NCBI GenBank assembly: GCA_963777505.1
Contig: CAVZQN010000004.1
Coordinates: 1,440,001 to 1,504,000 of the forward strand
From: an uncultured bacterium
GTDB lineage: Bacteria; Acidobacteriota; HRBIN11; JAKEFK01
Length of the DNA: 64,000 nucleotides
Reading direction: 5' to 3'
Below are positions 1-64,000 of this stretch, one piece after another (positions within the stretch are counted from its first letter, which is position 1; each line of letters opens with the position of its first letter). The position numbers and the translations under genes are program-made. The notes below the pieces were generated by a model, which was not told the origin of the DNA, did not search any database, and saw only the letters and a list, made by a program, of their open reading frames with translations.

Positions 1-936
1 GGGATTGAGCAAATGCAGCCATAACATGCATCAACATGCCCTGATGTAACCGTTTTTGTTGAATCAGTGATGGAGGCACAAACACATCACCTTGTGATGG
101 CTGAAGATCTTCATCAAGACGTCGGAGAAATCCGGAACCTGAAGGAATTAGTTCAAGGACACCGGTAAATTCCTGTTCAGGACCTTGTACGGCTGCTGGT
201 CCTGTTGTGTGAACGGGGACAGGACGTTGGTGTGGCTGAGAATGACGCGGCGGTTGATGACGTTGATTCACAGGATGTTCGCGGCGAATATGTCGCGGAC
301 CTTCTCCACTGGAGTGTCGGTTTTCATTTCGATGATGCGGTCCAGGAGAATCACTTCGTTGATGCCGCGGTCCAGGGGAATCACTTCGCTGATGTCGCGG
401 TCCTGGCGAATCACTTCGTTGATGCCGCGGTCCTGAGGAATCACTTCGCTGATGTCGCGGTCCAGGGGAATCACTTCGTTGATGCCGCGGTCCTGGCGAA
501 TCACTTCGTTGATGCCGCGGTCCAGGGGAATCACTTCGTTGATGCCGTGGTCCAGGGGAATCACTTCGTTGATGCCGTGGTCCAGGCGAATCATTGCGTT
601 GATGTCGGGGACCCGGAGAATCATTTCGATGATGACGCGGTCCCTCTGCGCGATCATGCCGCGGATTTTGACCATCGATCCTGGCGGCACACCTTCGGTC
701 CGGTCACGTCGCACACCTTCAGTTCGATCGTGACGCACACCTTCGGTTCGGTCACGTCGCACACCTTCGGTTCGATCATGACGCACACTTTCGCTTCTTG
801 GGTGTCGAGGTCGATCGCTTTGGGGGTGTTGACCCTCGCTACGAAGTGGTCGATTCCCTTCGGATTGTTGGTGCCGCTGACCGCTGCTCCGTGAATGCTG
901 CTTCTGCCGCCCCTGATTTCGATTCTGTTGGTTCAT
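1..936 (-). CDS. rho: Transcription termination factor Rho, N-terminal part (truncated by window edge), with long repeat-rich disordered N-terminal extension; one frameshift at about 680-703
   Basis: The ATG at 936 opens a Q/R/H-rich frame. After a one-base shift near 690, a minus frame open from 703 to 1 reads DGQNPRHDRAEGPRHHRND(SPGPRHQRSD)n...EQEFTGVLELIPSGSGFLRRLDEDLQPSQGDVFVPPSLIQQKRLHQG. This matches the Rho RNA-binding motif GVLEILxDGFGFLR-x11-DIYVSPSQIRRFNLRTG with the same 11-residue spacing. The ATPase domain lies outside the window. Confidence 0.82.
331..643 (-). repeat. Coding tandem repeat, 10 full copies plus one partial copy of a 30-nt unit (RSDSPGPRHQ)
   Basis: Unit GATGCCGCGGTCCAGGGGAATCACTTCGTT recurs every 30 nt from 331 with no spacers; variation is mostly synonymous in the minus-strand RSDSPGPRHQ frame. 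Confidence 0.95.
687..788 (-). repeat. Coding tandem repeat, about 4 copies of a 24-nt unit (R[H/R]DRTEGV)
   Basis: GCACACCTTCGGTYCGRTCRYGWC recurs every 24 nt. Confidence 0.9.
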
Positions 937-1144
937 AGTACAGGTAAGAAAAGACTCACGATTATAACCGCAAAGATGCTGAGTTGGAAACGAAATTATA
1001 AGTTAGGTAAACAGAGCATTGAAAGCGAGTGTCTAAGAGTCTTATAATCTGATAGTCTTATGTGACCGTTAGTGCTGCAAATGCTTAGTTTAACCATGAA
1101 GCTCATGAATCTTTGTGGTTGATCATACAGGGATTGGAGAAATT

Positions 1145-2341
1145 ATGGAAACGAAAGATTATGTTCAGCTCGAAGAACGTTACAGTGCTCACAATTATCA
1201 CCCATTGGACGTGGTTATTGATCGAGCTGAGGGAGTCTGGGTTTACGATGTTACAGGCAAAAAATATCTTGATTGCCTGAGCGCATATTCAGCCGTTAAC
1301 CAGGGACATCGGCATCCGCGCATCGTTAAAGCTCTGGTGGATCAAGCCAATCTTGTGACACTCACATCTCGTGCGTTCCGTAATGATCAGTTCGGACCCT
1401 TCTGCAAGGAACTCTGCGATCTAACCGGCTATGAGATGGTGCTTCCGATGAATTCAGGTGCAGAAGCTGTAGAAACGGCGGTAAAGACTGCCCGCATGTG
1501 GGGATACCGGGTTAAAAAAGTTGAAAAAAATAAAGCTGAAATTATCGTTTGCAATGATAATTTTCATGGACGAACAACTACGATCATCAGCTTTTCAACA
1601 GAGCCGCAATATCGAGAAGATTTTGGTCCGCATACGCCAGGATTTGTCTTTGTTCCTTACGGAGATGCTGAAGCATTAGGAAAGGCAATCACGCAGAACA
1701 CGGTTGGATTTCTTGTTGAGCCGATTCAAGGTGAAAGCGGCGTGAAATTTCCCCCGGATGGTTATTTGAAACAAGCTGCTGAAATCTGCAAAAAAAATAA
1801 TGTCTTGTTTATTTCTGATGAAATTCAATCAGGTCTTGGACGTGCGGGTAAATTATTCGCATTGGATCATGATGGAGTTCGAGCAGATATTGTGATTCTT
1901 GGAAAGGCTCTCGGAGGCGGCGTCTATCCCGTTTCAGCCGTTATTTCGTCGCGTGAGATTCTTGGTTTATTTCGTCCTGGAGATCATGGCAGCACTTTTG
2001 GTGGAAATCCGATAGCCTGTGCTGTTGCCCGAGAAGCTTTGCGCGTCATTGTTGACGAAAATTTAGTTCAGCGTTCTGCAGAGCTTGGGCAATATTTTCT
2101 AAACAAAATGAAGAATCTCTCCAGCCCGCACATTCAGAATTTACGCGGCCGCGGACTGTTTATTGGAATTGAACTGAAACCCGAAGCCGGAGGAGCAAGA
2201 CGTTTTTGCGAAGCACTCAAGGAACGTGGAATGCTTTGCAAAGAAACTCATGAACACGTTATTCGTATTGCACCGCCACTGGTAATCAGTCAGGAAGAAA
2301 TCGATTGGGCTTCTGATCAAATTCAAGCAGTATTGGCCTGA
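1145..2341 (+). CDS. rocD: Ornithine--oxo-acid aminotransferase
   Basis: [57 protein letters not shown]; ATG at 1145 follows a GGAG RBS. Confidence 0.95.
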
Positions 2342-2420
2342 TGGCAGATATACAATTTCCATGCTTCATGGAATGATCCTGAAAAGTTTTTACCGCAAGG
2401 TTCGCGGAGTATCTTAAGTA

Positions 2421-4175
2421 ATGCGGAATACGATCCGCATCGTTCTTGCCCTCTTTCTTATCATTCTCGTTTTTGCAAACTACAACTCTATCCGCATCGT
2501 TAATCGCGCAGTCAGTGTTTTAAATGATGACTTGCAGCAGCGGGCCAGTCTGATCCTTCGCGAAATGATCATCAAGCTTACGGAGAATTACTTTAATCTC
2601 AGTAATCAATCCCAATTAGATCAGAACCTTCGCAGATGGTTGGATCTGTATGACATTCAAGGAATTGTCGTTTACGAAACATCTGGGACGGCTGAAGCAA
2701 TGATGAGCTATAACCTTCCTAAGAATCTTGCAGAGCCGCTCAAAATACTGGGCAATCGGAAGACTGCAATCGTTGATAAATATTTGCTTGTTACCGGACA
2801 ATTTGTCAGCGGTACAGAACTTCGGAAAGTCGTACTTCTTTTTGATATCGAACGATACATACGATTTGAACGTTCAGCAAAAGCTGTCAGCTACGCTGGA
2901 CTTTTATTGATGATTCTCGCAGGGCTTGCTGTGTTGTACTTTTTTGAATCAGCTTTCCGGCCATTCCGGATCCTTTTGCAAACGGCTCGTTCCGCACCGG
3001 CAGATATTCCCGCACACGAAAATCGAAATGAGGCGGACTTCTTGATTCAAACATTCAACAGTGTGATTGGACAATTGAAAACAAAAGAACAGGAACTCGC
3101 AAAACTTCATCTAAGTGAAAAGGCTCGTGCAGATGATGTCGCCAGGTTGAATCAAGATTTAATTCGAAGTATCAGCAGCGGCCTAATCCTTGTTGATCAA
3201 ACAGGAAGAATCAATGTATTCAACGAGGCCGCTCAAACAATTTTAAGAATCAGTGCAAAGGAAGTGCTGGCGCGTCCGTACGGAGAAGTGATGCAAAAGT
3301 TGTCTCCTGCATTTAAGGCCGATCTGGATCGGTGTTTGAATGAGAGGACAAACATAAACCGTGCAGAACTTGAAGTTCATACTCAAGATGCTGAGCTGCG
3401 TTATCTTGGAGCGAGTATCATGCCGCTTCAAGACCGGCAGCAGAATTTTGCTGGTGCTATTTGTCTTTTCACTGACATTACCGAATTTAAATTGTTGCAA
3501 AAGCATATGGCGGAAAAAGAAAAGTATGCGAGCCTCGGCGAAATGGCCGGAGGCGTTGCTCATGAATTCCGGAATGCGGTTGCTACAATCGCCGGATATA
3601 TGCAACTACTTGAAAACAAAATTGAACCAGATCAAAAAGAATACACAATACCTGTTCAAAAGGAACTTCAATCTCTTCAAAAAGTCGTCAATGATTTCCT
3701 GTCATTTGCCCGGCCTGTTGAATTGGAGATGGGTAATGTTCTCTTGCGCGAACTGTTAATGGAATGCATGGAGGAAGTTAAAGTCGCATCTTCCAATGAA
3801 GTTGATTTCAATATCGAGGGAGTATTTCCTGAAGTTCGTGGCGATGAACGCATGTTGCGCCAGATTTTTACGAATCTAATCCGGAATGCGGCTGAATCAT
3901 TGGATGGGACAAATCGAAAAGGGAAAATTGAAATCAATGGTTCGTCCGCATTGAGTGGGAAGTTTTGCTTAGTCGACATTTCGGATAATGGCATTGGAAT
4001 TCGAAATGAAGACATATCTCGTATATTTGCTCCTTTTTATTCTACAAAGCGGGAAGGTGTGGGCCTTGGTTTGGCGATAGTTCAAAAACTCGTGCTACAG
4101 CATAATGGGACAATCACGGTTGAAACCGGGGAGAATGGAAGCATCTTCCGCGTCCAATTGCCTGTGAATACGTAA
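2421..4175 (+). CDS. Membrane sensor histidine kinase with PAS domain (NtrB/PilS-like)
   Basis: Two TM segments, PAS domain, H-box VAHEFRN, N-box NLIRNA, DNGIG, GVGLGL. Confidence 0.92.
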   Translation: MRNTIRIVLALFLIILVFANYNSIRIVNRAVSVLNDDLQQRASLILREMIIKLTENYFNLSNQSQLDQNLRRWLDLYDIQGIVVYETSGTAEAMMSYNLPKNLAEPLKILGNRKTAIVDKYLLVTGQFVSGTELRKVVLLFDIERYIRFERSAKAVSYAGLLLMILAGLAVLYFFESAFRPFRILLQTARSAPADIPAHENRNEADFLIQTFNSVIGQLKTKEQELAKLHLSEKARADDVARLNQDLIRSISSGLILVDQTGRINVFNEAAQTILRISAKEVLARPYGEVMQKLSPAFKADLDRCLNERTNINRAELEVHTQDAELRYLGASIMPLQDRQQNFAGAICLFTDITEFKLLQKHMAEKEKYASLGEMAGGVAHEFRNAVATIAGYMQLLENKIEPDQKEYTIPVQKELQSLQKVVNDFLSFARPVELEMGNVLLRELLMECMEEVKVASSNEVDFNIEGVFPEVRGDERMLRQIFTNLIRNAAESLDGTNRKGKIEINGSSALSGKFCLVDISDNGIGIRNEDISRIFAPFYSTKREGVGLGLAIVQKLVLQHNGTITVETGENGSIFRVQLPVNT

Positions 4176-4196
4176 GGGCGTCCCTTGTGGTCGCCC
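4172..4196. repeat. REP-like hairpin between convergent genes
   Basis: GTAAGGGCGTCCCTTGTGGTCGCCC: GTAR start plus imperfect GGGCG..CGCCC stem. Confidence 0.6.
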
Positions 4197-4197
4197 G

Positions 4198-6588
4198 TTA
4201 GTCGGTTTGACTTACTAAGTATTTAAGCTGGTAAAGGCTTTTCGCAATTTCTTTTGATTGATTTAGAAAAAGGCTTCGCGGGGCGGAGAATTCCAGAATA
4301 GGAAAATCATCTGTATTTATTTCAAGATTTCGCCTTAAAGCTTTCAACATCGTTTCATCTGAAACATAGATTTTCATAATGTTAGCTGGTTTGATTCCGG
4401 TCGGTTCAAGACTTCTCTGAATGACCGGCTGGCTCATTCGTTTAAAAATTTGGGGTACATCAGGTTTAAGTGATTTTCTACTTGCCAGGATTAGCATATC
4501 GCTTCCATCAATCCAGATGCTTAAATGAGGAAAGACCGAGTGCATCGTCTTTAAGAAAACAAGAACATCATGTCTGGAAATTTGATAGAGATGGATCCAC
4601 TGACACATGATGCCATCAGGGTTCAGGCGGTTGCTTGCAGCTAGAAAAAATTCACGAGTGAAAAGATTGGCAACTCCTGACATCCATAAGTTGCTCGGTT
4701 CAGAAGTAATCAAATCGTACTTCATCGAACTGTGCTGAACTACGTTTCGTCCGTCATCAAAAATCAACCGGACATTCTTGCGTTTTAAAACACTGCCATT
4801 TTCTTCTTCAAAATATTCCGATGCTTTTGCGACTTTTTCTTCAATCTCAACCACATCAATCCGATTCAGCTCATGAAGCGCGAGAGCTCCAGCTGTAACT
4901 CCGCTTCCAAGGCCAATCACAAGAGCATTCTTTGGTTTATCCATATGTAATGCAGGGAGATGTCCTAACAAAAGTTGTGTTCTCATGTCTCCGGTTGGAA
5001 CGTTAGAGGCGTCGGGTTTCCCATTGATCAAAAGACTGCGAATTCCGTTTTCATCCTGCGTTACGGCCACTGTTGCAGCTAGACCTTCGCTGTAAAAAAG
5101 AAGGTTCAGTTCGTCGACTGCAGTTGCAGGTCCCCAGGAGAATGCGCCGGCTTGTAGAGATGCGGGATGCGAGATGCGGGATGAAGGTTTTTTGTTCTGT
5201 TGTTCCTCTGCGTATCGATACGCAAATGCATAGAAGCCTGCATTGTAAATCGATTGATTCCATCTTGGAAGAAACATTAACAAAACTAATGCAATGCCGC
5301 CGACCGCTAGTACTCTTCGATTTTGATTGCTTGCGAGACTCTTCCTGAAGCAGATAATTCCAAGGATAAGATTTAATAGCGCGATCAACCGGATTGAACG
5401 TTCGACGCCCAGCCACGGAATCAGAATAAAACCTGCGCAGAGAGATCCTAGAATGCTGCCTATCGTATTGTAACTATAGACATAACCCGCGTATCCCTGT
5501 AATGCTTCAGAATCTTTTCTGAAAAAGTGAAGGGCAGCTGGAAATGCACTCCCAGACAGAAAGGTTGTGTAAAACACTGTAATCGCAATCAGGAGAAATT
5601 GTGCGATCTGAAATAAAGCAAAAGATTGATTGAACAACTGAAACATCCAGATCAAAATTATCGGCAGTCCCATAAAAATTCCGATAAAGAAAAGCGCTGA
5701 GAGTGAAATCCTGAATTGAATCAGGCTGAAAAGTTGAAATGGATCTGATGATTGCGAGATTCGCCCGGCATAGTAAGAACTTCCGCTTGCGATACCCAAC
5801 AGGAAAGAGGCGAGGATTGCTGAAAAGGCATATACGGAAGAGCCGAAATACATTGAAAGTGCCCGCGCCCATAAAATCTCATACGCAAGCGTCGCAAATC
5901 CTGTAAGAAGAAACAATAAATACAAAAGATGGAATGCAGGAGCGCGCTTCTCTGATTCTTTGAAAACATCCATTTGAGCTGAAAGAATGAGCCCCGAAAT
6001 AAAAAGAAGTCCATTGATTGCAGCCGTTATGTAAATTGTCAGGCTGATCCCAAGATTGGGAAGAAGAAGATATCCTGCCAGCAGCGTTCCCACGACTGCG
6101 CCTGCCGTGTTCAAGCCGTACAACAAACCCGCTTTTTCATGCCGTTCCGATGCAGGAAAACAACGAACAAGTAAAGGAAGGGTCATGCCCATTGCAATCG
6201 TTGGAATTAACAACAGCATGCCAGACATGCTTGCTTTCAAAATTACAGATTGAAAAAAGTTGTTCGCCACAGCGGGGTAGTAGTTCGAATAAAATTTGTT
6301 GATTAACTCTGAAAGACTTGGTGTAAACAACGAATAAAGACCAATCAATCCTTCGAGAATGCCGTAAAGGATCAGTGGTTTGAAAGAGCGTTTAAGGCGT
6401 GCTGAAATGAAACTTCCCAGCGCAAGGCCGGCCATAAAGAGAGAGACAACAACAGCAATTGCTAAAGACGTATTGCCGATGATTGTAGATAGCACACGAG
6501 ACCAGACAATTTCATAAACGAGACTGGTCAATCCGCTGAAGAAAAAAAGAAGGAAAAGTAGAAATGTGCGCTCGCGCGGCGAAATCAA
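4198..6588 (-). CDS. Fused multi-TM (MFS-like)/spermidine synthase-family protein
   Basis: Repeated SG..LxYEIxWxR membrane modules, then ALVIGLGSG, VVEIE, DDGR, DLITSEPSN. Confidence 0.9.
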   Translation of the reverse strand: MISPRERTFLLFLLFFFSGLTSLVYEIVWSRVLSTIIGNTSLAIAVVVSLFMAGLALGSFISARLKRSFKPLILYGILEGLIGLYSLFTPSLSELINKFYSNYYPAVANNFFQSVILKASMSGMLLLIPTIAMGMTLPLLVRCFPASERHEKAGLLYGLNTAGAVVGTLLAGYLLLPNLGISLTIYITAAINGLLFISGLILSAQMDVFKESEKRAPAFHLLYLLFLLTGFATLAYEILWARALSMYFGSSVYAFSAILASFLLGIASGSSYYAGRISQSSDPFQLFSLIQFRISLSALFFIGIFMGLPIILIWMFQLFNQSFALFQIAQFLLIAITVFYTTFLSGSAFPAALHFFRKDSEALQGYAGYVYSYNTIGSILGSLCAGFILIPWLGVERSIRLIALLNLILGIICFRKSLASNQNRRVLAVGGIALVLLMFLPRWNQSIYNAGFYAFAYRYAEEQQNKKPSSRISHPASLQAGAFSWGPATAVDELNLLFYSEGLAATVAVTQDENGIRSLLINGKPDASNVPTGDMRTQLLLGHLPALHMDKPKNALVIGLGSGVTAGALALHELNRIDVVEIEEKVAKASEYFEEENGSVLKRKNVRLIFDDGRNVVQHSSMKYDLITSEPSNLWMSGVANLFTREFFLAASNRLNPDGIMCQWIHLYQISRHDVLVFLKTMHSVFPHLSIWIDGSDMLILASRKSLKPDVPQIFKRMSQPVIQRSLEPTGIKPANIMKIYVSDETMLKALRRNLEINTDDFPILEFSAPRSLFLNQSKEIAKSLYQLKYLVSQTD

Positions 6589-6929
6589 GTCTGAATTAAC
6601 TCACGAATATATTTTTCCAAATGTTCTTTTTGTTCCGGAATGAGATCAATAAACTGAACGCCCATGCCTGATGTTGGCAAATTCATTCCTTCAATCCAGG
6701 TTCCCCAAACTACACGTGCTTTTAACCAATAAGGTTCCTTGTACTTGGGAATATGAAAAAAAAGTTCAACCATGTCCCCTAGCAAAAGCATATAACTGGT
6801 TTTAAGGAACATGCCATCGATGGAAAGATTCAAAGCTTCAGCAGTATGTTGCTTATTATCAAAAGTAAATTGGACTTCGAAATCAACCGGAACGCGTACG
6901 TGTTTGCGTTTGTTTATGTCCCCAGGCAT
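6585..6929 (-). CDS. PilZ-domain protein
   Basis: KRKHVR (RxxxR) and NLSIDG (D/NxSxxG), GMGVQF. Confidence 0.88.
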   Translation of the reverse strand: MPGDINKRKHVRVPVDFEVQFTFDNKQHTAEALNLSIDGMFLKTSYMLLLGDMVELFFHIPKYKEPYWLKARVVWGTWIEGMNLPTSGMGVQFIDLIPEQKEHLEKYIRELIQT

Positions 6930-6934
6930 ACAGT

Positions 6935-7492
6935 TCAGGCTCTCTGCATATATTTGCCTTCTGTTGTATCGATGCGGATCTTTTCTCCCTGGTTTACAAA
7001 CTGAGGTACCTGGACGATGAGTCCGGTCTCAACTTTTGCAGCTTTTGTGACATTCGTTGCGGTCGCTGATCTGACACTCGGCTCCGTCTCAACAACAACA
7101 AGATCAACTGTAGTAGGAAGCTCAATCGAAATCGGATTGGATTCATGGAATTGTGCGCTAACCTTCGTATTTGGAATCAGATAATAAATATTATCCCCGA
7201 GCAATTCCGCATTGAGAGTAATTTGTTCATACGATTCCATATTCATGAAATGATAATCGGGACCTTCATTGTATAAGTATTCCATCTCATGTGTTTCCAG
7301 CGAGATTCGATCTACGCTTTCTTCTGAACGGAACCGGCGTTCGGATTGTTTTCCACTGCGGAGATTACGAAGTTTCGTTTGTACCATCCCGCGCCAGTTT
7401 CCAGGGGTGATGTGCTGGACAGTCATGACCGAAAATAGATCATTGTCCATTTTCAGAATCATACCCCTTCTAATCTGTGTAGCTGCAATCAT
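6935..7492 (-). CDS. efp: Elongation factor P
   Basis: HITPGNWRGMVQTKLRNL, MEYLY, HFMNMESYEQ, KVETGLIVQVPQFVNQGEKIRIDT; GGAGG RBS. Confidence 0.96.
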   Translation of the reverse strand: MIAATQIRRGMILKMDNDLFSVMTVQHITPGNWRGMVQTKLRNLRSGKQSERRFRSEESVDRISLETHEMEYLYNEGPDYHFMNMESYEQITLNAELLGDNIYYLIPNTKVSAQFHESNPISIELPTTVDLVVVETEPSVRSATATNVTKAAKVETGLIVQVPQFVNQGEKIRIDTTEGKYMQRA

Positions 7493-7576
7493 TAAAAATT
7501 CCTCCGGATTGGATTCAACTGGGATGTTCTTCCGTGTCCAGAATTGTAGAGGAGGGTGATTACCTTGTCAAACCCT

Positions 7577-7602
7577 GCGGAGGAGCAGAGGAGCAGAGGA
7601 GA
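7577..7602. repeat. Short octamer repeat (GCAGAGGA) between divergent genes
   Basis: GCGGAGGA GCAGAGGA GCAGAGGA GA. Confidence 0.6.
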
Positions 7603-7636
7603 CTTGCATCATCGAGTTAGTTACTATTTATTTGCT

Positions 7637-8170
7637 ATGGCAACTTGTCCGTACTGTAAAGATTCTGTTGACAGCCGAAAAACCGTCGTATGCCCATCGT
7701 GTGAAACAGTACATCACGAAGAATGTTGGGAAGCGAATGAAAACATCTGCTCCGTTTATGGATGCCGCTCGAGAAACGGTGATTTCGTTGGGTGTCCATG
7801 GTGTGATGAAGTGTATCCATATGGAGAACATTTAGTTTGTTTGAATTGTAATTCTCCCTTGATGAGTCCGGCAGAATACTCTACCTTTATTCGAGGCGCG
7901 ACCTGGGAGAAATTGAATCCAGAAGAGTATGGAAATCCTCATCTGGCACAAGGATATCTTCGCAATAATGGCATTGTGGCAAGGCTCGATAAAGTTCCAT
8001 CAGTATATGGATACTTTTATTCTCCGCCTGTCTTATGGATACTGACCGAACACGTGGAGCGCGCGAAAAGCTTACTTCAAAGCCTTCAGGAGAGTCTTAT
8101 ATATTGTGAGAAATGCGGGCATGTTCTGGATTCCGAAGAATCTACATGTACTTTTTGTTTAAATGAATAG
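7637..8170 (+). CDS. Cys-rich protein: prokaryotic RING-like finger, zinc ribbons and DUF2007-like domain
   Basis: CPYC..VVCPSCETVHHEECW..CSVYGC, CPWC..CLNC, LAQGYLRNNGI, CEKCG..CTFC; start moved to ATG 7637. Confidence 0.7.
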   Translation: MATCPYCKDSVDSRKTVVCPSCETVHHEECWEANENICSVYGCRSRNGDFVGCPWCDEVYPYGEHLVCLNCNSPLMSPAEYSTFIRGATWEKLNPEEYGNPHLAQGYLRNNGIVARLDKVPSVYGYFYSPPVLWILTEHVERAKSLLQSLQESLIYCEKCGHVLDSEESTCTFCLNE

Positions 8171-8179
8171 AGGAACAGA

Positions 8180-9094
8180 ATGAAAATAAGGAATTTTGCA
8201 GCTGCGATCTTGATTTTATGCTGTTCGTATATGGCGCAAGGATCATCAAAAGAGATGTTGAAGCTTGTGCCACAAAACACATTCTTTGTAATAGGTGCTG
8301 ATTTCAATGTATTAAGAAGTTCCGATTTATTTGTGAAGCTGGAAAAGGAAGGCCGCATTTGGTCCTACGACAAGCGAAATAATTTGATGCCTTATTTGCA
8401 GGCTCTAAATCTAAATCCTGCCGATATTCAAGCAAGCATGTTCACAAAATATTTGAATGCATATGGCGCAAAAGGAGAGTTCCATTTGTTTGAACATCGG
8501 AGCGACATATCGGGACACCTTGCAACAAAAACTTCAACGCCATATTTAGAATTCAAAATCTATAGAATCCGTGCAGAAGAGGACCTTTTTGCTACGGTAT
8601 TAAATCCAGGTTTAGTGGCTCTTGGTTCCCTAAATGGTGTGAAAATGTCGATTGACGTAATGAAAGGAAAAGAAAAAGCCCTGAAAGAAAATCCTGATAT
8701 CAGCGCGATCATTGAGAAAGTTCCTCCCGCGGCAGGAGCCTGGGGCGTTTCACGTCCATTAACCAGGAAAGAAGCAGCTTCGCGCGGAACATCACAAAGC
8801 ACAAATACGATGCTTGAAGCATTTGAGAACTATTATTTCTATGGAGTGCCCTCGCGTACGTCAGTTCGCGCGCATTTTATTGGATTTGCAAAATCTGAAG
8901 GTGAAGCGACCTTTGTAAGGACATTTATGATTGGTATGGTAACTTTTGCAAAGTTTCGCGCAGGAAGTGAGGAAGTTACTGAGGCGCTCGATCAAATTAA
9001 TGTAGACAGAAATGGAAAAAATATTCATGTCACGGCTACAGTGAATCAAGCAATAATCGATGCTTACTTAAATGGAGAACTTGGGGTAGAGTAA
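8180..9094 (+). CDS. Exported hypothetical protein
   Basis: 304-aa ORF with signal peptide and AGGA RBS, in operon with its neighbours. Confidence 0.75.
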   Translation: MKIRNFAAAILILCCSYMAQGSSKEMLKLVPQNTFFVIGADFNVLRSSDLFVKLEKEGRIWSYDKRNNLMPYLQALNLNPADIQASMFTKYLNAYGAKGEFHLFEHRSDISGHLATKTSTPYLEFKIYRIRAEEDLFATVLNPGLVALGSLNGVKMSIDVMKGKEKALKENPDISAIIEKVPPAAGAWGVSRPLTRKEAASRGTSQSTNTMLEAFENYYFYGVPSRTSVRAHFIGFAKSEGEATFVRTFMIGMVTFAKFRAGSEEVTEALDQINVDRNGKNIHVTATVNQAIIDAYLNGELGVE

Positions 9095-10374
9095 TGGCGG
9101 AAATTCGCGGCTTTCCTGGGCTTGGTTACAATCCTGCTAAAATTTCGGATTTATCCAAAGTTATATCGTTGCCTTACGATGTGATTAGTCCGGAACATCG
9201 TCGCGAATACATTGATCAAAGCCCCTACAACGTAGTCCGTTTGATTTTGCCTGAAGGGACAGATCCGTATCAAGAAGCGAACAGGCTGACAAAAGAGTGG
9301 ATTGAAAAAGGGATCTTGATTCAAGACCAGGAACCATCGATTTACATTTATCAGCAATCGTTCAAAACCTCTGAAGGCGAGGAAAAAACTCGTACAGGCT
9401 TTCTGGCTCGAATTCGAATTGAAAATTTTGAGAAAGGAATTGTGCTCCCACATGAAGCAACGCTTTTTGCACCAAAGGAAGACCGGCTAAAATTGCTGCA
9501 AGCTTGTAGAATTAACTTTAGTCCGATTTTCAGCCTGTATTCGGATCCTCAACACGAAATTGACTCAATCTTGACGCCCTTTGCATCGGCGCCACCACGT
9601 TTCAGCATTACTGATGAAAATGGAGTCTTAAACCGTTTCTGGGCAATTCGCGATCATGCAGCCATTCAAAAAGTTCAGCAGATCATGAAAGATCATTGGG
9701 TTTTAATCGCCGATGGACATCATCGCTATGAATCATGTATGGTTTATCGCGATCAAAAGAGCCGCGAAAATCAAGACACCGAAGCGGCACACAATTTCAC
9801 ACTAATGTATTTCGCCAATATTCATCAACCTGGAATTTCCATCTCTCCATACAATCGAGCCATATATAATCTGCCTTCATTTAATGCTGATGATGTTTTA
9901 CAAAAAGCAAAATCATATTTTGAAGTTCAAAATTTTGATGAACCGGATCGTGCACTTCAAACCATGCGGGAGTTTCAGCCATCAACGGCATTCAGTGCCT
10001 TTTTTAATGGGAAGAAAGGCGCGTTTGTTTTTCGGCTCAAGCAAGACTTTGACTTAGCAAGTTTGTATCCCCCTGATACGTCCGATGTCGTTCGTTCATT
10101 GGATGTAAATGTTTTGCATAAACTATTTCTGGAACACATTCTTGGAATATCGGAAGAAGATGTAAAGAAACAGACATACTTGAAATATTACAAAGATATA
10201 AATGAAGAACGGCGTGATTTTGATTCAGGAAAATTGCAGATCGCATTTTTCCTGAACCCAACCCGCGTTCAGCAGGTCGTAGATGCTGCAAAAGCAGGCG
10301 AAAAAATGCCGCAAAAATCTACATATTTTTATCCGAAACTAATGACAGGATTCGTAATGAATAAACATGATTAA
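9094..10374 (+). CDS. DUF1015 family protein
   Basis: PYDVIS, VLPHEATL..KEDRLKL, IADGHHRYE, MPQKSTYFYPKL. Confidence 0.92.
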   Translation: MAEIRGFPGLGYNPAKISDLSKVISLPYDVISPEHRREYIDQSPYNVVRLILPEGTDPYQEANRLTKEWIEKGILIQDQEPSIYIYQQSFKTSEGEEKTRTGFLARIRIENFEKGIVLPHEATLFAPKEDRLKLLQACRINFSPIFSLYSDPQHEIDSILTPFASAPPRFSITDENGVLNRFWAIRDHAAIQKVQQIMKDHWVLIADGHHRYESCMVYRDQKSRENQDTEAAHNFTLMYFANIHQPGISISPYNRAIYNLPSFNADDVLQKAKSYFEVQNFDEPDRALQTMREFQPSTAFSAFFNGKKGAFVFRLKQDFDLASLYPPDTSDVVRSLDVNVLHKLFLEHILGISEEDVKKQTYLKYYKDINEERRDFDSGKLQIAFFLNPTRVQQVVDAAKAGEKMPQKSTYFYPKLMTGFVMNKHD

Positions 10375-12307
10375 AAAAACGATTTTTCTTTTCATTTTTT
10401 GCTGGGCGGGAATTGGGACGTGTTTCGCCGCCGAAACTAAAAAGGCCGACGCCTATTATCACTACGTCCAGGGTGCAATGCTTGAAAATCAACGCAAGTA
10501 TGATGACGCAATTAGTGAATACAAACAGGCCCTCCAGAACGATCCAGACTCATCTGAAATTCTTTCCAAGCTTGCCTATCTTTACGTTCAGACAAACAGG
10601 ATGGATGAAGCGGTAGGGGATGCCCAAAAAGCAATCGAAAAAAATCCGGACAACAAAGAAGCATATCGTATGCTGGGTCAAATATACCTGGAGAAAGTTT
10701 ACTCGCGTGATTCCACCAAGCAAGATGTTGAAAAAGCGCTTGAACAATTTGAACAGATTTACAAACTAGATCCGGAAGACTCTGCCAATTTGCTTGCGCT
10801 CGGTCAGCTTTATTTGCAAAACAATCAACCGAAAGATGCAGCGCAGATGCTCGCAAAATATTTAGAACTAAATCCCGATTCTCCATCAGCGGTCATGTCG
10901 CTCTCGAATGCATTTCAGCAGTTGAATCAGCCTGTTGAAGCACTAAAGGTATTGGAAAAATACCTGGAAACAGAACCAGAAAATCAGTACGTTTTGCAGC
11001 TTGCAGCTGATTTATATGAGAAAACCGGTGAACTTGATCGAGCACTCGAACTTCAGCGAAAAGTCTTCGAAGCAGATGTGAACAACCCTGTCGCTCTCAG
11101 GAGATACATTTCGCTCTTAGAAAAAAGTAATCAACATGAAGAAGCAGTCAAGATTCTAGAACAACAGGTCGTAAAAGATCCGGAACGTCTTGATTGGAAA
11201 GCAATGCTTGCGAAGAGTCTGCAGAAAGCCGGTGAACAAGAACGCGCCGAAACGCTTATGCGTGAAGTGCTCGCAAAAGATCCATCTTTTGATTATCGAC
11301 TTGGTCTTGTGCAGATCTTGGAAGAGGGGAATCGTTTTGAAGAGTCAAAGAAAATCATTGAAGAAATGCTTCAGAAAGTTAACGCTGGCGAACTCGTCGA
11401 AGAACGCGAGCGCAAAACGAGTCTTGCTATTCTTTATTCCCATTTAGGTTACTCACAGCAACAAATGAAAAGTTATGCTGAAGCGATCGAAAGTTACCGC
11501 AAAGCGAGAATGCACGTTGATCCGGAAGAAGCAGGCCGGATCGATTTCTATATCGCTTTAAATCTTCGGAATCAAAAAAAGTATACAGAAGCGATCGAAA
11601 CTTTAAACGACGTTATAAAACAAGACGCAAATGATACGGATGCATGGGAATTGCTCAGCTTAATCTATGAAGAGCAAAATGATCACGAAAATAGCGACCG
11701 TGTAATCAAACATTTGATAGAAGCCTATCCAGATAATGTCACCTACAAACTTTTAAAAGCCGAACGCCTTCAGCAACGGCAAAAGCACGAGGATTCACTC
11801 GTATATTTGAAGCAAATTCTTCCTGAATATCCTGACAATGATCAACTTCTGTTTTTAATGGGAGCTGGTTCAGAGCGTTTGAAAAGAATCGATGAAGCGG
11901 AAGAATATTTCAAAAAGGCAATTACGGCGAACCCACAAAATGCAAATGCATTGAATTACCTTGGTTACATGTTGATCGACAATGGTATCCGCATTGAAGA
12001 ATCCCTCGAATATATAAAGCGGGCTTTAGAGTTAGACAACGATAATGGCGCATTTCTTGATAGTTTAGGTTGGGGTTACTTCAAGTTAAATCAACTGGAT
12101 CTTGCTGAAGATAATTTAAGAATGGCTCTGGAACGGCTCGAAGATAATGGTGTCGTTCATGATCATCTTGGTGATCTATACTTCAAACAAGGCAAGTTTC
12201 GCGAAGCAATCTCTCACTGGCAAAATGCAATCAAGAATAAAAGCGCTGAAATCGACGAAGCCTATATTCAAAAGAAGATTGAAGATACTAAAGCGCGTTT
12301 AGATTAA
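10367..12307 (+). CDS. Exported tetratricopeptide repeat protein
   Basis: Signal peptide, many TPRs, ALNYLGY..FLDSLGWGY..DHLGD C-terminus. Confidence 0.92.
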   Translation: MIKKTIFLFIFCWAGIGTCFAAETKKADAYYHYVQGAMLENQRKYDDAISEYKQALQNDPDSSEILSKLAYLYVQTNRMDEAVGDAQKAIEKNPDNKEAYRMLGQIYLEKVYSRDSTKQDVEKALEQFEQIYKLDPEDSANLLALGQLYLQNNQPKDAAQMLAKYLELNPDSPSAVMSLSNAFQQLNQPVEALKVLEKYLETEPENQYVLQLAADLYEKTGELDRALELQRKVFEADVNNPVALRRYISLLEKSNQHEEAVKILEQQVVKDPERLDWKAMLAKSLQKAGEQERAETLMREVLAKDPSFDYRLGLVQILEEGNRFEESKKIIEEMLQKVNAGELVEERERKTSLAILYSHLGYSQQQMKSYAEAIESYRKARMHVDPEEAGRIDFYIALNLRNQKKYTEAIETLNDVIKQDANDTDAWELLSLIYEEQNDHENSDRVIKHLIEAYPDNVTYKLLKAERLQQRQKHEDSLVYLKQILPEYPDNDQLLFLMGAGSERLKRIDEAEEYFKKAITANPQNANALNYLGYMLIDNGIRIEESLEYIKRALELDNDNGAFLDSLGWGYFKLNQLDLAEDNLRMALERLEDNGVVHDHLGDLYFKQGKFREAISHWQNAIKNKSAEIDEAYIQKKIEDTKARLD

Positions 12308-12329
12308 CCACAGAGACACAGAGATTATA

Positions 12330-13107
12330 TTGAGTAAACAAATCAAACTATCCTTAGCGGTCTTTGCGGTTGTCTTACATTTGCAATGTTCAACGAAAGT
12401 TAATCTGCCTGACCTATCCTGAATTTTCAACCCTGCGGCAGCAAGCTGTTTCAACTTTGGTCATGGAGGTCTATGGCCAATACTCTGCAACTGCATCAAA
12501 GAAAACGATCCGTGCCAGTTATAACCTTTTGCTTGCTCCAGGAGAATCCGGATATCTTGAAATACTGGATCCATCAAAACAACTGCTGAATACTGTTTCA
12601 CTCACCAAAGAAAGTTTGACTGTTTACTGGCCTAAAACTGGAACGTATGTTCAGGAGCCTGCAACTCCGGAAAATCTAAACGCTGTAGTAGGACTTCCTC
12701 TTTTGCCGGATGACTTACTTCTTCTTCTAGCAGGGTCCGGATTGAATTTTTCAGAATGGCAAGCAGTTAATATTGAAAAGGATGGCTGGCAAATTGCCCG
12801 CGGAAATTTTAATGGCAAATTATCACTGAGAGAACACATCTCAAGAATTGTGCTTCAAGGCGCGTCAACACCGGAATTGAACATCATCTATGAAGATTAT
12901 GCAGAGATCGATAACCGGCTGCTTCCCCGAAAGATGCGATTCGAAGTGCCGGATCGGAAATTGATCCTCGAACTTCGATCGGAAAAAGTTTTATTCCGCG
13001 ATGAACCCTCAAAACCTGAACTATTTGCAGTTCAACTTCCACCATCTGCTCATAAAGTTTCTTTGAAAGAAATTTACCGCGGCAAACCACTTCTGCTCGA
13101 AAACTGA
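12330..13107 (+). CDS. Putative outer-membrane lipoprotein (LolB/DUF4292-like), frameshifted near 12410
   Basis: TTG at 12330 gives MSKQIKLSLAVFAVVLHLQC-STKVNLP (lipoprotein-like signal) in a frame that stops at about 12422; the body continues in ORF 12364..13107. The family call is tentative. Confidence 0.55.
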
Positions 13108-13171
13108 CTCTGCGCTTCTGCGGTTAATCTTTTATTATGATATTGTTATATCTACTGGAGAATCTTCAAGG

Positions 13172-14443
13172 GTGACTGAAGAAAACATCCAAAAGGATGT
13201 TCTAAGTAACGGGCTAACTATCTTAACTGAGCGGATTGAGCATTTGCGCTCAGTGTCGCTAGGAATCTGGCTAAAGAAAGGTTCACGCGACGAATCTCTT
13301 TCCGATGCAGGCGTCTATCATTTCATCGAACACATGCTGTTTAAAGGCACCAAAAAGCGCAGTACTTATGAAATTGCACAGATCATGGATTCAATTGGCG
13401 GTTTTAATGATGCTTTTACGAGCAAAGAAAATACATGTTTTTATGCAAAAGTTCTTGATGAGCATCTTCCCGTCATCCTTGATATTTTTTCTGACATTCT
13501 TGTGAATCCTACTTTCAATCATGAAGATATTGAACGCGAGCGTAAGGTCGTTCATGAAGAATTCAAAATGGTTGAAGACACGCCTAGCGATCTCGTTCAT
13601 GAAGTATTCATGGAAAATTTTTGGCCAGGACATCCGCTTGGCCGTCCGATTCTTGGAACACTCCAAACTGTTGACGCTCTGAATTCAGATCGTCTTCGTA
13701 AGCTTTTTCTTGAGAATTATGTTCCGCCAAATATGGTGGTTTCCGCAGCGGGTAACATTAATCATGATGAATTGCGGGAAGCAATTGAAAAGAATTTCGC
13801 TCTTCCTCATGTCAGCCATGTCGTTGAAACGATTATGGAACGAGTGCCTGAACCACAACCGATAACGTTGCTACGTTCTAAAAAGGATCTTGAGCAAACT
13901 CATTTATGCATTGGAGTTACAGGCCATAGTAACGATCACCCGGATCGTTATGTCGCAGGTGTTTTGAATGTAATCTTAGGCGGCAGCATGAGCTCACGAC
14001 TTTTTCAAAAAATTCGAGAAGAAATGGGGCTTTGTTATTCAATATTTTCATCAATGAGTTCGTTTAAAGATGCAGGATATCAGAGCATATACGCAGGCAC
14101 ATCTCCAGAAACAACTCAGACTGCTGCTGAACTCATTATTAAAGAATGCAAACGGCTGGCGCATGAAGCCGTATCACCTGATGAACTCGAAAATGCGAAA
14201 AATCATTTGAAAGGAAGTTTAATTCTGAGCCTTGAAAGTTCATCAAGCAGAATGTTCAATCTAGCACGATCGGATATGACCTTTGGCCGCCAGATTACAA
14301 CGGATGAAATACTGGATGGTATCTCAAAAGTTACAGTGGAGGATGTCCAAAGGGTAGGTTGCGAACTCTTTGATCATTCAAATTTTGGTGCTGTTGTTGT
14401 TGGTGATCTTGAAGAGTTTGTGCTCGATCCTGTTGGGGCATAG
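13172..14443 (+). CDS. M16 (pitrilysin) family zinc peptidase
   Basis: HFIEH inverted zincin motif, LSNGL, GGSMSSRLFQKIREEMGLCY. Confidence 0.95.
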   Translation: MTEENIQKDVLSNGLTILTERIEHLRSVSLGIWLKKGSRDESLSDAGVYHFIEHMLFKGTKKRSTYEIAQIMDSIGGFNDAFTSKENTCFYAKVLDEHLPVILDIFSDILVNPTFNHEDIERERKVVHEEFKMVEDTPSDLVHEVFMENFWPGHPLGRPILGTLQTVDALNSDRLRKLFLENYVPPNMVVSAAGNINHDELREAIEKNFALPHVSHVVETIMERVPEPQPITLLRSKKDLEQTHLCIGVTGHSNDHPDRYVAGVLNVILGGSMSSRLFQKIREEMGLCYSIFSSMSSFKDAGYQSIYAGTSPETTQTAAELIIKECKRLAHEAVSPDELENAKNHLKGSLILSLESSSSRMFNLARSDMTFGRQITTDEILDGISKVTVEDVQRVGCELFDHSNFGAVVVGDLEEFVLDPVGA

Positions 14444-14445
14444 TT

Positions 14446-15213
14446 ATGAGAATCTGTGTGCTTGGAAGTGGAAGCAGTGGTAATTCAACTTTTGTTGAAC
14501 AGAACGGGACACGTCTGTTGGTCGATGCAGGATTGCGTGCTAAAGAAATCGTGGAACGGCTTGCATTAATTAATGTGGACGCTTCTACATTAAGTGGCAT
14601 TCTGATTTCACACGAACATCAGGACCATATTCAAGGCGCAGCAGCGATCGCTCGAAAATTCAAAGTTCCTGTCTATATTTCATCTCGAGCGCGGGAACAT
14701 GCCTCATTTTCATTTCAACTTGTCCATCACTATCCCGTGTCCGCTGGAGTTCCTGTTCAAATCGGATCAATTACAGTTACACCATTTTCCACTCCTCATG
14801 ATTCGATTGATCCGCTTGGATTTGCGCTTCGTGCACAACAATGCCGAGCCTGCGTGATTACAGACATCGGATACGTTACAGAAACGATCCGTGAACGGTT
14901 GCACAATTCCGATATAGTGATCATCGAATCGAATCATGATTTGGAAATGTTGCGAAGTGGACCTTATCCATGGTCGCTGAAACAACGGGTTATGAGCAAT
15001 TATGGTCATCTGTCCAATGAAGCGCTTGCTTATTTTTTTTCAGAATACTTTGATGGTACACAGCGAAAAGTCATGTTAACGCACTTGAGCCGTCAAAATA
15101 ATCATCCGCAGATTGCTTATGTTTCGGCATTACGTGCGCTGGAGAAGAAGAGTCGCGATACAGATTTACACATTTCTTTACAGGATGAAGTCAGTGAAAT
15201 TCTAGAAATCTAG
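14446..15213 (+). CDS. MBL-fold metallo-hydrolase (YycJ/WalJ-like)
   Basis: GSGSSGNS, SHEHQDH, ESNHD, GHLSN, HLSRQNN. Confidence 0.92.
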   Translation: MRICVLGSGSSGNSTFVEQNGTRLLVDAGLRAKEIVERLALINVDASTLSGILISHEHQDHIQGAAAIARKFKVPVYISSRAREHASFSFQLVHHYPVSAGVPVQIGSITVTPFSTPHDSIDPLGFALRAQQCRACVITDIGYVTETIRERLHNSDIVIIESNHDLEMLRSGPYPWSLKQRVMSNYGHLSNEALAYFFSEYFDGTQRKVMLTHLSRQNNHPQIAYVSALRALEKKSRDTDLHISLQDEVSEILEI

Positions 15214-15235
15214 CATTCAGTCTTGTGGTGAAAAA

Positions 15236-15475
15236 ATGAGAGCTCGAATTATTGTACGTTTAAAATCTACTGTTCATGATCCCCAGGGTGAAGCAATTTT
15301 GCAGTCTCTACATCATATGAATTATTCCAATATCAATTCTGTGCGTCAGGGCAAAGAGTTTGATTTGGAATTAGGGAATATCTCAAGAGCCGAAGCGGAG
15401 CCTCTGCTCGACGAGATTGCGAGAAAAGTTCTTGCGAACCCGATTATTGAACAGTACGCTATAGAGTTAGAGTAA
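15236..15475 (+). CDS. purS: Phosphoribosylformylglycinamidine synthase subunit PurS
   Basis: DPQGEA, VRQGK, LANPIIE. Confidence 0.95.
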   Translation: MRARIIVRLKSTVHDPQGEAILQSLHHMNYSNINSVRQGKEFDLELGNISRAEAEPLLDEIARKVLANPIIEQYAIELE

Positions 15476-15488
15476 GATTTTGCGTCTT

Positions 15489-15576
15489 ATGGATAATGCG
15501 GGGGAGCAAGGGAGCAGGGGCGAAGGGGAGCTAGCACCCCTGCTCCTCTGCTCCCCAGCTCCCCTGCATTATCCAT
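15489..15576. repeat. Long palindrome built from octamer repeats between purS and purQ
   Basis: ATGGATAATGC-(GGGGAGCA-like)x4 ... (TGCTCCCC-like)x4-GCATTATCCAT. Confidence 0.88.
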
Positions 15577-15598
15577 GGGCACAAACTAGGAGTAAACA

Positions 15599-16330
15599 AT
15601 GAAGGTGAAAGTCGTAGTATTCCCTGGATCAAACTGTGATCACGATACGGAATACGTTTTTGGACGGATTCTTAAACAAGATGTGCAGCTTGTATGGCAC
15701 AAAGAAGAAGAGCTCGGCCAATGTGATCTTGTGATTCTTCCTGGTGGATTTGCCTATGGCGATTACCTTCGTACTGGAGTCATGGCTCGTTTTTCACCGA
15801 TCATGAAATCGGTAGAGACGTTCGCGAAAGAGGGCGGCATTGTTTTTGGAATTTGCAATGGATTTCAGGTATTGTGCGAAGCCGGTTTACTTCCAGGTGC
15901 TTTGATGAAAAATGCATGTTTGCAATTTAGATGTATGCATGTCAATTTGCGGGTTGAGACAACGCGTTCTCCACTCACTCGATATCTTGCGCAGGGGCAG
16001 GTCTTCAGCATTCCAATTGCCCATGGTGATGGTAGTTACTATGCTGATCCGGAAACAATTCAGCAGTTAATCGATGAAGATCGTGTTTTGTTCCAGTATT
16101 CAACTTCCGATGGGCTGATCTTGCCGGATGCCAATCCGAACGGTTCTCTTTACAACATTGCAGGAATCTGCAACAAAGAAAGGAATGTATTCGGAATGAT
16201 GCCACACCCGGAACGTGCATGCGAACCGGAGGTTGGCAGTAGTGACGGTCTTCCGATGCTGCAATCTTTAATCAAGTCTGTCGAAGAGCATATTCAATCC
16301 CCCCACCGTGAAACAGTCTCAATACCCTGA
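15599..16330 (+). CDS. purQ: Phosphoribosylformylglycinamidine synthase subunit PurQ
   Basis: [32 protein letters not shown]. Confidence 0.97.
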
Positions 16331-16414
16331 ATTGATAAGTGTCCTGGGTTGAAATTTTTAGTCCGTTAGGATAGCGTATAGCGTCACAAATCTTGCAATA
16401 TTTCGGAGGAAACT

Positions 16415-17554
16415 TTGATGAAACGGCTGGTTTTATTTAGCGGCTTGTTCTTGATGTTAGCTGTAGGTTCTCTATCAGCGCAGGAAACTGAAGCTGCATG
16501 GACCAAGAACATACCCCTGAAGGCAGAAGATACTTTGTTTATTTATGTAGATCCAGGAAGTCTGCAAATTGTTCCGTGGGAGAAAAAGGAAATTGGAATC
16601 ACAGTTCAGGGAGGGACTCCTGCAGATCGGCAAAAAATTCAAGTCTCTTCAAAGAATAAGGATGTTCGTCTCGATTTCCGTGGAGATAAGACTACGGTCA
16701 TCACATTTGTTGTTCAAGTCCCTTCTACATTCAACATTGATTCCTATAGCGGTGGGGATGTTGAAGCGAAAGCTCCACTGAACGGTAAACTGAAAATAAA
16801 AACAAATACCGGTGGTGTAACACTCGGCGATGTTTCAGGAAACTTAGTCATTAATAGCACCGAAGGAGACATCTTTGTCAACAATGTAAAGGGAGATGCT
16901 TCGATTACGACAAACGGTGAAATTGAAACGAATGATATTACCGGAAATCTTGAGCTAAAAAATCAAAGCGGTGATTCTTTTGTAAAAAATGTTAGCGGTA
17001 ATGCAAATGCCAGCGTTGCTGATGGCGATTTGACCATTGGAGATATCGGTGGGAATTTAACGGCATCCTCAACCTGGGGCGATATCGATTTTCATAAAGT
17101 TGCTGGAATGGCAACCGCTAATAGTCAGGATGGTGATATTGATTTCTTCGAAGGAATCGGAATGATTATTGCGCAGACCAATTCCGGAGATATTACTCTA
17201 CGAAAAGTGAGCGGAGCTGTTGATGCGCGAACAGAAGATGGTGACATTTCAGCAGAAATGTATTCAGGTTCCGGCGGTTCCAGTAAGTTCTATTCTCGGG
17301 ACGGCGAACTGGAAATCCTTTTTGCTCAGGACGCAAAAGCAACAGTCGATGCGAAAGTTACAGGCGCAGATGCTGAAGATGAGGACTCTCTTTCTTCAGA
17401 TTTTCCTCCAGTAAGTGATAAGAACAAATTAGCAGCTAAGTATGAAATCAATGGCGGTGGCGACTCAATTCTTTTGGAATCTGTAAATGGCGAAATTTCC
17501 ATTAGAAAGCTGGTACCTAAACCACAGCCTGCTGCCAAGAAAACGAATCAATAA
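16415..17554 (+). CDS. Exported DUF4097 beta-strand repeat protein
   Basis: Signal peptide and repeated xxGDIxxxxVxG units. Confidence 0.85.
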   Translation: MMKRLVLFSGLFLMLAVGSLSAQETEAAWTKNIPLKAEDTLFIYVDPGSLQIVPWEKKEIGITVQGGTPADRQKIQVSSKNKDVRLDFRGDKTTVITFVVQVPSTFNIDSYSGGDVEAKAPLNGKLKIKTNTGGVTLGDVSGNLVINSTEGDIFVNNVKGDASITTNGEIETNDITGNLELKNQSGDSFVKNVSGNANASVADGDLTIGDIGGNLTASSTWGDIDFHKVAGMATANSQDGDIDFFEGIGMIIAQTNSGDITLRKVSGAVDARTEDGDISAEMYSGSGGSSKFYSRDGELEILFAQDAKATVDAKVTGADAEDEDSLSSDFPPVSDKNKLAAKYEINGGGDSILLESVNGEISIRKLVPKPQPAAKKTNQ

Positions 17555-17559
17555 AACTG

Positions 17560-17612
17560 TTTAGAGGCCTGGCCTTGCGCGTTAAGCGGAGCGCGAAAGC
17601 CGGGCCTCTAAA
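17560..17612. repeat. Inverted repeat directly after the DUF4097 gene (terminator or REP-like)
   Basis: TTTAGAGGCCTGGC...GCCGGGCCTCTAAA with inner GCGC pairing. Confidence 0.7.
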
Positions 17613-17647
17613 ATAGGATCATCCCCGTATCCAGCATCGAGTCAATT

Positions 17648-19131
17648 ATGCCTTCGGCATTCTATTATCTTGTTCTTCCTTCCTTTGTGGTTTTGATTCT
17701 TCTGGTTTTTCACTCCATTACAAATCGCGGTAATCGTTCAACAGCAATCTTTTTTGTCTCTGCAATCGTGTATGGGCTTGTACGTGCTTTGTGGCTCGAT
17801 CATATAACCCGTGTGGAATTCGGAACTCTTTTCCCTTATCTGATGAATTTCCCAGTGCTTAAGATTGGTCCTGTTTCTTTTCAGGAAGTGATCGGCTGGA
17901 GTGTAGCTTCCACAATCGCATGGCTCGTTTCGGACAGGCTGCTGTTGCGAGTTGGATTGACACCTGCTCCACACAGGATTGCCATCGTCGGCTTCTTTGT
18001 GATGGCAGCACTGTGTCTGGCAGTTGAATCGGCTGCAATCGAATCAGGCTGGTGGGTATGGACAATCAAACAGCCGGTCAAGGGAATCTTAGGGCGTGTG
18101 CCTCTTGTTGGGCTTCTGGATTGGGGATTTGTTGCATTTGATTTTCTTCTTCCGTACCTGCTTTTTACGCAATCGGTAAGCTGGCCAAAAAGACTCATCG
18201 GTCTGTGCTTATTTCCTCTGCACTTTTATTCGCATTCAAAAGTGATCCCCTTTGATGAACCAGTTCCTCTCGCAATGAATGATATATCTCATGCTGTCAT
18301 TTTTGGTTATGTATTCATTTGTGCGATTGGTGAGAAAGGGAAATCGATTTTACCGGAGCCATCTAAAGAGCGTTTCCGATGGCTGGTTTTGATTTCGATT
18401 GTAATCGTGTGCGGCTCGACCATCCTTGCATGTTTGTTTGAAAGTGACAATCCAAAAGCGGCAATTTATTCGATTCCATTACTTGCCTTTGCATTAATCG
18501 CATACTTAATAACCGCGGAGACTCAAAGAAAAAAGAAGAAAGAGGAAGAAAGTTGGGGAGTCTTTTGGAGTCGGGTTGCAATTGGAATTGTGTGTTCTGT
18601 CTGGTGTACTGGTTGCGCGTTCCGTTTCACAGAAATACGCGTGTATTTTCGGAAGCTCTTCAAGCGGGAGTTCAAAGGCTAAATACTGGCGATTTTTCAG
18701 GCGCTGAAACTGAACTCCGCAAAGCAATTAATGCACGACCAGATCAAGCAGGTGGCAGAGCAATTCTTGCACACGTTCTCATCCAAAATGGAAATGATGC
18801 AGAAGCTCGCGCGCAATTGGAAACAGCACTTCAGCATAATGAAACACATCAAACCGCACTGATGCTTTTAACGACTCTGGATTTGAGAGAGAAAAAGTGG
18901 ACAGATGCAAAAAATCGCGCAGAAAAAGGGCATAAGCTTTATCCAAGAAGGCCGGAATTTGTATATCAATCCGTGATCGCGGAAAGAAATTTAAGAAACG
19001 AAAGCCCATCAGTTGTTTCCGAGGCTATTGAACTGGCCCGGCAGGGCGGTCCTTCTATGTTGCAATCATTGGCATCACTCGCAATGGCACTCAATGATCC
19101 GATTACGGCTCAGGCTTGTGAACAAGAATGA
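17648..19131 (+). CDS. Multi-TM protein (CruF/carotenoid biosynthesis-like) with C-terminal TPRs; frameshift near 18595
   Basis: KIGPVS..VIGW, AVESAAIESGWWVW, GRVPLVGLLDW; the last TM helix is split between ORF 17648..18682 and ORF 18553..19131, which carries the TPRs. Confidence 0.6.
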
Positions 19132-19194
19132 AAAACGTTGACACGATGAACTAGGACGTAAATAATGAGGTGCCGATCCTGGAGAAAATCGTCA

Positions 19195-22098
19195 ATGCAT
19201 CAAGCATTCCGCATATCAGTGTTCACTCTGATTCTTCTGGCTGGATTCGGCTTCAAATCTATTGTTCAATCCGACGGAAAAAGGGACGGTCGTCGTGCAT
19301 TGCTTGAAGATCGTGATCGTTTCAAATATCTTTCTCAAGCCGCACAGAATCTGTTACAAAAAAGATTCGGACCTAAACCAGCGGGAAAAATTTCACCCCT
19401 TCGGAATCCCGAATCTCCACTGATTGCGCCAGCAAATGTTCTTGTGAACAATCCAGCTGCCGACATCTCTTCTCAGGATACTCAAAGCACAGCGGCAATT
19501 ACATTGGCTTCAGGGACGAATCTTGTAGTCGCATTTACAGATTCAGGTTCATTCACTGGAAACAACAATCACTTTTCAGGGTATTCCACTTCAGCCGATT
19601 CAGGCGAATCTTTCACGGATCGCGGAACACTTCCGGATCCAGGCGAGGGTGATTCCGGTTCACCAGTTCTTGCAAGAAATACAACGAATGGGACAATTTA
19701 TTTATCAACTCTTGGATTTCTTTCAGGCGAAATGATTCCTGTTTTTCGCTCGACCAACAATGGCGTAACTTTTAATGCGCCAATCAATGCGACGCCGGAT
19801 ATGTTGGCAAGCGGCGATTTTCTCGATAAACCATGGATGGCCGTTGATAATGGATCAGGAGCAGGACAAGGGAATGTTTATGTAGCTTGGAGACATTTTC
19901 CATTCAGCGGAAGCGGTTCAATACGATTCACAAGATCGACAGATGGCGGTTCAACATGGGGACCCAATCTGGGCACTGAAATTGTGCAGGCTACTACGGG
20001 CAGTGTTCAAGGTCCAAATGTTGTGGTTGGTTCCAATCATGATGTTTACGTGTTTTGGTTCGATCACATAACGGCGACCCGCCAAATCCGAGTTCGAAGG
20101 TCGACAGATCAGGGAAGCTCGTTCAATACTGCAGTAACTGTCACGAATCTCACAACGGCCGGAAATAACGGGAATCTCAACTTAAATGGCGGATTTACAA
20201 CAAATGCTTTCCCGCAAGCAGCGGTAAATCCCAAAACAATCATGTTTATGTGGTGTACAACGATGATGTTGCCGGAGTGGATAAGGCAAATATTTATTTG
20301 CGACGGTCGACAGATTCGGGAGCGACATGGGGAACTTCAACTCAGGTGAATGGCGACACAACAAGCAATGATCAATTTCATCCTGCGATCGCAGTGACTC
20401 CTGATGGTTCGCGAGTGCTCGTTTCCTGGTACGATCGGCGTAACGATATAGGCAATTCTAAAATCGAACGCTTCGGCAAAATTTATTCGGTCGATGGAGC
20501 AGGGAATCTTGTTTCGCTTGGTGAATTTCTTATTAGTTCCTCCAACTTTCCTGTTGCAGTCAATCAGGATCCTGAAGTTGTTCCAGGTTACATGGGTGAA
20601 TACGATCAGGCTGCAGCCGACAATATGTTCTTTTATATACCGTGGGGCGATAACCGCGATGGGAATAGTTTTCACTCAGAATCAACCCGATGTTCGATTT
20701 GCGAAAGTACCCGTAAATGGTCCTGGTTCGGTTTTGACTTTTTTCAGTTCAACGCTGGATGATTCATCGAAGGTAATAACAATGGCACTGTTGATCAGGA
20801 TGAATGTTTCAGCATCAGTGTTACTTTGCTCAATCAAGGCAATAGCACTGCTACCGGCATTACTTCTGTTTTGTCATCTTCAACACCTGGCGTAATGTTA
20901 CTCAACCCGATAGCACTTACGCGGACATTGCTGCTGGCACCACAGGCACAAATGTTCAGCCATTTGATGTGTACGACTTCTTCTGGATTTGATTGCGAAG
21001 GAACCGATATCGATTTTCTGCTCAGGGTTACTACTTCGGATGGAACATATCAGTTTCCATTTGTAGTCCGATCGGGAGGAATTGGATCTGAATTGCAATT
21101 CGATCTGAGCGCACCAGTGGAAATTCCAGATTTAGGATCAGTCGATATTCCACTGAGTAGCTTCGGGTTTTTCAGGAACACTTGGCAAAGTTCGAGCTTC
21201 AGTACAAATTCAACATACGGCCGATGCCGATCTGGATCTTTATTTGATCAGCCCCGATAACACGATCGTTGAACTTTCAACGGATAATGGGGCGTGTTCG
21301 GATAACTACGGAACGAATTGCGCGCCACAAACAAGCAGAACAACATTTGATGACGATGCTGCGAATTCGATTACGTCTCCAACTGTCAGCGCTCCATTTA
21401 CCGGAACTTTTAGACCGGAGGGACATCTTAGTGATTTCCGTGGAAAAACCGGAAGTGCTGTTAATGGAACATGGTTCCTTCGCGCAACTGATGACAGCGG
21501 AATCGATACTGGAATCGTAAATTGTTTCAGTTTATTTTTGGCGCCGGTTACTTGCGTTCCAGGAAGTGGAGCCTGCGCTCCCTCATGTTTGTTCTGTGAC
21601 AATTTTGAAGATGGCATTCTTGCGCCGAATTGGACCTACATAAAGTTATTCTGGAATGAAACTGGTGGAAATCTCATTGGGACACCTGTTAAGAAAAAAG
21701 CAATGGCGGTTGCAACACCTGCTTTTTCCGGATGTGTAAATTGTTCAGTAAAAACATCGATCATGACTTCCGGAGGTTCTGGCAATCGCATGTCACTTCT
21801 TGCATGGTTTGTGAATAATCAGAACTACGTTGAATTGATGATGAAGGAACAAAATGACAGATGGATCCTGCGACAACGTTCTGCCGGATCTGTTGTGGCA
21901 AAGAAGAATTTTCAGCAAACAATTGAACCGAATGTTAGCTATGAAGTTGAAGTGAATTACGATGGTGTCGATTTTGAAGTGATTGTCGATGGAGTATCCA
22001 TTTTTACTATGGTTCCCGGTGCCCCAGTCTTAAACGGCACAGTCGGATTCCAATCTCGTAATGGAACAGGCATGTTTGCGGAAATCGAAGTGAATTAA
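19195..22098 (+). CDS. Large secreted sialidase/BNR-repeat protein with proprotein-convertase P domain and shared 170-aa C-terminal domain; about 6 frameshifts
   Basis: Asp-boxes SADSGESF, STNNGVTF, STDGGSTW, STDQGSSF, STDSGATW; DKPWMAVD; P-domain QHTADADLDLYLISPDNT..NGTWFL. Fragments 19165..20349, 20250..20762, 20494..20895, 20826..21260 and 21244..22098 join by single-base shifts. Confidence 0.8.
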
Positions 22099-22120
22099 CC
22101 TGAATGATAAAATAAAACCT

Positions 22121-22639
22121 ATGAAACGGATCGATGAACTCCTCACCGATTACGCGGCTTATCACCAAACCCGTGGAAATGTGTTCTGCCATTTTGTTGG
22201 AATTCCGTTGATCATGTTTGGCATTTTCTCCATGTTGCAGCGTCTCCATTTTGGTTCTGTGGCAGGTATTCCTCTAACTGCTGCGGAAGTCTTAATATTT
22301 TTCGTTTCCGTTTACTACTTCACTCTTGATGTAAGAATCGCAGTTGGAATGTTCATTGCAACTGTCCTGATTGATTTTGCAGCCTTCGCTATTGGCGATT
22401 GGAAAATTGGTTTAGCTGCGTTTGTGATCGGTTGGATCTTTCAGGGTGTTGGACATGCTGCGTATGAAAAACGTTCGCCAGCATTCACAAAAAATCTACT
22501 GCACTTGCTGGTGGGGCCAATTTTTCTGGTGAATGAAGCATTTCATTTCAGGCCGGTAAAGGGACCGCAAGGGACCGCGGACGTCCCGTCTGCATCTGTC
22601 GCACTTAAGGAAGACCATCGAAGTCACGAAGCAATCTAA
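22121..22639 (+). CDS. DUF962/Mpo1-like membrane protein
   Basis: YAAYHQTRGNVFCHFVGIP, GWIFQGVGHAAYEKRSPAF. Confidence 0.92.
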   Translation: MKRIDELLTDYAAYHQTRGNVFCHFVGIPLIMFGIFSMLQRLHFGSVAGIPLTAAEVLIFFVSVYYFTLDVRIAVGMFIATVLIDFAAFAIGDWKIGLAAFVIGWIFQGVGHAAYEKRSPAFTKNLLHLLVGPIFLVNEAFHFRPVKGPQGTADVPSASVALKEDHRSHEAI

Positions 22640-22677
22640 AGTTTATACTTCGTTGTCCTTCGTGACTTCGTGGTTAC
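22571..22677. repeat. REP-like hairpin plus nonamer-repeat inverted pair at a convergent gene end
   Basis: GGGACCGCGGACGTCCCGTCTGC, then CCATCGAAGTCACGAAG ... CTTCGTGACTTCGTGG. Confidence 0.7.
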
Positions 22678-22688
22678 ATTTAAGCTCT

Positions 22689-25433
22689 TCAATCCGATCT
22701 TTTCTCTGGCACAATCTCTAACTCAATTCGGCTTCCATTCCGGATTACAACAATCTTTGTTGCATCTCCTGCCTTCATATCCTGAAGCGCATAAGTGTAG
22801 TCATAAATGTTTTCAACTTTTTTTCCGGCGAGTTCTACAACAACATCTCCCGATTGAATACCAGCTTTTTCCGCTGGACTCGCTTCGCGAACGCCTGTGA
22901 GTTTTACACCTTTCGTTTCTTCGGAATAATCAGGAATGGTTCCAAGATAAACCCGGAAGCCGCCGGTTGCGCTGGCTCTGGAAGGAGAGGATTTTACGCG
23001 GCTGAATTTTATGGCTTCATTTTGTTTTTGTAATTCTGCCATTAAGCGATAGACATAATTTGAAACCTGATTGAGCCCTTCATAATTCAAAGTCCGTGCA
23101 TCATCCTCAGGCCGGTGATACTGTGCATGAGCTCCGGTAAAAAAGAAAAGCACCGGAATATTATTGGAGTAGAAAACCATATGATCACTTGGGCCATATC
23201 CATCATCCTGAAATGTGATTTTCAGTTTTTCTGATCCCGCATTCAAAAGCATTTCCTTCCAGGATGGTGAAGTGCCGGCACCGCCAACAACGAGTTTTCC
23301 ATCACGTAATCGTCCAACCATGTCAAGATTCAACATAGCCACAATATTCTTCAATGGAATGATTGGATTCTTTACAAAATAGCTTGAACCAAGCACACCT
23401 AATTCTTCGGCTCCAAATCCAGCAAAAAGAACGTTGTGAGTTAAAGTGTTGCGGTTTGCCGAAAGAATTCGTGCAAGTTCGAGGACAGCTGCGACTCCGG
23501 AAGCATTGTCGTCAGCGCCGTTGTGAATGTCTCCAGGTTTTTTCGCAAGCGATCCTTCGATGCCGGTACCAAGGTGATCGTAATGGGCGCCGATGATGAC
23601 GGTTTTGTCTGTTTGAGGTGGAGCTGGAAGCCAAGCCAGGACATTTTCGGATACAGCTTTCTCACGGATCAGTTGTGTTTGAAATGACAACTGAATTCCT
23701 GGAACTTCAAATGAAGCCGGTCCAGCATGCGGATTTTTCGGATCAGGAAATTGTTTTTGAGCCACCTCAAACCATCGATCGATGACGTTGCGTTTCACAT
23801 AAATCACTGAAAGTCCGGCAGTTCCCGGGTTCCTATCCAGACGCAGTTTTGGAAGTTTGTCATCGGAATCAACTACAACAAACAGCGCCGAAGCACCAGC
23901 TTCACGCGCGGTCATGGCTTTGTAACGAACAGAATAATATTGCGCAAATTGGTTTTTAGGATCGTTCCCTTCAGGTCCATAACGCAAAACGACTACCGCT
24001 TTTCCTTTTACATCCAGGTTGGAATAATCATCATGATTTAACGAGTCCGCCCGAATTCCATGTCCTGCGAAAACTACAGAAACATTATTAAACTTGCCAT
24101 CATCTGAAAAACCAGCAGGAACAAAATCCTTTTCCATATCATATTGAATCGTGCCGGTTGGAATTTGCGCCTGGAGATGATTGTTATTTCCGGCTTTAAC
24201 ACCTGAACTGAATTCGAATTCTTGAAAGTATGTGTTTGCTGCTGGAGGTGGAACTAAATCATATTGTTTGAATTCATCTGCAATATATTGGGCCGCTTTT
24301 TTCGCTTCTGTAGTTCCGGCCAGGCGTCCTTTCATTTCATCGGACGCAAGGATTTCAATATGACGCTTCAATCGAGGTGTCGATATTTCAGAATCTGAAG
24401 ATTGTATTTCTGACGGTGATTCAATCCAATCTGCAATAAAAATATTCGTTTCACCTTGAACTTTTGCGTTGCGATTTGATGCAAACACGAGCCTCTTGCC
24501 ATCAGGGCTGAACATCGGAAAGCCGTCAAAAGTTGGATTGTTCGTAATTTTGTTCAAACCAGTTCCATCGACATTGATGAGATACAAATCAAAATTACGT
24601 CCGGCCGAATCGTGTACATTAGAAGCAAAAATGATCCGTTTTCCGTCAGGATGAAAAAATGGAGCGAAGTTTGCTGCTCCGTTGTTTGTGACTTGCCGGA
24701 TATTTGTGCCATCGGCATTCATAACAAAAATTTCAAGCTTGCTTGGCCGTACAAGATGTTGTTTTAGAAGGTCACTATATTCCTTCAGTTCTTTTTCATC
24801 AGAAATTGGGTGAGCGCGATAAACAATCTGTTTAGAATCGGGTGAGAAGAATGCGCCTCCATCGTATCCTGGCGAATTTGTTAACCGGCGAATATTGGAG
24901 CCATCTGAATCCATCAAATAAAGTTCAAGGTCTCCATCGCGATCGCTTGTAAATACAATTGTTTTGCCATCGGGGCTGATTGTGGCTTCAGCATCATATC
25001 CATTTGAGGAAGCCATGGCCTGCAGTTCGCCAGAGGTTGCGGTGCTATAAATATCATACGATGGATATAGTGGCCAGACATACCCGCGGCTTCGATCAGC
25101 AGGAGGAGGGCAGGCCGGGGAAGAGACATGTGTCGATGAGTACAGAATCCGATTTCCATCGGGATAAAAATAACCGCATGTTGTTCTGCCAGTAGTGCTG
25201 ACCTGACGCAATCCTGTACCGTCAATATTCATGATGTACATCTGATCACAGGGATAACCGCTTCGAGTCGATTGAAAAATCAGCCTGTTGCCGTCACTTG
25301 AAAAATAAGCTTCGGCATTCTCTCCACCATCAGTGAGTTGCTTTATGTTTTTCAAGTTCGGTTCATCGGCGCAAAGGGGACGGAATCCTAAGACAAAAAT
25401 TATGATCCACAAAATAGTTTGTGTTTTATTCAT
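22689..25433 (-). CDS. PD40 (TolB-like) propeller + PA + M28 peptidase + PDZ
   Basis: Repeated FSPDGKxIVF units, IGAHYDHLG, GADDNASG, AEELG, SDH, YLGTIPDY..SPAEKAG. Confidence 0.93.
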   Translation of the reverse strand: MNKTQTILWIIIFVLGFRPLCADEPNLKNIKQLTDGGENAEAYFSSDGNRLIFQSTRSGYPCDQMYIMNIDGTGLRQVSTTGRTTCGYFYPDGNRILYSSTHVSSPACPPPADRSRGYVWPLYPSYDIYSTATSGELQAMASSNGYDAEATISPDGKTIVFTSDRDGDLELYLMDSDGSNIRRLTNSPGYDGGAFFSPDSKQIVYRAHPISDEKELKEYSDLLKQHLVRPSKLEIFVMNADGTNIRQVTNNGAANFAPFFHPDGKRIIFASNVHDSAGRNFDLYLINVDGTGLNKITNNPTFDGFPMFSPDGKRLVFASNRNAKVQGETNIFIADWIESPSEIQSSDSEISTPRLKRHIEILASDEMKGRLAGTTEAKKAAQYIADEFKQYDLVPPPAANTYFQEFEFSSGVKAGNNNHLQAQIPTGTIQYDMEKDFVPAGFSDDGKFNNVSVVFAGHGIRADSLNHDDYSNLDVKGKAVVVLRYGPEGNDPKNQFAQYYSVRYKAMTAREAGASALFVVVDSDDKLPKLRLDRNPGTAGLSVIYVKRNVIDRWFEVAQKQFPDPKNPHAGPASFEVPGIQLSFQTQLIREKAVSENVLAWLPAPPQTDKTVIIGAHYDHLGTGIEGSLAKKPGDIHNGADDNASGVAAVLELARILSANRNTLTHNVLFAGFGAEELGVLGSSYFVKNPIIPLKNIVAMLNLDMVGRLRDGKLVVGGAGTSPSWKEMLLNAGSEKLKITFQDDGYGPSDHMVFYSNNIPVLFFFTGAHAQYHRPEDDARTLNYEGLNQVSNYVYRLMAELQKQNEAIKFSRVKSSPSRASATGGFRVYLGTIPDYSEETKGVKLTGVREASPAEKAGIQSGDVVVELAGKKVENIYDYTYALQDMKAGDATKIVVIRNGSRIELEIVPEKRSD

Positions 25434-25446
25434 TTTGAACTTGCGG

Positions 25447-26394
25447 TTATTGCAGCTGATTACATTTGGGGCAAATCTTTGTGTAACGAGGTAGTGGACG
25501 ACTGCAGTTCCAACAGGTCAGTGTCGGAGTCGTAGTCCTTGACAGGATCCTGTTCCGGATCTCAGTTTTTTCATTGTGATCCTGAGACGTACCAAGGAAA
25601 AACTGGATTGCCTGCGATAACTCGAAGCAGGAACCATATCTTGTGTCCAAATCCTTCGCGAATGCGCGCATCACAATATTATTAAGATCCTTGGGCACAT
25701 CTTTGTTGATCAAACGAGGCGGTGTGCATTTGCCTTCCAAAATGAGTTGTTCTATTTTTGCAGGATTCACATCGTAATACGGAACCTGACCCGTTAGCAT
25801 TTCATACAGGATGATTCCAACGGAATACACATCACTTGCATAGACCGCCTTTCCTTTGAAGTGTTCAGGAGACATATAGGGTGGAGTTCCGATAATTGTT
25901 TTCGCATAAGGAATTTTTTCAAGAATCGCTGCCACACCAAAATCTCCTACTTTCAGCAAGCCGTTTTTGGAGACAAGAATGTTTGCCGGACGTAGATCGC
26001 GATGGAGAACCTGTTGTGAATGCGCATAATCCAGCGCTTCGCAGATCTGTAATATATAGCGACATGCAATCTTGTGAGGCAATGTTTTTTCGCGTTCAAG
26101 CAGATTTTCAAGTGATTCGCCTTCTATATATTCCATCACAAAGAAAAAGAGGTCGGTTTCTTTTTCAGCTGAAAGGATTCCAATGATGTTTGGATGATTC
26201 AAGCGTGCGAGCATGCGGGGCTCTTTTAGTAAATGCTCCAGATCATAATTTTGATAATGGGGGATTTTAAGCGCTACGAGTTTATCGATCCATTGATCGC
26301 GAGCCAGATAGACAGATGCAAAACCACCGGTGCCAAGGGAATCAAGTACTTCATATTTCCCTAGTTGTTGTCCGCGGAATAGCACCTGTGCCAT
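25447..26394 (-). CDS. Hanks-type Ser/Thr protein kinase with C-terminal zinc ribbon
   Basis: LGTGGFASV, VALK, HRDLRPAN, DFG, GTPPYMSPE, CWNC..CPKC. Confidence 0.93.
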   Translation of the reverse strand: MAQVLFRGQQLGKYEVLDSLGTGGFASVYLARDQWIDKLVALKIPHYQNYDLEHLLKEPRMLARLNHPNIIGILSAEKETDLFFFVMEYIEGESLENLLEREKTLPHKIACRYILQICEALDYAHSQQVLHRDLRPANILVSKNGLLKVGDFGVAAILEKIPYAKTIIGTPPYMSPEHFKGKAVYASDVYSVGIILYEMLTGQVPYYDVNPAKIEQLILEGKCTPPRLINKDVPKDLNNIVMRAFAKDLDTRYGSCFELSQAIQFFLGTSQDHNEKTEIRNRILSRTTTPTLTCWNCSRPLPRYTKICPKCNQLQ

Positions 26395-26395
26395 G

Positions 26396-26989
26396 TTAAA
26401 CAGCGGACTCCAGCCGTTTTAATTCTCTTTGGGTGTAAATAATTCTGTCGATAATTGTGATGAACGATGTAATGGCCATCACCAAAAGACAGATGGGGAC
26501 ACGATCCAGGAACAACCCGATGGCTAGCAAGAATACACGCTCAGGACGTTCCATAAACCCAATTTTGCATTTCGAAATGATGCACTCCGCACGTGCGCGT
26601 GTGTAACTTGTAATCATTGCACCGGCAAATGCTGCCATTGTAAGTAAAACGCAAGGCACATTTGAAATGATTGCATAATGGAGTAAGAGTCCTGTAAAAA
26701 TCACACCATCAGCAAAACGATCCATGACAGAATCAAGAAATGCGCCAAACCGGGTAGACATCCCTCTTTTCCGCGCGAGAATTCCGTCAAGCAAATCCGT
26801 CATGCTGACAGCCAGATAAAGCCATGCACCTAAGAAGAAACGCCCTTCCATCAAAATGTACGCGACTCCCGCATTCAGGAATACTCCTGTGACAGTAAGA
26901 ATATTTGGCGTCAGCCTTAGGAATGAAAGAAAATTAGCGATTTTTCCTAGCAGGTAATCTGTAACCGGCTGGATCGCTTTTGATACCAT
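26396..26989 (-). CDS. CDP-alcohol phosphatidyltransferase (PIP-synthase-like subgroup)
   Basis: DLLDGILAR..GAFLDSVMDR motif; SYTRARAE..GFMERPER. Confidence 0.92.
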   Translation of the reverse strand: MVSKAIQPVTDYLLGKIANFLSFLRLTPNILTVTGVFLNAGVAYILMEGRFFLGAWLYLAVSMTDLLDGILARKRGMSTRFGAFLDSVMDRFADGVIFTGLLLHYAIISNVPCVLLTMAAFAGAMITSYTRARAECIISKCKIGFMERPERVFLLAIGLFLDRVPICLLVMAITSFITIIDRIIYTQRELKRLESAV

Positions 26990-27095
26990 AAATGGACAGC
27001 AAATTGTACCACATCGATGTGCTTTTATGCCGCCGTATGATCGTTCTATCCCAATTTAGATGAAAGTTAAGTTCGGCGCATGGAATAATTGAAAT

Positions 27096-27563
27096 ATGAA
27101 ACTCATATTGATATTACTTCCCATAGTTGTTTTCGCTTTTTCATCTTTCGCTTTTAGTGAAGATGGAAAAGACTCTCAGCTGCTGGCTCTTCATCAAAAA
27201 GCTCTAGAGGCGCACATGAAAAGTGATATTGCGATGCTGCTTGAAGACGAATCAGAGGACTATGTCGTTGTAAGTAATGGTGAAGTTTCTTCGCCTACTA
27301 AAAAAGAGCGTGAAGCGTTTCTGGGTTCGTATTTACGTGCGACACGTTTTGAATCCTACAAAGATCTGATTCCACCGATCGTTCATTTATCGCCTGATGG
27401 AAAGCTGGGATGGGTGATTGCTCAAATTTCTGCAAAAGGTGTTCAAAAGAAAGCTGACGGCACGGACGGGAAGCTCGAGTTTGTTTGTGCCTGGATTGAA
27501 CTTTACGAAAATCGCAACGGTCGATGGTTTCGAACTGGCAACGTCTCGAATTTCAAGAAGTAG
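27096..27563 (+). CDS. Exported NTF2-like (DUF4440-type) protein
   Basis: Signal peptide, alpha/beta pattern ending YENRNGRWF. Confidence 0.7.
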   Translation: MKLILILLPIVVFAFSSFAFSEDGKDSQLLALHQKALEAHMKSDIAMLLEDESEDYVVVSNGEVSSPTKKEREAFLGSYLRATRFESYKDLIPPIVHLSPDGKLGWVIAQISAKGVQKKADGTDGKLEFVCAWIELYENRNGRWFRTGNVSNFKK

Positions 27564-27566
27564 TTT

Positions 27567-27640
27567 GTACCGCTGGCTTCTAGCCGGTTCCTAAAAATGA
27601 ACCGCAAAGACTCAAAGTGCCGGCAAGATGCCAGCCTTAC
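27567..27640. repeat. REP-like inverted doublet enclosing a nonamer-family repeat
   Basis: GTACCGCTGGCTTCTAGCCGG ... AACCGCAAAGACTCAAAG ... GCCGGCAAGATGCCAGCCTTAC. Confidence 0.7.
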
Positions 27641-27709
27641 AAATCGCTAGAACCTACTTGAAATCTTCAACGTATTGTATTAAGACATTAATACAAGTTG
27701 GAGGTCCAC

Positions 27710-29260
27710 ATGAGATGGGAATTTTCCTTACTGCTGCTATTTTTCTGCGCAAGTTTGAGTGCACAGGATCTTAGCGGAAGCTGGCTGGGCACCTTTCAGT
27801 TTTTGAATGCAGTTCATCCAATCCGTATCGAGTTAGAAAAGATTGACACAAGTTGGAAAGGATCAGCTGATCTCCTGTTGGATGGTATTCATGCTGCGGA
27901 GCTTAGTCCATTGAGGGTTGATGGAAATCGATTGGAATTCACGATTAAACTCGGCCAGGAAAGCCTCGCTTTTAGCGGCGGAAGCACGAAAGCTCAATCG
28001 ATTGATGGGAAAGTTGTTTCAGGTGAAAACAGCGGCGATTTTTATCTCACCAAAATTGCGAATATTTCGCCGGCAGAATTAAGCAAACTGTTCGGCGTAT
28101 ACAAGCTGGATAAGGATGAATATGTCTATCTGCGTACATGGGATGAACTCGGTTCAGGCCAGCTTACAGCATTTCACAGCGACGGAAGAATTCATGCGCT
28201 GTATCCACGGTCATCGACAAAATACTTTTCTGGGCCTGGACTGTTAATCCCTTCGCCTGAAACAAGTAGCTACTCATTTCAGAAAAACAGAATCGAATAT
28301 CGCGAAGGATTAAGCACAAAATCCGGCACGCGCATTGATGAGATTCGTGAAATCGAAATAGAAATCCCACATGGCAAAAGAAAAATTCATGGAAGTCTTG
28401 TTCTTCCTGAAGGCAAAGGACCCAACCCCGCGGTTGTGCTTGTTCATGGTTCTGGTGCCGTTAGTAGAGATTTTTTGGGCCCTATTGCGTATGTATTCGC
28501 GCAAAAAGGAATTGCTGCGCTGACCTATGACAAACGGAAAGATTGGATGGATTCAAGCTTTGAAGACCTTGCAGAAGATGCTGCCGCTGCATTTCGTTAC
28601 CTTCGCACGCGTTCTGAAATTGATTCCGCCAAAGTCGGTTATCTCGGAGCAAGTCAGGGAGGCTGGATTGCGCCACTTGCTGCTTCAAAGGAGCCAGGCG
28701 CCAGCTTTCTGATTCTATTTTCGGGTCCGTCAGTCACACCTGCTGAACACGAAGTCATGCGAACTCGCGAAGAAGCGAGAGTACAGGGAGCATCAGAGGA
28801 AGAAATCAAAAAAATAGTGGAAGGTTTACGTTCTCAACTGGCGGAACTGCGGAAAGAGGAAACTCGGGTTGAATTTGAAAAACAACTTGGTGAATGGAAA
28901 GCGGCCGGCAAATCAAAAGAACTTGAACAATCAGAAATTGGAAATCCGCGTTTCTTGCTGTGGTATCGAAGCATTATGGATTATGATCCTGTGCCTGTTT
29001 TGATTCGGACAAAAATTCCTGTGATGGCACTTTATGGTGAGCTCGATCTTGCAGTCCCTCCCCAAGAAAATATTGAGCCATTGAAAAAATATCTCAGCGA
29101 AGCCGGCAACAAGAATCTGCAGGTTCATGTTCTACCACGTGCAAATCACGTTTTATTGGATTCAGAAACTGGCGGCCGATCGGAATTCCCGCAGCTGAAA
29201 CGCTTTACTCCGGGCCTTTTTGCTTTGATAACAAATTGGATTTTGAAGCTACATTCTTAA
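27710..29260 (+). CDS. Exported alpha/beta hydrolase (S9/S15-like)
   Basis: VLVHGSG, GASQGG nucleophile elbow, GELDLAVP, ANH; ATG follows GGAGG. Confidence 0.9.
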   Translation: MRWEFSLLLLFFCASLSAQDLSGSWLGTFQFLNAVHPIRIELEKIDTSWKGSADLLLDGIHAAELSPLRVDGNRLEFTIKLGQESLAFSGGSTKAQSIDGKVVSGENSGDFYLTKIANISPAELSKLFGVYKLDKDEYVYLRTWDELGSGQLTAFHSDGRIHALYPRSSTKYFSGPGLLIPSPETSSYSFQKNRIEYREGLSTKSGTRIDEIREIEIEIPHGKRKIHGSLVLPEGKGPNPAVVLVHGSGAVSRDFLGPIAYVFAQKGIAALTYDKRKDWMDSSFEDLAEDAAAAFRYLRTRSEIDSAKVGYLGASQGGWIAPLAASKEPGASFLILFSGPSVTPAEHEVMRTREEARVQGASEEEIKKIVEGLRSQLAELRKEETRVEFEKQLGEWKAAGKSKELEQSEIGNPRFLLWYRSIMDYDPVPVLIRTKIPVMALYGELDLAVPPQENIEPLKKYLSEAGNKNLQVHVLPRANHVLLDSETGGRSEFPQLKRFTPGLFALITNWILKLHS

Positions 29261-29268
29261 CAATCAAA

Positions 29269-29293
29269 AAGGGCGGGTTCAACACCCGCCCTT
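29269..29293. terminator. Hairpin between convergent genes, intrinsic terminator (U-tail on minus strand)
   Basis: AAAAAGGGCGGGT-TCAAC-ACCCGCCCTT. Confidence 0.8.
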
Positions 29294-29310
29294 GCTCGCA
29301 CTTCATATTT

Positions 29311-30534
29311 TTATGATGGTTTTCTCTTCTTATTAGGCTTACTTGAAGGTTTCTTTACAGCTTTTTTCTGCGTTGTTTTTGTTGAATCCATTTTATGTTT
29401 CGAAGTTTCTTTGCTGGATTCAATTTTCTTGCTCGAAGTGTATTGCGTTTTCGGCTTCACCTCTGGTTTCTTTGAAGTGAATTTAGCAGGGGAAGCAGAA
29501 CTCTTTTTAGGAGCAGTGCTCTTTACAAACGCTTTACTGTTTGAACTATGCTTCACTTCAACTTTTCTGTTGTTGTTGCTGCTGAACTTACTTTGAGACG
29601 CCGGACTTTTTTTCGGCGGCGTGCTCTTTATAAAAGCCTTTCTTTTCGAATCGTTATTTGATTCTAGTTTCTTAGTTGATTGGCTTTTAGGTACATTCTT
29701 CACTTCAACTTTGCTTTTTGAGCTCTGATTGAATTCAGGTCGTTTGCTCGAGCTGAGCTGACGGCTTTTTTCAGAACTCTGTTTTACAACAACCTTGCTT
29801 CTTGAATTATCGAGTCGATCTGCATCCACGCGTCTGACTTTCGATGCTCGAGTAACTTCACGCACTACCTGAGATTCGCGATGTTCAGGAACTACCATTC
29901 GTACGCGATGTCGATCCGCTTCAAATGATCTTTCGCGGACTTTGACAACTTGTACCGGACGTCGAACAACGCGTTCGAAGTCGTCTCGATCCCAACGTGA
30001 TTCGCGGACGCGTATCACTCTACGATCAAAGAGCGGGCGAATGCGATCACCGCGCAAGTAGTGACGTGAGTAATCGCCGTATCCATAATGATCCCGGTCA
30101 ATAAACACCCACAGATTTACGTTTGAGTATCCAGGATTCGGATAAACCGGACTCCATCCTAAATAGTCATCTCCATACGCCCAGGTTACGCGCGATGGAT
30201 AGTATTCATATCCAGGAATCCAGACCCAGCCGTAACTTGCTGTGAAAATCCAGCGTCCATAATGATAGGTAGCCCAACCATAAGGTTCTGAGCTATCCCA
30301 CATCGGACCGTAATCTGTGTAGACCCAGTGTCCGACCGAGTAAGGCCGCCAACCCGCTGCTACGCGCGGCCGAAAGGCATTACCATACGATGAAACATTG
30401 ACCCATGAACCATACGGATCCAATGCATCATGGAAACTAAATGAAAAGCTTGCATTTGAATATGCATGACTTTTTCCTGCAGTCCCAAACGTCCCCATCA
30501 AAAATAAAAGCGAAATAATCATTAATTTTTTCAT
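29311..30534 (-). CDS. Exported DUF6600-like protein with long Lys/Ser-rich tail
   Basis: LDPYGSW..WRPYSVGHWVYTDYG..EPYGWATYHYGRW..GWVWIPG; ATG at 30534 follows GGAGG. Confidence 0.85.
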   Translation of the reverse strand: MKKLMIISLLFLMGTFGTAGKSHAYSNASFSFSFHDALDPYGSWVNVSSYGNAFRPRVAAGWRPYSVGHWVYTDYGPMWDSSEPYGWATYHYGRWIFTASYGWVWIPGYEYYPSRVTWAYGDDYLGWSPVYPNPGYSNVNLWVFIDRDHYGYGDYSRHYLRGDRIRPLFDRRVIRVRESRWDRDDFERVVRRPVQVVKVRERSFEADRHRVRMVVPEHRESQVVREVTRASKVRRVDADRLDNSRSKVVVKQSSEKSRQLSSSKRPEFNQSSKSKVEVKNVPKSQSTKKLESNNDSKRKAFIKSTPPKKSPASQSKFSSNNNRKVEVKHSSNSKAFVKSTAPKKSSASPAKFTSKKPEVKPKTQYTSSKKIESSKETSKHKMDSTKTTQKKAVKKPSSKPNKKRKPS

Positions 30535-30571
30535 GGGAAATACCTCCACAAGTTATTTCAACTGAGAATAA

Positions 30572-30587
30572 AGCAATATTTATACCA
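30572..30587 (-). promoter_or_regulatory. Candidate sigma54 (-24/-12) promoter
   Basis: Minus strand TGGTATAAATATTGCT (GG-N10-GC), about 38 nt upstream of the DUF6600 ATG. Confidence 0.7.
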
Positions 30588-30667
30588 GGAAGGATGTTAT
30601 TTGGATTCAGTAACTTAGGAGGTTTAGGGGAGTGGCAGTTAGCGTACTCTTGAGTGGGACATTTTCT

Positions 30668-30739
30668 AGTGCTGAGTGCAGAGTAGAGGTGCACTCGATG
30701 CACTCATAACTCATTGCTCAGTACTCATTACTCAGCACT
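30668..30739. repeat. Heptamer-repeat palindrome (ACTCAGC-like) downstream of eda
   Basis: AGTGCTGAGTGCAGAGT ... ACTCATA ACTCATT GCTCAGT ACTCATT ACTCAGCACT. Confidence 0.75.
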
Positions 30740-30741
30740 GA

Positions 30742-31368
30742 TTACTTCACACTAGCTAATAATTTCTTGGCGCGTTCTTCGATGCGATCGTAGCGTTCAT
30801 CGCGCAAATCTTCAGGTGTAAATAAGGATTTCACAAATCCAACAGCAAAAGCTCCAGCCTTTAGATATTCTGCTGCATTGTTTTCATCGATCCCATTTGT
30901 TGGAACAATTTTTAGGAATGGAAGCGGTGCTAAAACGGAACTTACGAACGCAGAACCACCAGCAGGAGCAGGAAATAACTTTTGGAGTTGAGCTCCCGCC
31001 CTGTGAGCCAATAACATTTCGGTTGGTGTAGAGGTGCCCGGCATAGCCACGACTCCAAGCTTGGATGCTTCTTGAATCACATCTACGTCAACGACTGGTG
31101 AAACCAGAAATGATGCGCCTGCATCGACAGATCTTCGGGCATCATCAACTGTCAATACAGTACCGGCTCCGACAGCTAGATCTTCGCGCTTTGAAAACTC
31201 AGCGACCAGTTCAATCGCACCAGGAACAGTTAATGTGAACTCAATAATACGAAAGCCACCACGGACAGCAGCCTCCATCGCTGAAGCTGCAACTTTTTTG
31301 GTAGAAGCTCGGATAATGGCGGAACATTTTTCTTTAGATAATAGGGATAATAATTCTTCAGACTTCAT
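30742..31368 (-). CDS. eda: KDPG/KHG aldolase
   Basis: AIIRA, IEFT, VGAGTVL, FLVSP, PGTSTPTE, KLFPA, VPTNGI. Confidence 0.92.
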   Translation of the reverse strand: MKSEELLSLLSKEKCSAIIRASTKKVAASAMEAAVRGGFRIIEFTLTVPGAIELVAEFSKREDLAVGAGTVLTVDDARRSVDAGASFLVSPVVDVDVIQEASKLGVVAMPGTSTPTEMLLAHRAGAQLQKLFPAPAGGSAFVSSVLAPLPFLKIVPTNGIDENNAAEYLKAGAFAVGFVKSLFTPEDLRDERYDRIEERAKKLLASVK

Positions 31369-31424
31369 TCAATTTTCTCCTTTCTAATTGATGATTCCTT
31401 ACTAGCATTATATAGTGTTGCCGC

Positions 31425-32825
31425 ATGAAGCGCGGACTGCTCATCGCTCCTATAGCCGGTTTGTTGTTTTATTTCCTCCCAATTCCCCTGACTCCCGAAG
31501 GGCATCGCATGCTCGCTATTACCGCGGTTGCCACAACTCTCTGGATCTCTGAAGCAATCCCTCTTGCAGCGACTGCACTTCTAATCGCAGTGCTTGTGGT
31601 TTTGTTTGGTGTTGCGCCGCCGGCAGATGTTTTTTCAGTATTTGCCGAACCGATCCTTTTTCTGTTTGTCGGAAGTTTTATGCTTGCCGAAGCGATGCAA
31701 ATTCACAAATTGGATCAACGAATTGCAAATACAGTTCTGCGAAATGAATGGGTACGAGCGAGAACAGGCCGACTCCTTTTCTTGTATGCAAGCATCTGTT
31801 TCTTAATTTCCATGTGGATCAGCAACACGGCGACAACTGCAATGATGTTTCCGATTGCCCTTTCTATTATTCGAGTTGTTCCTGAGGATGGCCGCAGCAG
31901 AGTCGCGCAGTTGATTTTATTGATGACCTCTTTTGGCGCTTCAATCGGAGGCATGGCTACACCTGTCGGGACACCTCCAAATCTAATTGGCATCGGGATG
32001 ATCAAAAATATTCTTCATCGATCTATCCCATTTTTTGAATGGATGTCGTACGCGTTTCCCATTTCGGTCTTGATATTTTTGGCAATTTACTTCTGCATGC
32101 GAATGTTTTTGGCGCACCCTTGCATGAATGCGCCTATGAGCCACATCGAACTCCCACCCGATGAACCTCATTTACGCAAAGCTCAAAAGAATGTGATGAT
32201 TGCTTTTCTGGTTACAGTATTTTTGTGGTTGCTTCCCGGGTTTGTCTTAATTTTTGGCGGAGATTCAAAATGGTGGGAGAATCATCTGCCTGAATCTGTT
32301 GCTGCCTTGATTGGCGCAATTTTACTTTTCGTCTTGCCAGTAGATTGGGCGAACCGCAAATTTACGATCACCTGGAAACAAGCGGAAGGGATTAATTGGG
32401 GAATTATCCTGCTATTCGGGGGCGGATTAATTCTCGGTAAATTTCTGTTTAAGACAGGCGTTGCTCAATACTTTGGGGATTCGATTGCCGCGGTATATCC
32501 GTTTAGATCGGAATTCAGTTTTATACTTTTGTTTACGTTACTTGCGGTGTTTGTTTCAGAATTCACTTCAAATACAGCATCGGCAAATATGATTCTTCCA
32601 GTCAGTATTGCTGTGTGTCAATCAGCCGGAATTGATCCTTATAAAACAGCGGTGGCAGCTACACTGGCTTCAAGTCTTGGTTTTATGCTTCCAATTTCAA
32701 CTGCGCCGAATGCAATCGTTTTCTCTTCTGGACTCATTCCTATCCGGTCGATGATCCGCTACGGAATTGTTCTGGATATCGTTGGCGCTGTGTTAGTCGC
32801 AGTCGGGATGTATCTACTTGCTTAA
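31425..32825 (+). CDS. DASS/SLC13 family anion transporter
   Basis: SMWISNTAT, TPVGTPPN, SEFTSNTA, FMLPISTAPNA. Confidence 0.95.
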   Translation: MKRGLLIAPIAGLLFYFLPIPLTPEGHRMLAITAVATTLWISEAIPLAATALLIAVLVVLFGVAPPADVFSVFAEPILFLFVGSFMLAEAMQIHKLDQRIANTVLRNEWVRARTGRLLFLYASICFLISMWISNTATTAMMFPIALSIIRVVPEDGRSRVAQLILLMTSFGASIGGMATPVGTPPNLIGIGMIKNILHRSIPFFEWMSYAFPISVLIFLAIYFCMRMFLAHPCMNAPMSHIELPPDEPHLRKAQKNVMIAFLVTVFLWLLPGFVLIFGGDSKWWENHLPESVAALIGAILLFVLPVDWANRKFTITWKQAEGINWGIILLFGGGLILGKFLFKTGVAQYFGDSIAAVYPFRSEFSFILLFTLLAVFVSEFTSNTASANMILPVSIAVCQSAGIDPYKTAVAATLASSLGFMLPISTAPNAIVFSSGLIPIRSMIRYGIVLDIVGAVLVAVGMYLLA

Positions 32826-32828
32826 GGC

Positions 32829-32853
32829 GGGCGGGTCTAAGACCCGCCCCTAC
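32829..32853 (-). repeat. GTAG-type REP hairpin overlapping the cytochrome stop codon
   Basis: Minus strand GTAGGGGCGGGTCTTAGACCCGCCC. Confidence 0.8.
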
Positions 32854-33542
32854 GTTTGATCTTCCGTTTTACCCACCTGAAAAATACAAACAGCGTATAG
32901 AAATATGGAAACAGCAGGATTCCTCCCACTACAGCCACACCTGCACCGATCGTAATTTTTCCGCTTGTGCTTTTCAGCCTACGATTCCACGTATCTTCAT
33001 CCATTCGTGGTGCAACATCTGCGAAAACGTTGTGTGCTTTCTGGATCGAAGCACGAAAACCTTTTCTGGGTTGAGGCGCTGGTTTATCAGGGCCATGACA
33101 GGTATTACACAGTAGCACTTTTGCTTTTACCGGATTATGCGGATCATGACAGACAATGCAATAGTAATCGCTTGTGTCTCCTTCAACTCGATAATCTTTA
33201 ACAAACTGCCAATTCTCATAGTTCACTTTGTGTTCGCCTGTATGACAAATCGTGCAGCCATTGAGTGTTCCTGAATGAAACTCGCCATGACATGCGCCAC
33301 ATAAGACGCCGCGCTTGTTGTGTGTTGCATCTAACCATGTCTTAAATTGACTTTCATGACAGGATCCGCAATCTGCCGCAGGCATATCTTGAGAACTGGA
33401 AATGGCAGGTGTCAAAAATAAAATCAGTGTTAGTAGAAAGGCACGCAGTCGAAGCGCGCGAAGCGGGTAAGACAGTGCCGTAACAGTTTAAACGGCATTG
33501 CCTCGCATTCGCTCGGCTGCGTGCCTTACTACAAAGACGCAT
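32837..33542 (-). CDS. Pentaheme c-type cytochrome with C-terminal TM anchor; 5' end interrupted by a 100-bp element
   Basis: CGSCH, CGACH, CTICH, CIVCH, CNTCH; hydrophobic C-terminus; removing 33433..33532 restores MRLLTLILFLTPAISS from ATG 33542. Confidence 0.85.
33433..33532. mobile_element. 100-bp GTAG..CTAC palindromic (REPIN/MITE-like) insertion
   Basis: Arms GTAGTAAGGCACGCAGCCG and GTAGAAAGGCACGCAGTCG are inverted, with inner TGCCGT..ACGGCA; excision restores the reading frame. Confidence 0.75.
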
Positions 33543-35000
33543 CTATATTTTTACGGAATGAGGCGAAAGAACTTCATCGCTGAAGTTAGATGGAGGAATG
33601 TAATATTTCGAAAAGGCAGGACTCTTTAAATCAATTCCAATCAAATGTTCTTCAATTTTCCGCAGTGAACCAACTCTATACTGTTCAACTTCATTTATAT
33701 TTTTGACAAGACGCACACGTTCATAATTCCAATTCATCATCTTCAAACAAACGCCGTCTACTGCGACTGGATCAAAGCCGGCGATGATAGCATTACTTTC
33801 AACGGTACTCGGGCTAACCGGTCCACCGCGATCCGTTCCAATTATTGCATCGACAACTACAGCATAACGGCGCTGTGGATCGACATGCATTTTTCCGTTT
33901 TTATCTGTGTAACGGATCAACTTGTTTAGATCACATAACGATCGCCAAAGGATATCGTTTTCATAGCCTATTAACTTGCGGCTGACAAATCCTTTCCCGC
34001 TCCATGAAGCTTTACTGTAGTGTGGAACATCGCGAAGAGGGGATTCACGATACAGCTTGAAGTCTGGATTCTTTTGATACTCCGTCATGACTTCGCCTGA
34101 CATGTAATGACTGGTAGTGCGTAAGTTCAACCCCATTAGATTTTTTAGTGCGGCTGTAATTCCACTCCAACCGTGAGTCTTCAGTTTTGGTACTCCGATA
34201 AAAACATCGGCTTCGAGATAGGATTTTGCGATGGCATAGATTCCAAGTTTGTACTTGCCAGGAGAGTATCCGGCCGCATCATGAGCACTAAAAAATAGAT
34301 CTCGCACAAAACCTGTATGTCCATCATGATCTAGATCGGGGATTCCATATGTATCATGGAACGTTGACGCATCTCCAAGTTCTACCCAATAAAACTGATC
34401 ATCATTTGCATCCTGGAAATGGAATTCTACTCCCGGATGGCGTTTTTGGAATTCCTTGATCATTCCAATTGCATTTACAAACGCAGGACCCCAAAAGTAT
34501 TTTTGGCTTCTATATAAAGTCATCGGGCCTTCAACAATCGTAATTTTGGAAGCTCCCGCTTTTACGGCATATTCGACAACTGGTACCACAACGCTTGGAT
34601 GCGTAACTGGCTTTGGAAACAGATATTGCGTTCCCCAATTTGGTTTGATTACAACTGTATCGCCGGGTCGAATGATTTTGCTGAACGGATTTTCTGGATT
34701 TTCTTTGTTTAGCAACATCATGGCTTTTTCAACCAGCGGATAAACGTTGCTATTTTCGCGGAACCAACCGGTCACTTCCCGCAATCTCGGATATGAATTC
34801 ACATTTGGATCCCATGCGACAGCTACAGGAATTTCAGGGAAAGCAGAAAGTGAGCTGTGAATTTTCTTGACTTCGGAAAGAAGATCAGACGATGAAATGT
34901 TTCGAAACGATTTGCCGCAGGATGCAAGGAACGGAGCGCTGCTAAGGAGTGCAGCTCCGCCCATGAACCGTAAAAATTCTCGACGATCAAATGGATCCAT
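33543..35000 (-). CDS. Tat-exported DUF362-family lipoprotein
   Basis: DRREFL twin-arginine motif, FLASC lipobox, VVIKPN, VTHP, VPKLKTH..TAALKNLMG, AGFDPVAVD. Confidence 0.85.
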   Translation of the reverse strand: MDPFDRREFLRFMGGAALLSSAPFLASCGKSFRNISSSDLLSEVKKIHSSLSAFPEIPVAVAWDPNVNSYPRLREVTGWFRENSNVYPLVEKAMMLLNKENPENPFSKIIRPGDTVVIKPNWGTQYLFPKPVTHPSVVVPVVEYAVKAGASKITIVEGPMTLYRSQKYFWGPAFVNAIGMIKEFQKRHPGVEFHFQDANDDQFYWVELGDASTFHDTYGIPDLDHDGHTGFVRDLFFSAHDAAGYSPGKYKLGIYAIAKSYLEADVFIGVPKLKTHGWSGITAALKNLMGLNLRTTSHYMSGEVMTEYQKNPDFKLYRESPLRDVPHYSKASWSGKGFVSRKLIGYENDILWRSLCDLNKLIRYTDKNGKMHVDPQRRYAVVVDAIIGTDRGGPVSPSTVESNAIIAGFDPVAVDGVCLKMMNWNYERVRLVKNINEVEQYRVGSLRKIEEHLIGIDLKSPAFSKYYIPPSNFSDEVLSPHSVKI

Positions 35001-35027
35001 AATTCTATTTTACCGCAGAGTCCGAGA

Positions 35028-36827
35028 TCATTCCCACGAAGTGGGGCGGCCTGCGTTTTCTTTTTGAAGATATTGCATTAATGGTTGAAAATATTCAACC
35101 ATTGCACGTGTGCTCAGTTCTTCTCCAGTTTTTTCTTTAATGACTTCCCGCCAGTCACGAGTGGCTCCCTGTTTCAAAATATCCCACAAAAATGTTCCAA
35201 CTTCTTTATTTCCATAATAGTTACACGAATGTGGATCCTGTTTCAGGATTTTTCTTGCAATGTAATCATGGAGTTGATATTGGACCACAAATGAGAGTGC
35301 ATAGTCATAATACTGTGCCGCGTCGTTATTAATATGTGTTTTTGTGGCCGGGTCGCAATATTTTTCATCTCGCGGAGACGGTGGTTCCACGCCTTGAAAT
35401 TTTGCGGCATATTCCCACCACCGCTTATTGTATTGATCTACCGGGAGGTTTTTTTCATAAAAATCGTGCTCCCAGTGGGTCATCGTACCGGCTGAAAATG
35501 ACTGAAATATGACTGCATTATCCAATGCTTCGTTCAACAGCCATTGAGTTTGATCTATTTTCGTATCTTGCGGCATTAATTTGATTTCCTTCAAATAAGG
35601 AATCTGGCGCGAGGCGCCGGCAATCAGGTAACCGATCCCTTCATGAAATGCGCGATTTGCGCCGCCGCGAAGAACAATCGGGACTTCAGGATTCGTATAA
35701 GCAAGATAATAATAAATATGTCCAAGCTCGTGATGAGTCGTCTCAAACCATCTGAAATTAGGCTTCACACTCATTAATGAGCGAACATCATTTTCTAAAT
35801 CGACATGCCATGCGCTTGCGTGTGTGTTCTTTTTTCGCGGCGAATCAGGGGGTAGTTCGTATAAATCAGATTTGGTCCAGAATGTTTCCGGCATTGCGGG
35901 CATGCCCAACGATATGTAGAACTTCTCCGCTTGCTTAATAATCCATTCAGAAGATTTATCCTTAACAAGGGGATCCAGGTTCACACCTTCTGCCAGGCCG
36001 GGCCATCCTTGACTCCAACGATTTCCGAGCCAATGTGCCGGAATCATTTTCGGTACAGGCTTTTTATATCGAGCGGCAAGTTTGTATTTTGCCCACGTAT
36101 GAAGTTGTTGGTATAACGGTCTCAGATCTGAAAGTATTTTTCCATTCAAATCCATCATTTCTTTTACAGTCATGCCGTAATCAGAAACTTCAAGTGCGAA
36201 GTATGAACTGAATCCTGTAGCTTGCGCAATTTTATTTCGCTGTTGCTGCAATTCAATCAAGCCGGGTTTGAGATCAATCCCAATCTCCTTCGAAACTTCC
36301 CATGACTTTTTCCGCTCATTCAAATCGGTTGAAGTAACCAGCACTTCATCGATCATGTTTGGCGTAACAGGCTTCAGACATTCACTATCCTTGTGCTCGA
36401 AACAGAATTGATATCCATCCATAGAAGCATCTTGATTTGCTTCAGTTTCAACTCTCTTTTTAACGAGGTCCGGCACGGTTCCAGGCGAATGGGCAGCGAT
36501 GTACAGGATCTTATTTAGCTGGCGGATTGTAATTGGATTCAACTGATCTTTGTGCTTCAGTAACTCTTGAGATTGTTCGATAATATAAGGGTCACCACTA
36601 AAAACTGAAAATGCCTTACCCGCTCCGATGCGCTCTCCTGTGTTTTCATTTTTCACATCAGTAACTGCTTTCCACTCAGCCTCGCCAGCAACAGTATAGA
36701 GGCGCTGATACATAGGATTGAAGAATTTTAAGAAAGCCTCGGCGCGTTTTTGAATCGTTTGATCTTGTGTCTGCCCAATTGAATAGAAAATGATCGCAAG
36801 CAGAGTAAGCGTATAGAGTTTCTTCAT
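35028..36827 (-). CDS. M2 family peptidyl-dipeptidase (ACE-like)
   Basis: HASAW, HHELGH, RGGANRAFHEGIG, IPAHWLGNRWSQ. Confidence 0.93.
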   Translation of the reverse strand: MKKLYTLTLLAIIFYSIGQTQDQTIQKRAEAFLKFFNPMYQRLYTVAGEAEWKAVTDVKNENTGERIGAGKAFSVFSGDPYIIEQSQELLKHKDQLNPITIRQLNKILYIAAHSPGTVPDLVKKRVETEANQDASMDGYQFCFEHKDSECLKPVTPNMIDEVLVTSTDLNERKKSWEVSKEIGIDLKPGLIELQQQRNKIAQATGFSSYFALEVSDYGMTVKEMMDLNGKILSDLRPLYQQLHTWAKYKLAARYKKPVPKMIPAHWLGNRWSQGWPGLAEGVNLDPLVKDKSSEWIIKQAEKFYISLGMPAMPETFWTKSDLYELPPDSPRKKNTHASAWHVDLENDVRSLMSVKPNFRWFETTHHELGHIYYYLAYTNPEVPIVLRGGANRAFHEGIGYLIAGASRQIPYLKEIKLMPQDTKIDQTQWLLNEALDNAVIFQSFSAGTMTHWEHDFYEKNLPVDQYNKRWWEYAAKFQGVEPPSPRDEKYCDPATKTHINNDAAQYYDYALSFVVQYQLHDYIARKILKQDPHSCNYYGNKEVGTFLWDILKQGATRDWREVIKEKTGEELSTRAMVEYFQPLMQYLQKENAGRPTSWE

Positions 36828-36833
36828 TTCTGT

Positions 36834-36920
36834 GTCGTAATCCTGATCTTGCTCGTGATCATGATCGAGTTTTAGCGTTTAGCTCGATCACGATTACGAT
36901 CATGAGCAAGATTAAGATTA
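36834..36920. repeat. Hexamer-repeat palindrome (ATCGTG/CACGAT-like)
   Basis: TAATCC TGATCT TGCTCG TGATCA TGATCG AG ... CTCGAT CACGAT TACGAT CATGAG CAAGAT TAAGAT TA. Confidence 0.8.
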
Positions 36921-36921
36921 A

Positions 36922-39900
36922 CTAATTTATGACAATGCTATTGAAAAGCCCAGTTGAGCCTTTAACTCGAAAGCCGAAGGTTCCTGAAGGCACTCCTACC
37001 GCTGACATTGTAATTACCGAGACATTGTCGATAAATACTTCAAAAGTCGTTCCATTAAAGGTGATACGGGCTGTGTAATTCGTTCCTGGAATGATTGTGC
37101 TATTTGCCTTGCTCTTTGCAACTACAGTTTTATTGACACGCTGGCGTAGAGTCCACGAATCTTTATCTTCTCGCATCATCAATTCTACAAAGGTTCCGTT
37201 ATCAACGTGCCAGCCAAGAATATAAACACGACTTCCTGCTCCGCCAGCGCTTTGAAGAACGACTTCTACGGTGCAGGTACTGCAGCCAGAAGCAAATATA
37301 GGAGTGGCTAAAATTTCTGCTTTTTTGTTGCCTGGTGTTCCGCTCATAGCTCCGGCAGTCTCAACCCATGCAGGTTTCATGATGGTCCAATCTGCAGGGA
37401 AGACGCCATCATTGAAATCGTCACACAAAAGGCATGCACTTGGGTCCTGAACTTGTGTCGTTTCAGAATCTGAATTGTTACCCGGAATTGGATCCGTTTC
37501 GTTTGCGGTTACGCTCGCACTATTACTAATGCTGCCTGCAGCCGTTGTGGTTACCACGATTTGTACACTTGTATTTGCACTCGCACCTAAATTGCCGATT
37601 GTGCATGTCACAATGCCACTTGTGTGTGAACATCCAGGGCTAGCAGATACAAAAGTCACGGATACAGGCAAAGTATCGGTGACTGTAACTCCGGTCGCAT
37701 CTTCAGGGCCATTGTTTGTGACCTGTAGTGTGTACGTGACGTTATTTCCAATTTCTACTGGATCCGCGCTATCCGACTTGACCAGTGAAAGATTGCTTCC
37801 CGTTAATGGTGAGACGACTGTCGATTCAATATCTGTATTGTTATTGGAGTTGAGATCATTTTGATTTGCACTTGCAGTGATGTAATTTGTGATGTTTCCG
37901 GCTGTGGTTGGCATGACAACAATTGTGAATTGAACGTTTGCTCCATTGTTCATGTTATTTAAATTGCACGTAACAATCCCACTGTTGTGGGTACAGCCTG
38001 GATGCGAAGCAGAGATAAATGTCGCTCCCGCAGGTAGTTCATCGATAACTCTGACACCGGATGCCTGGTTGGGGCCCATGTTTGTGACGTTAACGGTGTA
38101 TGTTAACGAAGTGTTCTGCAAAACAGGATCAGGGCTGTCCGTGACAGTCAGTGCAAGATCTGAATTCGTGGCTGTAAACCGATAAACGGCTCCATTGTGA
38201 TTGAGTATATAGAGTTCACCATTTTCATCTTCACCGAAACCAGAGATCAAAAATGTCGTTCCGATCGATGAACCTTTAGTCCAGTCTCCGTTCGATGATT
38301 GCGTCCCTCCCCAAACGGTTCCGACACAATAGTCACCGAACCAATAACGGCCATAAATTTGTGGAACATTATTTCCACGGTATCGGTATCCACCACTAAC
38401 TGAACATCCGGTACCATGATCGTAATCCATAATTGGAAGTTTTCTGTTGGCAGTCTGGCAGCCTGGATTCGGTTCATGGCAAAATCTTCCTTCCATATCA
38501 TCCCAACCCCAATTGATACCACCAGGAGTTCCCGCTGCTTGAAGATCAATTTCTTCCCATTGATTCTGTCCAACATCACCAATAAACATGTCACCGGTGA
38601 CACGATCAAAACTATAACGCCAGGGATTTCGCATGCCGTACGCCCAAATTTCATCTCTCCCAGGAATTGAACCAGCGAACGGATTGTCAGGTGGAATTGT
38701 GTATGTGCCTGTACCATTGCCTACATCGATACGAAGTATCTTGCCAAGCAATTCATTAATATCCTGACCATTTTCACCAGGATCTCCAGCGCCACCGCCA
38801 TCACCCGTTCCAATATATAAATTATCATCCGGACCGAATTGAAGTTGTCCTCCGTTATGATTGAGTTGGTTCGGATGGGGAATGGTGAGAATCGGTAATC
38901 CAGAATTTGGATTGCCCTGGTTCGCATTCAATCTTGAGTATCGTGAGACTACGTTGTCGCCATTATTATTTGTGTAATAAACATAAAAAAATCCATTGTT
39001 CACATAATTCGGATGGAAAGCGACACTTAATAATCCTTCTTCATTTCCAGAATCGCGAACAACATCTTGAATGTCCATGAATTCCGAAAGTGTTGTTCCG
39101 TTCCAAACACTAATAACACCTGGTTGTTCTGTGATAAAAAGACGACCGGAGCCGTCACCTGCATGAGTGAGTGCAACTGGCTTGGTCAAATTTGAAGTTA
39201 TGATTGATTGGAAGCTCAGCGTAAATGGTCCGATCGGAGCTTTATCAGGTGACCAAATCGGACCTGCAGGATTCCCTCCAAAATTGCGTATTCCATCGCT
39301 ATTTCCGGGACTAGCATCCATGATTGTGTTTCCACTTCCTTCATCAAAATGGTAGACCGCTGCTGTATTTGCATCAGAATTCGGAAACGTCGCAGAGGGA
39401 CGAGTAAAATTTGCCGTATAACGGAGGTTCGTAGAAAGTCTAACTTCATCGATCCATCCGTTGTATGAAGGGAATTGCGGACCTGCATCATGTTTTTCAG
39501 CGCCAATTACAAGGAATGGATCGTTTGGAAATGTAGTCGGACGATTGTTTTGATAACTGATGTCGCCAATCGGTCCAGTTGCAAGATGAGCATCCAGAAC
39601 TCCATCAACATAAAGTTGGAGTCTGCCATCGGAAAAACGCCGGGTCACAGCAATATGATGCCATTGGCTATCGGCAACATTTGTGCCTCCGCAGATTCCA
39701 TGTCCGGCTCCGGCTGATTCACTAAAAATCCCAAACGCAATCCCATCACTAAAGAGAGAAATTCCGTAATCGCCATTTTCTCCAGGTCCGAAAATATCTC
39801 GATCAAAAATAATGTTGCCGTTAATCCACCCATCATTTCCACCGATGCAATTACCGGCTCCGTTATCACCGGGGTTCGCTTTCATCCAAAATTCGATTGT

Positions 39901-40089
39901 GAAATCACCGGAACCAATGTCTGCTGGAACCGCAGGATTGTCGATCCGGATTTTTACTCGATCAATGTCATTGGTTCCATTTCCAAAGAAGCGCAATGAA
40001 TAACCCGCACTCCATAGCGGCCCGCCATAAAGTAAGAATGCAGCTATAGCGAACAAACTAAAGTAACTTTTGATTTTGGGTTGCTTCAC
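36922..40089 (-). CDS. Secreted LamG + PQQ-dependent glucose/sorbosone dehydrogenase propeller + 2x DUF11 + shared 170-aa C-terminal domain
   Basis: DFTIEFW..QWHHIAVT..GWIDEVR; EEGLLSVAFHP, NHNGGQLQFGPD, YGMRNPWR; two DSPDPV..TYTxxVTNxGP units. Confidence 0.9.
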   Translation of the reverse strand: MKQPKIKSYFSLFAIAAFLLYGGPLWSAGYSLRFFGNGTNDIDRVKIRIDNPAVPADIGSGDFTIEFWMKANPGDNGAGNCIGGNDGWINGNIIFDRDIFGPGENGDYGISLFSDGIAFGIFSESAGAGHGICGGTNVADSQWHHIAVTRRFSDGRLQLYVDGVLDAHLATGPIGDISYQNNRPTTFPNDPFLVIGAEKHDAGPQFPSYNGWIDEVRLSTNLRYTANFTRPSATFPNSDANTAAVYHFDEGSGNTIMDASPGNSDGIRNFGGNPAGPIWSPDKAPIGPFTLSFQSIITSNLTKPVALTHAGDGSGRLFITEQPGVISVWNGTTLSEFMDIQDVVRDSGNEEGLLSVAFHPNYVNNGFFYVYYTNNNGDNVVSRYSRLNANQGNPNSGLPILTIPHPNQLNHNGGQLQFGPDDNLYIGTGDGGGAGDPGENGQDINELLGKILRIDVGNGTGTYTIPPDNPFAGSIPGRDEIWAYGMRNPWRYSFDRVTGDMFIGDVGQNQWEEIDLQAAGTPGGINWGWDDMEGRFCHEPNPGCQTANRKLPIMDYDHGTGCSVSGGYRYRGNNVPQIYGRYWFGDYCVGTVWGGTQSSNGDWTKGSSIGTTFLISGFGEDENGELYILNHNGAVYRFTATNSDLALTVTDSPDPVLQNTSLTYTVNVTNMGPNQASGVRVIDELPAGATFISASHPGCTHNSGIVTCNLNNMNNGANVQFTIVVMPTTAGNITNYITASANQNDLNSNNNTDIESTVVSPLTGSNLSLVKSDSADPVEIGNNVTYTLQVTNNGPEDATGVTVTDTLPVSVTFVSASPGCSHTSGIVTCTIGNLGASANTSVQIVVTTTAAGSISNSASVTANETDPIPGNNSDSETTQVQDPSACLLCDDFNDGVFPADWTIMKPAWVETAGAMSGTPGNKKAEILATPIFASGCSTCTVEVVLQSAGGAGSRVYILGWHVDNGTFVELMMREDKDSWTLRQRVNKTVVAKSKANSTIIPGTNYTARITFNGTTFEVFIDNVSVITMSAVGVPSGTFGFRVKGSTGLFNSIVIN

Positions 40090-40137
40090 TTGGAATGGAC
40101 CTCCGATAATAGTGGGGGCTCTGGCGTTCAGAGTGTA

Positions 40138-40512
40138 TCAAAGGACAGCGATTGCGTCTATTTCCAAACGTGCTCCCTTCGGAAGGCGTGCTGCTTCAAC
40201 GGTTGATCTCGCAGGATAAGGTTCTTTAAAATATTCAGCATAAACCTGGTTCACTGCTTCAAAGTCGCCTAGGTCGGCTAGAAAAATTGTAGTTTTTACA
40301 ACGTGATCGAAAGTAACGCCAGCTTTTTCAAGAACATGTTTCAGATTGCTCATGACCTGGCGGGTTTGAGTCGCAATATCACCTTCATTCATTTTGCCTT
40401 CTGGTGACAGTGGAATTTGTCCGGCAAGAAATAAAAAGCCTCCAGCCTGTGTAACTTGAGAATAAGGACCTACAGGTTTTGGCGCTTGATCTGTCATATA
40501 TGCCTTCTTCAT
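40138..40512 (-). CDS. RidA family enamine/imine deaminase
   Basis: APKPVGPYSQ, AGQIP, PARSTV, LPKGARLEIDAIA. Confidence 0.95.
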   Translation of the reverse strand: MKKAYMTDQAPKPVGPYSQVTQAGGFLFLAGQIPLSPEGKMNEGDIATQTRQVMSNLKHVLEKAGVTFDHVVKTTIFLADLGDFEAVNQVYAEYFKEPYPARSTVEAARLPKGARLEIDAIAVL

Positions 40513-40548
40513 GATTCCTCCTAGTTGAATGCTATTTAATCATCTTTT

Positions 40549-40608
40549 TTAACGCAGAGAACGCCGAGTCAATGTTTAAAAATTTTTTCTCGGCGTACTC
40601 GGCGTTAA
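40549..40608. repeat. Inverted pair of nonamer-family repeats
   Basis: TTAACGCAGAGAACGCCGAG ... CTCGGCGTACTCGGCGTTAA. Confidence 0.8.
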
Positions 40609-40617
40609 TAGAGCCCA

Positions 40618-42357
40618 TTAAATTCGTTTGAAGTTTTTTGCAATTTCGTAATGGCTGATTCGCAGAATGATTGGTCGTCCATGAGGGCAAACCTGGGGAG
40701 TTGCCGTTTGAAGCAATCCGTCAACAAGGTATTCCATTTTCTCGCGCGTGAGAGGCATATTAATTTTGATTGCTGCCTGGCATGCCATCGATTTTCTCAT
40801 TTCATCTGCAAAGGATTCCAAAAGTCCATCTCGATATAAGCGTTCCATTTCGTTTAGAAAACGTTGTACTGCATTTGAATAGTTTGAATCCAGTAACAGT
40901 TCAGGTATTTCTTTTACTGCTACTGTGTTATTTCCAAAAACTTCCATTTCAATTCCGAGTTCACGAAAACGGTCCATGTATTCTTCGAGTAGCATCATTT
41001 GGGCAGGATTCACATCCAGGATCAATGGAATCAAAAGAGCCTGTGTGCGGATTTGACTTTGTTCGTGTTGTTCCAAAATTCTTTCATATAAGATTCGTTC
41101 GTGTGCGACATGTTGATCGATCAAGATGAGTCCGCCTTCATCCGACATAACTACATAGGTATTGTCGTATTGTCCGATAATTTTATATTCGCCCTGTGAA
41201 GGCATTTTCCGCGCAGGAGGGGAGGGCATCTGCATAGGAGGTCCGGATGGTACTTCATCCATTGAGTTAGAAAACGGAGAAGGTAACGATTGCGAATCCG
41301 AAAGTCTTAGTTCGGGGCCCGAATACCGCGGAAGGGTTTCAGATTGAAATTGAAAACTTGGCAGTGGGCGTGCCGTATTCAATAATTTCTGAATCGAATC
41401 GATGATTCCTTTTTGAACGAGAACTTGCTGTAGAAACCGGACTTCATATTTTGCAGGATGCACGTTCACATCCACCATTGTGGATGGCATATCAAGAAAC
41501 AGAAATGCAACCGGATATTGTCCCGTTTGTGCATATACGCGATATGCAATATAGATGGAATTTGCAAGAACTTTGTCTTTTACATACCTTCGATTAATAA
41601 AGAAATATTGATAATTCCGGCTTGTTTTTAATGAGTCGGGGCTGCTGACAAATCCTCGCAATCTGTAATGAAAGAGTGTTTCATCGAGTTCCAAAACATT
41701 TTCCAGTAATTCCGCTCCGAAGACTTGAAAGAAACGCTCACGCAAAGAAGCAGTAGCAGGGCAGTTTAGGATTTCTCTGCCATCGAGTGTGTAGTTGAAT
41801 GAAATTTCCGGATATGCAAGTGCAAAAGCATTCATGATGTGTGTAATAGTTCCGGCTTCAACATGATCGCTTTTTAAGAATTTTTTGCGCGCTGGTGTGT
41901 TGTAAAAAAGATTTCGCGCTTCAAGAGTCGTACCCGGCGGCATTGCGATAGGCTGTTTGTTCTGACATCTTCCATTGACAAGGAAGAGCGAAATTCCTGC
42001 ATCTTGATCGGAACGACGCGTACGCAAACTCACTTGTGCAACCGCTGCAATAGAGGCTAATGCTTCGCCACGAAATCCCATTGTTCCGATTTGATGCAAA
42101 TCATCAGAGGAATTTATCTTGCTCGTCGCATGGCGTTCAAATGCAAGAATCGCATCTTCTTCTGACATCCCTTTGCCATTATCAGAGACCCGAATCAGTT
42201 GTTTTCCACCTCTCTCAATATCAACCCTGATATCTGTCGAACCAGCATCAAGTGAGTTCTCAACAACTTCTTTCACGATGGAAACCGGACGTTCTATGAT
42301 TTCTCCGGCTGCGATTTGATTTACGACAGAATCGGGAAGTACGTGAATTTCACCCAT
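40618..42357 (-). CDS. mutL: DNA mismatch repair endonuclease MutL
   Basis: NQIAAGE, ENSLDAG, GFRGEAL, DVNVHPAK, DQHVAHER, ACQAAIK, CPHGRP. Confidence 0.98.
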   Translation of the reverse strand: MGEIHVLPDSVVNQIAAGEIIERPVSIVKEVVENSLDAGSTDIRVDIERGGKQLIRVSDNGKGMSEEDAILAFERHATSKINSSDDLHQIGTMGFRGEALASIAAVAQVSLRTRRSDQDAGISLFLVNGRCQNKQPIAMPPGTTLEARNLFYNTPARKKFLKSDHVEAGTITHIMNAFALAYPEISFNYTLDGREILNCPATASLRERFFQVFGAELLENVLELDETLFHYRLRGFVSSPDSLKTSRNYQYFFINRRYVKDKVLANSIYIAYRVYAQTGQYPVAFLFLDMPSTMVDVNVHPAKYEVRFLQQVLVQKGIIDSIQKLLNTARPLPSFQFQSETLPRYSGPELRLSDSQSLPSPFSNSMDEVPSGPPMQMPSPPARKMPSQGEYKIIGQYDNTYVVMSDEGGLILIDQHVAHERILYERILEQHEQSQIRTQALLIPLILDVNPAQMMLLEEYMDRFRELGIEMEVFGNNTVAVKEIPELLLDSNYSNAVQRFLNEMERLYRDGLLESFADEMRKSMACQAAIKINMPLTREKMEYLVDGLLQTATPQVCPHGRPIILRISHYEIAKNFKRI

Positions 42358-42445
42358 TGATTAAAACAATATCATGTTAACCGTAGAGACACCGAGTGCA
42401 AATGGCCTTGTTGATTTTCGGAAGTCAGTCAATTATGTTCTAGTA

Positions 42446-42868
42446 ATGCGTAATGTGATTTCACTACTTCTTTTTATAATTCTCCTGGTGGGATGCTCTT
42501 CTCACCAACCACAAACGGAACAATCTAGCGGAGATGGTCCACGTTTGAAATTAAGCGCTTTCCCGCGTCAAGGATTTGCACCGATGCGAGTTTCATTAAA
42601 TGCGAGTCTGGAAGGTGTTTCAAAAACGGATGCAGAACATTATTGTCTGCAGGAAGAGTGGGAATTTGGAGACGGTGCAGTATCAAGTGAGCAACCGGAT
42701 TGTGCACCAATCGGTGAAGATGGCAATGAAGTTAAGATCGAGTTTTTCGCTGAGCATGTTTATTCAGAAGCGGGGAATTACACAATTTGGTTCACTCTGG
42801 GTGACAAAAAACTCAAATCCAATCAGATCGCAGTCGTTGTTCTGGAAAGCGACATCGGCCCTAATTAA
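42446..42868 (+). CDS. PKD-domain lipoprotein
   Basis: LLVGC lipobox from ATG 42446; WEFGDG..HVYSEAGNY. Confidence 0.8.
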   Translation: MRNVISLLLFIILLVGCSSHQPQTEQSSGDGPRLKLSAFPRQGFAPMRVSLNASLEGVSKTDAEHYCLQEEWEFGDGAVSSEQPDCAPIGEDGNEVKIEFFAEHVYSEAGNYTIWFTLGDKKLKSNQIAVVVLESDIGPN

Positions 42869-42874
42869 TATCGG

Positions 42875-44200
42875 ATGAGTTTGCGCAGGAAATTGCCGCT
42901 CATCGCCATTGTCGGACGTCCCAACGTCGGAAAATCAACGCTCTTTAATCGCATCAGTGGAAAACACCGCGCTCTGGTTTCGAAAGAACCAGGAATGACG
43001 CGTGACAGACGTTTTGAACTTGCGGATTGGACCGGCCGATATTTCGAAATAGTTGATACCGGTGGAATGCAAGGTGAGCAAGATGTGATCTCCCTCCAAA
43101 TTTCAATACAAGTAAAAAAAGCAATTCAAGCTTCAGACCTTGTGCTTTTTGTTGTTGATGGAAGGGAAGGTTTGACTGCTCGCGATGAAGATATTGCAAG
43201 CTTTCTCAGACGTACAGGTTTACCTGTTTTGCTCCTTGTTAATAAAGTAGATGTGCCTGCACGGGATGATCTTGCTGCAGAATTTCATAAGCTGGGTTTT
43301 CCTGAAGTTTTTCCCGTATCTGCTGAACATGGTTACAGTGTTGATGAAGTTCTGGATCGTGCAATTGAACTGCTTGAAATAAAACAAACCGATCGACCGC
43401 CACGTGATGAATCAATTTCTGTTGCTATTTTAGGCAAACCAAATGCTGGCAAATCGACGTTCCTGAATCATTTGCTCGGTGAAGAACGCCTCGTTACGAG
43501 TGAAATTCCAGGGACCACCCGCGACACGATCGATCTCGATGTAATGTATGGCGAAACCCATTACAAGTTCATTGATACGGCAGGAATTCGAAAAAAAGGC
43601 CAAACGAAGACTCTTCCTGACAAACTCGCAGTCATTCATGCACGTCAATCGTTGGGACGCGCTGAAATTGCCTGCATCATGATTGATTCAAAAGAAGGGA
43701 TTACCCATCAGGATGCAGTCGTAGCCGGTTATGCCCTGGAAGAAGGAAAAGCCATGGTTTTGCTCTTCAATAAAATAGATCTTTTAGACGCTGAGCAAAG
43801 AAAGGCTCTTGAAAAAGAGGCGGATTCCAAACTACAATTCATTCGTTTTGTACCACGTCTCTATGTTTCGGCAAAGACAGGATTGAATATTCGCAAAGTA
43901 TTTCCTGTTTTGCAGAAAGTATCTGAGTCGTATACAAAGAGGGTGACTACGGGGCAGTTGAATTCGTTTTTTGATAGTGTTCTCACGAACCGTTATCTGG
44001 GAAGTTACAGGGGAAAGCCGATTAAACTTAAGTACATAACACAGGCCACCGTAAAGCCACCCACATTTATTCTTTTCACAAACGCATCATCACAGCTTCA
44101 TTTCTCTCATCGCCGCTATCTCGAAAATCAACTGAGAAGTTATTTCGGCTTTGAAGGATCTCCGCTGCGAATCCGTGTGCGCGCAGGAAAAAGGAAGTAG
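42875..44200 (+). CDS. der: Ribosome biogenesis GTPase Der
   Basis: Two P-loops GRPNVGKS and GKPNAGKS, DTGG/DTAG, NKxD, FGFEGSP. Confidence 0.97.
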   Translation: MSLRRKLPLIAIVGRPNVGKSTLFNRISGKHRALVSKEPGMTRDRRFELADWTGRYFEIVDTGGMQGEQDVISLQISIQVKKAIQASDLVLFVVDGREGLTARDEDIASFLRRTGLPVLLLVNKVDVPARDDLAAEFHKLGFPEVFPVSAEHGYSVDEVLDRAIELLEIKQTDRPPRDESISVAILGKPNAGKSTFLNHLLGEERLVTSEIPGTTRDTIDLDVMYGETHYKFIDTAGIRKKGQTKTLPDKLAVIHARQSLGRAEIACIMIDSKEGITHQDAVVAGYALEEGKAMVLLFNKIDLLDAEQRKALEKEADSKLQFIRFVPRLYVSAKTGLNIRKVFPVLQKVSESYTKRVTTGQLNSFFDSVLTNRYLGSYRGKPIKLKYITQATVKPPTFILFTNASSQLHFSHRRYLENQLRSYFGFEGSPLRIRVRAGKRK

Positions 44201-44206
44201 GGGGAT

Positions 44207-45331
44207 ATGGTTTTATTTAATTACGGCACTCGAGAGCTTACGGCAAAGATTGTGTATTACGGGCCCGGTTTATGCGGAAAGACGACGAATCTGGAATTTA
44301 TTCACAAAACAATTCCGCAAAAAACGCGCGGCAAAATGTTATCACTTGCAACCAAAACAGATCGCACATTGTTTTTTGACTTTCTTCCAATCGAATTGGG
44401 TGCGATCCGTGGTATGAAAACAAAAATCCAGCTTTACACAGTTCCAGGTCAAGTCTTTTACGATGCCACTCGTAAACTTGTTTTAAAAGGTGCTGATGGC
44501 GTTGTATTTGTTGCGGATTCACAAAAAGAAATGATGGATTCAAATCTGGACAGCTGGGAAAATTTCAAAACAAATCTCAAAGAAAACGGGATAGACATTC
44601 GCACAATCCCTCTTGTCATTCAGTACAACAAAAGGGATCTTCCGAATGTCTTGTCTGTCAAAGAACTAAATGGAAAACTCAATGAATTTAATTCTCCATT
44701 TTTTGAAGCGGTCGCTCTTAGCGGCCAGGGGGTACAGGATACGTTAAAAGGAATTACAAAATTTGTCATGGAATCGCTTACGAAACGCTACAAGGCAAAA
44801 AAACCTTTGGAAGAACCTGCTCCGGCACCCGCGCCGAAAGTAGAAAAAGGACTGCCAAGCGTAGAGGAGGTTGTTCAAGAGGCAATGAAGCAAGTGAAAG
44901 CTTCAGCGCAAGCTCCAGTTGCTGCCCCTGTTTCTGCTCCGGTTCAAATTCCAGTTCAAGTTCCTGTTACAGAAATTGAAAGTAAACCGGTGGCTGCTGA
45001 TCTAGTGGCATTAGATGTTTCTGCAGAGGAATATGAAGAGCTGGAAGAGATCAGCGAATTGGCATCCGAGCCGGAACCTGCTGCGAAAAGGCAGCAAGGG
45101 GCTGTTGCAATTTCTCCAGAACCTGAACTGTCTGATGCGGAATTGCTGGATAGTTCGCAAGAGATTTTTCCGGATGACTCCGGAGCTCAGGAGAAAGTGA
45201 TTCAATTTGAATCTGCATCAGGCCGTTCGCAAGATGTAAGCGTTCCGATCGAAATTCGTGTTGGCCCGCCGGGTGAAGAAGTTAAACTTCAGATAGTTTT
45301 CGAACTCAAAATAAAAATACTGCCGAAGTAA
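44207..45331 (+). CDS. MglA-like small GTPase with long C-terminal extension
   Basis: KIVYYGPGLCGKTTN, RTLFFDF, YTVPGQ, QYNKRD, followed by a Pro/Ala/Glu-rich tail of about 180 aa. Confidence 0.9.
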   Translation: MVLFNYGTRELTAKIVYYGPGLCGKTTNLEFIHKTIPQKTRGKMLSLATKTDRTLFFDFLPIELGAIRGMKTKIQLYTVPGQVFYDATRKLVLKGADGVVFVADSQKEMMDSNLDSWENFKTNLKENGIDIRTIPLVIQYNKRDLPNVLSVKELNGKLNEFNSPFFEAVALSGQGVQDTLKGITKFVMESLTKRYKAKKPLEEPAPAPAPKVEKGLPSVEEVVQEAMKQVKASAQAPVAAPVSAPVQIPVQVPVTEIESKPVAADLVALDVSAEEYEELEEISELASEPEPAAKRQQGAVAISPEPELSDAELLDSSQEIFPDDSGAQEKVIQFESASGRSQDVSVPIEIRVGPPGEEVKLQIVFELKIKILPK

Positions 45332-45458
45332 TTTTACTTCCAGTGTGTGAGTTTGAAGACAGGCGAGTCTCTGGCATGATTGTATACTCATTGATCGAAA
45401 CCTGACGGCAAAACTATTCCTTTCCTAATCGATCTGTTTTAATGCAAAATAGTCGGCC

Positions 45459-46229
45459 ATGAAGTGGACCGTTCCGATCTTTATCGCTGTACTTTGCATA
45501 TCTCTCATTCTTTTTACCTTCTTCATTGATTCCGAAATCCTCATTTACTTTGGTAATGCTGTTCAAATCGGCTCATTAATCCTTGCTGCATTGAATGTGA
45601 GCATGGTTCGCAAGTTGTATGCAGCTGGAGATGAGCCGCGAAAAGCATGGGGCTGGCTTTCGACTGGACTCTTTCTATGGATCATTGCGCAGCTCATTGG
45701 ATCTTATCGTGAAATGGTGTTGGAAGAACTTCCGTATGGCGATTTTTCCGATGTGTTCTGGGTACTTGGTTATGTTCCGTTTTTTATCGGCCTGATTATT
45801 TTGATTCAAAGTTTTTCAAAAACAGGACTCCCTATTGTAAACAGGAAAAGTTACATGTGGATCGCAATCATCAGCATTTTCGTTTTCGTGGGGCTTTTTC
45901 TTTGGGTAATATGGCCCGAGTTAAAGGACCCAGAACGACCAGTTCCAACAAAACTGCTTGATGTTGCATACCCTGCGTTGGACATTTTGCTTCTAGCACT
46001 TTCTGCGGTTTTGCTTCAAATTTCATGGACTCTACGCGGTGGAAGTTTGGCTAATGCATGGCTGATGCTATGCATCGGATTTGCAATGTCAGCGATCGCT
46101 GATCTTCTTCTCATTCACATTTCAGAAATATCAACAGCATACCGGTATCTGGACGTACTCTATTTTTCTTCGTATTTTTCTATTGCAATTGCGGGGAGTA
46201 TTCAGGTTCGAACTTTGCGTTCATCCTGA
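45459..46229 (+). CDS. Stand-alone multi-TM sensor-like membrane protein
   Basis: About 8 hydrophobic segments, SDVFWVLGY, AYPALD. Confidence 0.7.
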   Translation: MKWTVPIFIAVLCISLILFTFFIDSEILIYFGNAVQIGSLILAALNVSMVRKLYAAGDEPRKAWGWLSTGLFLWIIAQLIGSYREMVLEELPYGDFSDVFWVLGYVPFFIGLIILIQSFSKTGLPIVNRKSYMWIAIISIFVFVGLFLWVIWPELKDPERPVPTKLLDVAYPALDILLLALSAVLLQISWTLRGGSLANAWLMLCIGFAMSAIADLLLIHISEISTAYRYLDVLYFSSYFSIAIAGSIQVRTLRSS

Positions 46230-46266
46230 AATACTGCCTAAAATAACCTGCATCCATAAAAAAATC

Positions 46267-47718
46267 ATGAATGAGCTTCGTTTGTTTTATTGGAACCAAA
46301 AAAAGATGAATGAAAATGGAAGCTACGTTTTGTATTGGATGCAAATTAATCGAAGGTTCGAATTCAATTACGCGCTCGAATACGCAGTTGAAAAAGCAAA
46401 TGAGTTAAAGAAGCCACTCTTAATTTATGAAGGATTAAAATGCACATACTCATGGGCAAGTGATCGCTTCCATAAGTTCATTTTGGAAGGGATGCTTGAA
46501 AATAAGCAAATCGCACGAAAAAACGGTTGGAACTACTACTGTTTCGTTGAAGAAAATCCTCATGAAGGAAGTGGACTTGTGAACAGTCTGGCAAAAAGCT
46601 CTTGTCTTGTGGTTACAGATGATTTTCCTGTGTTTGTAATTCGTGAGCATAATGAAAAAGTCGGACCTGAAGTGCCCGTGACTTATATTTCGGTAGATTC
46701 CAATGGAATCATTCCTTTGGGTTTATCAAAAAAAGCGCCATATTCGGCCTATCAATTTCGCAGGTTGATGCAAAAGAACTTTCTCAGTGAATTCAGTAAG
46801 CCCCCTTTGCGAAATCCTATGCGCAAGTTAAAGGTTCAAGTGACTTTGGATTTGTCGGACTTTACAAATCATTGGTCCGATTCTGCGGAAAAACTTGAAG
46901 AAGTTGATACTTTAATAGAGGCAATTGCAATTGATCACTCCGTCAAACCCATTCCGCTGAAAGGCACTCGAGAAACCGGCCTAAAACGATTGAAGGCTTT
47001 CTTAGCGAAAGAAATTAGCAGATATGCTGAACTCAGAAATCATCCTGACTTGCAGGTCACCAGCGGTTTGAGCCCTTATCTACATTTTGGAAAGATTTCG
47101 GCCTATGAAGTTGTTCAAATGGTTTTAAGACAGCAACCAAAAGGCTGGAATGTAAGTAAGATCCATTACAGTCATGGTTCGCGCCAGGGTTTTTTTAGCG
47201 GACATTCATTTGTAGATTCCTTTCTGGAGGAATTCATTACTTGGCGTGAGACCGGATATCACTTTTGTCATCATGTGCGAAATTATGATTCATATAAAAC
47301 GCTGCCTGAATGGGCGAAAAAGACGTTAGAAAAACATGCAAGCGATCCGCGTGACCACGTCTATTCACTAGAAGAATTTGAAACAGCATCTACACATGAT
47401 CCGTTATGGAATGCTGCTCAAAGACAGCTTTTGCTGGAAGGAACTATTCATAATTATTTAAGAATGTTGTGGGGCAAGAAAATTCTAGAATGGTCAAAGA
47501 ATCCGAAAATGGCTTTAAGCTATTTGATCCATCTAAATAACAAATACGCCATCGATGGAAGAAATCCAAACAGTTACACAGGAATTTTCTGGATTTTAGG
47601 ACGATTCGATCGACCATGGGCGCCGGAACGCGAAATTTTTGGAAGTGTGCGCTATATGAGCAGTAAGAATACCCAGCGAAAAGTTAAGGTGAAAAAATAC
47701 CTGGAAACATTTGGATAA
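46267..47718 (+). CDS. Class II deoxyribodipyrimidine photolyase
   Basis: YVLYWMQ, SGLSPYLHFG, THDPLWNAAQ, HNYLRMLWGKKILEW, DGRNPN, DRPW; start moved to ATG 46267. Confidence 0.93.
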   Translation: MNELRLFYWNQKKMNENGSYVLYWMQINRRFEFNYALEYAVEKANELKKPLLIYEGLKCTYSWASDRFHKFILEGMLENKQIARKNGWNYYCFVEENPHEGSGLVNSLAKSSCLVVTDDFPVFVIREHNEKVGPEVPVTYISVDSNGIIPLGLSKKAPYSAYQFRRLMQKNFLSEFSKPPLRNPMRKLKVQVTLDLSDFTNHWSDSAEKLEEVDTLIEAIAIDHSVKPIPLKGTRETGLKRLKAFLAKEISRYAELRNHPDLQVTSGLSPYLHFGKISAYEVVQMVLRQQPKGWNVSKIHYSHGSRQGFFSGHSFVDSFLEEFITWRETGYHFCHHVRNYDSYKTLPEWAKKTLEKHASDPRDHVYSLEEFETASTHDPLWNAAQRQLLLEGTIHNYLRMLWGKKILEWSKNPKMALSYLIHLNNKYAIDGRNPNSYTGIFWILGRFDRPWAPEREIFGSVRYMSSKNTQRKVKVKKYLETFG

Positions 47719-47749
47719 GATTTTGTTGCCGCTGCTTCAAGCCGGATCC

Positions 47750-48268
47750 TTAAGGCTTTTTCTTTCGATTAATCGACTCGCGCATATTCTTGGCAATCTT
47801 TTCCGGCATATAAACAGCATTCACAATCATAGAAGAGCTTGACGGCTTCAAGAATACAGTGCCATGTCTGTGCTTATCGATTGGATCCTTATATTGAAAC
47901 TGATATGTGACGATATTGTCTGCTTTATCTTTCCAATTTCCCGACCATTCGTAAATCATGTAAGCGGGCCGCTTTGGAGGGTCTTCATAAATAGTCCATC
48001 CTGAAACGAGTGAAGTAGAATTCTCCGGATGCAAATAATCTTCTTTCAACGGGATCCAGCCTTCCGACTCAAGTTTTTTACTGACCTGGTTAATTGTGGA
48101 TTCAGCGGGAAATTTTGCTTCAAGTTTATAGAACATTCTATTTATTCCGCCCGTGTAAAATTGCTTCAGATTAGTGGCATCCTTCAAAATAATGAACGAA
48201 TTCGGGTACGTTTGATTACAGGAAATCGTCAGTACGACAGAACAAAGAATCAATATTTTTTTAAACAT
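47750..48268 (-). CDS. Hypothetical lipoprotein
   Basis: MFKK + hydrophobic stretch + TISC. Confidence 0.7.
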   Translation of the reverse strand: MFKKILILCSVVLTISCNQTYPNSFIILKDATNLKQFYTGGINRMFYKLEAKFPAESTINQVSKKLESEGWIPLKEDYLHPENSTSLVSGWTIYEDPPKRPAYMIYEWSGNWKDKADNIVTYQFQYKDPIDKHRHGTVFLKPSSSSMIVNAVYMPEKIAKNMRESINRKKKP

Positions 48269-48302
48269 TTTGTTGTTTTGAAGGGTAAATAGACTCGCAA
48301 GT

Positions 48303-49214
48303 CTACATTATTTTCTTTCCAAGTGAAGAAAGTATGAATTCAACGGCAAATTGCGCGGTCTGATTTGCTGTGTCGTACAAAGGATTTACTTCAGTTACTT
48401 CAACCGAAAGCATTTTTCCTGAATCAGAGATCTTCTCCATTGCAAGATGTGTTTCACGATATGTAGCGCCGCCCATTTCACGGGTCCCTACACCTGGGGC
48501 ATAAAAGGGATCCAGGAAATCCATATCCAGAGTCGCATGAAATCCACGTGTATTTTGTGACGCAATTTTGATCGCTTCTTGGATGACGATTCCAATCCCA
48601 CGTTCGTCAATTTCACTCATTGTAAAAACTCGAATACCCAGCTTACGAATTAATTCAGTTTCTCCAGGATCGACGCTTCGAGCACCCAGAATTACGGTGT
48701 TTTCAGGAAGGACTTTCGGCGCAAATCCTGCAACGTGAGTAAATTCGCGAGCCCCATGTCCTAAAAGTGCAGCCAGAGGCATTCCATGAACGTTGCCTGA
48801 CGGAGTCGAATCTGGAGTGTTGATATCAGTGTGAGCATCCAGCCAGATAATTCCGATCCGCTCATTCCTTTTTTTATAAAACGACGCAACGCCTGCGGCG
48901 CTTCCGATCGCAATGGAGTGATCTCCGCCAAGGACCACGGGAATTGAATCATTCTGTAATGAGTCTTCAACTACAATCGCAAGCTTTTCACACGCAGAAG
49001 CAATTTCCGGCAGGTAATGAGCGCGTAAATTCGACCGGGCTATCGATTCGGGTGGCTGTACATTAATATTCCCTGTGTCGTGAACTTCATAACCGAGCCG
49101 ATTGGCCGATTGATTCAGTCCGGCAATCCGGATTACGGACGGGCCCATATCGACTCCACGTCGGCCTGCCCCTAAATCCATCGGAACACCAATAATTGTG
49201 ATTTTTTTCGTCAT
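48303..49214 (-). CDS. rocF: Arginase
   Basis: [35 protein letters not shown]. Confidence 0.95.
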
Positions 49215-49262
49215 TATTAAACTTGTAACGGGCGCGTCAAGACTCGCACAGTACCAATATTA

Positions 49263-51635
49263 TTACTTCTCTTTTAAGCGCACCATCGAGGCAGGAATTA
49301 TATCTAGAATTGGCTGATTATTCCTTCCAAATCGTCCAAAACTAAGAGTTCCTGTTGGGCATTGCTGAACACATGCAGAACATCGGACACACTGAGGATC
49401 ATTCATAGGCAAGCCTTTGTTTGCGAAGCTCATAATATCAATTCCTTGATGGCAAACCGAAGTACACACATTGCATGATATGCATTTTGATTTCTCGGCA
49501 AAAATTCTAAACCGTGAAAATCGCGTATATATATGCATTAACGCTGCTAAGGGACACGCAAAACGGCACCAAACTCTTCCGCTGAACCAAAAATACATTC
49601 CAACACCGATGATCCCTGCAAGAAAAATATCAACAACGTAGTAGTAATTCAGTTTGACGCCAAACAGGCTCCACCCGCTCAAGAGTCCTGAATACAATTT
49701 ACGGAACATGATTCCCAATTCAGTTTGCGGCCATGTCCAGCTGAATATTCTTGCAGCGAGCAAAACAAACGCCGCCACCAAAATGACCTGTCCTACCATA
49801 TTCATGCGATTCCAGAATGGTCCGTGCGGCATTTTCTGTCTGTACGAATCTCCAAGCGTTTCTGACAGAGCGCCGCATGAACAAATCCATCCGCAATAGG
49901 CGCCTTTGCCCCAACGAAAAATAATCAGCGGGATGATGATGAATGTTTGTGCAAATGAAATTCCTAGCCACCACCATAAGGGCTGTCCTGTAAAAACATT
50001 CCAGATAAATAATGGCCAGGCTAGAATCAGCCCACTCGCTCTCCAATATTCCCTGCCATGTCCATATTGAACCGCCGGAAACAGCGCATCTGCAAAGGAT
50101 TTTCCTGCAGCATGATCGAACCATCCGTTATAACCCATCCAGGGAAGAACAATTTGAGGCAGCACAAAGAGAGGAATGACTTGAATCGCCATCAATGCAA
50201 AGGTCTGCATTTTTACATATGGAGTTTTGCGCCTTTGAATTCTTCGAATTCCGAAAATGACAACGCACAAACAGTAGGCCATCGAATAATAAAAAGAAGG
50301 ATCTCGACTCGCCCTAACGATCGTGCCTAACAAATTGGAAGGTTCCGCTGCTAATGTTGAAAACAGGCCAGGCACATTATAAGGAAACCAATTGTTTGCT
50401 TGAAACCATTTATTAAGGGAACCACCGGCCTTCCAATTGTAAAGAAACACACAAAATAATAAGAAGGTGATAAAGCCGAACCAGGTTGCAGCTTTCCACT
50501 CCCCACGAATGGAGATTCCGGAACGTCTAAAAAAATCCAATGGCGCTTCCCGGCCAATCATCGTGAACACCACATCGTTCTTAAGGAGACTTTCTTGATT
50601 TTGGTCATCGATAAGAATTACGCGATCATTCTGAATCTCCTTCACGCGAGTTCCTAAAGCAAGATGCAGACTTCCTTGCTCATTTTTTTTCCGCATTCCT
50701 GAAGTAATCGATGTTGTAACGCGCTCGGATGATGGTTTTTCGATTGAAACATTTGCTGCTGGATCTTTTTGCAGCATCGATACTTTTTCGATATTTTCCG
50801 GCTTGGGACGCGAGAAATTCTTTTTTTCGATAACTTAAAGTAACATCAGCGCCGCTCATCGTGAGTGCGATTGCAGTCTCAAGGGCCGAATCGCCACCAC
50901 CAACGACAAGCGCCTGTTTTCCATGAAAATCTTTCGGATCGTAAAGCCTGTTAAAAACCTTATCCAGATTTTCTCCAGGTATATTCAGTTTTCGATGATT
51001 TCCGCTTCTTCCAATCGCAACGATGACTCTTCTTGCCCGAGTGACAGTCTTTTTATCGTCATGATGCAGCGATAAGCTCGGACCCTTTTCGCTCAACGCT
51101 TTCAATCCTTGCGAACGTAACCTCCACACCTGCTTTTTTCCTGTAGTGCTTCCATTTCTTCAAGCAAAGTTTCTTTGACTACGTAGCAGTGAATTGCAGG
51201 CGGCCTGCAGGCGTCATGTCTGTACGGATACGTGTAGATCGGCTTAGCCTTCGGAAAGTTAACAACAGTCGAGAAGATTTCGCTCGCTTCAAAAATTTTG
51301 TAGCTTAGGTTTGCGGATTTAGCTTCCATCGCGGCAGCAATTCCGGAAACACCTGCGCCTATGATTGCAATGTCGATCAGTTCGGGATCGGAGGACTTAC
51401 TTGAAGCAAAATTTGGCTCAGCCATAATCGCCTGAACTGCTTTAGCGCCTGTATCTGATGAGAATTTCAGAAGTGGGATCCCTGTTAGATCACCCACGAT
51501 ACGAACACCCTCAACAGAAGTCTTGCCATTTTCATCAACTTCAGGAAGTCTTTCGACAGTTCCGGCAGGCCATTGAGTATGAAGCCAGTGAGTATATGCA
51601 GTAACCGGCTTAAGGAACGATAGGATCTTTTTCAT
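49263..51635 (-). CDS. TrxB-like FAD/NAD(P) oxidoreductase fused to a multi-TM 4Fe-4S (NapH/MauN-like) domain; several frameshifts
   Basis: IIGAGVSG, AIGRSG, VVGGGDSA, CGWICSCG, WCRFACP and two CxxCxxCxxxC motifs, spread over ORFs 51102..51635, 50680..51129 and 49263..50777. Confidence 0.8.
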
Positions 51636-51780
51636 GGTTCAAAGCTTAAGTAGTTGCCATGCTACTATGATTTCTTCCTGCGATATATCTTTTAGGTGCA
51701 AGCAGGCATTGAATTCTTAAATTATAATTCTTACCTCGGCGGTATGTTCGGATATCTGTCTTTTCAGGAGTAAGGAAATA

Positions 51781-53310
51781 ATGTCGCAACAAGATAATCC
51801 TTTGCGGGTAGGACTTCGCATTCAAAAAGCAGCAGATCCTTGCACGATCATCATTTTTGGCGCCACGGGTGACTTAACGCGGAGGAAGCTCATTCCTGCA
51901 CTTTACAGTCTTGCACGCCAGAATCTATTAGGCGCGGGCTGCGCAATCATCGGAGCCTCCCGGACACAAATGTCTCATGAGGATTTTCGCAAGAGCATGC
52001 GGGAAGCCATTCAGGAATTTTCTGATGAAAAGCCAGACGAAGCGGAATGGCAAACATTTGCTTCCATGTTGTTTTACAACCATACCGACACTAAAGATCC
52101 ATCGACGGTTCTAAAATTGAAAGAACTGCTGAACCAAACGGATAAAGAACACGGAACTTCCGGTAACAGGCTTTTTTACCTTGCTACTCCTCCGTCCTCT
52201 TATAGCGAAGTCGTACAAGCGCTTGGAAAAGCGGAGTTGAGCCGTCCAGGTGAAGGAGGAATATGGGTAAGGATTATTGTAGAAAAACCGTTTGGCCGCG
52301 ATGCGCAAAGCGCCCGAGAGCTCAATCGTCAGATCCATGAAGTCTTCAGCGAAGATCAAGTTTATAGAATCGATCATTATCTTGGAAAAGAAACCGTTCA
52401 AAACATCGCGGTTCTGCGTTTTGCAAATGGAATTTTCGAACCGTTATGGAATCGAAATTATGTTGATCATGTACAAATCACGGCTTCAGAAAGTATCGGG
52501 GTTGAAAATCGCGGCAGTTACTACGAACAAGCCGGCGCTCTGAGAGATATGATTCAAAATCACATGCTTCAACTTCTCACGTTAATTGCAATGGAACCTC
52601 CAGTCGCTATTGAAGCAGGTTCAGTGAGAGACGAAAAAGTAAAAGTGATTCGTGCGATGCGATCATTCAATGTAGCCGATCTTAAAGAGATTGCAGTTCG
52701 AGCCCAATATGGAAGTGGAATGGTAACTGGAAAGGAGGTTCCTGCATACAAGCAAGAAGAAGGCGTGAATCCAAATTCGAAAACAGAAACTTTTGCGGCA
52801 ATTGTTTTCCGTGTAGATAACTGGCGTTGGGCAGGCGTGCCTTTCTACGTGCGATCCGGCAAAAGATTACCCAAACGTGTTAGTGAAGTTGCAATTCAAT
52901 TCAAACGTGTCCCTCATCTTCTTTTCCCGGAGGGTTCTTCTGGATATCTTGATCCAAATTGGTTGATCATTCGCATTCAGCCGGATGAAGGAATTTCTAT
53001 AAAGTTTGGTGCAAAACTTCCAGGTCAGATGATTCAGATCAGGCCTGTAAGCATGGATTTTCAATATGGAACATCGTTTGGAAAGAAATCGCCAGAAGCG
53101 TACGAACGCCTGCTGCTTGATGCAATGATTGGGGATGCGACGTTGTATGCGCGTGCTGATATGGTTGAGTTATGTTGGGATCTTGTCATGCCTGTTCTAA
53201 ATTCTTGGGAAAAAGATGAGCCTGTTCCAAATTATCCGGCAGGGACGTGGGGTCCTGAAGAGGCTGAAGCGTTAATTGAAAAAGATGGAAGAAAATGGCG
53301 CCGTCCTTAA
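51781..53310 (+). CDS. zwf: Glucose-6-phosphate 1-dehydrogenase
   Basis: FGATGDL, EKPFG, RIDHYLGKE, RDMIQNH. Confidence 0.98.
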   Translation: MSQQDNPLRVGLRIQKAADPCTIIIFGATGDLTRRKLIPALYSLARQNLLGAGCAIIGASRTQMSHEDFRKSMREAIQEFSDEKPDEAEWQTFASMLFYNHTDTKDPSTVLKLKELLNQTDKEHGTSGNRLFYLATPPSSYSEVVQALGKAELSRPGEGGIWVRIIVEKPFGRDAQSARELNRQIHEVFSEDQVYRIDHYLGKETVQNIAVLRFANGIFEPLWNRNYVDHVQITASESIGVENRGSYYEQAGALRDMIQNHMLQLLTLIAMEPPVAIEAGSVRDEKVKVIRAMRSFNVADLKEIAVRAQYGSGMVTGKEVPAYKQEEGVNPNSKTETFAAIVFRVDNWRWAGVPFYVRSGKRLPKRVSEVAIQFKRVPHLLFPEGSSGYLDPNWLIIRIQPDEGISIKFGAKLPGQMIQIRPVSMDFQYGTSFGKKSPEAYERLLLDAMIGDATLYARADMVELCWDLVMPVLNSWEKDEPVPNYPAGTWGPEEAEALIEKDGRKWRRP

Positions 53311-53322
53311 TAGGGTGAAGTT

Positions 53323-54402
53323 ATGAATGAAGGATTTGTTGATGTTGCCGCAATTGAAAAAGAATTACAGAAACTCTGGGCAGATATGGGAGCCATGAAG
53401 GATGGTGAAAGAGAAGCAATCACTCGCGCATGCGTTCACAATTTAGTTGTCTATGCCCCTGGAGAGAACAGTGACGCCGAAGTCAATGCAATCATTGGTG
53501 AGGTAACGGTTCAGAATCCCGGACGCGTTGTTATTCTGTTGCCTGATCCTTCTAAAAAAGAGAAAAAAGCGAATGCCTTTGTTTCTGCGCAATGTTATCG
53601 TACTGCCGGAAAGCGTCAGCAAGTTTGTTGTGAACAAATTATAGTTCGTGCGGACGGAGAAGCCATTCTTGAGCTGCCTTCACTTCTTGCCCCTTTAGTA
53701 ATTCCTGATCTTCCCGTGTTTGTGTGGTGGCGAACACCGTTAGAGAAAGGAATCGTATTTGATGAATTGTTGGAATTTGCAGATCGCGCAATTATTGACA
53801 CTGCAATCGACGATCAAACTCAGAATATTCAAGACATCACACAAATACTTCTTCAGAACAAGCATCTTTGCGCGTTCAGCGATTTGAATTGGGCGCGATT
53901 AACGATCTGGCGCGAACTGATTGCGAAATTGTTTGACGCACCGGATGCGCGTCACCAATTGAATGAGATTATCCGGCTCGAGGTTTTGTCCGAACGTCCT
54001 TTTTCTCTTCAGCCTTTGTTTTTGGTCTCATGGCTTGGAAGCCGGCTGAGTTGGAAAATTGATTCAAAGATTAAAACAGAAAATGGAACGATCAGTTTCA
54101 AAGGGACGAACGGCAGCAAGAAAAACGTCGAAATTGTTATCTCAAAATCTGATAGTTCTACAGGCAACAAGAATTTAGAGAGTGTGCGCTTGCAGTCTGA
54201 AAGCAATTCCTTTTCCGTGTCTCGTAAAAAGGAATTGTTCCACCTTGAAGTTACTTCACATGCTGCAGAAAAGGTTACGTTTTCTCAAGATCAAAAATTG
54301 GCTTCGCTTAGTGAAGCCGATTTGCTTAGAAAAGAGCTTCAAATTCTGGGCCATGATTTCCCTTATGAACAAGCGATCCAATTTTTAGATACTCTTTTCT
54401 AG
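53323..54402 (+). CDS. opcA: G6PD assembly protein OpcA
   Basis: Follows zwf; NLVVY, CCEQI, PDLPVFVWW, SDLNWARL. Confidence 0.9.
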   Translation: MNEGFVDVAAIEKELQKLWADMGAMKDGEREAITRACVHNLVVYAPGENSDAEVNAIIGEVTVQNPGRVVILLPDPSKKEKKANAFVSAQCYRTAGKRQQVCCEQIIVRADGEAILELPSLLAPLVIPDLPVFVWWRTPLEKGIVFDELLEFADRAIIDTAIDDQTQNIQDITQILLQNKHLCAFSDLNWARLTIWRELIAKLFDAPDARHQLNEIIRLEVLSERPFSLQPLFLVSWLGSRLSWKIDSKIKTENGTISFKGTNGSKKNVEIVISKSDSSTGNKNLESVRLQSESNSFSVSRKKELFHLEVTSHAAEKVTFSQDQKLASLSEADLLRKELQILGHDFPYEQAIQFLDTLF

Positions 54403-54495
54403 AATTTTTCTTACCGCTGTGCCGCAAAGTTCACTTGACTTTTATCCTGCTTTTAGGTAATTTCTGTAGTGACAGAAATAAAAGGAATAAAGTAA

Positions 54496-55029
54496 ATGAA
54501 ACGAACTCCACTTGTAGAAAAGTTCATTTTGCATTGGGGTGAGATGGGCGCCCGATGGGGAATCAATCGTACAGTCGCCCAAATTCATGCGCTTCTGTAC
54601 ATCTCACCGAAACCATTGAATGCCGAAGAGATCGCTGAAACTCTCGGAGTAGCTCGTTCAAATGTCAGCAACAGTCTGAAGGAATTGCAAGGCTGGGGGA
54701 TCGTTAAAATTGTTCACATAATGGGTGATCGACGCGATCACTTTGAAACGATGAAAGATGTATGGGAAATGCTGAGAACTGTAATTGAAGAAAGAAAGAA
54801 ACGTGAAATCGATCCAACCGCAGCGTTCCTTCATGAATGTGTATCTGAAGCGTCAAAGAGTGGCGCATCAGACAGTTACACAAAGGAAAGACTGACGGAA
54901 TTAAGCGAGTTTTTCGATTCTTTGATTGAAGCTTACGAACAGGTCAGCAAAGTCCAAACTCCTGCTTTGATACGAATACTTCGGATGGGCGATCGAGTGC
55001 GCAAGGTGCTAGAGACACCGTTACGCTGA
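54496..55029 (+). CDS. GbsR/MarR family transcriptional regulator
   Basis: FILHWGEMGARWGINRTVAQIHALL, wHTH. Confidence 0.9.
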   Translation: MKRTPLVEKFILHWGEMGARWGINRTVAQIHALLYISPKPLNAEEIAETLGVARSNVSNSLKELQGWGIVKIVHIMGDRRDHFETMKDVWEMLRTVIEERKKREIDPTAAFLHECVSEASKSGASDSYTKERLTELSEFFDSLIEAYEQVSKVQTPALIRILRMGDRVRKVLETPLR

Positions 55030-55102
55030 TCAGAGTTTGCAGAAATTTTTACAGAATTTCAGGCCAGGCCTAGCGTGTCGGGGCGCAGGTGAGGCCTTTA
55101 GT

Positions 55103-55126
55103 GGCGTCCGCCTTCGGGCGGACGCC
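55103..55126. repeat. Perfect 10-bp hairpin with TTCG loop (REP-like or terminator)
   Basis: GGCGTCCGCC-TTCG-GGCGGACGCC. Confidence 0.75.
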
Positions 55127-55159
55127 TCTTAAATCGTACTTTGAAAAGGATAACATAAA

Positions 55160-55879
55160 ATGCATCTGGAGCTTGCGGGAAAATGGAAACCGGCATTTTC
55201 AATTTGGTATAGTTGCCGGCCGGAAATTCTCAATCCCTTTCTTCCATCAGGCTTCAAAGTCCACAGTCGTAAATCGCGAGCGTTCTGCAACATCCTTATC
55301 AGCCAAATGGAATCTGCACGGCCGGTGGGTCTTCCTGTTTGGTGTGGAATTCAAGGCTGGCAAATTAATTACTGCATTTATGTGACATCCACAGCGGAAG
55401 CTTCCGGCGAAATAGCAGGGCTTTATGTGTTACGAAGCCTGATTGATCAAAAACATTTTTCAAAACTAATCAGTATGATGCCTTATTTTCATTATCAACC
55501 TGCAACAATTCGGGTTAGCGAAAATCAATCTAAGTTCAACATTCAGATTGATCATTGCAAGATATCATTCATATTAGATGCAAGTCCTCTGGATCCATCT
55601 GGCGCGTCATCGCTGAATGAAGCAATGAATTTTTTTCAACATCGAAACACGTTTGTTCTAACATCTGGTGATTTTTTGGAGTTCGCTGATTTGCATTTCG
55701 CCGGGAATGAAGAACGGATCACAGGACCAATTGATACTTTGGAATTTCATCCCGACCTGGATCAAAGTGAACTGACCTTTGAATTCGCAACATGGATAGA
55801 ATGTGCGGATTTTCACTTAATACTTGGGAGACGCGAACGCCCTGTATTTCTTGCAGAGTACGCCGAAATTGAACAGTAA
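55160..55879 (+). CDS. DUF2071-like protein (divergent)
   Basis: PFLPSGF, ARPVGLP, INYCIYV, GLYVLRS; follows the GbsR regulator. Confidence 0.55.
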   Translation: MHLELAGKWKPAFSIWYSCRPEILNPFLPSGFKVHSRKSRAFCNILISQMESARPVGLPVWCGIQGWQINYCIYVTSTAEASGEIAGLYVLRSLIDQKHFSKLISMMPYFHYQPATIRVSENQSKFNIQIDHCKISFILDASPLDPSGASSLNEAMNFFQHRNTFVLTSGDFLEFADLHFAGNEERITGPIDTLEFHPDLDQSELTFEFATWIECADFHLILGRRERPVFLAEYAEIEQ

Positions 55880-55974
55880 CTCCTGAATGAGTAGGTATTC
55901 TTTTACCGCAGAGTACGCTGAGGAGGAAAATGGGATATATTTGAGTCAAGAGGGAGGGAAGTGTTAAAAAGTAC

Positions 55975-57861
55975 GTGATGGGAAAGGTACGACGGGGGAG
56001 TTCTCGGTCAACGAATCTACGATCGAGTCCAGTTTTCGCAGAAATTCTGGATGGAACTAGAAAGAGTTATGGGCATCTGGCCACAATCATTCATGATCTA
56101 CCAGATTGTATATTTGTTGTTGATACGAATAAAAATTTGCTATGGTGGAACAAGAAAGTTGAGATTCTAAGCAAACTTTCTCCCACTGAACTAAAATCAA
56201 AACAAATCCTGGATTTCTTTTCTGAAAAAGATCATCCCGTAATTCTTCAAGCCTTCGAACATACCTTGCTGGAAGGCGAATCTGAAATTGAAGTCGATGT
56301 CGCTGCAGAGGATGGCCCTATTCCGTTCATGTTTCGCGCGATCGCATTAAAAGACCCCAGCGACAAAGTTGTTGGAATTGCGGGAGTAGGCCGCGATATT
56401 ACTGCGAAGGTTCGTGCTGCAGCATCGCTTCGTGTATCAGAGAACCGCTTTCGCGAAATGCTCGAAAATGTTCACCTGCTTTCTGTGATTCTTGATGTAA
56501 ATGGTTCGATCCGATTCTGTAATGAGTATCTTTTGAAATTAACCGGATACGCCCGCGACGAAGTCCTGGGCAAGAATTGGTTTGATTTGTTTATTCCTGA
56601 AAAGGGCCGGACTCAATTTCGTGAAAAATTCGCAAATGATTTACGCGAAAAGATTCTTGCTTCCCATCACGAGTGCGAAATCGTATCGCGTTCAGGAAAC
56701 CTCAGGCTTATTTCGTGGAGCAGTACAACTTTACGGGAAACGGATGGAACCATTTCGGGCGAAGCTTGTATCGGCGTTGACATTACGGATCAACTGAACT
56801 CAATGCGTGAATTGATGAACAGTGAAGAGCGATATCGCGCGGTCGTCCAACAGGCTTCCGAAGGAATCATGCTAATCGATGCTGATACGCGTCAGATCTT
56901 AGATGGCAATCCTGCGATTTGTAAATTTCTCGGCTATGAAGCTTCAGAACTCAGAAAAAAGAATTTGTACGATCTTGTCGTGCTTGACCCTGCAATTATC
57001 GATGGCAATATTGCCCGAATTCTGAACGAAAATTTAGGTTTTCTTGGAAGGAGACAATATCGTCACAAGGAAGGGCACATGATTGAAGTCGAAGTAAATG
57101 TAGCCCTTGTTACCTATGGTGGTAAGAGAGTTTTTTGCGCAATGATTCGTGACATAACGGAACGATTGAAATCGGAAGAAGAATTGCGTAAAGCTCGTGA
57201 GATGGAAACTCTCGGCAGTTTAGTTTCGGGTGTCGCTCACGAAGTACGAAGTCCATTATTTGTAATCAGCACTTCAGCGGAAACGCTTTTCAAGAAAGTC
57301 GGAAACATGCATGAAGTGCAGGCGATTCTGGATCAAGTTGAAAGACTAAGCAAATTGATGAAAGACTTACTGACATTGAAGCCGGTGACACTACCGGAAA
57401 AGTCTCCACAAGATTTTCATGAAATCATTCGAACTACAGTGAAACACCTTGACGCCTCGCACTCCGGATGTGGAGAACGCATACAGATTCTTACTCCATC
57501 GGAATTACCAAAACTTCTTGGAGATCGTGATCAAATAATTCAAGTCTTTTACAATCTTTTGCAAAATGCGTTGCAGCATTCCTCGCAGCTTGAAGAATCG
57601 ATTGAGGTTCGGGCAGAATCTTTCAATGGTGGAATTCTTGCGCATGTCCGTGATTGGGGGCCTGGGATTCCTGCGGATTTTCATCAAAGAGTTTTTGAAC
57701 CATTTGTAACAATGCGAAAAGGTGGAGTTGGTTTAGGTTTGCATATTGCCAAACGCATAGTAGAAAGCCACAACGGAACAATCCATGTCATTAACAACAA
57801 TCCAGGACCAGGATGCTGTTTTGAAGTCTTTTTACCCGGTTCAGGCGAAAAAACAGAATGA
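55975..57861 (+). CDS. Cytoplasmic 3x PAS histidine kinase
   Basis: PAS/PAC ends RDIT, VDIT, RDIT; VAHEVRSP; NLLQNA; DWGPG; GVGLGL. Confidence 0.93.
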   Translation: MMGKVRRGSSRSTNLRSSPVFAEILDGTRKSYGHLATIIHDLPDCIFVVDTNKNLLWWNKKVEILSKLSPTELKSKQILDFFSEKDHPVILQAFEHTLLEGESEIEVDVAAEDGPIPFMFRAIALKDPSDKVVGIAGVGRDITAKVRAAASLRVSENRFREMLENVHLLSVILDVNGSIRFCNEYLLKLTGYARDEVLGKNWFDLFIPEKGRTQFREKFANDLREKILASHHECEIVSRSGNLRLISWSSTTLRETDGTISGEACIGVDITDQLNSMRELMNSEERYRAVVQQASEGIMLIDADTRQILDGNPAICKFLGYEASELRKKNLYDLVVLDPAIIDGNIARILNENLGFLGRRQYRHKEGHMIEVEVNVALVTYGGKRVFCAMIRDITERLKSEEELRKAREMETLGSLVSGVAHEVRSPLFVISTSAETLFKKVGNMHEVQAILDQVERLSKLMKDLLTLKPVTLPEKSPQDFHEIIRTTVKHLDASHSGCGERIQILTPSELPKLLGDRDQIIQVFYNLLQNALQHSSQLEESIEVRAESFNGGILAHVRDWGPGIPADFHQRVFEPFVTMRKGGVGLGLHIAKRIVESHNGTIHVINNNPGPGCCFEVFLPGSGEKTE

Positions 57862-59165
57862 AGCATCTTCTTGTGGTCGATGATGATAAAGCGGTTTGCT
57901 CCGCTCTAAAGGGGCATCTCGAAAGCGAAGGATATCGAGCTTTTGAAGCCTATTCACTTGAAGCTGCGCGAGAAGTTCTTTCAGCCAGCCGAATTCATGC
58001 AGTTTTGTTAGATCAAAATTTACCTGACGGCAATGGTCTGGATTTTATTACCGAAATAAAAGAAGAGTGGCCGCAAGTCTCAATCATTGTAATTACGGGT
58101 TACGGCGATATACCGGTTGCGGTAGAGGCAATGCGCAGAGGTGCCGATTATTTTGCGACGAAACCCGTATACATGAAAGATTTGAAAGTCATTTTGGAAA
58201 AGTGTTTAGAAATTCGATCTTTGCAGAAGATTGCTGATCTTCGTTCCAGACGGACAAGAGATGAACTTTTTATCGGAGATTATTTTCGGACTCATTGCTT
58301 GCGAGAAGCTGAAATTGCTGCAAAATCAGAAAGCCCTGTTTTAATTCAAGGTGAAACAGGAACTGGAAAGAGTTTGCTCGCAACCTGGATTAACAGAGGC
58401 AGCGGAAGAGTGAATGGTCCTTTTGTTCATCTTAATTGCGCGGTTTTGAAGGGCGACTTGCTGGTCTCAGAATTATTTGGGCATGCCCGGGGAGCCTTCA
58501 CCGGTGCAATCCATCGTAAAGCTGGATTGCTCGAAATTGCTGATGGCGGCACGCTGTTTCTTGATGAAATCGGTGACCTGACACCGGAGGTTCAATCTCA
58601 GCTTTTGCACGTGCTGGAAACCAAAACATTCCGGCGTCTGGGTGAAACACGCGATCATTACAGTGATTTCCGTCTTATCTGTGCGACAAATCGAAATTTG
58701 AAGAAAGAGGTAACGGAAGGCATATTTCGTCAGGATCTTTTTTACAGGATCAGTGTCCTAAATGTTTCTCTGCCGCCGCTAAGAGAGTATTTGCCTGAAC
58801 TTCCCAGACTCTGCGATCACTTGCTCACATTGTTACAATGTCCGCATATTCAAGTTTCTGAAAAAGCGATTCAGGTGCTTTCTTCATATTCATGGCCAGG
58901 GAACGTTCGTGAGTTACGGAATGTATTGGAACGAGCGTCACTTCTTTGTGAAAACGAAGCGATTCAACCGTCACATTTACCATTCGGCAATAGAGTTTCG
59001 GCCGAAATTCCAGCAATCTCCATCGAAAAACAGATTAGTCAAATGGAAGTGGACCATATTCGTGATGTAATCGCTCGATGCGAAGGAAATATGACTCGTG
59101 CTGCAAAATTGCTCGGCATTTCCAGAGCAACTTTGTACCGCAGATTGACGCGCAAATACCCTTAA
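57858..59165 (+). CDS. Sigma54-dependent response regulator (NtrC family)
   Basis: REC domain, [28 protein letters not shown], Fis-type HTH. Confidence 0.96.
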
Positions 59166-59167
59166 TC

Positions 59168-59205
59168 TGGTCAGTTGATGCAACAGCTGTATCACAGATG
59201 AAACA
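59168..59205. promoter_or_regulatory. Candidate tandem enhancer sites for a sigma54 activator
   Basis: TGTATCACAGATGAAACA imperfect palindrome preceded by TGGTCAGTTGATGCAACA, 50-90 nt upstream of the -24 box. Confidence 0.45.
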
Positions 59206-59257
59206 CTAAGAAGTCGAATACTAAATTAGAATCGTCGAGCGTTCATTTTTTGGGTTA

Positions 59258-59273
59258 TGGTATAAGAGTTGCT
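59258..59273 (+). promoter_or_regulatory. Candidate sigma54 (-24/-12) promoter
   Basis: TGGTATAAGAGTTGCT (GG-N10-GC) directly downstream of a sigma54 activator gene. Confidence 0.75.
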
Positions 59274-59284
59274 GAGAAGTAGTT

Positions 59285-59380
59285 CAGGTATGCGTTCAAC
59301 CGCAGAACCGGAGAGGGAAGTTCGGTTTAGTAGGGTTTAAGGGCCATGGCACGGACGGCCACTTAGACCTATCTTTTCTT
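59285..59380 (+). ncRNA. Candidate small RNA or structured leader
   Basis: Two hairpins with GGA-containing loops followed by TCTTTTCTT, starting where the sigma54 TSS is expected. Confidence 0.3.
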
Positions 59381-59481
59381 GGAAGTGGCAGGCTTATTCG
59401 TCGCTTAAAATTCGCTACTACATCTAAAATTCTTCTGAAAATCTAACGGCTGCAAGTACTTCTTATTGGAGGAGTTACTCG

Positions 59482-59862
59482 GTGGCATATGCACGTGTGC
59501 TTTTGGTTGATGATGATTCTCAAATCCGTATTTCACTAAAAACTTTGCTATCTTCCGCAGGTTTGGAAGTAGATACCTGTGGAACTTTGGAAGATGCGTT
59601 TACATATTTAGATAGGAAACCTTATCGGGTTGTGATTTCAGATGTTCAGTTGACGGGCAATCGAATGAATGAAGGCTTGCAAGTTCTTCAATATGTAAAA
59701 AATCACACAGTGGATACAGCTTGTATCTTGATCAGTGGAGGTGCCGATACTGAATTGCGAATGCAATTGATAGAGTCCGGTGCAGCATTTTATTTTGATA
59801 AACCTGTTAAAGCTTCAACCTTGCTAGATGCGTTAAATACATTGGGGTGTGATTTAAAATGA
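59482..59862 (+). CDS. Single-domain response regulator
   Basis: LLVDDD, VISDV, ISG, FDKP; GGAGGAG RBS. Confidence 0.92.
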   Translation: MAYARVLLVDDDSQIRISLKTLLSSAGLEVDTCGTLEDAFTYLDRKPYRVVISDVQLTGNRMNEGLQVLQYVKNHTVDTACILISGGADTELRMQLIESGAAFYFDKPVKASTLLDALNTLGCDLK

Positions 59863-61403
59863 GTTCAGGTTCTTTTCGTTACGGATCACTCGAAGGAATT
59901 ATTGATCAGTATGGAATTATAGGAACTCCGCCTGAGCGTATTTTCGATGACTTAACTTCCACTGCAGCATGTCTTTGTCGAACTCCTATTGCTGTTCTTT
60001 CACTGGTGGATCATAGACGTGCCTGGTTCAAATCCAAAGTTGGATTGAATCTCGACCAGGTACCACTTGAACATTCATTTTTCAGTCAGCCTTTTCAATT
60101 GGGGAATGTATTTATTGTTCCCGACACGTTGGCCGATCCGCGGTTTCATCAAAATCCAATGGTTATTGGACCATCCGAAATCCGCTTTTTCGCGGGATGC
60201 TCTTTAGTTCGGCCGGATGGAATCTCGATTGGGACATTGTGTGTTATGGATCGAATTCCAAGACAACTCACGCAGGATCAAGTAGAAGCTATTCGTTCCC
60301 TTGCGCGACATGCATCCAGGTTGTTGGAACTCCGGCGTTCTACTCTACAAGCTTCAAGAAGGGAAGAGCCATCATTAGCCGATAATAATATCTCTTCGAT
60401 TCTGTTTGATTTTGCGCCTGCATCTTTGATGGTCTGTAGTGCATCAACACTGAGTATTCTTGAAGCAAATATTTCTGCGCTCAATTTATATGGTTATGCG
60501 CGCGAAGAAATTTTAGGGATGCCGATTCGGGATCTCTTTTTATCGGACGAAGAGTTCCGTCTTCCTGAAGACAATCAATCCGCACTAGTTCTTCATCGAA
60601 CAAAAAATGGCGAAGTTCTGAAAGTTGAGATTTCTTCGCGGCGTCTTGTGCAATCAGGGCAAGTTGTTTACTTAATTTCCATTCAGGAACAGGATTTTGA
60701 ACAAAACGTACAGAAGACACACAAGATTGAACTCCCATTAGTGTGTCATGAATTGCGGCAGCCACTTACATCGATACACAGTTCGCTCGGTTATTTAGCA
60801 TCTGAAACTGTGACCGACTCAGTTCCTGATTCGCGAAGGATTCTTGAAATTGCATATCGAAATACTCAAAGGATGATGAGGCTTGTGAATGATCTGCAAG
60901 AGACGAGTGCTTTATCGCTTGGTATTACTAGAATGGTGAGCGAAGATCTGAATTTGAATGATGTAATTCGAGAAGCGATTGAATCCAGCCAGTCAAAAGC
61001 ATTTGAATCTGAATCAAGAGTTGTATTTGATGGTGCCCTGCCGGGTGCAATGGTACGCGCAGATCGTGATCGTTTGATTCAGGTGTTTAGCAATCTTTTT
61101 AGCAATGCTTTGCGGTTTAGTCCGCCTGGTAAACCGGTTGTTGTCTCAGTCTTGCAGCACGAAAACAATTATGAAGTGCGAGTAAAAGATCAGGGTCCAG
61201 GAATTGTCGAAGAAATCAGGCTCCAGCTATTTGAAGGAATGGTACGGGGAGATCGTCGCAGGACGAAGCAAAATTCAGGACTCGGGTTATACATCTGCAA
61301 ATTGATCCTTGATGCCATGGGCGGAACAATTCATTTTGAGACTAACGAAAACACAGGAACTTCATTTTACGTGACAATTCCCTCCCTCGAAACCTGCTCG
61401 TAA
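59859..61403 (+). CDS. GAF-PAS histidine kinase
   Basis: PERIFDDL..WFKS..ADPRF..GTLCVMD, HELRQPL, NLFSNA, DQGPG, SGLGL. Confidence 0.92.
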   Translation: MSSGSFRYGSLEGIIDQYGIIGTPPERIFDDLTSTAACLCRTPIAVLSLVDHRRAWFKSKVGLNLDQVPLEHSFFSQPFQLGNVFIVPDTLADPRFHQNPMVIGPSEIRFFAGCSLVRPDGISIGTLCVMDRIPRQLTQDQVEAIRSLARHASRLLELRRSTLQASRREEPSLADNNISSILFDFAPASLMVCSASTLSILEANISALNLYGYAREEILGMPIRDLFLSDEEFRLPEDNQSALVLHRTKNGEVLKVEISSRRLVQSGQVVYLISIQEQDFEQNVQKTHKIELPLVCHELRQPLTSIHSSLGYLASETVTDSVPDSRRILEIAYRNTQRMMRLVNDLQETSALSLGITRMVSEDLNLNDVIREAIESSQSKAFESESRVVFDGALPGAMVRADRDRLIQVFSNLFSNALRFSPPGKPVVVSVLQHENNYEVRVKDQGPGIVEEIRLQLFEGMVRGDRRRTKQNSGLGLYICKLILDAMGGTIHFETNENTGTSFYVTIPSLETCS

Positions 61404-61472
61404 TTCGTTCCATCTATCCAACGAAACAAAACCCAGACAAAGCCGATAACTCTGTTGAAAGGAGTTAAGAAT

Positions 61473-61685
61473 ATGGGACCAAGATATGGAAAAACTGAAT
61501 GTATAAAATTGAATCAAAATCATGAAATTCGCGATTTGATTACTGGAGTTGCCGTTGAAATTTCCAATCCAGAGTCCTATGAGCTCGATACAGTTCTTTT
61601 GAACTCTGCGTATTACAAATTTCGCGACAAAGAATATCGATTCTTGTTGAGTGAGGCTCGCGAATCCGGTCTTAAAATCGCTTAA
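61473..61685 (+). CDS. Small hypothetical protein (70 aa)
   Basis: AAAGGAG RBS before ATG 61473; fills the gap to the convergent gene. Confidence 0.55.
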
Positions 61686-64000
61686 TATTCACCACTTTGT
61701 TGCAATAGTTTCGCAACCAGGCCTGTCCATCCTGTTTGGTGGCTTGCGCCGATTCCAGCTCCATTGTCGCCATGGAAATATTCATAAAACAAAATGTAAT
61801 CGCGCCAGTGGGGGTCTTCTTGAAATTTTTTCGCATCTCCAAACACCGGACGCCTCTGATTTTCATTTAACAAAAAGATATTGATTAACCGGTGTGATAA
61901 ATCACGTGCAATTTCCGAAAGGTCGCGATATTTTCCAGAACCCTTTGGGAATTCAACTTTGTATGAATCTCCAAGATAAAAATGAAATTTCTGCAGCGAC
62001 TCAATAATCAGGTAGTTCAAAGGAAACCAGATAGGGCCTCGCCAATTGGAATTTCCACCAAACAAAGCTGTAGCAGATTCTGCCGGTTCGTAATCCACAC
62101 GATGTTCATTTCCATTCACGTGCAGAATATATGGACGATCTTTATGGATTCTGGAAAGCGCTCGAATGCCATAAGGCGATAAAAATTCAGCCTCATCAAG
62201 CATGTAATTCAATACGCGTTTTAATCGGTGGGGGTTTACAAGTGAAAGAAATCGCCGGAAACCTTTTTCCCCCGTTTGTGTTTCGATGTAATCGCCTAAA
62301 TCTGGTCGATTTTCTATAAACCAGTGCATTCGACGCTTAAAGCCTGGAAGATGATCGATTTCCTCCGGGTCCAGAGTTTGAACAGCAAATAATGGAATTA
62401 AACCCACCATCGAACGAATCTTCATCGGAAAGTCTCCGCCTCCCGGAAGATGAAGTACGTCATAATAAAATCCGTCTTCTTCGTTCCATAATTCAATTCC
62501 ACCAGCAATGTTGTTCATGGCGTTGCATATAAATACAAAGTGTTCGAAGAATTTACTGGCTACATCTTCGTATGCTGAATCTACCCGTGCGAGTTCAAGT
62601 GCAATGCTGAGCATATTCAGACAATACATGCCCATCCAGCTTGTACCATCGGATTGTTCAATAAAGCCTCCCGTAGGAAGCGGAGCGCTGCGATCGAATA
62701 CGCCTATGTTATCGAGACCGAGAAAGCCGCCCTGAAAAACATTTCTGCCTTCAGTGTCCTTGCGGTTGATCCACCAGGTAAAATTCAACAAAAGTTTATG
62801 GAAAACGCGTTCAAGAAATTTAAGGTCACCGGTTCCTTTACGTTTCTTTTCAATTTTGTACACACGCCATGCAGCCCATGCATGAACCGGCGGATTCACA
62901 TCACCCAGCTTCCATTCATAAGCGGGAAGTTGTCCATTCGGATGCATATACCATTCACGCAAGAGCAAGACTAATTGTTCTTTCGCGAAATCGGGATCCA
63001 TGATTGCAAGCGGGATGCAATGAAATGCAAGATCCCATGCGGCATACCATGGATATTCCCATTTATCAGGCATCGAAATAACATCTGCGTTATATAGATG
63101 ATTCCATTGAGAATTTCGTCCCTTTTTTCGTTCTTGCGGTGGACGAGGTTGAGCGGGATCGCCTTTAAGCCAGCGATTCACATCATAGTGATAGAACTGT
63201 TTGCTCCATAACATTCCAGCAAGTGACTGACGCAGCACATTCTTTTTGTCTCCACTGAGTTTGTTTGGAATCACAGTTTCATAAAATTGATCTGCCTCTA
63301 ATTTGCGAAGTTGAAATGTTTTCTCGAATTCCGAGAACGGATTTTCAGTCTCTTTATCCGTGAAGGCTAACCGTATTTCTGATTGTTTCCCAGCTGCGAT
63401 TCGTAATTTGTACCATGCGGCTGCTTTTGTCCCTTTTTGTTTTGGATTTATAGCATCGTGTTTGTTGTGAATTACATAGTCATTGATTCCATCTTTGAAA
63501 TACTTTGATCCGTTTTCAGCGCCAAACAATCTCAGTGTGTTTGTTTCGTTTTCTGTATACAGAACTTCGGGAGAGCCCTCACAATAAAGCCATCGATAAC
63601 CGTAGGTGTCGCTGTTTAATCGAATTCCTTCACAGTTTGAAATTGGATTCGATTTGCGCAATCCAGGGCGACGTTCATCCAGTCCCGTATTCCAGGTATT
63701 CCTGAACCAGATAGTTGGTAATAAATGAAGATCCGCATCTTCCGCTCCGCGGTTAATGGCGCGAATTCGGATAAAAATTGTTTCTGGGTCGGCTTTCGCA
63801 TAATCCACAAAAATGTCGAAATAGCGGTCGTCATCAAAAATGCCTGTATCGATTAGTTCGAATTCAAGATCTTTCCGTCCGCGTATTTTGTTTTCTTCTA
63901 CCAGCCGGTGGTAAGGGAATTCTCGTTGTGCGTATTTGTAAAGAAACTCCATATAGGAGTGACTTGGAGTCGAATCCAGATAATAGTAATACTCTTTAAC
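61682..64000 (-). CDS. GH63-like (mannosyl-oligosaccharide glucosidase/MGH1-like) glycoside hydrolase, 5' end outside the window
   Basis: [52 protein letters not shown]; frame stays open to the edge ([16 protein letters not shown]). Confidence 0.92.

Follow-up and report, generated by a model that had tools for sequence, protein, structure and literature searches.

A putative second Rho with a tandem-repeat N-terminal tail, interrupted by a frame break, in an uncultured acidobacterium

Rho proteins that have no N-terminal domain and carry a region of more than 25 amino acids before the RNA-binding domain have been described as Group B, or type 2d (PMC11347177). Group B Rhos are usually a second copy (Moreira et al., PMC11347177), and genomes with such pairs belong mainly to the Actinomycetota (62) and the PVC group (30). 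The additional regions, where basic, are suggested to bind or melt RNA, and mixed hexamers are considered possible (PMC11347177). The string 'acidobacteri' does not occur in the main text of that source.

Several Rho proteins contain long disordered regions. The disordered region of Bacteroides thetaiotaomicron Rho (BtRho) is associated with phase separation (PMC10284900, PMC13269538). Short tandem peptide repeats occur in the disordered region of Lachnospiraceae Rhos, with fourteen copies of YQSRGD in Clostridium symbiosum and five of RNYQD in Blautia obeum, according to a 2023 commentary (PMC10284900). The N-terminal insertion domain of Mycobacterium tuberculosis Rho (MtbRho) is basic and disordered and influences the selection of RNA (Rut) sites (PMC13650167). 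Full-text searches of the literature on Rho with both tandem repeats and disorder, or on Rho in Acidobacteriota, returned nothing on the family described here, and in two Rho reviews or surveys we found no functional data on second Rhos without the N-terminal domain.

Here we describe a rho-like gene at the left end of a 64,000-nucleotide stretch of DNA (the window) from an uncultured member of the Acidobacteriota (assembly GCA_963777505.1, contig CAVZQN010000004.1, positions 1,440,001 to 1,504,000). By its sequence the gene encodes a second, divergent Rho paralogue with an intact ATPase and an OB fold but with no N-terminal helical bundle, preceded by a tail of tandem repeats in which the reading frame is broken.

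Repeat arrays and reading frames

All repeat-tail features of window positions 1-936 are on the minus strand. Coordinates are those of the window (window = L001 - 1500, where L001 is the locus numbering; G000 is the assembly holding the window). Frame B is the Rho frame, with minus-strand codons starting at coordinates that leave remainder 1 modulo 3, and frame A is the frame of the ATG at 936. The features are as follows.

1..175, minus strand: first part of the Rho OB-fold domain (residues 176 to about 233 of the frame-B product, P0001; PF07497 matches residues 179-250)
1..685, minus strand: frame B coding part, comprising the remaining 172 aa of the tail, followed by the Rho core; the gene runs past the left end of the window
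268..271, minus strand: GTGA overlap, in which GTG 271-269 starts the public 401-aa call and TGA 270-268 stops the 222-codon frame A ORF
329..628, minus strand: ten 30-nt units R[SN]DS[PS]GPRHQ in frame B, with 20 synonymous to 5 non-synonymous differences
662..687, minus strand: interval with the -1 frame break; frame A matches relatives to 688 and frame B from 670 or 664
688..783, minus strand: four 24-nt units RHDRTEGV / RRDRTEGV, open in frame A only
688..936, minus strand: frame A coding part, ATG 936-934 and 83 codons from MNQQNRNQGR... through the fourth and final R[HR]DRTEGV; residues 1-84 of the related protein P0016 are collinear with it
961..990, minus strand: promoter-like site TTTCCA-18-TATAAT (L001 2490-2461), whose -10 hexamer (966-961) precedes the ATG by about 25 nt

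The arrays noticed in the preliminary description are real and lie on the minus strand: Tandem Repeats Finder places one array, with a period of 30 nt, at 337-643 (10.2 copies, 88% matches) and another, with a period of 24 nt, at 687-797. In frame B the 30-nt array is translated from 628 to 329 as ten decamers, six of which are exactly RSDSPGPRHQ, two RNDSPGPRHQ and one RSDSSGPRHQ; the last is degenerate. As had been proposed, this frame continues without a stop into GVLELIPSGSGFLR...DVFVPPSLI, and the full Rho core follows to the left of the window, where the gene ends at G000:C4:1439066 (L001 566). After a TGA at 703-701, frame B stays open for 545 codons until the Rho gene ends. There is no ATG, GTG or TTG in this frame between that stop and GTG 271, and the sole near-cognate start codons are ATC at 679 and ATT at 289.

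Frame A begins at the ATG at 936, a start also found in a genome of the same genus (G001) and in a metagenome locus (L024). It passes through the four R[HR]DRTEGV units, reads NEVIPLDRGI-type text across the 30-nt array and stops at TGA 270-268. The preliminary description had both repeat families in a single tail of about 260 aa. Both families are present, but they lie in different frames and do not form one ORF in this sequence: ATG 936 and the RxDRTEGV units are in frame A, and across the 24-nt array frame B is interrupted by four stops.

The block GCGGTTATAATC at the promoter-like site is kept in the same-genus locus of G001 and in L024. A search of the locus against Rfam gave one sub-threshold match, to mir-577, which is noise. 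The tail-coding region (329-936) has a G+C content of 55-60%, compared with 37-47% for most of the flanks and about 40-54% for the core of the gene itself, which we attribute to the Arg, Pro and Gly codons of the tail.

The differences among the 30-nt units show which reading has been constrained. Relative to the consensus, the ratio of synonymous to non-synonymous differences is 20:5 when the units are read in frame B, as against 1:23 for frame A and 4:21 for frame C, in agreement with the earlier observation that copies differ mostly at silent positions of a minus-strand frame missing from the ORF list. Counting each distinct state once, 11 of 15 are synonymous in frame B, compared with 24 of 90 random single changes (binomial P = 2e-4), so that the proposed codon-level constraint on the decamers in the Rho frame is upheld. 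One of the three plus-strand frames has a similar bias (19:6), but it shares third positions with frame B and contains a stop in every unit. Upstream of the break, all three between-sample variants (748, 769 and 784) are synonymous in frame A; within frame B two of three (248, 294 and 296) are synonymous. Both sets come from single contigs with a depth of about 2. The repeats of relatives, read in the frame of their own ORFs, are also biased toward synonymous differences (L024 8:7, P = 0.008; G001 7:5, P = 0.012). Because of the unit differences, the openness of the 24-nt units in frame A alone and the between-sample variants, the reading of the tail under selection is frame A followed by frame B.

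The Rho core and its relatives

Profile searches extended past the left end of the window bear out the preliminary assignment of the gene to Rho. The frame-B product, P0001, matches NF006886 at 422.4 bits (cut-off 315), Pfam ATP-synt_ab (PF00006) at 84.2 bits and Rho_RNA_bind (PF07497) at 34.9 bits (cut-off 27; residues 179-250), the last rising to 39.4 bits in the genome scan and weak by comparison with the 118.8 bits of the canonical copy. It scores 410.8 bits against TIGR00767 (cut-off 509.45) and 340.7 bits against NF041509 (cut-off 628), aligning to the latter over residues 180-540. The low Rho_RNA_bind score is what might suggest RNase R or another cold-shock-domain protein in place of Rho. 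That identity, to which we give next to no probability, is refuted by the full Rho ATPase core that follows the OB fold, by the NF006886 score, and by the alignment of residues 178-541 to solved Rho structures with E values of 1e-82 to 3e-93.

The motifs APPRTGKT, DERPEEV, LLLDS and SGTRKEE align to the E. coli and Thermotoga maritima Rho chains and are invariant in all nine aligned sequences. We take them to be the functional residues of the Rho ATPase (Walker A, catalytic, Walker B and arginine region, respectively). The OB fold has diverged further. In a gap-free alignment with E. coli Rho, F64, R66 and D78 are kept, Y80 is replaced by F, F62 by S, E108 by G and Y110 by S; together with the RNP1 sequence GFGF, these seven positions presumably constitute the primary RNA-binding site. 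GFGF is not conserved in the family, where RNP1 reads GSGF, GAGF or GIGF.

No match to Rho_N (PF07498) was found in the frame-B or the frame-A product, while the canonical copy scores 68.8 bits. In an AlphaFold2 model built from a nine-row alignment, residues 1-172 have no secondary structure, helices included, and a pLDDT of about 30, followed by OB-fold strands at 176-246 (pLDDT 73-86) and a folded ATPase. The absence of the N-terminal helical bundle had been suggested from the letters of the window, as had the possibility of a second copy, and the same genome does encode a canonical 417-aa Rho on contig C3 with Rho_N, Rho_RNA_bind and the ATPase.

Close relatives carry the start, the repeats and the core in one frame. 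In G001, a genome of the same genus, an uninterrupted gene of 517 aa begins MNQNNRSQGR..., continues with approximately eight RRTDQGHP-type units (a 24/48-nt array) and leads into the Rho core. The metagenome locus L024 encodes 495 aa with four 16-aa units, HSRSTGPRHPDSRSQE, and P0009 (516 aa) has start, repeats and OB fold in a single frame. The protein P0016, found with the frame-A product, begins MNQQNRNQGR..., contains approximately fourteen RHDR..G.-type 8-aa units and then reads GVLELISSGSGFLRR, again in one frame. Its residues 1-84 are 60% identical to frame A residues 1-83 (E 3e-24), and its residues 44-279 are 59% identical to frame B residues 13-260 (E 7e-77). The start MNQ.NR.QGR, followed by repeats and then by the OB fold, is common to G001, L024, P0009 and P0016.

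The tail had been predicted to vary in length, and both its length and its repeat unit do differ between relatives. Within one genus the tails measure 155, 170, about 196 and about 255 aa, and the long tails are made of units of 8, 10 or 16 aa. In other genera of the family the tail is short (45-65 aa), rich in His, Arg, Gln and Pro, and free of repeats.

The paralogue is present in five of six other genomes of the family at 64-74% identity and is absent from G005 (83% complete); both Rho copies occur in four of the six (G001, G003, G004 and G006). The core of the second Rho is approximately 70-88% identical within the family, and the best matches in 24 genomes outside it are at 51% or less. 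The scan of genome contigs excluded the family of the window itself, and the relatives that it names are more distant, for example MAGs of Blastocatellia and Planctomycetota. We built a quick, unrooted FastTree phylogeny of 127 rows drawn from 170 Rho ORFs (164 with a core of at least 330 aa), omitting metagenome loci L061-L103. The ten rows of the family form one clade (SH-like support 99), which is nested in a 57-row set of second Rhos (support 92) that are nearly all from Acidobacteriota or metagenome contigs. This set stands apart from the canonical copy.

Two other second Rhos of the phylum, L010 (G022:C407) and L011 (G013:C7), have GC-rich tails that include stretches of 10-13 consecutive arginines. 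A basic tail thus seems to be a general feature of these paralogues, although the tail sequences are very different.

The gene next to the Rho paralogue (window 1115-2341, plus strand) is an ornithine aminotransferase-like gene transcribed in the opposite direction, away from it, and called as a 408-aa ORF from a GTG; its relatives start at the methionine of METKDY. A promoter-like TTGAAA-18-TATAAT precedes it at 1019-1048. This neighbour is kept beside the paralogue in G001 and G002 and is not found there in G003 and G006. Further along (2421-4175, plus strand), a 584-aa ORF carries HEF.N and G.G.GL motifs that make it look like a membrane sensor histidine kinase.

The frame break

Joining the two parts of the gene needs a -1 shift, from frame A to frame B, between 688 and 670; the ATG at 936 and the 24-nt units are in one frame and the decamers and the core in the other. 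A tblastn search with P0016 matches the DNA in two pieces that differ in frame, one from 936 to 688 and the other from 670 or 664 onward. The only homopolymer of at least four bases between 700 and 640 is AAAA at 669-666. A frame-B unit, RHDRAEGP, starts at 661 and prolongs the RHDRTEGV series of frame A, and twice the unit phase shifts by 25 nt, from 711 to 686 and from 686 to 661, which could mean two events instead of one missing base. When the 5' regions of G000, G001 and L024 are aligned as DNA, the repeats are too divergent to place the indel.

Sequencing data cover the surroundings of the break. Assembly of four sequencing runs gave six short contigs of low depth, which cover 125-366, 451-510 and 715-1100 and so skip both the break and most of the 30-nt array. 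Among the 18 sequencing runs listed, none contained half or more of the locus words, and none was an RNA run.

We looked at how often neighbouring genes are split across frames. As guides we used 123 ORFs of at least 200 aa from a 200-kb syntenic stretch of G001 (G001:C3:640001-840000). For 102 of these guides G000 holds an orthologue of at least 60% identity, and three of the 102 are split across frames there. With the roles of the two genomes exchanged, 10 of 97 genes prove to be split in G001. Breaks in G000 outside the window are located at G000:C4:1511183-1511199, 1412283-1412285 and 1414037-1414060. Frame breaks are common in these assemblies, which favours an artefact at this locus, and findings of broken genes in the G000 and G001 genomes need read support.

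Public protein records give related observations. P0005 and P0016 each contain nonsense text inside the conserved ATPase or linker region and so have frame breaks of their own. In P0006, a public call from a close relative, the first 20 residues resemble an out-of-frame reading of the tail. The calls P0007 (401 aa) and P0005, from other assemblies of the same 90% species-level cluster, start at the same GTG as the call in the window. Independent random errors would account for these common GTG starts less well than would a systematic error or a break that is real and shared. However, any break within the tail gives such a call, because frame B offers no other start codon.

We consider it somewhat more probable than the contrary that the break arose as an indel in base calling or assembly, or very recently by mutation, in an otherwise functional single ORF. 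A fixed break that has uncoupled the tail from the core is possible but rather unlikely. The gene would then yield a 222-aa product from ATG 936, out of frame with the core, and a short-tailed 401-aa Rho by re-initiation at GTG 271, or would be dying. The sequence as given does contain no single ORF, three gene calls of the cluster (that of the window, P0007 and P0005) share the GTG start, the stop and start overlap as GTGA, and the tails of 45-65 aa in other genera indicate that a short-tailed form is viable. Against an old break, codon constraint persists on both sides of it, in the decamers of frame B (20:5) and in the three of three silent variants of frame A, both of which would have been erased, and downstream of the break frame A shows a ratio of 1:23. 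Further, the GTG is not conserved in G001, L024 or P0016, gene callers may choose it merely for want of an upstream start in frame B, and approximately 3% of neighbouring genes in the assembly have frame breaks.

The signs of selection in both frames, one on either side of the break, would also be expected if the break were real and bypassed by programmed -1 frameshifting, by transcriptional slippage or by a near-cognate start at ATC 679, so that the tail would be made conditionally. An AGGTG-like stretch does lie 9-10 nt before ATC 679, but this stretch belongs to every 24-nt unit. No X XXY YYZ slippery heptamer is found in frame A between 721 and 600, the longest homopolymer is AAAA, and the intact relatives do without any such device; we regard recoding as improbable. 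To a combined form of these readings we assign an equally small chance: a real, species-wide break from which a short-tailed 401-aa Rho is made by re-initiation at the GTGA, along with a rare full-length form upon slippage near 688-662. Were this two-form reading true, the disordered RNA-contact or condensation module of a Rho would itself be under translational control. Very improbable indeed is a genuine, separate protein encoded by the 222-codon frame A ORF (936-268, NEVIPLDRGI) upstream of the 401-aa Rho. It is the longest ATG-started ORF of the region and its stop overlaps the Rho GTG, but its repeats differ by 1 synonymous to 23 non-synonymous changes, its exact product is absent from a collection of 15 billion proteins, its sole homologue (P0016) matches residues 1-83 alone, and its only Pfam match is a sub-threshold repeat artefact.

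The tail and its place among known Rhos

The ancestral gene was one ORF of about 620 codons from ATG 936, because close relatives carry the same start, the 8-aa repeats and the core in one frame. Lineage-specific tandem duplication of 8-aa RH[DQ]R-type units probably built the tail in this genus, with a 10-aa derivative, RSDSPGPRHQ, being duplicated as well in this species. We infer this derivation from the decamer itself, which looks like the 8-aa unit with a two-residue insertion.

The conceptual tail of approximately 255 aa (83 from frame A and 172 from frame B) consists of 20% R, 13% P, 12% S, 11% H, 10% Q, 9% G and 4% N. It has a net charge of +21, 27 histidines and no aromatic residues. 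With 81 of 255 residues charged (R, K, D or E; about 32%) and 14% Q or N, the prion-like character entertained in the preliminary description is unlikely. The lack of aromatic residues argues against homotypic condensation but not against coacervation driven by RNA. Condensation, and tuning by pH, metal or phosphorylation as also proposed there, are possible but speculative.

The core of the second Rho would act as a hexameric RecA-type RNA translocase with an OB-fold RNA-binding domain. From its composition and from what is described for other Rhos, the tail may provide a non-specific, multivalent and charge-driven contact with RNA. It could take over the role of the bundle's basic patch, which is absent here, and make up for the partly degenerate primary RNA-binding site. 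In this way it could determine on which transcripts the second Rho is loaded, whether by itself or in mixed hexamers that include the canonical Rho. The many histidines would make the charge of the tail sensitive to pH. The family in Acidobacteriota offers a natural series of tail lengths, from 45-65 to about 255 aa, on a nearly invariant motor, and thus a convenient system in which to study how a disordered basic tail contributes to the loading of Rho.

The public call is 401 aa long and the tail is missing from protein databases because of the frame break and the lack of a start codon in the repeat frame. Surveys of called proteins will consequently class the second Rho as a short form. In searches against proteins of 299-952 aa, the frame-B tail (residues 1-175) matched only its own 401-aa call and an unrelated fish protein, and no intact protein with the decamer array was found in that size range.

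Among described Rhos, the protein resembles NCBIfam NF041509 (paralog_Rho2, 'Rho, short form') in being a Rho paralogue without the N-terminal domain, but with 340.7 bits against a cut-off of 628 it is not a member. The prion-type Rho of Clostridium botulinum is characterised by a prion-like domain rich in Q and N with few charges; the tail described here has 10% Q, 4% N and 81 charged residues in 255. MtbRho has a basic disordered region in common with it, and the MtbRho structure PDB 7oqh aligns to residues 34-538 of the query, a span that includes low-complexity residues of the tail. However, MtbRho retains its helical bundle and is essential as the only Rho of its organism, whereas the protein described here is a second copy predicted to have no bundle. 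To our knowledge, the insertion domain of MtbRho is not built of tandem repeats.

BtRho similarly has a long, disordered and biased region attached on the RNA-binding side of Rho. It is the only Rho of its organism and essential, its disordered region lies between the bundle and the OB fold, and its condensates have been shown, while in the present case the region is a predicted N-terminal tail with no bundle. The Lachnospiraceae Rhos share short tandem peptide repeats in a disordered region of Rho, of independent origin. Their repeats are rich in Y, Q, R and D and are part of a single canonical Rho; those described here are rich in R, H, S and P, contain no aromatic residues and, unlike those of Lachnospiraceae, are found at the extreme N-terminus of a paralogue without the bundle.

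The closest likeness in kind is to the Group B or type 2d Rhos. As in these, a second rho exists beside a complete one, the bundle is missing, the ATPase residues are kept, the RNP1 sequence GFGF is not conserved, and a biased, predicted disordered leader of more than 25 aa precedes the RNA-binding domain, measuring here 172 aa (frame B) or about 255 aa. Unlike in these, the leader consists of near-perfect tandem copies of a unit that varies among the species of a single genus, and the gene is broken by a frame shift in the assembly. The second Rho described here is of the Group B or type 2d kind, a kind already in print (PMC11347177). What this family adds to it is a repeat unit that turns over rapidly inside a single genus, together with a tail that is hidden from protein databases.
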